Origin: Ruditapes philippinarum
Taxonomy: Eukaryota
Direction: 5' to 3'
DNA: 64,000 bases
Assembly: GCF_026571515.1 (NCBI RefSeq)
Contig: NW_026858332.1
Span: forward strand, 1 to 64,000
In this document: one piece after another, positions 1-64,000 of the stretch
How the letters are laid out: each line of letters begins with the position of its first letter
How positions within the stretch are numbered: the stretch's first letter is position 1
The notes under the pieces: generated by a model
What the model saw: only the letters and a program-made list of their open reading frames with translations
What the model was told of the DNA's origin: nothing
Database searches by the model: none
Position numbers and translations under genes: made by a program

Positions 1-620
1 TAACAATAACAAATTTTATTACAGAAAAATTAATAAAGAAAATCAAAATAACAAATTATGTTTACAAATACCTGAAGTCCAAATTAAAATGAAATCTTAC
101 AATGTCTAGTCTGATCCTGGAATGATCCTTTTTGAATAGCACAGTTAAATCCAAGTTCAATCCAAGAACACTTAAGAATAAATTCCCACAATAAAATCCA
201 CAAGAATAATTTATTTTAAAATCCAAGCTCCAATAATTCACTTAATATCCAATTTGAATAATACTCCAAATATATTGATGACTTAAAAAGTAACTGATGA
301 CTTAAAACATCACTGATGACTTAAAAGGTAACTGATGACTTAAAGATAGGAGTAATGAAAAATGTCTCCTTATATATATTAACTAAGAAGTTTCTAGAAT
401 AGTCTTCCATTTACTACAGTAATCATAATCTAGCAACTTCAACAATAAAGATCATTCCAGAAATTTCTATCTAAATATAATGCATGAGTTTTCTACAACA
501 GTCAAGAAAGTTATAGTACATACATGTAGTTTATGTTCTAAAAATAGAACAATGATAATATTGGAAATACCAACTGGTCAGATATAAATTATATACATGT
601 AATATGTTGCATACATAACA
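1..620 (-). mobile_element. Possible LTR (solo or element end), running off the left edge of the window
   Basis: Minus strand begins TGTTATG at 620, has a TATA-like TATATATAAG near 370-379 and AATAAA at ~15-20, and contains an internal 19-bp tandem repeat. No partner LTR or TSD is visible. Confidence 0.3.
276..345. repeat. 19-bp minisatellite, 4 copies (TGATGACTTAAAAnnTAAC)
   Basis: Units start at 276, 295, 314 and 333. Confidence 0.9.
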
Positions 621-3600
621 ATAACAAGTAAAGAAAATATTGAACTTTAGTATTTTACTTCAGAAATAGACTTAAAATGAAGCTTAAATTCAAATGATTT
701 AGTCTTTAAGCTTAAGTCTTGAACTGCAATCTGTTGCTATCGACCATCTCTTATAGATTTTTTTGGAAATTGTTGAGTGCTTCATGATGTTGTTTGAAAG
801 CTCATTTGGCTTTCTATTACCTTTTCTGCATTTAAAAATAAGGACAATTCTGTGTAACAGCTGCAAAAAATTGTCCCGTATTTCATGTTAGTGTTTCTGG
901 CCCTACGGGATCATTGATTCTAACACTTTTAAGTGTTGAAGATTTAGTACCACTCCAGCCGGTGCAAGGGTGCATGAGGGATGTTGCACGTTATCATTAT
1001 TCTCAATCAAACTGAGTCTGTAATTTTCATGTAATTTTGCTGTGATTAATGCTTCGGGGGGGGACCACACTTTGTCCAGATTTTAACTAGTTTAGATTGA
1101 CATTGTCAATTTAAATTTTATATTTTATTAATTAAGTGATCTGATTTACTCTCAAAAATTCACAGTATACATTTGAAATCACTGAAGCCTGTTTTGTGAA
1201 GTCTTAAACTTTGATTGGTATACAAACTGTTCCCCAATATTTACTTGCAGCATTCTTCAAAGTTATGTTCATTTGAGACCCTAGCTAAGACAAATATGCA
1301 GTATCTTTAAGTAAAACAAATGTAAATCGTCAGAAATACTAAATTACTAAGAAAAACGAAAAATCCCGTAATTGATATATATAACTTAATAAAACAGCAA
1401 TGCTAAATATTACAATTTTATCCCTTATTTCACTTTGTAGAAACACTAAACAATAAGCATAACAAAATGATAAAAAAAACTTTAACATACTTGACAGTCC
1501 TTTCTATGTTTATTGAATAATATACAGCTATAAGAGTATTACTCTCATTTTCAGCCAGGGTCATCAATTGTTATTTCATCAACGAGTTTATTCAACATTA
1601 TTTTTCACAATGCAATGAATCTTACAGCTTTTTTCATTCAAACTAAATATAAATGCAGATATACGAATTAACTTTTAACGTAATTTTTTCGCCCATAGTT
1701 GGTATTGGTTAAAGGTCCTGTAACTCAATTTTTATGGTTTTATCATAAATATTATCATAAATATAATGGTCAAATGAAGATTTATCAATATTCTTAGTTC
1801 CAAAAAGCATTATTTGTAAAGATATTACCGGATTTACATTTCATTTCATGTTAATAAATTGAGGTAATTAGAATTTTATTTTCTATAAAATCTTAGTCAA
1901 ATTTTTCAATAGAAATGAACGCATACATTTTAATGTTGTGGAGAAATATTTGCAGTAGATATTTTACATATAATACGATGTTTAAAAATTGTTTAAGAGG
2001 CATATTTATATACATATATAAAATTTCACTTAAGTGTGGTAACAACCTTAATTGCAACATACAGAATCTTTAATCAACGTTACGACCTTACATTGAAACA
2101 ACGTTGTGTGCCTGCTGGGATTTGAAGAATGTGAAACATGCTCAATGTTGCGCTTTGGATTGCCAAAGTTTGTTGTATGAATTATCAAAAGTGGCTTTAT
2201 ATATAGCTCAAATTCAGAACGTTTGTGTTCAAAGTACACTGTGTTTTATAAGTCTAACTTGAAGTGACTTTAGTTAACAAACTTTAAGGTAAAAGGAAAT
2301 GGACATGCAACAATGGTACCAAAGTAACCACACATATATATTATTGCTGTCCAATATTCATTTGAGGTCATGAAGAAATTCAACATGCAGAAAAGAAGCG
2401 TTTGTTTCTATATTCTTTATCAAAACGAAGATTATTATATTTCCATTGTCAGTAATAAGTTTTCCTTAAAGTATCGTCAAATCTAACCGGCATCACGATA
2501 TCGAAAACTTTTTTGTCTTTTGCTATTTATTGCGAGAATAGCAAGAAGTTAAATAAAAGCTAAGATAATATATGAAAATATTGGTTTTTTATAATTATTA
2601 TGATCAAGTATGAATGAACAACTTTTCGAATTGTAACATTCACTTCTCTTTATATTCGATGAAATGTATGTCATTAAAATTTAAAGCTAAGTTTCACATT
2701 ACTTACCCTTCTAATATATTTGCCTATATACGTTCAAACGTTGTTATAAGGGGTTAGCAAACCTTGTGATGATATAAAGCCTGATAACTTTAAATAATCT
2801 CTTAAACAGACTTTGTGTGCATAACATTTCTGCCCTATTGCTATTTGATGTCCAACTCGATGACATTCAAATAGTCTTAAATAGTTGGGTATAGAACTGG
2901 TTATCAAACTTGGGTATCAACGTTGTTTGCTCTTATTGATCTACACTCACCTAAATGACTGAACAGTGCCCTTTTCCTGGTGAATTATTTTACCAATCGT
3001 CCATCATTAATAATAACATTATTTATACTGATAGGAAGCAAATTTTTTTAATTCTTATAATCTTTGTTAGATTCAGTCATCTTTGCTAATGAAGCTCGAA
3101 TGGAACGCTGGTTCCTCCAAATCATATTTTGCAATGTTCTCATTCTGCTACTTTTCATTATTGCATGACCCTAGAGTAGATAGGCAAATTTCTCAAGTAC
3201 ATGTATTCCAAAAACAAATAAAGTACTATATGAGTACTATGTACTATTTAACACTGACGAACTAAAAAATCTTTCAGTTAGGTTGTCATTATCACGAATA
3301 GATCATGAAAAGCGTCTACTTTCGTAATAGTTTTATTTGCTTACAACAGACTTTTCATGTTTCATTTCAATGATGTAAATGTCCCTTCTTTACAATTTAT
3401 GTCAAGCGGTAGTCTCTATGATTTTTAAAAGGGTATCACTTGATGTTGGATCACCAATGAATAGAATTTTAAAAAAACACACAAACAAGAAGAATTTTAT
3501 GTTGAACGAGCTTAAAGGATCTCTGATTGAATGTACAGCAGAGTTTTAAGAGCCGCCACATTTCTCTTCTCTTATTGAACATAAAACTGAACAATATTCA

Positions 3601-4634
3601 AAGCTTAAAAGGGGTTGAAGAATGGAAAAAAAAATGGAAGAATTTTCTAAATGTAAACTAACCCTGTTTTTTTCCTAACGTTTAAGCAGGGTTTTATATT
3701 AAAAAATAAGAATCTACCCTTAATTACATCATTTGTATTGATTAATTCAGCCTGAGATCAGAAAATAACACCGAGGTCAAATTCAATATGACATCTGTAC
3801 GTCAGTTCATTGCTTAGTATTATGAGACACAAGAAGCGGAACTAAGTGTAGCCCTTACTGCATACGAAATTTAAACAACTTGTAAAAGTTGTATAATTTG
3901 TGATTCAAAAATTGTTGATCATAAAGGTTTATGTGTGAGTTCTTATTGAAGAGTCTTAATGACTCTTGGCTAAATGGCCCACTTTTATTCAAAAGTATAT
4001 CTTTCAAGTCATTTCAGTAAAGAGTAGATGCAGGTTGTTTTTCTTTAATTGCTTGTAGTTTAAATACCCTTTACAAAGAACTTGTTGGAGTGGTATGAAA
4101 ATATATATTTCAGGACTTGCGGTAACCATGATTTTTTATAGCTGTTTTACCTTGCGTCTCGAACGACTACCTCTTTAATTTTGTGTTTCAGCTAAATTTA
4201 GAAAAGAAAGTCGGCAAGACAACTGTGAAAATACTGAAAATATGTGTACCTGCAGTGAAATTAATTTTTATTTTACATTAAAAATACAGAAAATGAAATT
4301 ACGCATTTTATTTCATCAAGATTTTAATTTTCACGGTCAGTTGTTAGGGTATGAGACTTATTTTTAAACAAAAACAATTTAAACAAACTCATAAATCCCG
4401 ATTTGTTTGTGTATATATAGTGTATAGTATCTGTTTAGTCTCTAGTAAATCTAGTATATAAAAGGTTTCATATAAGTATACCATTGCCTTATCTTGTACA
4501 ATAATATGTATCGCAAATGTACTGAATTATGCATATATGTCTTAAAATATATCTTAGCAGCGTGGAAGTAACGTTTAACACTCCTGTCTTTTCGTCCTTT
4601 CTTTTTATTCTCCTTTCGAAAATGTTTTACTATA

Positions 4635-7600
4635 TTACCCAAGGAAATCAACATAGGTAATTTTCTTTTTACCAGTACATTTGTCTTCCACTTCAACAAT
4701 GAATTCAGTCCCACCAAATAACATAGATAGTGAAACCTCTCTTTGACTCGTATTATTTTCCTCATCGAACTCTATCCTCAGTAGTCCTATCTCAAAGCAT
4801 CCGTCATCATCAATGTAAACAGGATCTTCTCTCTCTGAAGCGAAGATATTAAACCGCAAACTCTTCTGCTTACTTGAAAGTGTATGACATATTCTCTTTA
4901 CTTGTGTTTTCCCCATATTCACAGTTTGCCCAGTTGTAACAAATTTACCGAAAACATCACGACATCTAATACTATGGTCTATAGCTTCAGATCGTTTGCT
5001 CTCTTGATGAATTCCCTCTATAAAAATTGGTGTGTAATCAATGCCGTAGGTATACTTGAGAATCATTTCACTTATTGAAGAAGGATTATGTCCATATATC
5101 AGAGCACCTCTTAAAACAACTGATGAAGCGCAGGCAGGTATAACGACTTCAGTTCCCGACAATGCTTCTAATACTGCATGTTGTAAAACCGGTGATTCAG
5201 AATAACCACCAATCATCAGTAACACTCTCACGTCTTGCAGTGAGCCGTCGGACAGCACTGACTTCAAATGACCAACCGTTTTTGTCACTGACGCGTCAAA
5301 TAGTTGAACAAAGACTTTGTTAGAAATCTTCATCTTATCTCTTTTGAGCTCAATCAGACCAGCATACTGAGACGATGCTAATGAAGTACAAAGGTCAAAT
5401 TGTGAGTATTAATTGTAAAGATCAATTAAGGATGCAGGTATTCTCATCCCTATTTTACCTTCATTGTCTACAATCGTCTCTCGTTTCCGTGACACAAAGT
5501 CTCGTTGCATGTCAAGCCAATCCTCCATTTCTTCGTGTTTAAATTTTTAAAAAAACAGTTTGTCCTACTATACGTATAAGCAAATTTTCAAATTCCTTGT
5601 CAACCATTATACCTCCCCAATCGCCACCACTTGCAGGTTTTACTTCTCTCAAAGTATGCTCATTTCCTGTCTCGTGCACTGTTACGTCTATCGTTCCACC
5701 TAGTAAATAATACATGTATTTCACATATGATGCCATCGATAGTAATGTCACGAAGTTCAAACCACTATAATTTTAATGTTCACAGGTAAGTTTTAAACGT
5801 TCCTGTTAAAAATTTGATCATTTCAGGAAAACATTGTCTCATTTAAGTTTCCTTGCACATATATGCTTTATTTCTGTTTTTATTATTACCAAAAAAGCAA
5901 CATGACTTGGAAACAAGAAATAAAGAGCTCTAAACGTTTAATAATTTATGCATCTTTCTTTTTTTTATTTATTCAATGCCTAAAACAATAAGTTATAGCA
6001 ATTTTTAAATAATTACCGCATATATTTTTTGATTTTTTTTTTTAATTTTTAGTATATGATCCAAGCAAACTAAGAATACGTTTACACAACGTATACCACA
6101 ACGGAACAATCGTATGGATGATAACACTCGTCAGCTTTTTGTGTGACTAAAGTAACCGATTCGACAAAAGGAAAAGGCTAAACTTATGCCTATATCCAGC
6201 AGTATCAGTACACTGATTTATAAGTAGTAGCAAAATCATTCAGCAAATGTAAGAAAAATGTATTTTTTAATTTTGATATAATTGCATATGTGACGCCTAT
6301 GAATCTGTAAAATGAAAATATTCAATGATATTTAAAAGACCAATACCTCCTGCATCAACAACTATGTATTTGGTGCCAATTGGTAACTTGTTCATCGAAA
6401 CATTGCCAATCTCACCACGTTTATGCATATGAACATGCCTGCAATACAACGAATTAAGCCGCTTCGGGTTCCAGTGCGATTGTTAGTTGTTCTTTACAAA
6501 TACCAGTCTGAGAAAGTAATTATGGTTCGATTAATTACTAGTATTTGCTAACATAACTAAAATGAAATTCAAAAGAACTAAATGCTAATTTGGTTCTGTT
6601 CACATACTGTTTTCTAGAATGTGATGACAGGAGATTATGCAGAATATCTAAAGAGACACTATTTTATTTTGATTTTAATTTAATTGGAGTTTTTTCAATG
6701 ATGAAAATATTGGAGTAATTTTCGACACTCATACTGGCTTAATAAGCATTAAGTTCTGACAAAAACACTGTGATTAAAATCAGTTATAAATAACGCTCCG
6801 CTTCTAGATCTGACCGTGACCAAAAACGAAATCATTTCTGTTTACCACAGCCAATCATCGGCGAACTTTCAAAATTTTGAAAGCGATGTTGTTTCAAATT
6901 CTAACGCTGGGAAAACCAATACTGGTGAGTAGGTAATTCTCACGATTTCGCGTTGTCCATATAGGCGACAGGTAAAAAATCTTGTCCATCAAGATTTACT
7001 CTTTTATTTCAAGATAATTTGTTAAAAATTACTTCAAACATTTTTTTCCTAACAAAATCAACAATTTGTTAAACTTCCATGGATAACGGTATTTTGATAC
7101 TTCTTCTAATGCCAATGTAAAAACCGGATTGATTGCATGGGAAATCCGAATTGTTAAGGCGAAACATATACGGTCATCATCAGATCTGCATAAAAGAAAT
7201 AAGTAGATCTGAACTTAAGTCATATTGGACAAAATGATATCATTCGAAATCAGTAAAGTCAGGGTGCAAAACGTGCTTGCCCATTACTAATATAACGGTC
7301 CACGTTTAAATTTACATTGTTACCTTTTCAGCAGCTTCACGCATGAATTGTTTAGCGGCATCGGACCAAATTGCAGGAACTGTTACAACTAAGTGAATTT
7401 CAGAGTGTTTGATTATACCATCTATACCATTATTCAACATGTCATCTACCAAGAACTTGATTGACATTCCAAAGACATCAGCTGCTAAAAGAGGTCTGCT
7501 GGATTCGTCTTTGATTGTTATGTCTCTTTTTAAGTCCTGGAATAATATTTAAACATGTAATGAAGATTTTTCTTTCAATTGGAATGAATAAGAAATATTG

Positions 7601-9995
7601 ATTCATATGTCTTCTGGATGAAGAACATAGTACCCGTTATCTTGCTTTAAGTATAGCTTCATTGAATCAATAACTGTCCAAACAGGTTTCCTGCCAATTG
7701 TGATTGCATCACAAACTCCGACAATATGCCTACCGGGACTTGATGATGATCGTTCAATGGATGATTGGTTGACACATTCTTATAAGAGATTTCATGAGTA
7801 AAATAATTATCTTCTTTATATTTGGGAGTTGATAAAGAATATTAAGATATATGAAACCGTACTTTGCCCATCTTACAATAGAGTTCCATTTTGAATCGTT
7901 TAAAGAAGAAATAATATTCTTCTTCTCCTTTATCAAGTAATTCCCTATATTCGTTTTCTGCATCGTACCCAAACGCTTTCAGTGTTTTACCATCTGGATT
8001 TACCAATGCACATGTTGGTGTTTTTTCTGTCACTAAAGTTCCTGATCTTGACTGCCAATGTTTTGTCTTTGCTTTTGTCGGATCCGACTCATAGTCATGT
8101 TTAAAAGAAAAGGCCCAGCCGGAGTAAGTCGTTCCAAAGTCTATCGCTCCAACAAGAAGATTTTTTGTGGTCTTCTGCGGATTGGAAGCCTGTGCATAAT
8201 ATGAAAATAATTTCAGATGTTTGGCCAACACAACATACATTAGGAACACTAGGAAACCAGAAACATTGAATGAAATAAGAATAGGGATAAATATACATTT
8301 AACAAAATACATGTTATTGTTGATTGAAATAAAAAGTACGTTTCTATGAAGTAAACTGATACAAAAAGCTATGTAAGGCCTACACAAGTGTTTATGTTTT
8401 TAAACTTACAAATCTCGTAAATACACTGAGATGATTAGATTAATGCTATGAATTTGTTCAATGAAAATGAAATAATGAGTCGGTGGCATTAATTAACTAT
8501 TGACCTTATGAACTGTTGAACCTATATGTACATACTCTGATTTTTTTATATAAAGACGTATCAGAAAGATATTTAGATATTATCATTTGTATTTCGTCAG
8601 CAACCTGTTAAACAAATAAAAAATAAATTGCAAAATCTTTTTATTTACTTTAAATCAATGATATCGATTGGTTTCATATTGTTTTTTCCTTTTCCTCACA
8701 GCTAAATGCCTCGCTTACGTATAATCCCGAATTCTTCAGATTGTCATGTATTACTGCAGGAGAGAAATTCTTTTATCTAGTTCAATTTCCTAAATTGCAA
8801 CTTTCCCAACATTAACCTTATGATTCGTATGTATACACTATTCATATCGATGTTTGTTTTGTTAGTTTTTTCTTTAATCGTGTTTACAGGCATAACCTCA
8901 AAACCGTTTATATAGTCATTAAAAGTGTGTGTGATTTTTTTGTTATTGTTGTTGTTTTGTAAACTGCGGTATGAGTCAGCTATGGATTTTATATCTATTT
9001 GCATAGTTTGTACAAAAAAGTTGCAGCATACCTTCGATGAATGAAAACGATGAAAAATCACCAAAAATATATCTATCCGGCGAAATACCTACTTTATTAA
9101 TTAAATGTACATATATGATTCTGATAGTTTTCTTAAAAGGGACTACACTGAGGTTTTTTGACATGATTGGACTGAAAATATGTTTCCACAAAAATGTACC
9201 ATTTGATGTAGGTTTAGAACACTAATCTTTGTGCAAAATTTCAGATCATTCGCGCACTTCGTTTTTCCTGAATAATTATTCAAATTGTAAAACAATGACT
9301 CAAAATGAAAAGCGTTTAAACGCTTTTTACTTAAATCGAGATAAGAGAAGCATAAAAATACGATTTTCAATTTATTTCAAATTATATTTCTTAACTATCT
9401 TTGTATGTATTTCTGTTTAAAGTGTCCCAGCTCATTTATATAAGAAATTCAAATGTTATGTTTTTACGCTTTTTAACCTCAGTGGAGTCCCTTTTTAATT
9501 GAGTGTACATTATTTTTGGATAAGTACAGGGAGACAATGAAATATAAGACGCAAATATTCATCAAATATGTAATAATAACATTTGATTAATTAAGAGACA
9601 TTCTTCTCAAAATTTAAGGCCATCACATACGTCAAGTTTGCAATGAAATATCGATTTTTACATTTATTTTGAAATGATAGAATATTACCAAGTATAAATT
9701 ATTCAGGAAAAAAAGTTTTGTTTCATCGAGAAATCTGTATTTTCATGATAAATAACATATCAGACCTGGCATGATGACACCTATCGATAATACTTTGCAG
9801 CGTCGACTTTGAGAATTGATTTACAGATATTTTATTTGTATAACTTTCGATTTCAAATTTATGTTTATTTCAAGAAAACAAAACATATAGTCAATGGTTA
9901 AAATGCAGTATACATTTTAAGATTAAATAATTAAGTACTATCTGAGCAATTTCAAGAAAAATCAAAAGTTAAAAATAACATACCATAACAGACAT
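4635..9995 (-). pseudogene. HSPA12: HSPA12-family (heat shock 70 kDa protein 12A/B-like) copy 1, disrupted. Exons 9995-9984, 8189-7863, 7536-7324, 6507-6347, 5699-4635
   Basis: Motifs GAIDFGTTYSGWAFSF, EKTPT, VVTVPAIWSDAAKQFMREAA, LEPEAA, VDAGGGTIDVT, SGGDWGG and GGYSES. All introns are GT-AG. Lesions relative to copy 2: TTAA insertion at 6454-6457 (GCT TAA stop), +1 base in the T/A run at ~5545-5555, and an in-frame 9-bp deletion in exon 3. Confidence 0.9.
9137..9494. mobile_element. Non-autonomous DNA transposon (MITE) with TTAA target site, Kolobok-like
   Basis: TIR AAGGGACTACACTGAGGTT ... AACCTCAGTGGAGTCCCTT flanked by TTAA. The paralogous intron (~23381-23386) has a single empty TTAA. 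Confidence 0.8.
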
Positions 9996-12088
9996 GTCTT
10001 CCTACTAAATGTCAATGAATTCACAAACAGGAAGTAAAATACAAACTTGTGACGAATGCTTTTGGATAATGTTTTATATCAGTCTGAATGATTATGTATA
10101 GATTACGCAATGTTGCAAATTTTAAATGTAATGAACTTTTGTTTAAGTATTTATATTAAAATAAGGCATGTTTTTGTGTTAATGTGTTATTTTATTAATG
10201 AGTAAATTGTATTTATTTCCATAGATTTTCTAATTAAAAAATTATGTGATTTCAAGACATGATATTTTGAGTATTTTATACTTTAAATTCTTTTAGACTA
10301 TATAATTATATACATCGGATTTTTAGGACTTTTTTCTGTAGCAACAATTACATGTATATAGTGATATCAAATATGCAAAACATTATCTTTTCTGAAGGAA
10401 TTTATTTTAAGTTGGGTCTAAGTTTTGGCTAAAATGCCTATCCTACTAGGGGATGTGACTAAGAGTGAGAATATGCAACAGATGTATGAAGTACATCAAT
10501 TACCTGTTATATTTATATATGTTCTACATATTGGATTATGTATTTTGGCATATTAGCCAAAACTTAGACCCAACATAATGCAGTATCCCCTAGTAGGATA
10601 GGCATTTTAGCCAAAACTTAAATCCATCATAATGGAGTGTATGTTTGTCTGGTTTTTACACCGATTGTAATACATTTTATCAGATCCACCTAACTGGTTT
10701 TCCTGGATTACTCATCACTAATTTTTTTTATTTCTCGCAAGTGACCGACTACTTATAAAACATGGGAGCCCATTGACCTTAAGACTCGATGTATAATATA
10801 TCAGGAAATAATTCACCTTGCCCGGCAATCAAAGCAGCCACCACTTTGTTATGAGCCCTATGTTTCCCTATTGAGTTATTCGAGAGGACATTACAGTTAA
10901 TCAAAAGAAAATAACAACCTCCTTTTGATAACAAATTATGCCACTCTGTAGCTGATGAATATGAATGTCACCCATGTTATGCCAATCAACCATACTCAGT
11001 CTTTTTTCTGTTTTAGTACACAATTTAATCATCTGATACTGATAATTTTCTTAAATTGACATGTACACTATTTTGGTTAAGTTGAAGCGATATATTATTC
11101 ATGAAAACAATCAAATATAAGGCGCAAATATTTATTAACAATCAAAAGACATGCTTGCCCACATTATAGGCCATTAATTCAAAAAGCCCATACTTTAGCA
11201 CTCCAAGGAAACAGATATCCAAATAGATACTGATCGAATAGAATTATATCGTGTTTCGGTGATACATAAAGACCACACTGTTTCGTTATAAAGTAGAAAT
11301 TTATTACAATCAAGCATCAACATATATCTATACAGCTTTATGGTCCACATGAATTGCAAATGTATTATTATTTTATGAAAACAAAAAATATAGTCACATA
11401 TTTATATGTAGGTAAGGTTTTAACAAATATCTTAATTGAAATTATTGAAAATAGAAAAAAAAAACATCAAAAAACTATACAATCGATATAAATAACTTTT
11501 AAATCCCTGAAGCTACATAATAGAAAGTTATATACACATACTCTAGTTAGCAAGAAGTCCGATATATTTATTTAAAAAAATCTTATCTATGATATATTAC
11601 AGTCAGTTGGGTATTTCAGATCTTGAGTAGATATAAAGATTTTTGCTTAAAACTTTATTTATTCTATCTAGTTGGTGCTATTTAAAGAAAGCAGATAGAT
11701 AATACAAAACTTATTGAAATATCCGTATTTAGTTTTGTAAACATCTATCATTGGCAAAAACGCAAACCAATGTGGCGGTAGTAAATGTTCACTTGGTATA
11801 ACATGCCACGTGCTGCTGATTTATTTCCCAGTTTATAAGATAATTTATGAGCCCTTTATAACATTATAAATACATTTGCACATGCTTAGAGCCAAATACA
11901 CACAATATACACGTGCGTATAAAATATCAATGGTCAAATTAACATTTTAGGTATGTGAACATTTTTCAATGAAAACTTAAATTTTAGCATATTCAGTATT
12001 CATAGCCATAGTTATTTGTTTCAATAAGTTACTAGTACAGTTTTCGATTGCAAGAGTCATAGAAAACTGCACCATGCTTCGTACATAA

Positions 12089-12151
12089 TAGTCTGGAGTT
12101 CCTTCCCCATATACTACGTTCCGTAGTAAATGTAGGCAGGGAACAAGACTA
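12089..12151. mobile_element. 63-bp hairpin mini-transposon with 9-bp TSD (CGTACATAA) and TAG...CTA termini
   Basis: TAGTCT...AGACTA termini with internal stem TACTACG/CGTAGTA. TSD at 12080-12088 and 12152-12160. The paralog has the empty site at ~25883. Confidence 0.85.
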
Positions 12152-13651
12152 CGTACATAATCACTAAAAGGTTAACGTCAGCATTCTACAACATGGAAAA
12201 CTCTGTACAACTAGATGGCCTCAATATTCAGAGAGTCTCTCTGCTTTCTTGTAATATCGGACATCTTGACTGATCTTCAAGTATACATGGTTACCAATAC
12301 AATGTCCTGAGAAAAAGCTGTCTGAGCTGTAGGTTTGCCCACTTTACCTTCATATAAATCCATCAGAGCATGCATTATCACTAATTGGTCTCCTAAGCAA
12401 TGAGAAATGTGGATCAGACTTTCTGTTATCAGATATGGCAAATATCTGTGGATCTACTTAACAGCAAATCATTCCAGTCTCCCACTCGATGGATGTTGGG
12501 TACATCTACCCAATCGGAACAACCTCGGCTATTATTCATAATAATCTCACAGTGAAAGTAGTTCTACCACGTGGTTTCAGATGTAAACAGATACAGAGAG
12601 TGTAATCTTCGATAATGTAAGACGAATGTATATATTTGACATCTAAAGGAACATATAGTCTGTCCCGGTACAATTATGATTAATAATAATTCTGACAACC
12701 ATTTTTTTTATTTAAATATGCCTGTACAATTATAAACAAATTCAACCTAATGTAAACAGGTTAGAATTGCTTGTGTTTTCCCTTTGACTGCCGTCATTGC
12801 ATATCAATAAAGAATGACAGAAGATGTAACACCGATATTACTTTTAATGTGTTGTAGCTAAGCTATATTTAACTCTCAAAGTTAAGTGTAATGTAATACT
12901 ACTGTAACTAACGATATAATGAGTTCTTGCAAAAATGTAACTTTAAACTGTACACGATTCTTAAACTGTTGTCTTCCATTATTAGACAGCTCAATAGCCG
13001 ATCAATAAGCTACTATATCATTCATCTATAAGGGTACAGTACAACTGCTAAATAAACTCTGACCGACTATAGGACTGATCGAGTTATGAAAGGTAACATC
13101 TCGACTGAGACTTGGTAACGGGAAGGTAACGTAAAACAGAGCTAGATAACAAAATAACGGAGACGTAAATACTAAACATAATGAGATAGGAATAAACTTG
13201 TTCCTCAAGTATGATGATAAAGGTACATGTATATAATGCACATGAGAACAGAACAAAACAAAAACAACCTACTGAGTATTTTGCTGACATTTTGCAAATT
13301 TGTCCTAGAAAGAATGTGTGTATTATTGAATGATACATGTTTACATTTACACAGTACATATTAGTAAAATAATTTGAATTGACAGAAATAAAATCGTTAT
13401 TTGTTGTAACTAATATCGAAAATTTATGTTGACAAAATACCAACATTTAAATTCCATTAATTATTTTATCTGTCTAAGTTACCAATTTTCAAAGTTATAT
13501 ACCTTTACAAATAATTTTTAGAAAAATAAACAAAACATAACAAACTTATACGAATTGTAGTCTATGTTTAAGTTCAAACAAATTAACAATCTAGTTTAAA
13601 ATCAGATTGCTACATGCATCAGCGAAAAAAACTACAGAAACAACAAACGTA

Positions 13652-13810
13652 CTTTGTTTGTTTGTTTCATTTTTTTCCTAACAGTATTTCAGTCATGTAG
13701 GCGGGTAGTTTCCTAACCATCGTTCCTGGAGAGTTACATCAATACTAGACTACCTTCCTCTGCGCTAAACTACCAAAGCATCTCCCGGGGATCGAAGTCC
13801 CACGCCAGAA
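13652..13810 (-). mobile_element. Degenerate SINE-like fragment
   Basis: (TTTG)n tail followed by AACAGTATTTCAGTCATGT...GGGGATCGAA, which reads as a B-box-like TTCGATCCCC on the minus strand. Confidence 0.35.
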
Positions 13811-14728
13811 CAAACGTACAAATCAAACAAACAAGCAATAAAAACAATTACAAACACCAATAAACATTAATTTTGCCAAGAAAATACACATGCAAAATAT
13901 GTTACTTGCCAAGTAATAAAGTAATATCTTTTAGAAGCAACATGAAATCTGTTTGAATTAACTGTAATACTTCACTGGCAAAACGTAAACTCGTAAGACT
14001 TAAATATTGTGCTTAAGTGAATTTCTGCAGAAAAAGTATTATCATGTTAAAGCATAGTGTAATTATATTTATAATCGTAGAAAATGACTAATTAAGTTAA
14101 AATTGACATAATAACCAATTTTCTGCACCCTCAGTGTGATAGATTATGGTAATACATATGTTATCTGTGTGATAGATTGCCACGTTATTTCCCTTTATAC
14201 AACTTATCGTGCATTTCATAGTTACCAAACATGTATATTATATAGTCGTTCATGAGATAAAATCATCTTTATATGAATTGATTAAATACTGAAGTAGTTT
14301 CCTACTACTACAGAAGACAATATGTCGACTTAATGTATCAATGAATAGATGGATTGAAAGTAATGTGCAAAATATACTGTATAGTTTGCCAAATTAATAA
14401 GGATAGATTGAGATGAATCGTCTGCTCGTTTTACCTAGATGAAGTAGTACAATCAAGAATATGATAGAATTCAATTTCTTGGATACCTCAGACATTTGCC
14501 GAATTGCTATGTCTACATGGTAAACTGATAGGCAGCAAATTATTTTAATTCTTATAATCTTTATTTTGTACAGCCACCTTGCCGAATGAAGCTCAAAGGT
14601 AACGCTGATTCCTCCCTCCGAATCATATTTTGCAATGTTCTTATTCTGCTACTTTTTATAATTGCATGACCCGAGTAGTTAGGCAAATTTCTCAGGTATT
14701 CCGAAAACAAAAACGTTTTATATGCGTT

Positions 14729-16140
14729 TTTAACCAGGTTTTCCGAAGGAAAAATCTGGTTATTAGATTGAGGTATGTCGGCGGGCGGGCGGGCGGATGG
14801 GCGGACGGGCGGGCGTAAACAATTTCTTCTGTGCGCAACTCCTCCTACATTTCTCAACGGATTTTGACCAAACTTTCACAGAAGCTTTGTCATCAAGTGC
14901 CCTGGTGCATATTGTCAGGGTTTTGTGATCGGATAATATTTGACCTAATTATGGCACTTTGTTTTTCCCCTTATATAGAATATATAGTGAACAATTTCTT
15001 CTGTGCGCAACTCCTCCTAAATTTCTCAACGGATTTTGTTCAAACTTTCACAGAAGCTTTGTCAGAAAGTGTCCTGATGCATACTGTTGGGGTTTTGTGA
15101 TTGGATAATTTTTGACCTAATTATGGCCCTTTGTTTTTTTTCCTTATACAGAATATACAGTGAATAATTTCTTCTGTGCGCAACTCCTCCTACATTTCTC
15201 AACGGATTTTGTTCAAACTTTCACAGAAGCTTTGTCATAAAGTGTCCTGATGCATACTGTTGGGGTTTTGTGTTTGGATAATTTTTGACCTAATTATGGC
15301 CCTTTGTTTTTTTCCATATACAGAATATACAGTGAACAATTTCTTCCGTGCGCAACTCCTCCTACATTTCTCAAGGGATTTTGTTCAAACTTTCACAGAA
15401 GCTTTGTCATCTAGTGCCCTGATGCATATTGTTGGGTTTTTGTGATTGGATAATTTTTGACCTAATTATGGGGGTTATGGCCCTTTGTGTTTTACCCTTT
15501 TATAGAGTATATAGTGTCCAATTTCTTCTGTTGCCCAACTGCTTCTACATTTCTCAAAGGATTTTGTTCAAATTTTCACAGATTAGCTTTATCTTCAAGT
15601 GCCCTGATGTGTATTGTCAGGGTTTTATGATTGGATAAGTTTTTACCTTTTACCTTATTATGGCCCTTTGTTTTTCCATAAAATTTAATTATTAGTGTAA
15701 TATATCCTATTAATCACAACAAACTTTATTTAGTTATAAAACAGAAACTATCTAGGTTGTTGCATGCCTGCAAGCTCATCTGCCTGCTTTTGGGTCCTGT
15801 AGAGTCAAGGTCATTGTTGCTAAAAATAGAAAATCTGTTTCCAGTCAGGTCACTGTTACTAAAAATAGAAAATAGGTTTCCGGTCAATAACTAGTTTGGA
15901 ATAAGATATTTTTATGAAATTTGGTATAAAGCAAGTTTTTATGAAGACCTCACTTGGGATGGCTTTTTGGTCTCCAGTGTCAAGGTTACAGTTACTAAAA
16001 ATAGAAAATTCATTATTTATGATTTACATTGCACATAGTTACATTGTTTGTCGCTTGTATTTGTATTTCAGCTACAACATATTTATCTACAATGGTGATA
16101 ATTGAAAACCTGGTTTCATGGCATTGCCATGTTTCTTGTT
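14729..16140 (+). mobile_element. Non-autonomous Helentron-type element (HINE) with ~172-bp central tandem array (~5 units)
   Basis: Inserted in a T run. 5' subTIR AACCAGGTTTTC (hairpin), (GGCG)n microsatellite, units at ~14818, 14990, 15162, 15335 and 15519, 3' subTIR GAAAACCTGGTT, palindrome CATGGCATTGCCATG, end CTTGTT. Absent from the paralogous site (~3230-3241). Confidence 0.85.
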
Positions 16141-17774
16141 GTACTATTTAACACTGACGAACCCCCAAAAAAGCTTCAATTAAGTGGCTGGCTTGTCATT
16201 ATCACAAATGAACATGAAAAGCAAATACTTTCGTAATAGTGTTATTTGTTAACGACATATTTTTCATGTGTCCGTTCTTTAAAATTTATGTCAAGCGGTA
16301 GTCTCTATGATCTTTAAATGGGTATCTCTTGATGTTTGATCACCACTGACTGGAATTTAAAAGAAAACCGCAAACACAACATGTTATGTTGAACGAGCTT
16401 CGAGGATCGGCAATGAATCATCTCTGATTGAATGTACGACATAATTTTAACAACCTCCACATTGCTCGTCTCTTATTAAACATAAAACTGATAAATATTC
16501 AAATCTTAAAACGGGTCGAAGAATGGAAAACTGGAAGAATTTTCTAAAGGTTAAGTTATCCTGTTTTGTTTTTTCTTAACGTTTGAGCAGAAATTATTAT
16601 TAACAAAAAAGAATCTAACCTTAATTACAGCAGTTTATTGATTACTTCAATCTGACGTCAGAAATTATCACCCATGTCGAATTCAATATGACATCTTTAT
16701 GTCAGTCTATTGCTTGGCACGGTATGAGGTGTTGGCTTTACAGCATATGAAAGTTTAACAATTTTTTAAAAGTTGTACAAGTTTTGATACTATAATTGCT
16801 GATAAACAAAGGTCTATGTAGACTAGATGGTCCCACTTATATTAAAAAAGAAACCCTGTCAAAGCGTTTCAGTAAAATTAAAAGTTCAAGTTGTGCGTCT
16901 TTAATCCATTATACCACATAAGCATTTAAATTCTTATATCTAATTCTAATTTCAATTGAGATAGAATATAAAACAAAACATCGTCATTATTTTCAAAATA
17001 GTAATTCGAAGTGTATGATTTCAGAAACATTTAGCTTCAATATTAAAAATCAACATTCAAGATTTTTTCTATAAATAGAGGATTTATTTTCATCGAGTGG
17101 TGATATGTATTTCACTAGTGCGGTAACCATGATAATTTTCATACCACATTAAGTCCCGTATTTATAGCTTTTTTTACCTTACGTCTCGAAAGACTCTTAC
17201 TTTAATTTTGTGTTTTTAGTTGAATTTAGAAAAGTGCCGACGGAGGGACTACCTTGAAAATACGGAAAATATAACATGTTTCACTGGAGTGAAAATACAG
17301 AAAATGAAAATACGCATTTTATTTTATCAAAATTTCAATTTTCACATTCTATTGTTCGGGTATGAGACCTAAGTGTGACAATAACAATTTAAACATACTC
17401 ATCAATGTCGATCGATTTGTGCATATACATTTTAATAGTGTATAGTATTTTATTAGTCTCTAGAAAATCAAATATTTGATTTGTTTCATATATGTATGCC
17501 ATTGCCTTATCTTGTATAATAAGTTGTATTGTACATTGACTGAAGTAAATATATATGCAAAAACTTGCTGTCTTAAAATATTTCTAAACTGCCTTGTTTG
17601 GGGTCCGCCTGGGCTCCTTGCCATTGGTTCTTGTTGCTGGGTCATATGGGGGTTGCGTTCATTAAACGCCGCCTTTCCTTGTTGATCTTGTTTATCATAT
17701 GTTTTGTTGTAACGTTTAAAATTCTTGTCTTGTCTGTTTTTCTTTTAATTCTCTTTTCAAAATGTTTTTCTATA

Positions 17775-20700
17775 TTACCCAAGAAAATCAACAGTGGTTA
17801 TTTTCTTCTTACCAGTACATTTGTCTTCCAATTCAACAGTGATTTCCGTCCCACCAAATAACATAGACAGGGAAACCTCTCTCATACTTGTATTATTTTC
17901 ATCATCAAACGCTATCCTTAGTTTTCCTATCTCAAGGCATCCATCATCATCACAGTAAACGGGGTCTTCTCTCTCTGAAGCATAGATTTTAACCAACACA
18001 TCCGCCTGCCTATATGCACAACATTTCTTTGTTTTTTGTGTTTCGCCCGTTTTCACGGTTTGCCCCGTTGTAACAAATTTGCCGAAGACATTAGCACATC
18101 TAATACAATGGTCTGGTCCTTCAAATCGTTTGCTCTCTGGGTGAACTCCCTCTCTAAAACGAGGTGCGATATCAATACCATAGGTATACTTGAGAATCCT
18201 TTCACTTATTGACGTAGGATTGTGTCCATATATTAGAGCACCTCTTAATACGACTGATGAAGCGTCAACAGGTATCACGACTTTAATGCCAGACAATGCT
18301 TCTGTTACTGCACGTTGTAAAACCGGTGATTCAGAATAACCACCAACCATCAGTAAAACTCTCACATCTTTCAGTGTGCCGTCGGATAACACTGACTTTA
18401 GATGACCAATTGTCTTTGTCACAGACTTGTCGAATAGTTGAACAAAGACCTTGTTAGAAATTTTCATTTTATCCCTTCTAAGCTCGATCAGACCATCATA
18501 CTGAGACGATGCTAATGAAGTACAAAGGTCAAGCTGTGAGTCTTGATTGTAAAGATCAATTAGTGATGCAGGTATTCTCATCCCTGTTTTCCCGTCACTG
18601 TCTACAGTCGTCTCTCGTTTCCGTGACTCAAATTCTCGTTGCATGTCAATCCAATCCTCCTTTTCTTCGTGTTTGAATTTTTCAAAAACAGTTTGTCCTA
18701 CTATACGTATAAGCAAATTTTCAAATTCCTTGTCAATCATTATACCTCCCCAATCGCCACCACTCGCAGGTTTTACTTCTCTCAATGTATGCTCACTTCC
18801 TGTCTCGTGCACTGTTACGTCTATTGTTCCACCTAGAAAATAAAACGTGTAGGTCACATATGATACCATTGATAACAATGTAAAAAAGTTCAAAATAGAG
18901 AAAACAGAATCCCTAAAGAAAGCCCAATTGTAAAATGTTGCAGGCACAGTTTGATTGAGCCTGGTTATGGACGGTGCTGGAAAGGGCAAGTTACCGTCCA
19001 CGCCCCCTAGCACCGGCTTAAGGTGATTCTGCTTTGTCAGCCATTTTTGTTTTCACTATGTGGGTCCAAAGTGAAAGTAGGCCTAAATTCATATAACAAC
19101 AAAGCTCACATTGTTATATGATGAGCCATTTGCAAGTACACTTCCAGTTCTATGTTTTAAAGACTATTTTAAACAAAAATAAAAATGATAACAATAAGAA
19201 AAATTACCTTGAATGTGCTTCATTTCTGAAGACCAAAAACATTCTGTTGCAAAGTTTTATGCACATTTCATGAATGGCAAAATCCTTTTTAAAGTCTGTT
19301 TTAGTGCCTACAAAAGCTACTTTTTGCAGCAAATACAAAAAACTTTAAAAAATATAAACCTTAGAAAAGTAGTTTATCTGACCTTGAAAAAACATGGCCA
19401 CCATGACATGTGTAAAAAAGTAGTACCATGAAAATAAACATCATTTATCTATCTCTTGTGTACATGACAAACAGACACACTTCACTGTTACACATAAAAA
19501 AGGTTAGATTTTAAAGTTTGATTGTGTTTTCATTTTAATTGTAGTTCATAAGGCTATAAATGATGATTGTTTTCTTGCACTACTTTTTTACAAAAAATAA
19601 TGGAGGCCATGTGCTTAAAAGGACATGAGATATGGATTTATTTGGAGTTAAATTTTGAAAGATTTTTGTATTTGCTGCAAAAAATAGCTTTTGTAGGCAC
19701 TAAAACAGACTTAAAAAAGGATTTTGCCATTCATGAAATGTGCATAAAACTTTGCAACAGAATGTTTTTGGTCTTCAGAAATGTAGCACATTCAAGGTAA
19801 ATATTCTTATTGTTATCATTTTTATTTTTGTTTATAATTGTCCTTAAAATATAAACCTGGAAGTGTACTTTCAAATGGTTCATCATTTTAAAATAAGAGC
19901 TTTGTTGTTTTATGAATTTTGGCCTACTTTCACTTTGGACAGACTTTGTGAAAACAAACATGGCTGACAAAGCGGAATCACCTTAAGCAGAATTCAACAT
20001 TTAATATGAATTGGTAAAATTTAGAATTTTGAAACATCCGCAGATGTGTTTATATGACGGTTAGCATGGAACCTTCAATGTGACACGTTAGTGCCATTCC
20101 ATGAAAAGCGGCATATGGTCCCCAAGTAAAAAAATGCAAGTGCCCTAAACGAGAAAACAATGGGCGGAACTAAATAAAATGGAATTTTGAAAGCGGGGAT
20201 CTGAGGTTATTGAGCCTGCATATCACATAAAATAGAGAAAAACAAACCATTATAATTTAAATGTTCACAGGTAAGTTTAAAACGTCCATGCTTTGGTTTT
20301 GTTTCCTTGTACATATATGCCTCACTTCAGTTTAAATCAATACCAAAAATAAGGCATTTACTTGTTTTTTAGATTTGGAAACAAGAAACGAAGAATTCTA
20401 ACGGTTTAATAATTTATGCATCTTTCTTTTTAAATTATTTTTATTTATTCAATGCAAAAAACAATAAGCTATAGCAAATTTTAAAATAAGTTCCGCAAAT
20501 ATTTTTGAATTTCTAATGATCATTTTTTCAATTTTAAGCATATGATCCACGTAAACTTAGAATACGTTTACAAAACGTATACCACATCGGAACAATTTTT
20601 GGATGACAACACTCGTCAGCTTTTTGTGTGGAAAAGAAATCGATTCGCCAAAATTAAAGAGTGTCAATACAAAAACCTAAACTTATGGCTATATCGAGCA

Positions 20701-23700
20701 GTTTCATTAAAATGGTAAATTATTAATATAAAATCATTCTGCAATAGGAAGAATGTCATTTAAAATATTGATATAATTGCATATGTGAGGCCTATGTATC
20801 TGTTATATGCAAAGAAATATTCAATGTTTATAAAACATCAAAAAGAACAATACCTCCTGCATCAACAACTATGTATTTGGTACCTATTGGTAACTTGTTC
20901 ATGGATACATTGCCAATCTCACCAGGTTTATGAATATGAACATGCCTGCAATACAACGAAGCCGCTTCGGGTTCCAGTGCAATTGTTAGTCGTTCTTTAC
21001 TTATTCCAGCCTATAAATATTATTAAATATAGTTCGTTTAGCTCTTATGCAATTGTTAATTACAGATACCAGCCTAAGAAAATAATAAACAATTATTGTT
21101 CGATTTATTATTTGCTAACATGACTAAAATGAAGTTCAAAAGAACTGAATGCTTATTTGTGCCGTTCACATAGCGTTTACTAGATTTTGATGATAGAAGA
21201 TTTGTAGAATATCTAAAGAGACACTATATTATTTCGATATGTATTTATGTAATAGGAGTTTTTCAATGATGAAAACTTGGAGTAATTTACCTCACTCTTA
21301 CTGGCTAACTAAGCATTAAGTTCTGACAAAATGAAATCATTCGAAAGCAATAAATTCAGCCTGCAAAACGTGCTTTCCCATGTGAATTACTAATATAAAT
21401 GTCCACGTTAATGTCTATATTGTTACCTTTTCAGCAGCTTCACGCATGAATTGTTTTGCAGCATCGGACCATATTGCAGGAACTGTTACAACTAAGTGAA
21501 TTTCAGATGGTTTAATTATGCCATCTATTCCCTTGCCAGCATTATTCAACATGTCATCTACCAAGAATTTGATTGACATTCCAAAGACATCAGCTGCTAA
21601 AAGAGGTCTGCCAAATTCGTCTTCGATTGTCATGTCTCGTTTTAAGTCCTGGATTAACATTTATACATATAATGAAGTATTTCTTTCAAACCGGAATTAA
21701 TAAAAAGAAATATCGATTCATATGTCTTAACTTAAGACTGCAACGATTTATTTTGGCATTAAATAAAATCAAGAAATTACCGCGGCGAAAGGTCGTAAAC
21801 ACGCCCAAAGTTTAAAGTAATGTCCAAATCATTTCTCTTCTGATTGTCCTAATCATGTTTTCACGACATCGAAGAAAATATGAAAAAAGAACAGAATATA
21901 TTTTTTTTAAAGGAGAAAAATCTAAAATCACTGAGATGTAATGAAGATAATGAAGATAAAGTATCCACTTTTTGCGAGTGTCAACTAACACTTGACCTTT
22001 GTTTTAAGTATACATGTAGCTTCATTGAATTAATTACTGCCAATTGTGATTGCATCACAAAACCCCGATAATATGCTTAGTGAATTATTGGTTGACACGT
22101 CCTTATCGGAGGAGTCGTGTATAAGACAGTTATCTTCTTTATATTTAGAAATTGATCAAGGATATCAGGATATGAAGATATATACAAACGTACTTTGCCA
22201 ATCTTAGAATAGAGTTTCATTTTAAATCGCTTAAAGAAGAAATAATTGTCTTCTTCTCCTTTATCAAGTAATTCTCGATATTCGTTTTCTGCATCGTACC
22301 CGAACGCTTTCAGTGTTTTACCATCGGGATTTACCAGTGCACATGTCGGTGTTTTTTCTGTCACTAATGTACCTGATTTCGACTGCCAATGTTTTGTCGT
22401 TGCTTTTGTCGGATCCGAATCATAGTCGTGTTTAAAAGAAAAGGCCCAGCCGGAGAAGGTCGTTCCTAAGTCTATCGCTCCAACAAGAAGTCTTTTTGTG
22501 GTCTTCTGCGAATCGGAAGCCTATGTCCAATATAAATATGATTTCAGAAGTTTGGTCAACAAAACATACATAGGGAACACTAGGAAACCAGAAACATTGA
22601 ATGAAAGGAGGAAATACACATTTTACAAAGTACATGTAAATGTTGAGTGAAATGAATAAAGTAATTTTCTGTGAAGCAAACTTTTACAAAAAGGCATACA
22701 CAATTGTATGTGCATTTAAACATACTATCTCGTATATAAACTGAGATGATAAATGATATAAACTCGTTCAAGAGAATGAAATACTGTAAGCACTGTTGAA
22801 ACTAATTGTAGTCTGGATTTTATATATAAAAACGTCCCAGAATGATATTTAGAATATTTCTTCAGCAACCTTTTTTACAAATAAATGATATTGCAAATTA
22901 TTTTATTCACTTTAAATCAATGATTTGGATTGGTTTAATATTACTTTTTTCCCTTTTCTCACAGCTAAATGCCTCGCTAAGCACTGAATCCTTACGTATA
23001 ATCCTGAATACTTCAGATGACATTACGTTTTGCCGAGGGAAATTATTTTTTTCAGGTCATTTTCCTAAATTGCAACTTACCAAAACATTAACTTGTTTAT
23101 TCCTATGTATTTTGTTAGCTTTTCACTGGTAAAAAACTGTCGGATAACCTCAACCGTTTATATAGTCATTAAAAGTGCTATTTTTTATTTCATTATTTTT
23201 TTGTCATTGTTGTTGTTGTTGTAGTTTTGTAAACTGCGGTATGAGTTAGCTATGGATTTTGTATCTATTTTCATAGCTTGTAAAAAAGGTGCAGGATACC
23301 TTTGACGAATGAAAAACGATAAAAATCATCCTAAAATGTTTATCTACCCGTAAATGTACATATATGATTCTGATAATTTTCTTAATGACATTAGTTTTGG
23401 ATAAAATACGGATGACAGATATGAATTACAATGAAATATAAGGCGCAAATATTAATCAAATGTGTAATAATAACATTTGATCATTTAAGAGATTTAAGGC
23501 CATTCATATATCACTTACGTCAAGTTCGCAATGAAATATCGATTTTTACATTTATTTTGAAATGATAGAATAATATCATGTAACTTATTCCGGAAAAACT
23601 TGTTTCGTTTAATCGAGAAATCTATATGTTAATTAACAAAAAATACATATCAGTCCTGGCCTGATGACACGTATACTTTGCATCGACGATTTTCAGAAAA

Positions 23701-23886
23701 AAATTACAGATATTTTATACGTTTAACTTTCGATTTCAAATTTTTGCTTATTTCAAGACAACAAAAAATATAATCAATGGTTAAAATGTTGTACACATTT
23801 TGAGATTAAATAATAAATTATTATCTGAGAAATGTCAATAAAAACTAAAATTTAAAAAGTTAAAAGTAACATACCATAACAGCCAT
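17775..23886 (-). CDS. HSPA12: HSPA12-family (heat shock 70 kDa protein 12A/B-like) copy 2, intact, 591 aa. Exons 23886-23875, 22520-22194, 21648-21427, 21010-20854, 18832-17775
   Basis: Exon lengths 12+327+222+157+1058 = 1776 nt join in frame (MAVM|ASDSQ...LGTTFSGWAFSF...EPEAASLYCR...DAGGGTIDVT...TTVDFLG*). GT-AG introns. The 12-nt first coding exon ATG-NNN-GTT-ATG|GTATGT is conserved in both copies but is the least certain part. Confidence 0.92.
19022..19982. mobile_element. Fold-back MITE with long (>300 bp) TIRs and TTAA TSD, Kolobok-like
   Basis: TTAA|GGTGATTCTGCTTTGTCAGCCA ... TGGCTGACAAAGCGGAATCACC|TTAA. Arm ~19211-19345 is a near-perfect reverse complement of ~19660-19793. Located in intron 4 of HSPA12 copy 2. 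Confidence 0.88.
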
Positions 23887-26326
23887 GTCTGTCTGAATTC
23901 ACAAACAGGAAGTTATATGCACAATTGTGACGAATGTGGTTACCAGTCTGAATTATAATGTATAGATTATGCAGTGTTAAAACTTTTTAAATGTAATGAA
24001 CTTAATGAAAGTTTTTTTAATTAAAATAAAGCATGTTTGTGTATTAATGTGTTATTTTGTTAATGACCATATTTCCGTAGAATAAATGGTTTTTATTCCA
24101 TAGATTTTCAAATTTAAAAAAAAAATCATATGATTTCAAGACATGACATTTTGAGCATTTTATACTTCGAATTTTTAAGAACTTTTTTTCTGTAGCAACA
24201 CATATATAGTGATAACAAATATGCAAATATCTATCTTTTCTGAAGGAATTTATTTTACGTTGGGTCTAAGTTTTGGCTAAAATGCTTAGCCTACTAGGGA
24301 ATGTGATTAAGAGTGAGAATATGCAACAGATATATGAAGTAAATCAATTACTTGTTATATTAATATATGTTCTACATATTGTGTATTTTGGCATATTAGC
24401 CAAAACTTAGACCCATCATAATGCAGTGTATGTTTGTCTGGTTTTTACGCCGATTTTAATACATTTTTATCAGATCCACCTAACTGGATTTCCTGGATAA
24501 CTCACCAGTAATTTCTAATTTCCCGACAACTAATACAACATGGGTGTGAACAACTGACCATAAGACTCAATGTTTGATATGTCTCGACATATTTCACCTT
24601 ACCCGGGAATCAAAGCAGCAACCCCTCTGTTATGAACCCTATGTTCCCCTATTGAGTTATTCGAGAGGACATTACATTAAATCAAAAGAAAATAACAACC
24701 ATCTTTGGATAACAAATTATGCCACTCTGTAGCTGATGAAAATGAATCTCAATCATCTTATGCCAGTCAACAATATTCCGTTTTTTTTTCTGTTTTAGCA
24801 TACAATTTAATCATCTAAATGATTTTATGAGTACTGATAATTTTCTTAAATTGACATGTACACTATTTTGGTTAAGTTGAAGCGATAGATTATTTATGAA
24901 ATAAATTAAATATAAGGCGGAAATATTCATTAACAATCAAAAGACATGCTTGCCCACATTATAGGTCATTAATTCAAAAAGCCCATACTTAAACACTCCA
25001 AGGAAACATATAGCCAAATAAATACTGATCGAATAGAATTATATCGTGTTTGGACCACAATGTTTCGTTATAAAGTAGAAATTTATTACAATCAAGCATC
25101 AACATATATCTATACAGCTTTATGGTCCACATCAATTGCAAATGTATTATAATTTTAAGAAAACAAAAAATATAGTCCCATATTTAAATGTAGGTAAGAG
25201 TTTTAACAAACATCTTAATTTGAATTATTGAAAATAGGAAGAAAACATCATAAACTATACCATCGATATAGATAACTTATAAATCCTCGAAGCTACATAA
25301 CAGGAAGTTATATACACATACTCTAGTTAGCAAGAAGTCCGATATATTTATTTGAAAAAAGAAATCATATACATGTATATGATGTATTACAGTCAGTTGG
25401 GTATTACAGATACTAAAAAGATATAAAGGTATAAAGATTTTTGCTTAAAACTTTATTTATTCTATCTATTTGGTGCTATTTAAAGAAAGTTGATACAGCT
25501 CTGACCTGAGCAGATAGATAATACAAATATCATTGAAATATCTGTATTTAGTTTTGTAAACATATATCATTGGCAAATATGCAAATCAATGTGGCGGTGG
25601 TAAATGTTCACTTGGTATAACATGTCAAGTGCTGCTGATTTATTTCCAAGTTTATAAGATAATTTTATGAGTCCTTTATAACATTATAAATACATGTGCA
25701 CATACTTAGAGCCAAATACACACAAAATATACGTGCGTATAAAATATCAATGTTTAGATAGGAGAACATTTTGCAATGAACTTAAATTTAAGCATATTCA
25801 GTATTCATAGTCATGGTCATATGTTTCAATAAGTTACTAGTACAGTTTCCGATTGAAAGAGTTATTAAACTGCACCATGCTTCGTACATAATCACTAAAA
25901 GGTAAACGTCAGCATTCTACAACATGGCAAACTCTGTACACCTAGATGGCCTCAATATTCAGAGAGTCTCTCTGCTTTCTTGTAATATCGGACATCCTGA
26001 CTGATTTTCAAGTAGACATAGTTTCCAATACAATGTCCAGAGAAAAAGGCAATGCTGTGCTTTGATTGCCATTGCTCTCTGATCTGTAGTTTTGCCCACT
26101 TGACCTTCATATGATTCAATTCAAAACCCAAACTGTGACTTAGTTACAGCATCAGAGCATGCATTATCACGACTTGGTCCTTGCAATGTCACCTAACCAG
26201 ACTTCTGTAATCAGATATTGTAGAAATACGTGGATCCACTGAACAGTAAAGCATTCTAGTCACCGGCTCGATGGATGTTAGTTACACTACCAGTCCTTAT
26301 CATCTTCAAGATCTGTCTCACCAGCA

Positions 26327-26431
26327 TCGGCTGAAATATCTTTTAGTGGCCTTAGAAGGTTAAAAACGTACGCCAGAAACACAATGATTCAGCAGCAGCT
26401 GACTGTACTGGCACTACTGAATGTCCATTGC
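26327..26431 (+). pseudogene. hAT transposase C-terminal dimerization-domain remnant
   Basis: Translates to SAEISFSGLRRLKTYARNTMIQQQLTVLALLNVHC, matching the hAT consensus ERSFSxLRRLKTYLRSTMxQxRLxxLALLNVH. Confidence 0.8.
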
Positions 26432-27049
26432 AGTCAAAGTACCTCTGCTTAACGACTTGGATGCGTTGGTTGGGTTATAGACTTATTGTACTTGTCTTTA
26501 GCAATAATACACGTGAAAACGCTTTTTCAAACCTCAAATATACTGCCTGCCTGACCTCCCAATAAAATTAATGAAATGATGATAAGCAAAGCATAAAAAA
26601 AGAAATACAAATGTAATAAAAACACACGCAAAGACACGCGCGCGCGCTCAAGCACAAATTAAAGTAATTAAAACATTTTCGACAGCATATTTTTTTACAT
26701 CGGAGTATCTTTATCAATTAATTACTTGTTGACTTTTTTCAATCGTTATTAAACAGTGAAACATAATTTTTGATTGTATAGCAGTTGTCTATGTAAGTAA
26801 ATATATTATCAAATAGTTGGCGACTTGAACTTTTAGTCCTTAATTTAAATAGTATTATACGAGTATGTCATATATTCATTTTCTGTAAAAGAAAGGACAA
26901 AAGATATATGTTTAGAATATTACAAGGATTTAAATAAGTTGTTCAAGAAAAGCCAGAGTCACCATTTGACAAGCTAAGGAGTTTAAGTAACATTTGGGCA
27001 TTTTACCATGTTTTAAATTTTTAAATTTTAACACGAGGTTTTTCCGTTA

Positions 27050-27105
27050 TATTGTGTGTGTGCGAACGTGCGTGCTTGCGTACGTGTGTGCGTGTGTGTG
27101 TGTGT
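27050..27105. repeat. (GT)n/(GCGT)n microsatellite
   Basis: Direct reading of the sequence. Confidence 0.8.
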
Positions 27106-27399
27106 TAAGTTAATTTTATGTGGCATAATATTAACTCAGAGTTGTTTGCTCGAAACATCTGAATCTCAACTAGGGCTCTCCCCCTGAAACTGCAAGATAA
27201 AAGCGCCAATGTGGTCAGCCTTTTAAACACTCAGTCATCAGTTTCAGTAAGGAGAGTGTTAAAGGAATTTGTATACACCCTTTCCAAACAGTTTGGTGGC
27301 TTTATGTATGAAACATAATTTGATGTTTGTCTCAGTATCAATCATTCGTGTATTAAGTATTGAAATCTTGATATTATTTATTAGTCTAGCGGTATGCCT

Positions 27400-27950
27400 A
27401 AAATACGAAAGTGACTTTTTGACGAAAGTGAGCGAAAGTAACTTTAAAAAGATGAATTATAGCGTTTTAAGAGAATTTCACAATAAAATTGCAGTTTGCA
27501 GAGGTATATAATTTAAAACTTATAATATTAATTTTAAAAAAAAATCATTATGATGAAATAATCGTCATTTATTTGCATAATTTCTTCATACAAGTTATGA
27601 CATCTTCTTTTCGCCCACATTGAAAAATACAAATGTGACTTATAAAATATCAGATATAGCGTTTAAATTGAAATTTTATACTTAGTCTAATATATTCAGT
27701 TTGTATATAAGAAATTAATAATATTTATTTTCAAAAGAAATAATCTATATGATGAGTTAATCTTCATTTATTTGCACAATTTCTGTACACAACTTCTGAG
27801 ATCTTCCTTTCGCTCACATTGAAAAATACGAAAGTGACTTAAGAAATATATATAGCGTTTAAATTGAAAATTTTACTTCAATTGCAGTTTGTAGACGTAC
27901 ATTATCAGAAATTAATAATATTTATTTTCAAAAAATAATCATTATGGTAA
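27400..27950. repeat. Degenerate ~200-220-bp tandem repeat, ~3 units
   Basis: AAAATACRAAWGTGACTT recurs at ~27400, ~27624 and ~27824, each followed by ATAGCGTTT and later by AT-rich blocks. Confidence 0.7.
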
Positions 27951-29999
27951 TCTTATTGGAGAGGTCATCAGACCTCTCCACAGTGCTGGCGGCATCCATT
28001 TTTGCGTATCTGATTGTAGTGAATGAATCTCATTTAAAGCGTAAAATCATTAGGAGCAGTCTACAAAAATTGTTATGCTCATGCTCCGCTTCAAAATACG
28101 ACTTAACTTAAACGAAAAATTAACATCGAAGTGAACAAATCGGTACATAAAAAAAATCGGAAAATATCTTTTACGTTACTTAGCGCTACGTGGATGTTTC
28201 ATTCCGTTTTAATCTTTTAAAATGTATTTATCGATTACGGTATTGTTTTATGAGTAGCGTTTTACCATTTCATGTTCCAATGAATAGTAACAGTGAACAT
28301 TATAGCTACAATAACACCATGCACTATTATATGACCGAGTGAACAGTGTACTTGAACCGGTATGACTAAGTAACGCAACAGATATTTTTTGGCGCAAATG
28401 GCACAAAATTTATTCAAGTTTAATTTTCTTCAAATATTGTGGTTGGAGGCATGCAGCTTTATATACTGTTTATTCCAATCAAATGATATAAACATATTTT
28501 ATGTAAATCTGGGACTTAAAGAGTATAAATCTTTATCTTATGAATGATTTTAATAAATTTATCAACAGTAAAATTATATCGATTCAATTATTATATTACT
28601 CAAAAAGTTGTAACATAGAATGTCTGTGTTATTTAATGCACATGAATAATGTACGTAAACAGAATAAAATGTTCCAGAACTATATATTATTTTGCTATTT
28701 TAAGTAGGATTTTATCTGTTTAGCAATGACTTTGTGCATGCGCCACTCGCTTTAAGGCATCTTATTGCCATTTTTATTTCACACAACCATTTTAGAAGTA
28801 TTCTCTTTTTTGCTAAATCCAAACAATAATTTTTGGCATCAGATATGTAGCTTTATACACTTTAAAATTGTTTGATTAACATACTCTATGTCCGTTTTGG
28901 AAAATGTAGAGGAAATGTTTCCATATACTTAACAAACCTTTAACCGAAAATCTGCTTATTGAATTTTAAAAGAAACTTTTATTTTGAAGTATACTTTTAT
29001 ATATACTGTATAGCAATTATTTTAAATTTAGATTGATGGCATAACATATATTGTTCCTAGCTTTGTAGAAAAAGTATCTCTAATGCGCCAAGAAAAAAAA
29101 ATCAATTTCTCTTGCATATAATCTTTCAAAACATTAAAAAAATGAGGTGTAAAACAAACTTTCATTATAATACTATATTCAATATATATAATAAATTCTA
29201 TTTTGTTACATTATTGTAATTTATAATCATTCACTCCGCTTTTTATGCAAAAATATCCCAAATATTTTCGAATTAAACAAATTTTCCACAGCTGCAAAAG
29301 ACCACTCGCATGTTTCTTTTTAAAACAGCAAACTTGTTTCATATTTGTAATAAACTTTTCGTGAATATGAATTTGTACTTTTTGTGTTTATGTGATAATT
29401 GTCAATTGACAAACGTGTGCACGGAAAGTTAGGGGAACGGATTTTTTAAATACGGAAAGTACGGTTTACAATTTTACAGACTTTATTCTGCACCAATGCC
29501 AACCGGAAATAGAATTAAATTCAATTTAAAGAAAATTTCTCCGTAAAAATCACGGTTTTTCAGGTAAATACAAAGTATTTATTTTATCCGTTATTGTAAT
29601 TGAATTGTGTTACATATGTTTGTGTATATTTCTCAAGGTGACATTAAAAGTTTCGGTCTTGGCTAAGCTTTTATAATTAGGACTAGACTAGTAGTCGGAT
29701 AACAATGAATTCTTTATTTTCCAATATCTGTCTATCTTCCATTAATGCAAACCCCTCGCGGGGACATAGACATGACCCTAGACTTCAGAGACAGCTGAGA
29801 GATACAAGGGAACCCGGGAACCAGTCACTAGCTCTTATTGAATAGACCCCTTTTTTCTACAAAAAGAGTGCTCAACAAAAATGGTTCAATGTATCAGAAA
29901 TTTATCGTATGTAGAAAGATTAAATATTCTGGAAATTCCTACGTTGGCTTACAGAAGATTTAGAGGTGATATCATACAAGTATGGAAATTATTAAATGG

Positions 30000-30216
30000 T
30001 GTTGTGAATGCAGGAAATGATTTAGTGGTCCTAGACCTACCGGACTGCATTCGCATGCGCGACGGTTTTCGCGGGACTGGAAAGTGCCCGGATAGTTCTA
30101 GGATTGAGTGAATTGAGTTCTGCGTTGGCTGGCGAAGTGTCAACATCAAGATCAAGCTTTGGTAAGCTCCCGGCCTGTTTTCCCTTCTTTAGGCTATGTT
30201 TTAAGGAAATACAACA
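30000..30216 (+). repeat. 5' LTR
   Basis: TGTTGTGAATGCAGG...GGAAATACAACA, a direct repeat of 36361-36577. Confidence 0.95.
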
Positions 30217-30217
30217 T

Positions 30218-30235
30218 TGGCGACGAGGATGGGAT
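30218..30235 (+). promoter_or_regulatory. Primer-binding site complementary to the 3' end of tRNA-Ser(GCT)
   Basis: TGGCGACGAGGATGGGAT lies 1 nt after the LTR and is the reverse complement of ...ATCCCATCCTCGTCG-CCA, the 3' end of animal tRNA-Ser(GCU) as recalled. Confidence 0.85.
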
Positions 30236-31559
30236 GCAAGCAATGAAGTATTGGCACTATCAGGTGGAATTGATTGAAGCGATACTGCCCAAGTTGGAAG
30301 AACGACATGTACTGGTTATTCATTGTCGTGGAATAGAGGGTGACTGTGGTACAGAAGCATATTTACTTCTTCTACATGTTCTAAAGAAGTACGTTAGATC
30401 ACGTCACCCTATACATCTACATTGTTTCACAGGTGACCAGTCTGTGCTCAAGAAATGGTTGGAGACATTTCCAAGGACGTACTTTGGCTTCACTAGTCTG
30501 GTGGATTCCTTTAATCGTGACCAGATAGCAGCGCTACGAGAAATTGAAGAGTCTCGTCTGCTTCTTGAGTAGCAACCCCACCTGATAAGCCATCGGTGTT
30601 CAGAATTTGCCAAAAAATCGATACTATGTTCAGAAAATTGTTTTTTAAACAACTTATTTTTCTATTGACAAAAATAAAACAAATATATAATTAATCAGTA
30701 TTAAATTATCTTTCATATGAAATAAAATTCATTATTCATTCATAAAATGTTTTTTAAACATTATCTGTTAAAGTTTACATTCAGCGGTATTTTCGGCCGA
30801 TTTTACGTTTATTGACTGCTGCCACGCGCTGGTCACATGTAGGGTGCATGACCTTTTTCGCGGGTCATTTGTTGCTAATTAATATTCATGAAATTTTACA
30901 ACCAATCAGAATTAATTTTGCACTTCATCCCGGAAATTTCGTTTTGCAAATATGTTTACTAACAAAAAAGTTACGACGATCCGAAGTTTTAGATAATTTA
31001 CATAAAAATTATCGGTAAGTATCAAAAAACGAATATTGTTCTAGAAAATGTAAACAATGATCTTTAAAATGATACATAAATCATGAAAATCCTTTAAGGA
31101 TAAAGTACCCGCATTTATGATTGAACATAGCGAGTTACAGAAAATCAACAGCCCATCGAGAATTGTTTACGTCCGCCATCTTGATTTTACCGACGTGGTG
31201 AAATCAAATTATTTTGATCATCGATTTATCTTATGTACATCAATCACAAAATAATATTTTTGTTAGTAATTGTTTTTAATAATATTAAATTTTATTTTCA
31301 TGAAATTATTTCTTTTATTATGGCGTATTTCTTTCTTAAATCGCCAAAAAATGACTCGGCGGGTACCTGCTCAATATCGGCCTGTGTAAAAAAAAAATGT
31401 TGCTGTTTTTCTTTTGCCGATGTTTTAAATTTGTTAATATATCACTCTTTATGATAAAAAAAATCAGTCCTTGTGCAAAATAATTTATATCTGCGCTTAA
31501 TTGAAGTCAGTATTGGCTTGAAATGAGCCTCAATAAGGCTAAAAACCTATCACTGCCAG

Positions 31560-31740
31560 AAGGCCATTTCACAGGAGATTGACATTCTATCAATAATTGA
31601 AAAATATAAGCATATAATTAAAAAATAACGGCAAATGTACCCCTCTATAGTATTATTTATAGTATAGAGGGGTACATTTGCCGTTATATTTTAATAATTT
31701 GCTTATACTGTTATAGAATGTCAATTTCCAGTGGCCTATT
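31560..31740. repeat. Long hairpin with a perfect 25-bp stem (31625-31649 / 31663-31687) and imperfect outer arms
   Basis: ATAACGGCAAATGTACCCCTCTATA / TATAGAGGGGTACATTTGCCGTTAT. Outer pairs ATTGACATTCTAT / ATAGAATGTCAAT and AGGCCA / TGGCCT. Confidence 0.9.
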
Positions 31741-31964
31741 GCAGGAAAATGCTGTATTATTTTTTATGGCTACATTACAAAACTTTAGAAACATACAAGG
31801 AAATGCGAACATGTTTTATGCTTTGTGCAATTATGTTACATGTGACGTTCGTTGTTGTTTTATTGTCTGTTTACTGAACCTTGCATTTTTTTTCCAGATA
31901 ACTGAAATACTGATCAGCCAGAGTAAAACCATTCAATTGACGTGCCTTCACATCAGATACTATT

Positions 31965-34900
31965 ATGGAAGCAGACAATATTGGACCATTTTGTAAACAA
32001 ATTGGTTTACATATCAACTCACTTGATGAAATAAATCCTTTGAGAAACAGTCACATATTAAATGGAGTTATTTTGGAACTGTTTTCGCATTTTAAGAACT
32101 GCACAAAAATTGTTGATGTGTTGATACGTTTAAATCCCGATTTGTCAGCTGTCAATATAAATACATTGAAATCACGAATAAATTGTGTCATTGAAATAAA
32201 AAAAAAATTGGTATCGAAGAAAAAAGTAAAGGGCATTACTTCTCTAGAAGACTTAAAAAGTCAAGTTTTTGAGAGTACAAGTAACAAGAAGTTGAATCAA
32301 ACACCCCGCAAAAATGCACAGAACTCTTGTGATGATAAATCTCCAAATCGCCCCAATAAACACATGCACAGTCCCTGTCAAAGTAAAAGTGAAAAAAGCC
32401 ACATTGAAGAAGGAAATGAACCCCCCCTTACCAAAGACAATATACCCCAATATGATAAAGAGAAAACCCCTATACATGAGAAAGTCACAAGTCCCTGTAG
32501 TAAAAGTGAAAGAAAAGCCCTTAACTTGTTTGACTATGAAATCCAGAAAAAGAACAAAAACCTTCTAGGTATTCTTCGTGAAGTTGAAACTGCAAAAGAA
32601 CAGTTACAAACCCTCAATAATAGAATAGGACATTATTCTGTTCGAAACGTAAATAAGCGTGATGAGACAGCAAAGAAAAACTTGCATTTGCTCCGTGATG
32701 CTCAAAGACAGCTTCTGCGGCAGAAAAAACAAAGTGATAATGAAAATGAAATAAGTGCCCAGCTAAATGAGAAAGTGGAATCCTTAAAAATCAATTCCAA
32801 TGTGGAAATAGATCAGCATCAGCAAAAAAAAGTAAATGCCCAAAAGACAGCTAGCTATTATAAAGTTAAAGCTTCAAAGTTAAGAGAAAAACTGAAGAGT
32901 GATAATTATGAACCTGTAAAAACACTAAAATCCAAACTCGCTGAAAAAGATGCAAAAATAGATGAACTTGAATCCAATTTACTTCTGCCTTAAGAAAAAA
33001 TAAAAAAAAGAAAAATTGAAAACTCGGGGCAAAGGATGGAACTTTTAAACAATACGTTCGGTTTTTGGTGAAAATTTTAAGGGGTTTTAAAAGGGTTGCT
33101 TTAAAAAAAAACCCCCTACGGTTTTAAAAGAACTTTTTCTAAAATTTTCATGGCTTTAGGTTTTAAAAAAATTTTCCACTTTTAAAAATTAAAACACAAG
33201 TATATTTTTTCCCAAAAAAAATTTATCGAGAAGGCCCAATTTTTTCCCAAAAAAACATTTATTTCTAAAAAGCTGTTTTTGAGGCAGAGAACTGGCAATT
33301 AAACCGTTTGGGCCCCACACTTAAAAAAGAAAAATTCTGGGCACATCTTTTTCACTTTTGTCCTTCTGGAGAAAATATTTTCCAGTTTGGGGAATTTTGA
33401 GGTGCGCAAAACTGCGAAACAATTTAAAAAATTTGTAACAAAAAATCATGTGACTGAACTTGCAAACTTAAATCAAAAAAATTCAAAAACAACGGAAGAT
33501 CAATTTGTAAAAGAAACGCTGGGTAAGTTAGCTTTTACAATGAGCGACAGGGCTAGCAATGAAAAAAAGGCTGACAGATTACTGGACGAATGGCACGACT
33601 CCATTTTAGGCAATTGTGATGACAGACAACAAGATGAAGTGCTGCATTTTCATTGTATGGCCCATGTGCTTCTAGGTTTTCACAGGTACATTTGTAAGGA
33701 TGTGAAAGATCTGGAAGCTAAACTATGTGAGGAAGATGCTCTAGGGCGTGATAAACTGTCGGTTTTTTCGAACTGGCGAACAAAAGGAACTGTAGTGGAA
33801 AGAGTTCTGTTGACAACTTCAGATGTTTTTGGCCCATCAGGAGACCATCATGGTGTTAGAGATTTGTGGGAAGCACACTGTGCTGTTAATGGTATAAAGT
33901 CCATTATAGGCAATTACAAAGACAATCGATTTAATGCCTTATTCCAAACTGCTGCAGAAATATTCCTTCACAGAGCCCATTTCATACATGTCCTAGAAAC
34001 TGTAAAGTCCCCAAATTTGAAATTAAAATCAGTTATTGCCGACCTGAAGGATGATCGTATTTTTGCATCAATTCAATGCCTTGGCCTTTTCTACTTGAGA
34101 GTGACAGGTCCATATTGGGCTCTTATTACGAGCTCCGACATCCCTTATCTTGAACTTTTCAAACAAGTGTCCAAATTGAAAGAGTACCTTACAGTACTAG
34201 AAAATGATCCTGCTGTCATTCTGTGTGATAGTATGTGGAAAGATGTACATGTGCAGCATAAAAAGACTTTATCCAACTCCCTTAACGAACTAAATGAAAA
34301 CAACCGGTCCTCCATGTTTGACTTTGTTAAACTTGTTGCATGTGCAATGAATAAAACAATCAACAAACAGTTAATTGACTTTATAGATGACGGGCAGTTT
34401 TCCAAAACACCAACAAAACAAGACTTGCAAAGAACTTTCTTTGCTCACAATACAAACTTGGGATGCGAGCATCATTTTGGAGACTTGGACAGTAGTCAGC
34501 GTCGACGACCAAATGCTACAATGCACCATCACTCATCGGTGCAACTTATAAAAAGAAATCGGACAAAGTTAATTGAATGGTTGACAGAAAAAACACAAGA
34601 AGAAAAAGAAGTTCTGTTTAAATCTGCAAGATCTGGTGGTAAGCGTTTACGGGAAAAACACAGGACAGAAGAAAAAAATGTATTAATAGAAATAAATGAA
34701 GAAATGACAAAAAAACCCGAACTTAAAAACAAACGTAAAGCTAAAAGTGACTTGAATCTGAAAAATGGGAAAACAAGAAGAACTAATGTTGAACTATGTA
34801 AAAATGATTTTATTAAAGAACTTCCAACCTTTGAACAAGTAAATCAAAATGACTATATTGTTGTTGCCTACCAGGACGGCTGGTATCCAGGCATAGTGCT

Positions 34901-35121
34901 TGAAATTAAAACAGACAAAATGATTGTTGTTAAATTCATGATGCCTTCTAGGAAAGCAAATCATTTCTGCTGGCCTAGTAGAGAAGAGAACTGTTGAATT
35001 TATGTTTGTTTTAAAAACAGGGTTTATTCCAGACTGTATGAATTCTGGCAGAATGTGGTATATCGAAGACTGTGAAAAAATTGAAAAATTGTTCAAAAAG
35101 TTTAAGAAATTATATTTCTGA
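31965..35121 (+). CDS. Transposase (hAT-like DDE), broken in the assembly: ORF 31965-32993, garbled ~32990-33430, ORF 33387-34997, frameshifted tail to TGA at 35119-35121
   Basis: Coiled-coil N-terminal part; MSDRASNE (second D), FHCMAHVL (CxxH), NRFNALF, TNLGCEHHFGDLD (catalytic E); C-terminal YIVVAYQDGWYPGIV...FCWP domain. The tail TVEFMFVLKTGFIPDCMNSGRMWYIEDCEKIEKLFKKFKKLYF* continues in a shifted frame. Confidence 0.75.
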
Positions 35122-36346
35122 AAAATGATGACATGCAATTGTTTATACTGTAAAGCACTTGTTATTGCTAATGTAAATGCTAAAGCAAATGTTAATGATA
35201 ATTGTTAATGTTTATACCTGTTAAAGTTTTTCATTCTGTTGTTGTATATTGTTTATTAACATATGTAGATAATTGAAAAATAAATCGAGAAAAAATATTG
35301 TGAAATTTTATGTATGCTTTGCTTACTGTATAAGATGCAGTTAATTGACCACTAAAAATATAGTACTTTTAATCAGTTAGTTATAAAGAGTAATTGCTAA
35401 TCTAATTATATTCCAAATTTCATAAGAATATCTCAAAAAGTAAAAAGGTTATGGCATTTTAAGTGCGGAATTAGTCGTAAACATAATTATTTCGGTTCCG
35501 TCGCGGCGCGCTGTCTTTCTATTAAAAAAGCATATAAAATAATTCTGAAAAACTACGCGTTTTTTAAGATCTTAAGAAGTCATAACTTTTTTATTTATTA
35601 AGATATTTTAAAAAAGAAAACTGTTCTGGAAAGCTTATGATGAGCTCTATGTAATGAAATAAACTATTTATTTAAACAATTAGGTGAAAAAAATGATGTG
35701 TTGTTGCTATCTTGAGTCCGATGCACCATATTTTCCCGGTAGGGGATCCAGAGTATCGTCACCTGGACAACTGTATAGAGCAGCGAATGCAGTGGCTCAC
35801 CGTCTTCAAACCTCGCCTGAAAGGATTCTGGAGATCACAGTCGCAAACGCCCTGTGTCTCTATGAAGGGCAGTATCAGTAAAAACCAGCAGGAAACTGGT
35901 CGAACTTCTAGTTCACCAGTCTAAAGTTGATAATGCATCCAAGTAAAGTGCTGGTTGGATTCCTAGTTTTTCAGTAAAAGCGTCATTGTTATATTCAGTT
36001 GAAACTTCTAGTTCATCTGAGAAATGATCCAGATTGCTCCAGGTATACCACAACAAAAATAACCTCAATACAGATCAAGAGTCCAGTGTGCTTTGATCCG
36101 AGTATCCAATACATCCAGGCTGGTGGTTGTGAAAAATGAAGTTCCAGGTGGCTTCTAGCCTTTGAGAAGCTTTACAGCAACGCCAGTGTACCAAAAGGAC
36201 TTCTAGTCCTTCCTCTACAGCCTACTTATTTAGGGTAAGTTAAAGCCGCGATGTGATATTAATTCACAATTAAGGAAGTAAACGAGCTTCTAGTTCTTTA
36301 CTGATGCATTCACAGCATTACTCCCAAGACCGAAGCCTTCATTCAT

Positions 36347-36360
36347 AAAGTTGGGGGGAG
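36347..36360 (+). promoter_or_regulatory. Polypurine tract
   Basis: AAAGTTGGGGGGAG directly abuts the TG of the 3' LTR. Confidence 0.85.
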
Positions 36361-36577
36361 TGTTGTGAATGCAGGAAATGATGCAGTGGTCCTAGACCTA
36401 CCGGACTGCATGCGCATGCGCGACGGTTTTCAAGGGACTGGAAAGTGCCCGGATAGTTCTAGGATTGAGTGAATTGAGTTCTGCGTTGGCTGGCGAAGTG
36501 TCAACATCAAGATCAAGCTTTGGTAAGCTTCCGGCCTGTTTTTCCTTTTTTAGGCTATGTTTTAAGGAAATACAACA
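36361..36577 (+). repeat. 3' LTR
   Basis: Direct repeat of 30000-30216, followed by the TSD ATGG. Confidence 0.95.
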
Positions 36578-36606
36578 ATGGGAAGGAAGATATAGATTAC
36601 AATGTA

Positions 36607-37692
36607 TTTTTAGCTCGACTATTCGATAAGAATAAGTAGAGCTATTGCAGTCACCCGAGCGTCGGCGTCGGCGTAACCACTTATGTTAAAGTTTTTGTAA
36701 TAGTTCAAATATTTTCAAAGTCCATTGACATATGGCTTTGAAACTTTGCACACTTGTTCACCATCATGACCCCAACCTGTAGACAGGAGGAGGTAACTCT
36801 ATCAAGCATTTTGACAGAATTATGCCCCTTTTTCGACTTAGAATTTACGTTTAAGTTTTTTGTAATAGTTCAAATATTTTCAAAGTCCATTGACATATGG
36901 CTTTGAAACTTTGCACACTTGTTCACCATCATGACCCCAACCTGTAGACAGGAGGAGGTAACTCTATCAAGTATTTTGACAGAATTATGCCCCTTTTTCG
37001 ACTTAGAATTTACGTTAAAGTTTTTGTAATAGTTCAAATATTTTCAAAGTCCATTGACATATGGCTTTGAAACTTTGCACACTTGTTCACCATCATGACC
37101 CCAACCTGTAGACAGGAGGAGGTAACTCTATCAAGCATTTTGACAGAATTATGCCCCTTTTTCGACTTAGAATTTCCGTTAAAGTTTTTGTAATAGTTCA
37201 AATATTTTCAAAGTCCATAGACATATGGCTTTGAAACTTTGCACACTTGTTCAACATCATGACCCCAACCTGTAGACAGCAGGAGGTAACTCTATTAAGC
37301 ATTTTGACAGAATTATGCCCCTTTTTCGACTTAGAATTTACGTTAAAGTTTTTGTAATAGTTCAAATATTTTCAAAGTCCATTGACATATGGCTTTGAAA
37401 CTTTGCACACTTGTTCAACATCATGACCCCAACCTGTAAACAGGAGGAGGTAACTCTATCAAGCATTTTGACAGAATTATGCCCCTTTTTGGACTTAGAA
37501 TTTACGTTAAAGTTTTTGTAATAGTTCAAATATTTTCAAAGTCCATTGACATATGGCTTTGAAACTTTGCACACTTGTTCACCATCATGACCCCAACCTG
37601 TAAACAGGAGGAGGTAACTGTATCAGGCATTTTTTTTTACTATCAAGCACTAAGAATAGTCGAGCATGCTGTCCTACCGACAGCTCTTGTTT
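36607..37692 (+). mobile_element. HINE (Helentron-type) with near-identical 164-bp tandem array (~5.7 units)
   Basis: subTIRs GCTCGACTATTC / GAATAGTCGAGC, (GGCGTC)n, units at 36685, 36849, 37014, 37178, 37342 and 37506, 3' hairpin GCTGTC-CTACC-GACAGC, end CTTGTT. Inserted in a T run of the LINE. Confidence 0.88.
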
Positions 37693-37739
37693 GAAAAAGC
37701 ACAACTTGATAACCATCACATCAGAGGAAATTCCATGAA

Positions 37740-39960
37740 GTTTGGGAAAATAAAAAACATGTAAAAAAGGAAAAAGGAAAAAAATTTTTTTTTCAAAAAA
37801 AGAGAAATTTCCAGAATTTGGGGTTTTAAAAAACCCAATTTCCTGTAGATTCCAAAAGCTGAAATTCGCTAAAAAAAGACTCGATAAGGGTTTTAAAAAA
37901 AATTTTATACTGGTTTTACCCGGAAAAATTCAGGGGGGTTTAGACTTCGAAGGGGGTTATAAGAGATTTCTGATCTCGCGCTCTACGCTGGATAAAGGGA
38001 AAATTTTCCAAAGTCTAGGTTTTATGATTATTTAATGGACTGTCCAAAAAACAGAAAAGAAACAGTTTTTTCCCCAAAAAATTAAACCCTTTCGGGTTTC
38101 CCCTTCCATTTCATTGCAATTACATAAAAACAAGGCCAAATTTTAATGCATAAACCAAAATTTTAGGTTTTATAACAAATTTTCATAAAATAACAATTTC
38201 AAAAAAAAAAAAAAATCAGTAGTACTATAAATCAAAACTATAATCAAAAAAAGGTAGAGGATGAGCCATAAATATTATACGTTAGAATAGCATTGCGAAG
38301 TTTTGATGCATGAAAATAAATAGGAAGTCAAATTATTTTACACAGATTTTTTCTTTGATTTTAACAGTTCGCAATAAAGTCAAGACATTTAAAGATTTTT
38401 CAATCCATAAATTTTCAGAAAATTTCAATTTTGGGAAATTTTTAGTTTTTAAGTTTACACTGAAAACCACAGCTTAAAAACAAGGTTTTTTTTATTGATT
38501 GGTTTTTTATTTATAAAAAAGGTTTGGTTAGGTTTTTCCCTTTTTTTGATGATTTGGAAATTTTTTTAAAAAGGTTAAAAGAAAGTAACAAAAATTTTCT
38601 GAATTTTCCATACTGTTACATTTTAAACATTTTAAAAAACGGGAAACCCTTTTTAATTTTAAAAATGCGGTTTTTGACTTTTTAATGCAAAAAATTTTTT
38701 TTGTTTTTTTTTACTAAATGTTGTAAATTTTCAATGATAAAAATCTGTTTAAAAATTTTTGGAATTTTTCCAAAAAATTTCAGGGCTGTCCGTAAAATTT
38801 TATTTTAGGAAAATTTTGGAATTTTTACCAGGGGAAGGGGGGAAACACTGAAAGTGGCTCTGGAAAATCCCAAAAGGGGTTGTAAATGTTACCCCGGATC
38901 GAACCCGGGGCCTCCAAAGGAAGGGGGGTCAGGGTCTTTAAAAACCCAAATGAAGTATCGTGCCACATTTTATACCCAAGTTTAGGACCCAAAAACAAAA
39001 AAGTTTTTCTAGTACAGGGGTTTTTCACAAAATAAATTTTGAAATCCCTTTTTTAAAAGGAAATATAAATTTGGGTAGCTCTGTTGAAGAGTGGCAATTT
39101 GAAGGTCTTGGGTTTATGTGGGCAGTATTTTTTTGTCAAAATGTGAAGGGCCCCGCCTTTTTTTGGTAAAAAAGCGCATATGTCATAAAAAAATTGTGGA
39201 AAAAAAAAAACATTTCCAAATTTCTTGGGTTTTCATAAAAATTTTTAAAAACCCGAAACGGGTTGATTATAAGTTCTACATTTAAAAACCAGGGCCCCAA
39301 AAATCCCTTCTGTTTTAAAGGCGAATATTTGGGTGGCCCTTTCCCCAACCAAACTGCCTCTTTTTCCCCTAGTTTTTTTGAAAAATTTCTTTTAGATTAG
39401 AAAAAAATTTAAATCATTGGTGTTGAATTTTAAAGGTCTTTTTACTGCTTTATTTTAAGTATTTCCCATGCTTTGCTTACTTTTCAATATTATTAGAAGA
39501 AAAACTTGGTTACAAGTTTGTTAACACTTGAGACCTCCTTTTCCTAAAGTATGCCAAAAAATCACGAATATTTTTTCCCCAATTGAAAAAGGGCCTTAAA
39601 AGGCCCCTTCTTCCCAAAAAATGCCTGGTTTTGGCCCTTGAAAAACTGTTTCAAAGTCCAAGGGTACTTTAACACGCGTTAACATGCACAAAACCATTTA
39701 ACTTGATTAAGCTATTTCTGTTGTTATTGCAATTGGTGTAAAATCAAGGGTTTTACCCGAAAGAAATAAACTTGTATGTTCGAAGACAAATCCCCAATTA
39801 TTTTGGATGTGAAAATCTCTTTGAAATTGTGAATTTTTTTCCGCTGCTTTGTGAAAAAAAAGAGTGCAATTTTGAATTGTGAAGGGCCCCTGTTATAGAA
39901 GGAAAAACAGTGTCTATTTTAGGAGGGGGGATGAGGCGATTCATTTATATTTTTGAGAAT
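37740..39960. other. Probable low-quality consensus (homopolymer-inflated sequence)
   Basis: Abrupt excess of A/T/C/G runs, and the LINE tail becomes unreadable here. The same texture occurs at ~32990-33430. Confidence 0.7.
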
Positions 39961-39969
39961 TCCCCCCTA

Positions 39970-40874
39970 TTTTTAGCTCACCTGTCACAAAGTAACATGG
40001 TTAGCTTTTATGATAGCTTTTCATCTGGAGTCTGTCCGTCCGTAAACTTTTACTTTAAACAACAGCTCCTCATAAACCACTGAGATAATTTCATCCATAC
40101 TTGAATGTAACTTCACAGGAATGTTCCTTTGGTTGTCAACTTAAACATTTGTTCAAAGAATTTAATTCCAAGCAGATCTTTGGTTGCAATGGCAACCGAA
40201 AGAAAAAAACTTAAAATATCTTCTTTTAGAAAACCAAAAGAGCTAGAGCTTAAGTATTTGGCATAAAACATCATCTAGTCAGTGTCTACCAAGTGCTCTT
40301 GGGTCAAAATTGGCCACGTCCCGGGGGGGTCATTAATTTTCCACATCTGTATGTAGTAAAAACTTAAAAAATCTTCTTTTAAAAACCCCAAAGAGCTAGA
40401 GCTAAGATATTGAGCATGAAACATCTTCTAATGGGTGTCTACCAAGTTTGTTCAAATAAGGGCCCTTGGGTTAAAATTGGCCCCTCCCCAGGGGTCATTG
40501 ATTATCCTTTTGTGTATAGTATAAACTTAAAAAATCTTCTTATAAAAAACCCAAAGAGCTAGAGTTTAGATATTAAGCATGAAATATCTTATATTGAGTG
40601 TCTACCAAGTTTGTTCAAATAAAAGCCCTGGAGTCAAAATTGGGCCCTGCCAAGGGGGTCATTGTTTTTCCCTATAATTATGTATATAGTAAAAACTTAA
40701 AAAATCTTCCTTATAAAAACCCCAAAGAGCTAAAGCTTAGATAATTATCATGAAACATCTTCAAATGGGTGTCTACCAAGTTTGTTCAAATAAAAGCCCC
40801 TGGTTTAAAATTGGCCTTGGCCCAGGGGCCTATATACAGGTGAGCGATTTCAGGGCCATCATGGCCCTCTTGTT
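39970..40874 (+). mobile_element. HINE family A copy 1 (~166-bp central repeats)
   Basis: TTTTTAGCTCACCTGTCACAAAGT... (GTCC)n ... CTACCAAGTTTGTTCAAAT units ... CAGGTGAGCG...GGGCCATCATGGCCCTCTTGTT. Confidence 0.88.
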
Positions 40875-41516
40875 TCAGAAACAGGGGGGAAATTTTACAT
40901 AGTTAAAGAAGGAAAAAAATCAACAAATGTAATACATTCTCACTTTTAGGTAAAAATCCCCTCTGTTTTTCAAATCCTAAAATAGACACTGGCAAAAAAG
41001 CCCTGTGTATCCCGGTCAGGCTGCACTTTTTCTCACCCTGTAGCATTTGTCGCCCAAAGTTTACCATATAACTAAAAAGTTTCCATTTTTAGCTTACCTG
41101 TTACAAAGAGCATTATGACAATAAATCCATAATTTTAATTCTTTGAAATGTCAAATATTTGTATAACAATTTTTGAATAATAGATTAAGTGCATTTAAAT
41201 TTGAACATGTGTTACAAGTGAAAAAAGAATCGATGAACATGCAGTTATGTTTCGTAAAGGTAAAATGTAAACAAATTAGTATTTTGACTTCCATACAATT
41301 TCCTTATTCACTATAATTATACAAATTGCCAACAGAACTAAAGATGCAAAAAATAGTTCATGTATATAGCAAAGGAGTATATTTTTTGTGAACTAACAAT
41401 ATACCAAAAAAACAACAGTTGCATTTCTGAGGTATAATGGGCCTTTACTTTTAATTTGAATGAAAAAATGATTTTCAAAGTATTTATTGTGTTTGAAATT
41501 TCATATACAAGTGTAA

Positions 41517-56118
<14,602 letters not shown>

Positions 56119-56720
56119 CAGGAAGTAACTGTAACACATGGTGAAATTGGTGCTAGTGGTGGAAAGCTTCTTCAGAATCTTACAGTTGGGACTGAAAAGC
56201 TTTGTTCTGCAGATGGAAAAAAATGGAATGAAATTAAAATAGACTTGTTGAGCCACTGAATTGCCAACTATCATTAAACTGATGATAATATGCTGTTTTC
56301 TCTGATAAACTCAGTATAACTGTTGTCTATTTGTTATTTTATGGTTTATTTAAGGTCAGAAATCACCAACAATTTCAAGGTCTTCAAAAATGCTGGTAAA
56401 GGAAGTAAAGTTCCTAAAACATCGTCGATCATTATATCCAATTATTGTTTTTATTTACCCTGTCATGTATATTACCTAGTAACATCATTGTCTACAGTTG
56501 TCTGATGATACTGGTAGTTTTTTATTATCTAACTGACAGGTATTTTATTTATCAAGAGTCTAACTTAAAAAAGAAAATAAAATCAAAAAGACCATGTCTA
56601 TAATAAACTACAACCTTTTTATTTCCTGGAGAAAAAAACAAAAAGAGGAAAATCTTTTTGAATAAATTATGGTTATATCAAGTTACAATCTTAGTTGTTA
56701 TATTTTATTTCATTTGATTC

Positions 56721-57970
56721 TTTTTTAGCTCACCTGTCACAAAGTGACATGGTGAGCTTTTGTGATCGCTTTTCGTCTGTCGTCCGTAAACTTTTACTTT
56801 AAACGACATCTCCGCATAAACGGCTAAGCCAATTTCATCCAAACTTCACAGGAATGTTCCTTTGGTAGTGGACTTTAAAAATTGTTCAAAGAATTTAATT
56901 CCATGCAGAAGAAAAAACTTAAAAAATCTTCTTTAAAAAACCAAAAGACCTAGAGCTGAAATATATCGCATGAAGCTTCATCTAGTCAGAGTCTACCAAG
57001 TTTGTTCAAATGATAGCCCTGGGGTCAAAATCGGCCCCACCCCAGGGGTCATTGATTTCCATATATGTATATAGTAAAAACTTAAAACATCTTCTTTTAA
57101 AAAATTCAAATAGCTATAGCTTAGATTTTTGGCATGAAACATCTTCAGGTGGGTGTCTACCAAGTTTGTGTAAATAAAATCCCTTGGGTCAAAATTGGCC
57201 CTGTCCCAGGGGGTTATTGTTTTCCCTATACAGTCGAACTTCCTTAGCTCAAACTGGGAGGGCCTGTGCAAATTTGTTCGAGAGATTGGTAGTTCGAGCC
57301 AACCAAGGTTGAACTATTATCACGGAGGACATAGACATAAAAGTTTCCAGCTAATATCTGTCGAATGATAAATACGTCAATATAATTGTTTGTAAGTACA
57401 TCAGTTCGTCGAATACGTCATTTCTTTTAAGTATTAGAAATTATTGTCCCAGTGTTTTTAAACGAGTATTAACGGTACACTGTGTTAATCTATAATCATG
57501 CATTAAAAACCCAAATAGCTATAGCTTAGATATTAAGCATGATACATCTTCTAGTTGGTGTATACCAAGTTTGTTCAAATAAAAGCTCTAGGGTCAAAAT
57601 TGGCCCCGCCCCAGGGGGGTCATTGTTTTTCCCTTTGTGTATATAAAAACTGAAAAAATCTTCTTATAAAAACCCAAAGAGCTAGAGTTTAGATACCAAT
57701 CATTAAATATCTTCTTGTGAGTGTGTACCAAGTTTGTTAAAATAAAATCCCTTGGGTCAAAATTGGCCCGACCCGGGAGGGGGGCATTATTGTTTTTCCC
57801 TATTTGTGTATAGTAAACACTTATAAAATCTTCTTTTAAAATCCCCAAAGTGCTAGAGCTTAGATATTTATTATTAGGTGTCTACCAAAATTGTTCAAAT
57901 AGAAGCCCTTTGGTTAAAATTGGCCCTACCCCAGGTGAGCGATTTCAGGGCCATAATGACCCTCTTGTTT
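56721..57970 (+). mobile_element. HINE family A copy 4, with a nested truncated TA|CAGTCGAAC-type DNA transposon end (~57230-57500)
   Basis: Family A termini. The repeat array is interrupted at CCCTATA|CAGTCGAACTTCCTTAGCTCAAAC and resumes at ~57505. Confidence 0.82.
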
Positions 57971-59483
57971 AAAACTTATATAGGTAATATACATTATCTT
58001 TAATAATATTTGTAAACTTGATAAATGGGCTAGATGGTTGGCATCATTTACTTGGCCCTCTTTTCCATTGGTTTGAATTCTCCCAAGAAAATTAAATTGA
58101 TCCAGATTGCTTGCAGAAAGTTTGTAATTCTACTCAAGTTAGTAATTCTACTCGATTTAGTAATTCTACCAGAGTAATTCTATTAGAATCGGTAATTTTA
58201 CTCAGTCTGTGAAATAAGACTGGCCCCAATTTCTTCTCTGATCAGTACAAAACAAGAGCATTAGGGAATAAAGTACACTTCCAGATAAAAATAAAGATAT
58301 ATTACAAATCAATATAGAATGACAAACAAATTAACATACTTTTACATTTTTTTTTATTCAAAAAGTTTTTACTTTTCTAGCATTTGAGATATAAATTTAT
58401 ATCTAGAAATAAATCTCTATGAGTAAATGCCTTTACACCATATACAGTATAAATAACACATAGTATTTACATAAAAAAAATCTGCAAATCATGTCAAATC
58501 AAGAAAACTGTGCCATGAATCTTGCATGTGAAAAGGAAATCCTTTAGGTCCTATGCAAAATTTGTTGCCCCTTTATTTCAAATTACAAGTTAAAACCTTT
58601 GATTGTTTTTTCAAATTATGCTCCAGGCAAAAATGTTGAATGGCACGACTGAGAAAATTAATTTAAAGAACCTGCAAATCCGTATATAATCACCCTATAG
58701 ACATAAATTCACAATACACATCAGCATGGTGCAGTTAACATTTTATTGCAAGAATTGCAAAAATAAGACAAATGTTTCAATCAGACACATAATTATTTAT
58801 CACAGATATATCGTAGGATTTATGTACAAATATCAGTTTTACCAAAACACCTGAAACCTTCACCTGCTCAATTTGTTTAATGGATTTGCCCAGTTTTAAT
58901 TTTGGGACATTCCATTTCATGTTTGAGGGATTTCAGTAACAAAATGCAGAAATACTGACGGACAAGGCTAATCACATTCAAGTTGAGTTGAAATCTTTCT
59001 AATACAATAATGTAATGGTTCATCAATACATTTAATTCACGACTATCTAATGATCCCTTAGCACATACAAGCATGTGCAAATCTTTAAATGAAATACAAA
59101 ATTAATTTTTCATAAACTTATAAACATAAGGTGGCAGTGGATAGACTGATTACATACATGTATATTCATTTCATATGTTTAAATAAAAATCACTGAGAGC
59201 TGGGTACAGAATTTTCAGCAATTTCTGAATATCTTGTACCAGGCCTGGAAAGTTTCGCAAAAACTTCAAAATACACAAAATCTTGCAGCAATATGTATAC
59301 ATTCAAGACTGTCATTTTATCGATATAACCTACACAGGCTATCCATAAATGCAACACTCAAAGTTTACCAATAATTGTGTCCAACTTTATATTATACATG
59401 ACAGCCATGTTATCCAAGTCTATCTATACACAACTGTCATATTATCTTTGTTGATCTATACACTAAATTATTTCATATATTCA

Positions 59484-62400
59484 CTAAGCATCACAGCTAA
59501 CGAGGGGAGGTGGCTTTCTGGTGCGACCTTCAGTTGCTAACTTTTGGCGTAATCTTCTAACTTCATTTAATAAACTAATTTCTCGCTCATCAAAACCTCG
59601 TCTCTTTGTCTCCAAGGAAACTAAAAGATGAAAGACAAATGTTACATTTAATTATCATAGCTCTATTGTATATACTTAAGGACTGACTTTCTTAATAATT
59701 TGTGATCACATAAATGTGAGTGAGACTAAAAAAAGGATTGGAGCACCACACTAAATTCCGTTATATACGGATAAGGGGTTTGAATGCTTAAATGCTAAAA
59801 TTTTGCCTTTTTACCCAACACCCAACGAGTGAACTTTAAAAGGTCTAATTCATCTTTTCAGATCGATTTATGTATGAAAATGAATGAAAAATGTAATAAT
59901 CAGGGCAAAATAAACGATATTTGACTATTTTATGATCATGATTTCTGCAAGCATCTAGAGGTACTGCTCCTGTCCTGAGTTAAATCCCATAAATATCAGT
60001 ATTCTCAAGAAGGCTAAATGTGAACAATTTCAGGTTTTGTTGTCATTGTTTTGATCGATTTAAGTCGCATGTAACACACTTTCCAGCTTTACTGGTTGAG
60101 GAAGACCCTTCGTGCACTATTTCCAGCATAAGCTGTCATCTCAGGAAAGAAGTAAGAAGATTTTTTCATTATTTTTAAACAGAAGAAACATTATCTTAAA
60201 AAGAAAATTCTTCTGGAAATGATAATGTTATACATGCCACACACACTATTTCAGAAATTTTTGCAGTAGCAAACTGGTTAACGTAAAAGTGAAACAGAGT
60301 ATAATTATTAACTTACTAGAAGAGGCCATAGAGTCTGTATCTGCTGTAGACAAAGATTCAAAAGATTTTAACAACTCCGATCTCGTTGTACCATCTAGAT
60401 ATGACTGCCCTAATCTTGATCCTGCAAAAGTAATATCATAGGTTCATCATTAAATAGAAATACCTATATTTAACATTACAAAGCAATCCTATGGTGAGGT
60501 TTATAACATTGTGGGGAGAATTCTTTGTCCCCAGTTTTTTCAAGCCAAGATCACTTAGTGGAATAATAAAATCATTATTAATTTGAAACGGGATACAACA
60601 GTAACTTAAAACAGCTAAATCTTTAAAAAAATCGGACCTTTTTTTAAAGATACTTATTTCATCTTTACGGGAACAAAAAGTGATTAGCCTTGACTGGTCA
60701 CTAAAAAAGCCAGTGTAGTCTGACCAGGCTTTATAATTTCTTTAACTTTTAATGGACTGTTTTTATTCAAAGCAGGACATATCCATTATACATACATAGC
60801 GGGTAAGGGTTAAAAAGTTTGATCATTTCTTTCTTTTAACATGTTACATAGAAACACCAACATACTGTAAGTACTATCTATAGCATCTTCTGTCAGGTCC
60901 CTGCCGTGAGCTTGACCTAGTTCCGCATCCTGGGCAACAAAATCGAGCCTGCGTGCATTAGCCTGGTCAGCTAGTTTACGCTGGGTCTGCCGCTCTTCCT
61001 CCCCTTCAGCATGGTCATCTAACTGAAAAAACAGAGAATAAAAGCTGATATTCATGTACATTACTTGAGAAGTAAGTTTCCAAGTTACCTTATAAACAAT
61101 GATGAGTGAGATGACCTTGATGTTATGGTGTTTGCTTCTCTACCTAGCCTTACAAGGGTTCAAGTGGTTCAAATATGCTTAAAGTTTTAATGACATTCAA
61201 GCTAAACTAAATATGTTTAAAACAAACAATTGACAACTGTAAAGAACTTTTTTCAACTGTTAATTAAGGGCATATGACTGCAGACAACTTTATATATTCA
61301 TCAACATCATAAATTAACCTTTAGACTTCAGCCTGCAGATGGCTACATAATCTATCCATGTGACCAGTACATGCAGTACAGACAAAGGTCTACCATCAGA
61401 TCTAGATCTACACTGTTTACTTTAAAGTTTACAGTCAGAACAAATTTTGAACATGATGAATGGTTTAGTCCAGATTGAAAGATGGACAATTACATTTAGA
61501 TCTTCAGCATGGTAAGAGTTAATGTAGTTGAAATCTTTGCTAAATAATAAATATATTGAGATTTGAAGTTATCAAAGAACATGGTAAGGACTTTATCTAG
61601 CTTTGCTATTTTCAACATAAAATTTGTATTTTCTTTCATCAAATATTTATTGTGCAGGGATTTGATTGATATGTACTTCTTTAAGTCCTAGTGAAAAAGA
61701 AATATGTTTTCCTCTTTCTTTCCTTTCAAGTGAAGAAAAACAAACCAAAAGTCATATTTCAATATTATTAAATATGATATTTTTCTTACTCGTTTATCTT
61801 GGCATTTCCTCATCAAGTTATGAACCTCCTGTTCTAACCCTCGATTCTCTGCATTCTTTCTACCCAACTAAAATTATAAAAAAAAATGTATATTATAAAA
61901 TTAGATAACATTCGCTTACTTCATTTTTCTTTATAAATTTAATATACCAGTTAAATCTTACATTATTACATGGCATCTGAAAACAAAGCCTTGATGTAAA
62001 TTACTTATCATCATTTTCCAATACAATATCTCCTTTACAAACATGTTAATACATCTATTTGTAACAGAACATATATTCTTTGGGACATTACAACACTCAA
62101 ATCATAGAACATTATGACTTGGTTTTATATATGACCCCAAAAATATTCAAAAGAAAATCAAATCTTAACTAATATTTCATAACCACAATTATAACAAATA
62201 AAACAATATATTTTGAAATCAAAACAATAAGTTTTGAAATCAAAACAATTCATTTTGAAATCAATATTAGCACTGAAACATTTATTCAATTGAATCGAAG
62301 AATGGATCTTGTTTATCATCAAAATTCTATTTTTAGAAATCTTACTTGTACAGTTTTGACCTCCCTTTGAAGATCTTCCAGCCTATGTCTATACTCTACT

Positions 62401-63541
62401 TCATTTCCTGCCCACACATCAATGTTCTTCTGTGATGCCCGTGCCAGGTTCTCCTCCATAGTCTGTAATATATTATGTATAATTATAATGATTAATAGTT
62501 TTATTCAACAATGTTTGGATTTTAAGCCACATGATCATTAAGATCAAGTTATACATGTACAATCAATTCTTCAGATTTACTTTTAAAGGACATGTAACTT
62601 AGAAGACCCTTTGTGCATTTATAATATTGGGCACAAGAAGATTCATGCGTAAAACCACCAACCTTCTATGACATATGTAGATAACTACTAACAAATAAAA
62701 ATTTGATGCCTCAGCTTGGATCAAACCCACATCAATTAGAGCAATGTGTTTCTATGTGAAGCAACATAAAAAACTTGGTCCAAAAAGTAATAAAAATATT
62801 ATAGAGTAAAAATACAGATTTTTGAGAACAAAAGTTGATTTAGCAATTGTGTAAATTTACATGAATGACAAAATTTGAATTTTATATGATAAAGAATCAG
62901 GATATTTTTCTTTTTTGGTTAGGTTTACCATCGCACCAACACAAAATAGGTAATATGGCAAATTTCCAGCTTAACTGGTGGAGGAAGACCTGAGGTGCCC
63001 CTAATGCATTATTTCGGACACAAACGGGCACCCAAGCAGAACCACCAATGTTCTGTAAGCCAGCTGGATAGTTTCTTTACATGAAAGAATCTTAAGTCCT
63101 TGGCATGATATAAATATTGAACTCTACCTTGCGAGCCTCCATTTCTCTCTCACGCTCTGCGTCTTTCAATCTCTGCTGTATTCTATCTTCTAACTCAGCT
63201 TGTTTACGATGCATATCTTGTTCTGTACGTAGATGATGTGACGATGTGGCATACTCTCGAAACAATTCCTGAAAATTATAGATATGATGCATTCTCTATA
63301 ATTCTGGTTTCACACAGTCACCCAAAGATTGACATTATAGTTTCTTCTTTTTTAAAAGACAATATATATTCTTGGCTCAATTTGTTTTACAAATATTTGA
63401 GGTTGTAATATGGTATCTCTGAAAAACAAGTATAGATAATTCAAATACCTGTTCAAACATTTTTTTCTTCAGTTGTAACTCCATGTTTCGTATTTCAGCC
63501 TCTTCAATGGCAGCCTCCGTCTCCTGGTCACGTAATAATGC
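59484..63541 (-). CDS. TBC1D31: 3' part (last 7 exons) of a coiled-coil protein gene, probably TBC1 domain family member 31 (WDR67). Exons 63541-63449, 63268-63128, 62462-62346, 61867-61790, 61022-60866, 60421-60317, 59620-59484. Continues beyond the window
   Basis: Seven GT-AG exons join in frame (ALLRDQETEAAIEEAEIRNMELQ...ISLETKRRGFDEREISLLNEVRRLRQKLATEGRTRKPPPLVSCDA*). The gene structure is strong. The name rests only on recalled resemblance of the C-terminus (SL...R..F..RE..L..EVR.LRQKLA) to TBC1D31 orthologs. Confidence 0.65.
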
Positions 63542-64000
63542 CTGAAATAAACATCATAATTGCTACAAACACATATTCCATGATCTGTCAATTTAAATTT
63601 GTAATGTTATGAAAAATTATAGCCATGATAAAATATTTCCCATCTTGTCTTTATTGATTTTAAACACACTCAAAAAGCAGTGTACAAAACAACCCCTATA
63701 ATAATAGTTATTTTCCTGAAGGTAATTTTCCTAGGGTAATAAAAGAGAATGGAGACAGTCTAGTTAAATCGATTGGCTAGTTTTGTAATAAACCAATAAT
63801 CATACACCATTTACAGACTGCATTTACAGACAGGTCTTTATAGTTTATTTCATAAATCTAAATGAAAGTTACTACTATAATACTTGAAGTTTCTACAAAA
63901 ATATTTGGACTTTTCCATATTGCCTCTATTTACTGTATGTTTTAGGCTTTTATACATCTGCAGAACAGTTTTTACTCCAACTTTTAAATTTATTTATTTG

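Follow-up and report, generated by a model that had tools for sequence, protein, structure and literature searches.

How does a frame for a TatD-family nuclease come to lie between the LTRs of a retroelement, and what could it do there? The locus raising this question occupies positions 30,000–36,577 of the window, i.e. of the whole 64-kb stretch of DNA that was analysed, and had been predicted to be an LTR element with TatD as its only cargo. All features described below are on the forward (+) strand.

Structure of the window copy

The 5′ LTR (30000..30216) is 217 bp long with TG..CA ends; the 3′ LTR (36361..36577), of the same length and with the same ends, is 96.3% identical to it (8 mismatches over 217 bp). 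The pair is flanked by the target-site duplication ATGG (29996..29999, repeated on the outer side of the 3′ LTR at 36578..36581). The PBS (30218..30235) is perfectly complementary over 18 nt to the 3′ end, CCA included, of tRNA-Ser(GCT), whose gene was matched in the same genome, and a polypurine tract, GGGGGGAG (36353..36360), stands directly before the 3′ LTR. The cis signals of the original prediction are thus borne out. All 40 scored candidates in the same genome matched the window's 5′ LTR, and 4-bp target-site duplications were found at five of the six testable LTR pairs of its family.

With a later insertion excluded, about 1.0 kb of internal sequence is left. It includes the end of a frame, here called ORF3, in two parts: 30241..30569, with the IHCR and HCFTG motifs and ending LLE, and 35717..35881, from SDAPY to the stop codon, each 98.8% identical to ORF3 of the copy G000:C8938. 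The 3′ untranslated region of the element (35882..36352) follows and is common to other family copies (92–99% identity). Both ORF3 parts match PF01026, as anticipated (E 7.6e-10 for profile positions 122–201; E 1.3e-4 for 200–252, the latter, taken alone, under the curated cut-off). The predicted TatD domain with its IHCR, HCFTG and ESDAPY motifs stands, but only as the C-terminal part of the barrel: the remnant starts at residue 615 of the 777-codon ORF3 frame, past DSHFH (504) and GEIGLD (605), and comprises the last 163 codons. The full metal site is absent from this copy, half of the active site being gone and the frame being split by the insertion; because HxH and GEIGLD are missing, the TatD remnant would be inactive. 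The element is likely an inactive, deleted copy of a Gypsy-type LTR retrotransposon.

Relative to the parent family about 9.8 kb is gone (gag, pol and most of ORF3), and five unassigned bases (30236..30240) lie at the deletion junction, between the PBS and the ORF3 remnant. This junction was found in one of 29 genome matches, namely the window itself (these counts are lower bounds). The notion of a TRIM-like non-autonomous family was rejected, as the internal structure is not common to several copies. Nor does TatD as 'only cargo' hold: the window contains one copy with a unique junction and half an active site, and its parents carry gag and pol.

The PBS is 13 nt long in 11 of the 12 PBS-bearing LTRs examined and 18 nt in the window copy only. 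A single faulty plus-strand transfer could explain the deletion: the tRNA primer would have served as template for 18 nt, which were then linked to minus-strand DNA whose synthesis had proceeded only into ORF3, after which the copy would have integrated normally, to be struck later by a DNA transposon. Retroviral deletions through faulty plus-strand transfer at the PBS were reportedly described by Pulsinelli and Temin in 1991. The window copy resembles these in the deletion from the end of the tRNA-copied PBS, the few extra bases and the otherwise normal integration; it differs in that the tRNA origin of the copied 18 nt can be recognized, the PBS of the parent being shorter.

Parent elements and architecture of ORF3

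Derivation by deletion from an autonomous Gypsy-type family, as originally proposed, is supported by gag-pol-ORF3 parents in the same genome. The layout in G000:C8938 is gag / PR-RT-RH-INT-PHD / ORF3-TatD / LTR, which puts TatD in the 3′, env-like position ascribed to it; gag followed by PR-RT-RH-INT pol is present in family copies and sister families and gone from the window copy.

In the element clade the ORF3 frame has 740–870 codons and encodes, in order, a low-complexity arm with basic runs, a zinc-finger-like helical domain and a complete TatD (PF01026 at residues 504–772 in the family ORF3, 111.6 bits, above the curated cut-off). The middle domain, C-x4-C..H-x4-H plus a helical part, occurs in no named host TATDN2 of the set; its structure model, built by itself, is weak (pLDDT 59); Foldseek gives it no match at E 0.001, and all Atlas matches are under 0.9. 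Scanning ORF3 for env-like features revealed no membrane segment and no fusion glycoprotein match. A candidate signal peptide was rejected, the apparent hydrophobic start being a translated splice-acceptor tract.

In the family to which the window copy belongs, the majority of LTR pairs (at least eight) have a common deletion of integrase and ORF3; ORF3 is therefore dispensable in cis. Short LTR-bounded ORF3 copies (C2853, C3068, C3623) were recognized as deletion or recombination products and not as spliced-RNA copies.

Linkage of TatD to integrase-PHD

Within the same genome a TatD match lies at most 5 kb downstream in 31 of 45 close INT-PHD loci, compared with 0 of 93 distant Gypsy integrases. 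Even at INT-PHD loci lacking a TatD match, ORF3 still begins after PHD in 11 of 12 fetched. Of the 24 TatD loci inspected, 15 follow pol domains lying upstream, three more lie between LTR-type repeats, and six have neither pol domain nor LTR pair within the fetched stretch. INT and TatD trees agree wherever splits are supported, and between families TatD diverges faster (34–41% identity) than pol (60–80%).

For other species, the only linkage to gag or pol was in gene models that are fusions, with gag in S. purpuratus cluster P0369/P0372 and with protease in Mytilus edulis P0073; a search for longer proteins yielded eight matches, none with a pol domain. Searches for related loci found nothing in genome contigs or viral contigs and, in metagenomes, only prokaryote-type TatD at 24–32% identity among the matches listed.

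Origin of the element TatD

A careful tree of 51 rows covered element, eukaryotic TATDN2-like and prokaryote-type TatDs, with TATDN1 and TATDN3 left out; for a larger set of 124 rows a quick tree only was built. Element TatDs form one clade (100/99) nested among the eukaryotic TATDN2-like rows, apart from the host gene and outside the bilaterian host TATDN2 clade, and a 100/100 branch separates off the prokaryote-type TatDs. The tree suggested in the original prediction, which was to include host TATDN1/2/3, is thereby realized for TATDN2 and bacterial TatD; for TATDN1/3, profile scores of the element TatD are weaker than for TATDN2. All 17 element TatDs score higher with host TATDN2 (118–131 bits) than with prokaryote-type sets (66–107 bits), and the motif [VINC][FYW][CS]xP is found in 154 of the 189 element-type proteins and in all 25 host proteins but in none of the 67 of prokaryote type. 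The named relatives belong to bivalves, abalone, Lingula, sea urchins, a crinoid and Ptychodera, and clustering at 50% identity gives at least 150 groups of element-type proteins with E below 1e-91.

Recent capture of a host mRNA was rejected: the host TATDN2 gene (G000:C420:169113-173811) has at least five exons and is about 30% identical to the element TatD, and other copies of the element carry TatD as well. We infer a single ancient capture from a eukaryotic TATDN2-like gene.

The gene might instead have been acquired from a bacterium, e.g. a gill symbiont, given that four matches bear Thiodiazotropha or Sedimenticola MAG labels and that the best PDB matches are bacterial YcfH/TatD, though the list of solved chains does not include TATDN2. 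These MAG proteins, however, contain the middle domain specific to the elements and group within the element clade, and for this reason are likely host DNA within symbiont bins; the 100/100 branch also sets prokaryote-type TatDs apart. We regard a bacterial source as very improbable.

Active site and selection

Residues were surveyed in 17 TatD frames of the same genome (with an outgroup of three of the five intended rows, the others having been removed by the length filter). HxH, the Glu of GEIGLD and the Glu of ESD are present in all 17, the His of IHCR and the last Asp each in 16. The full metal site (HxH, E, H, H, ExD) is present in the family ORF3, whose Glu/Glu/Asp correspond, by motif placement, to E593/E705/D707 of human TATDN2 via E. 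coli E91/E201/D203, the counterparts given in PMC10711561. The structure model of TatD (pLDDT 95) has only TatD proteins as top fold matches (Z 27.7).

Pairwise dN/dS for TatD, proposed earlier as a check, is below 0.4 (0.05–0.36) in eight of nine pairs; one pair stands at 0.77 on seven changes, and one is saturated. As these ratios indicate, the TatD domain of ORF3 is under purifying selection; no sign of positive selection was seen in the pairwise values.

Loss of ORF3 from the commonest derivative of the window's family, together with the many broken copies, would suit a passenger, either captured once from a host mRNA or hitch-hiking neutrally and of no use to the element. This reading is largely refuted already by the divergence from the multi-exon host gene, the selection, the tree and the INT-PHD link, to which the element-specific partner domain, the breadth of the clusters and the concordant INT and TatD trees may be added; it has hardly any probability left.

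Expression of ORF3

A pyrimidine tract and CAG lie 0–3 nt ahead of the ATG in all seven ORF3 starts (six families). In one contig of run X7, which is only guessed to be RNA, AAG|GT at 400 nt past the 5′ LTR is joined exactly to the ORF3 acceptor CAG (GT-AG), the short side of the joint being 28 letters. Raw-read run X24 had no leader-to-ORF3 joint in 2517 reads; with its GATC-chimeric ends and unstranded depth it looks like ligated DNA and was left out of account as uninformative. ORF3 is likely made from a spliced subgenomic RNA, as is partly shown by the acceptor motif and the X7 joint.

Possible function

Animal TATDN2 and ORF3 both have a long low-complexity N-terminal arm, a C-terminal TatD barrel with all catalytic residues (PMC10711561, PMC12709183) and an AVFCxP-type strand-2 motif. 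ORF3 differs in its sequence (about 33% identity), in being intronless and inside LTR elements, and in its extra C-x4-C..H-x4-H and helical domain. According to PMC10711561, human TATDN2 cuts R-loop RNA and hairpin RNA, has little DNase activity and does not cut plain RNA-DNA hybrids; a role of ORF3 inside reverse transcription is doubtful because of the last observation. In the germ cells of medaka, tatdn2 keeps R-loop damage in check (PMC12709183).

We favour, tentatively and at somewhat less than even confidence, a clade of Gypsy elements whose ORF3 is a TATDN2-like nuclease, translated from spliced RNA and nuclear, with R-loop RNA or other structured RNA of element origin as its substrate. 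A nuclear location would fit the basic runs of the N-terminal arm and the lack of an env-like membrane segment, and the RNA substrate is proposed by analogy with human TATDN2. In germ cells, clearing R-loops or leftover RNA-DNA structures might make DNA damage rarer and the element less noticeable to the host, so that it would be transcribed and tolerated. Against this stands the distance to host TATDN2, with which ORF3 is only some 33% identical, so that its substrate may have shifted; other TatD proteins do cut DNA.

The original prediction put forward DNA-directed roles: repair or trimming of cDNA by a 3′-5′ exonuclease or AP endonuclease activity, or a TREX1-like clearance of cytosolic cDNA evading cGAS/STING-type sensing. 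Bacterial TatD and human TATDN1/3 do act on DNA (work cited in PMC10711561), the family ORF3 retains the full metal site, and the TatD model overlays TatD structures including the DNA-bound 4pe8 (Z 26.8). The idea is nevertheless weakened by the little DNase activity of TATDN2, the nearest cellular relative. ORF3 also lies outside the Gag-Pol frames and therefore has no built-in route into particles; the same elements already possess RNase H and integrase, and no TatD was seen at the 93 other Gypsy integrase loci. We consider DNA-directed roles unlikely.

A counter-defence nuclease, whose attack on element RNA in double-stranded or hairpin form, or on nascent transcripts bound by small RNAs, would blunt piRNA/RNAi silencing or dsRNA sensing, appears slightly less probable still. 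It would agree with the presumed separate, env-like expression of ORF3, with the cleavage of hairpin RNA by human TATDN2, with the faster divergence of TatD than of pol and with the silencing role that Rodriguez et al. raise for DEDDy ORF3s (PMC5408684). Pairwise dN/dS, however, gives no sign of positive selection, and the substrate overlaps with that of the favoured R-loop/structured-RNA nuclease, the main difference being one of purpose.

Comparison with known elements

Bdelloid rotifer Juno/Vesta LTR retrotransposons have an ORF3 for a putative DEDDy exonuclease or GDSL esterase, for which spliced messages are described; TatD is mentioned nowhere in that paper (PMC5408684). In both systems an enzyme whose catalytic residues are intact follows pol in the env position, and the DEDDy ORF3, with a 3′-5′ exonuclease as cargo, is the precedent for TatD. 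Fold and origin differ (TIM-barrel TatD versus DnaQ-like DEDDy), and, unlike in Juno/Vesta, the cargo here marks one clade, has relatives in several phyla, and comes with a zinc-finger-like domain and an integrase-PHD partner. Ty3/Gypsy elements with env-like ORF3, including Burro of planarians, share with the present family the PR-RT-RH-INT order, a tRNA primer, the 4-bp duplication and an extra ORF with host-derived domains; those of Burro concern apoptosis and ubiquitin (PMC6431247), as against TatD here.

Searches of the literature for TatD or TATDN2 in retrotransposons, Gypsy, LTR elements and bivalves found no description, in line with the original prediction; supplements, Repbase, Dfam and subscription journals, outside their scope, could hold these families. 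TatD is not mentioned in PMC8220671 or PMC6338049, nor are TatD, ORF or PHD in PMC6238403. It is possible, and we put it forward with more reserve than the nuclear RNA role, that we are dealing with an undescribed ancient Gypsy clade of molluscs, brachiopods, echinoderms and hemichordates, which acquired the R-loop RNase TATDN2 in a single capture and has retained it since as a spliced accessory gene, equipped with a zinc-finger-like targeting domain of its own.

A nuclease fold that we did not find reported as retroelement cargo, TatD is added here to the few enzymatic ORF3s, as a gene that defines a clade and is under selection, and the question of what env-position enzymes do for LTR elements becomes testable on one soluble protein. 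If the functional proposal is true, a retroelement would bring its own R-loop/structured-RNA nuclease and escape germ-line genome surveillance, and the handling of such RNA would be a field of conflict between retroelements and the germ line. Many 'TatD', 'YcfH-like' and 'TATDN2' models in marine invertebrate genomes (bivalves, abalone, sea urchins) may be retrotransposon genes, as may some 'bacterial' TatD in symbiont MAGs.

The later insertion

The 5.1-kb insert that splits the window's ORF3 remnant (30570..35709) is a multi-copy DNA transposon with TAGCAAC..GTTGCTA ends and a 7-bp duplication, TCTTGAG (30563-30569 and 35710-35716). Its transposase-like frames (31941-32993 and 33303-34997) have no match below E 0.02 in Pfam and PDB; it is hAT-like by motifs only. 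Both its ends recur among other copies in the genome.

Parent family and state of the window copy

The window element (30000–36577) had been described in the original prediction as an LTR element with TatD as its only cargo, derived by deletion from a Gypsy-like family. In a search of the genome with the window LTR, all 40 scored candidates matched, and a full-length gag-pol-TatD element with a full LTR pair was recovered on contig C8938 (215993–227200; 11.2 kb; CTTG duplication). It contains gag (Retrotrans_gag, CCHC), protease, RT, RNase H, an integrase with a C-terminal PHD finger, and ORF3, a 777-codon stop-to-stop frame with a complete TatD domain at residues 504–772; pol is divided between frames. 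At 98.8% identity, the window ORF3 pieces match the end of this ORF3, which bears out the proposed derivation from a TatD-carrying family.

At least eight further LTR pairs carry a common, different deletion, which takes away integrase and ORF3. The amplified subfamily with one common deletion of integrase and ORF3 (~6.9 kb; L031–L038 and L044, on contigs C1604, C5858, C5568, C4232, C549, C15540, C541, C10880 and C8103) retains gag, protease, RT and RNase H. Its gag starts with a helix-hairpin-helix motif (HHH_3), as does the sea-urchin model P0369.

The LTR, target duplication and PBS positions held on re-examination of the window sequence. The 5′ LTR (30000–30216) and 3′ LTR (36361–36577), both on the forward strand, are 217 bp long with TG..CA ends, differ by eight mismatches and are flanked by ATGG. 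The 18-nt PBS (30218–30235, forward strand) is the exact complement of the final 15 nt of a tRNA-Ser(GCT) gene of the same genome plus CCA. Both window ORF pieces matched PF01026 (profile positions 122–201 and 200–252), as the original prediction had anticipated. The TatD match thus stands. The active site is incomplete: the remnant begins at residue 615, past DSHFH and GEIGLD. It is interrupted by an insert of 5,140 bp, which is flanked by a 7-bp duplication and has ends that were found again elsewhere in the genome. With half of the metal site missing, the window copy would be inactive with or without this insert. What the window holds is a dead remnant; the finding lies in the clade from which it comes.

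The PBS is 13 nt long in 11 of the 12 PBS-bearing LTRs examined and 18 nt in the window only, where it is followed by five unassigned bases and then by ORF3. The window deletion junction was present in 1 of 29 matches. Since the five additional tRNA-complementary bases could come only from a copied primer, the window copy may stem from a faulty plus-strand transfer to a minus strand that was still incomplete, a mechanism known from retroviral work. The same bases also indicate tRNA-Ser(GCT) as the primer in use. Primer sites of the sister families L209–L211 (contigs C11716, C15849 and C13980) differ, and we take them to resemble tRNA-Leu and another tRNA-Ser isoacceptor.

A clade of TatD-carrying elements

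Matches to the TatD domain numbered 97 across the genome; many of them sit in open frames of 700–870 codons, at 35–45% identity. Among 24 TatD loci fetched, 15 had upstream pol domains in the same orientation and three more lay between LTR-type repeats; the other six had neither within the stretch taken. An LTR pair with all domains was found at four loci (C8938, C11716, C15849 and C2675). RT and integrase are 60–80% identical across families, and several LTR pairs are 98–100% identical over the part matched, so the families have been active recently.

The reverse test used 147 integrase-tail matches, obtained by scoring 150 of 859 candidates and sorted by eye into 45 close and 93 distant loci. 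TatD lay at most 5 kb downstream at 31 of the 45 close loci vs none of the 93 distant ones. Twelve of the 14 exceptions were fetched: ORF3 starts directly after the PHD finger in 11, and one is truncated before it. No ORF3 or TatD match was found in any of eight distant control loci. Integrase and TatD trees (9–10 copies from this genome) were concordant at supported splits.

On contig C8694, a more distant lineage whose integrase has no PHD likewise places a cysteine/histidine motif and TatD downstream of the integrase. The TatD of this second Gypsy lineage (L118:3410–6205 on C8694; L115 on C10854) has a cysteine-rich insert following GEVGLD; it branches at the base of the element clade together with Mytilus P0099. 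Distant Gypsy elements that lack TatD (L246:991–2913, L241 and L247) have other post-integrase ORFs that begin with C2H2-type zinc fingers; one of these gave no significant match to the ORF3 profile.

Anatomy, selection and expression of ORF3

ORF3 consists of a Ser/Arg/Lys/Pro-rich arm, a ~140-residue middle domain (C-x4-C..H-x4-H plus helices, ending NS..hW) and TatD. The predicted structure of the last two had a mean pLDDT of 95; every top match of the fold search was a TatD protein, and the search assigned no fold to the middle domain. Catalytic positions are retained in 16–17 of 17 frames of this genome and in 168–180 of 192 aligned rows (191 database proteins). Pairwise dN/dS of TatD copies, a check proposed with the original prediction, was 0.05, 0.10, 0.13, 0.15, 0.23 (saturated), 0.24, 0.28 and 0.36 in eight of nine pairs and 0.77 in the ninth.

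At all seven full ORF3 starts (six families), a pyrimidine tract and CAG precede the ATG by 0–3 nt. One contig of run X7 jumps 7,599 bases, from AAG/GT at 400 nt beyond the 5′ LTR to precisely this CAG; the evidence for the joint is thin, a single contig with 28 letters on the short side, from a run only presumed to be RNA. Contigs from runs X1, X3 and X7 terminate at or near these two sites. Raw reads of run X24 had no such joint and resemble ligated DNA. X24 is filed as RNA-Seq, but its reads show no strand bias and many are chimeric at GATC junctions, as in a proximity-ligation DNA library.

Origin and range

The TATDN2 gene of the host (at least five exons, contig C420) is 83–98% identical to Mercenaria TATDN2, which marks the host as a bivalve, and ~30% identical to element TatD; a one-off copy nearly identical to a host gene, the outcome that would have told against the original prediction, was thus not found. 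For all 17 element domains of this genome, named host TATDN2 scored above the prokaryote-type sets tried. In a careful tree of 51 rows, with TATDN1/3 absent as from all our trees, the 21 element rows unite in a single clade (100/99) inside eukaryotic TATDN2-like rows and outside the bilaterian host-gene clade (97/89). The element clade was also seen in larger quick trees.

In the profile search, each of the 150 top-ranking representatives (50% identity) scored below 1e-91, and 103 of the 127 new ones had the middle domain. Element-type proteins were named from Saccostrea, Pinctada, Mytilus, Dreissena and Mercenaria; of 30 clusters looked up, 11 had a species name (Ostrea, Pinctada, Haliotis, Lingula, Lytechinus, Strongylocentrotus, Diadema, Anneissia and Ptychodera). 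P0067, the same as a locus of this genome, was left out of this range. Outside this genome, linkage to retroelement genes was seen only in fused gene models of S. purpuratus (gag) and Mytilus edulis (protease). Four proteins that bear a TatD label and are assigned to Thiodiazotropha or Sedimenticola MAGs (P0009, P0052, P0057 and P0061) are ORF3 of the element type and likely derive from animal host DNA within symbiont bins.

Our literature search returned no paper describing TatD in LTR elements (Repbase, Dfam and supplements, outside its scope, could hold the families), and TatD was absent from the main texts examined that deal with LTR elements and accessory domains in molluscs or annelids. 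Rotifer LTR elements with a DEDDy-exonuclease ORF3 come closest as a precedent (PMC5408684). The TatD-bearing ORF3 clade is real and, as far as this search reached, new among enzymatic ORF3s.

Possible role of ORF3

We are nearly certain of the architecture and the capture; the substrate and purpose of the nuclease we infer. ORF3 is located outside Gag-Pol, has basic runs in its arm and shares domain layout and catalytic residues with TATDN2, whose human form cuts the RNA of R-loops and shows little activity on DNA (PMC10711561) and which in medaka guards germ cells against R-loop damage (PMC12709183). By analogy, the ORF3 protein would be a nuclear, RNA-directed accessory nuclease clearing R-loops or structured RNA that the element produces, a reading we favor tentatively, at somewhat under an even chance. 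Alternatively, ORF3 might be a DNA-directed repair or clearance enzyme, which we consider unlikely, or an anti-silencing RNase, which seems a shade less probable still.

Other features in the window

The insert (30570–35709) is a DNA transposon present in multiple copies; besides its target duplication it has terminal repeats of 7 bp. Its transposase-like frames had no Pfam or PDB match, and their D, CxxH and E motifs look hAT-like. The insert includes an inverted repeat (31600–31712; 54 nt, 5-nt loop) and a homopolymer-rich stretch (33000–33300) where assembly errors are possible. The LTR element is nested within a frame (29842–29999 / 36579–36639) that continues across the ATGG duplication; it had no Pfam match and resembles the RT C-terminus of CR1/L2-type LINEs. 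Shortly downstream of the 3′ LTR lies a tandem array (36686–37642) with a 164-bp period and at least 5–6 copies.
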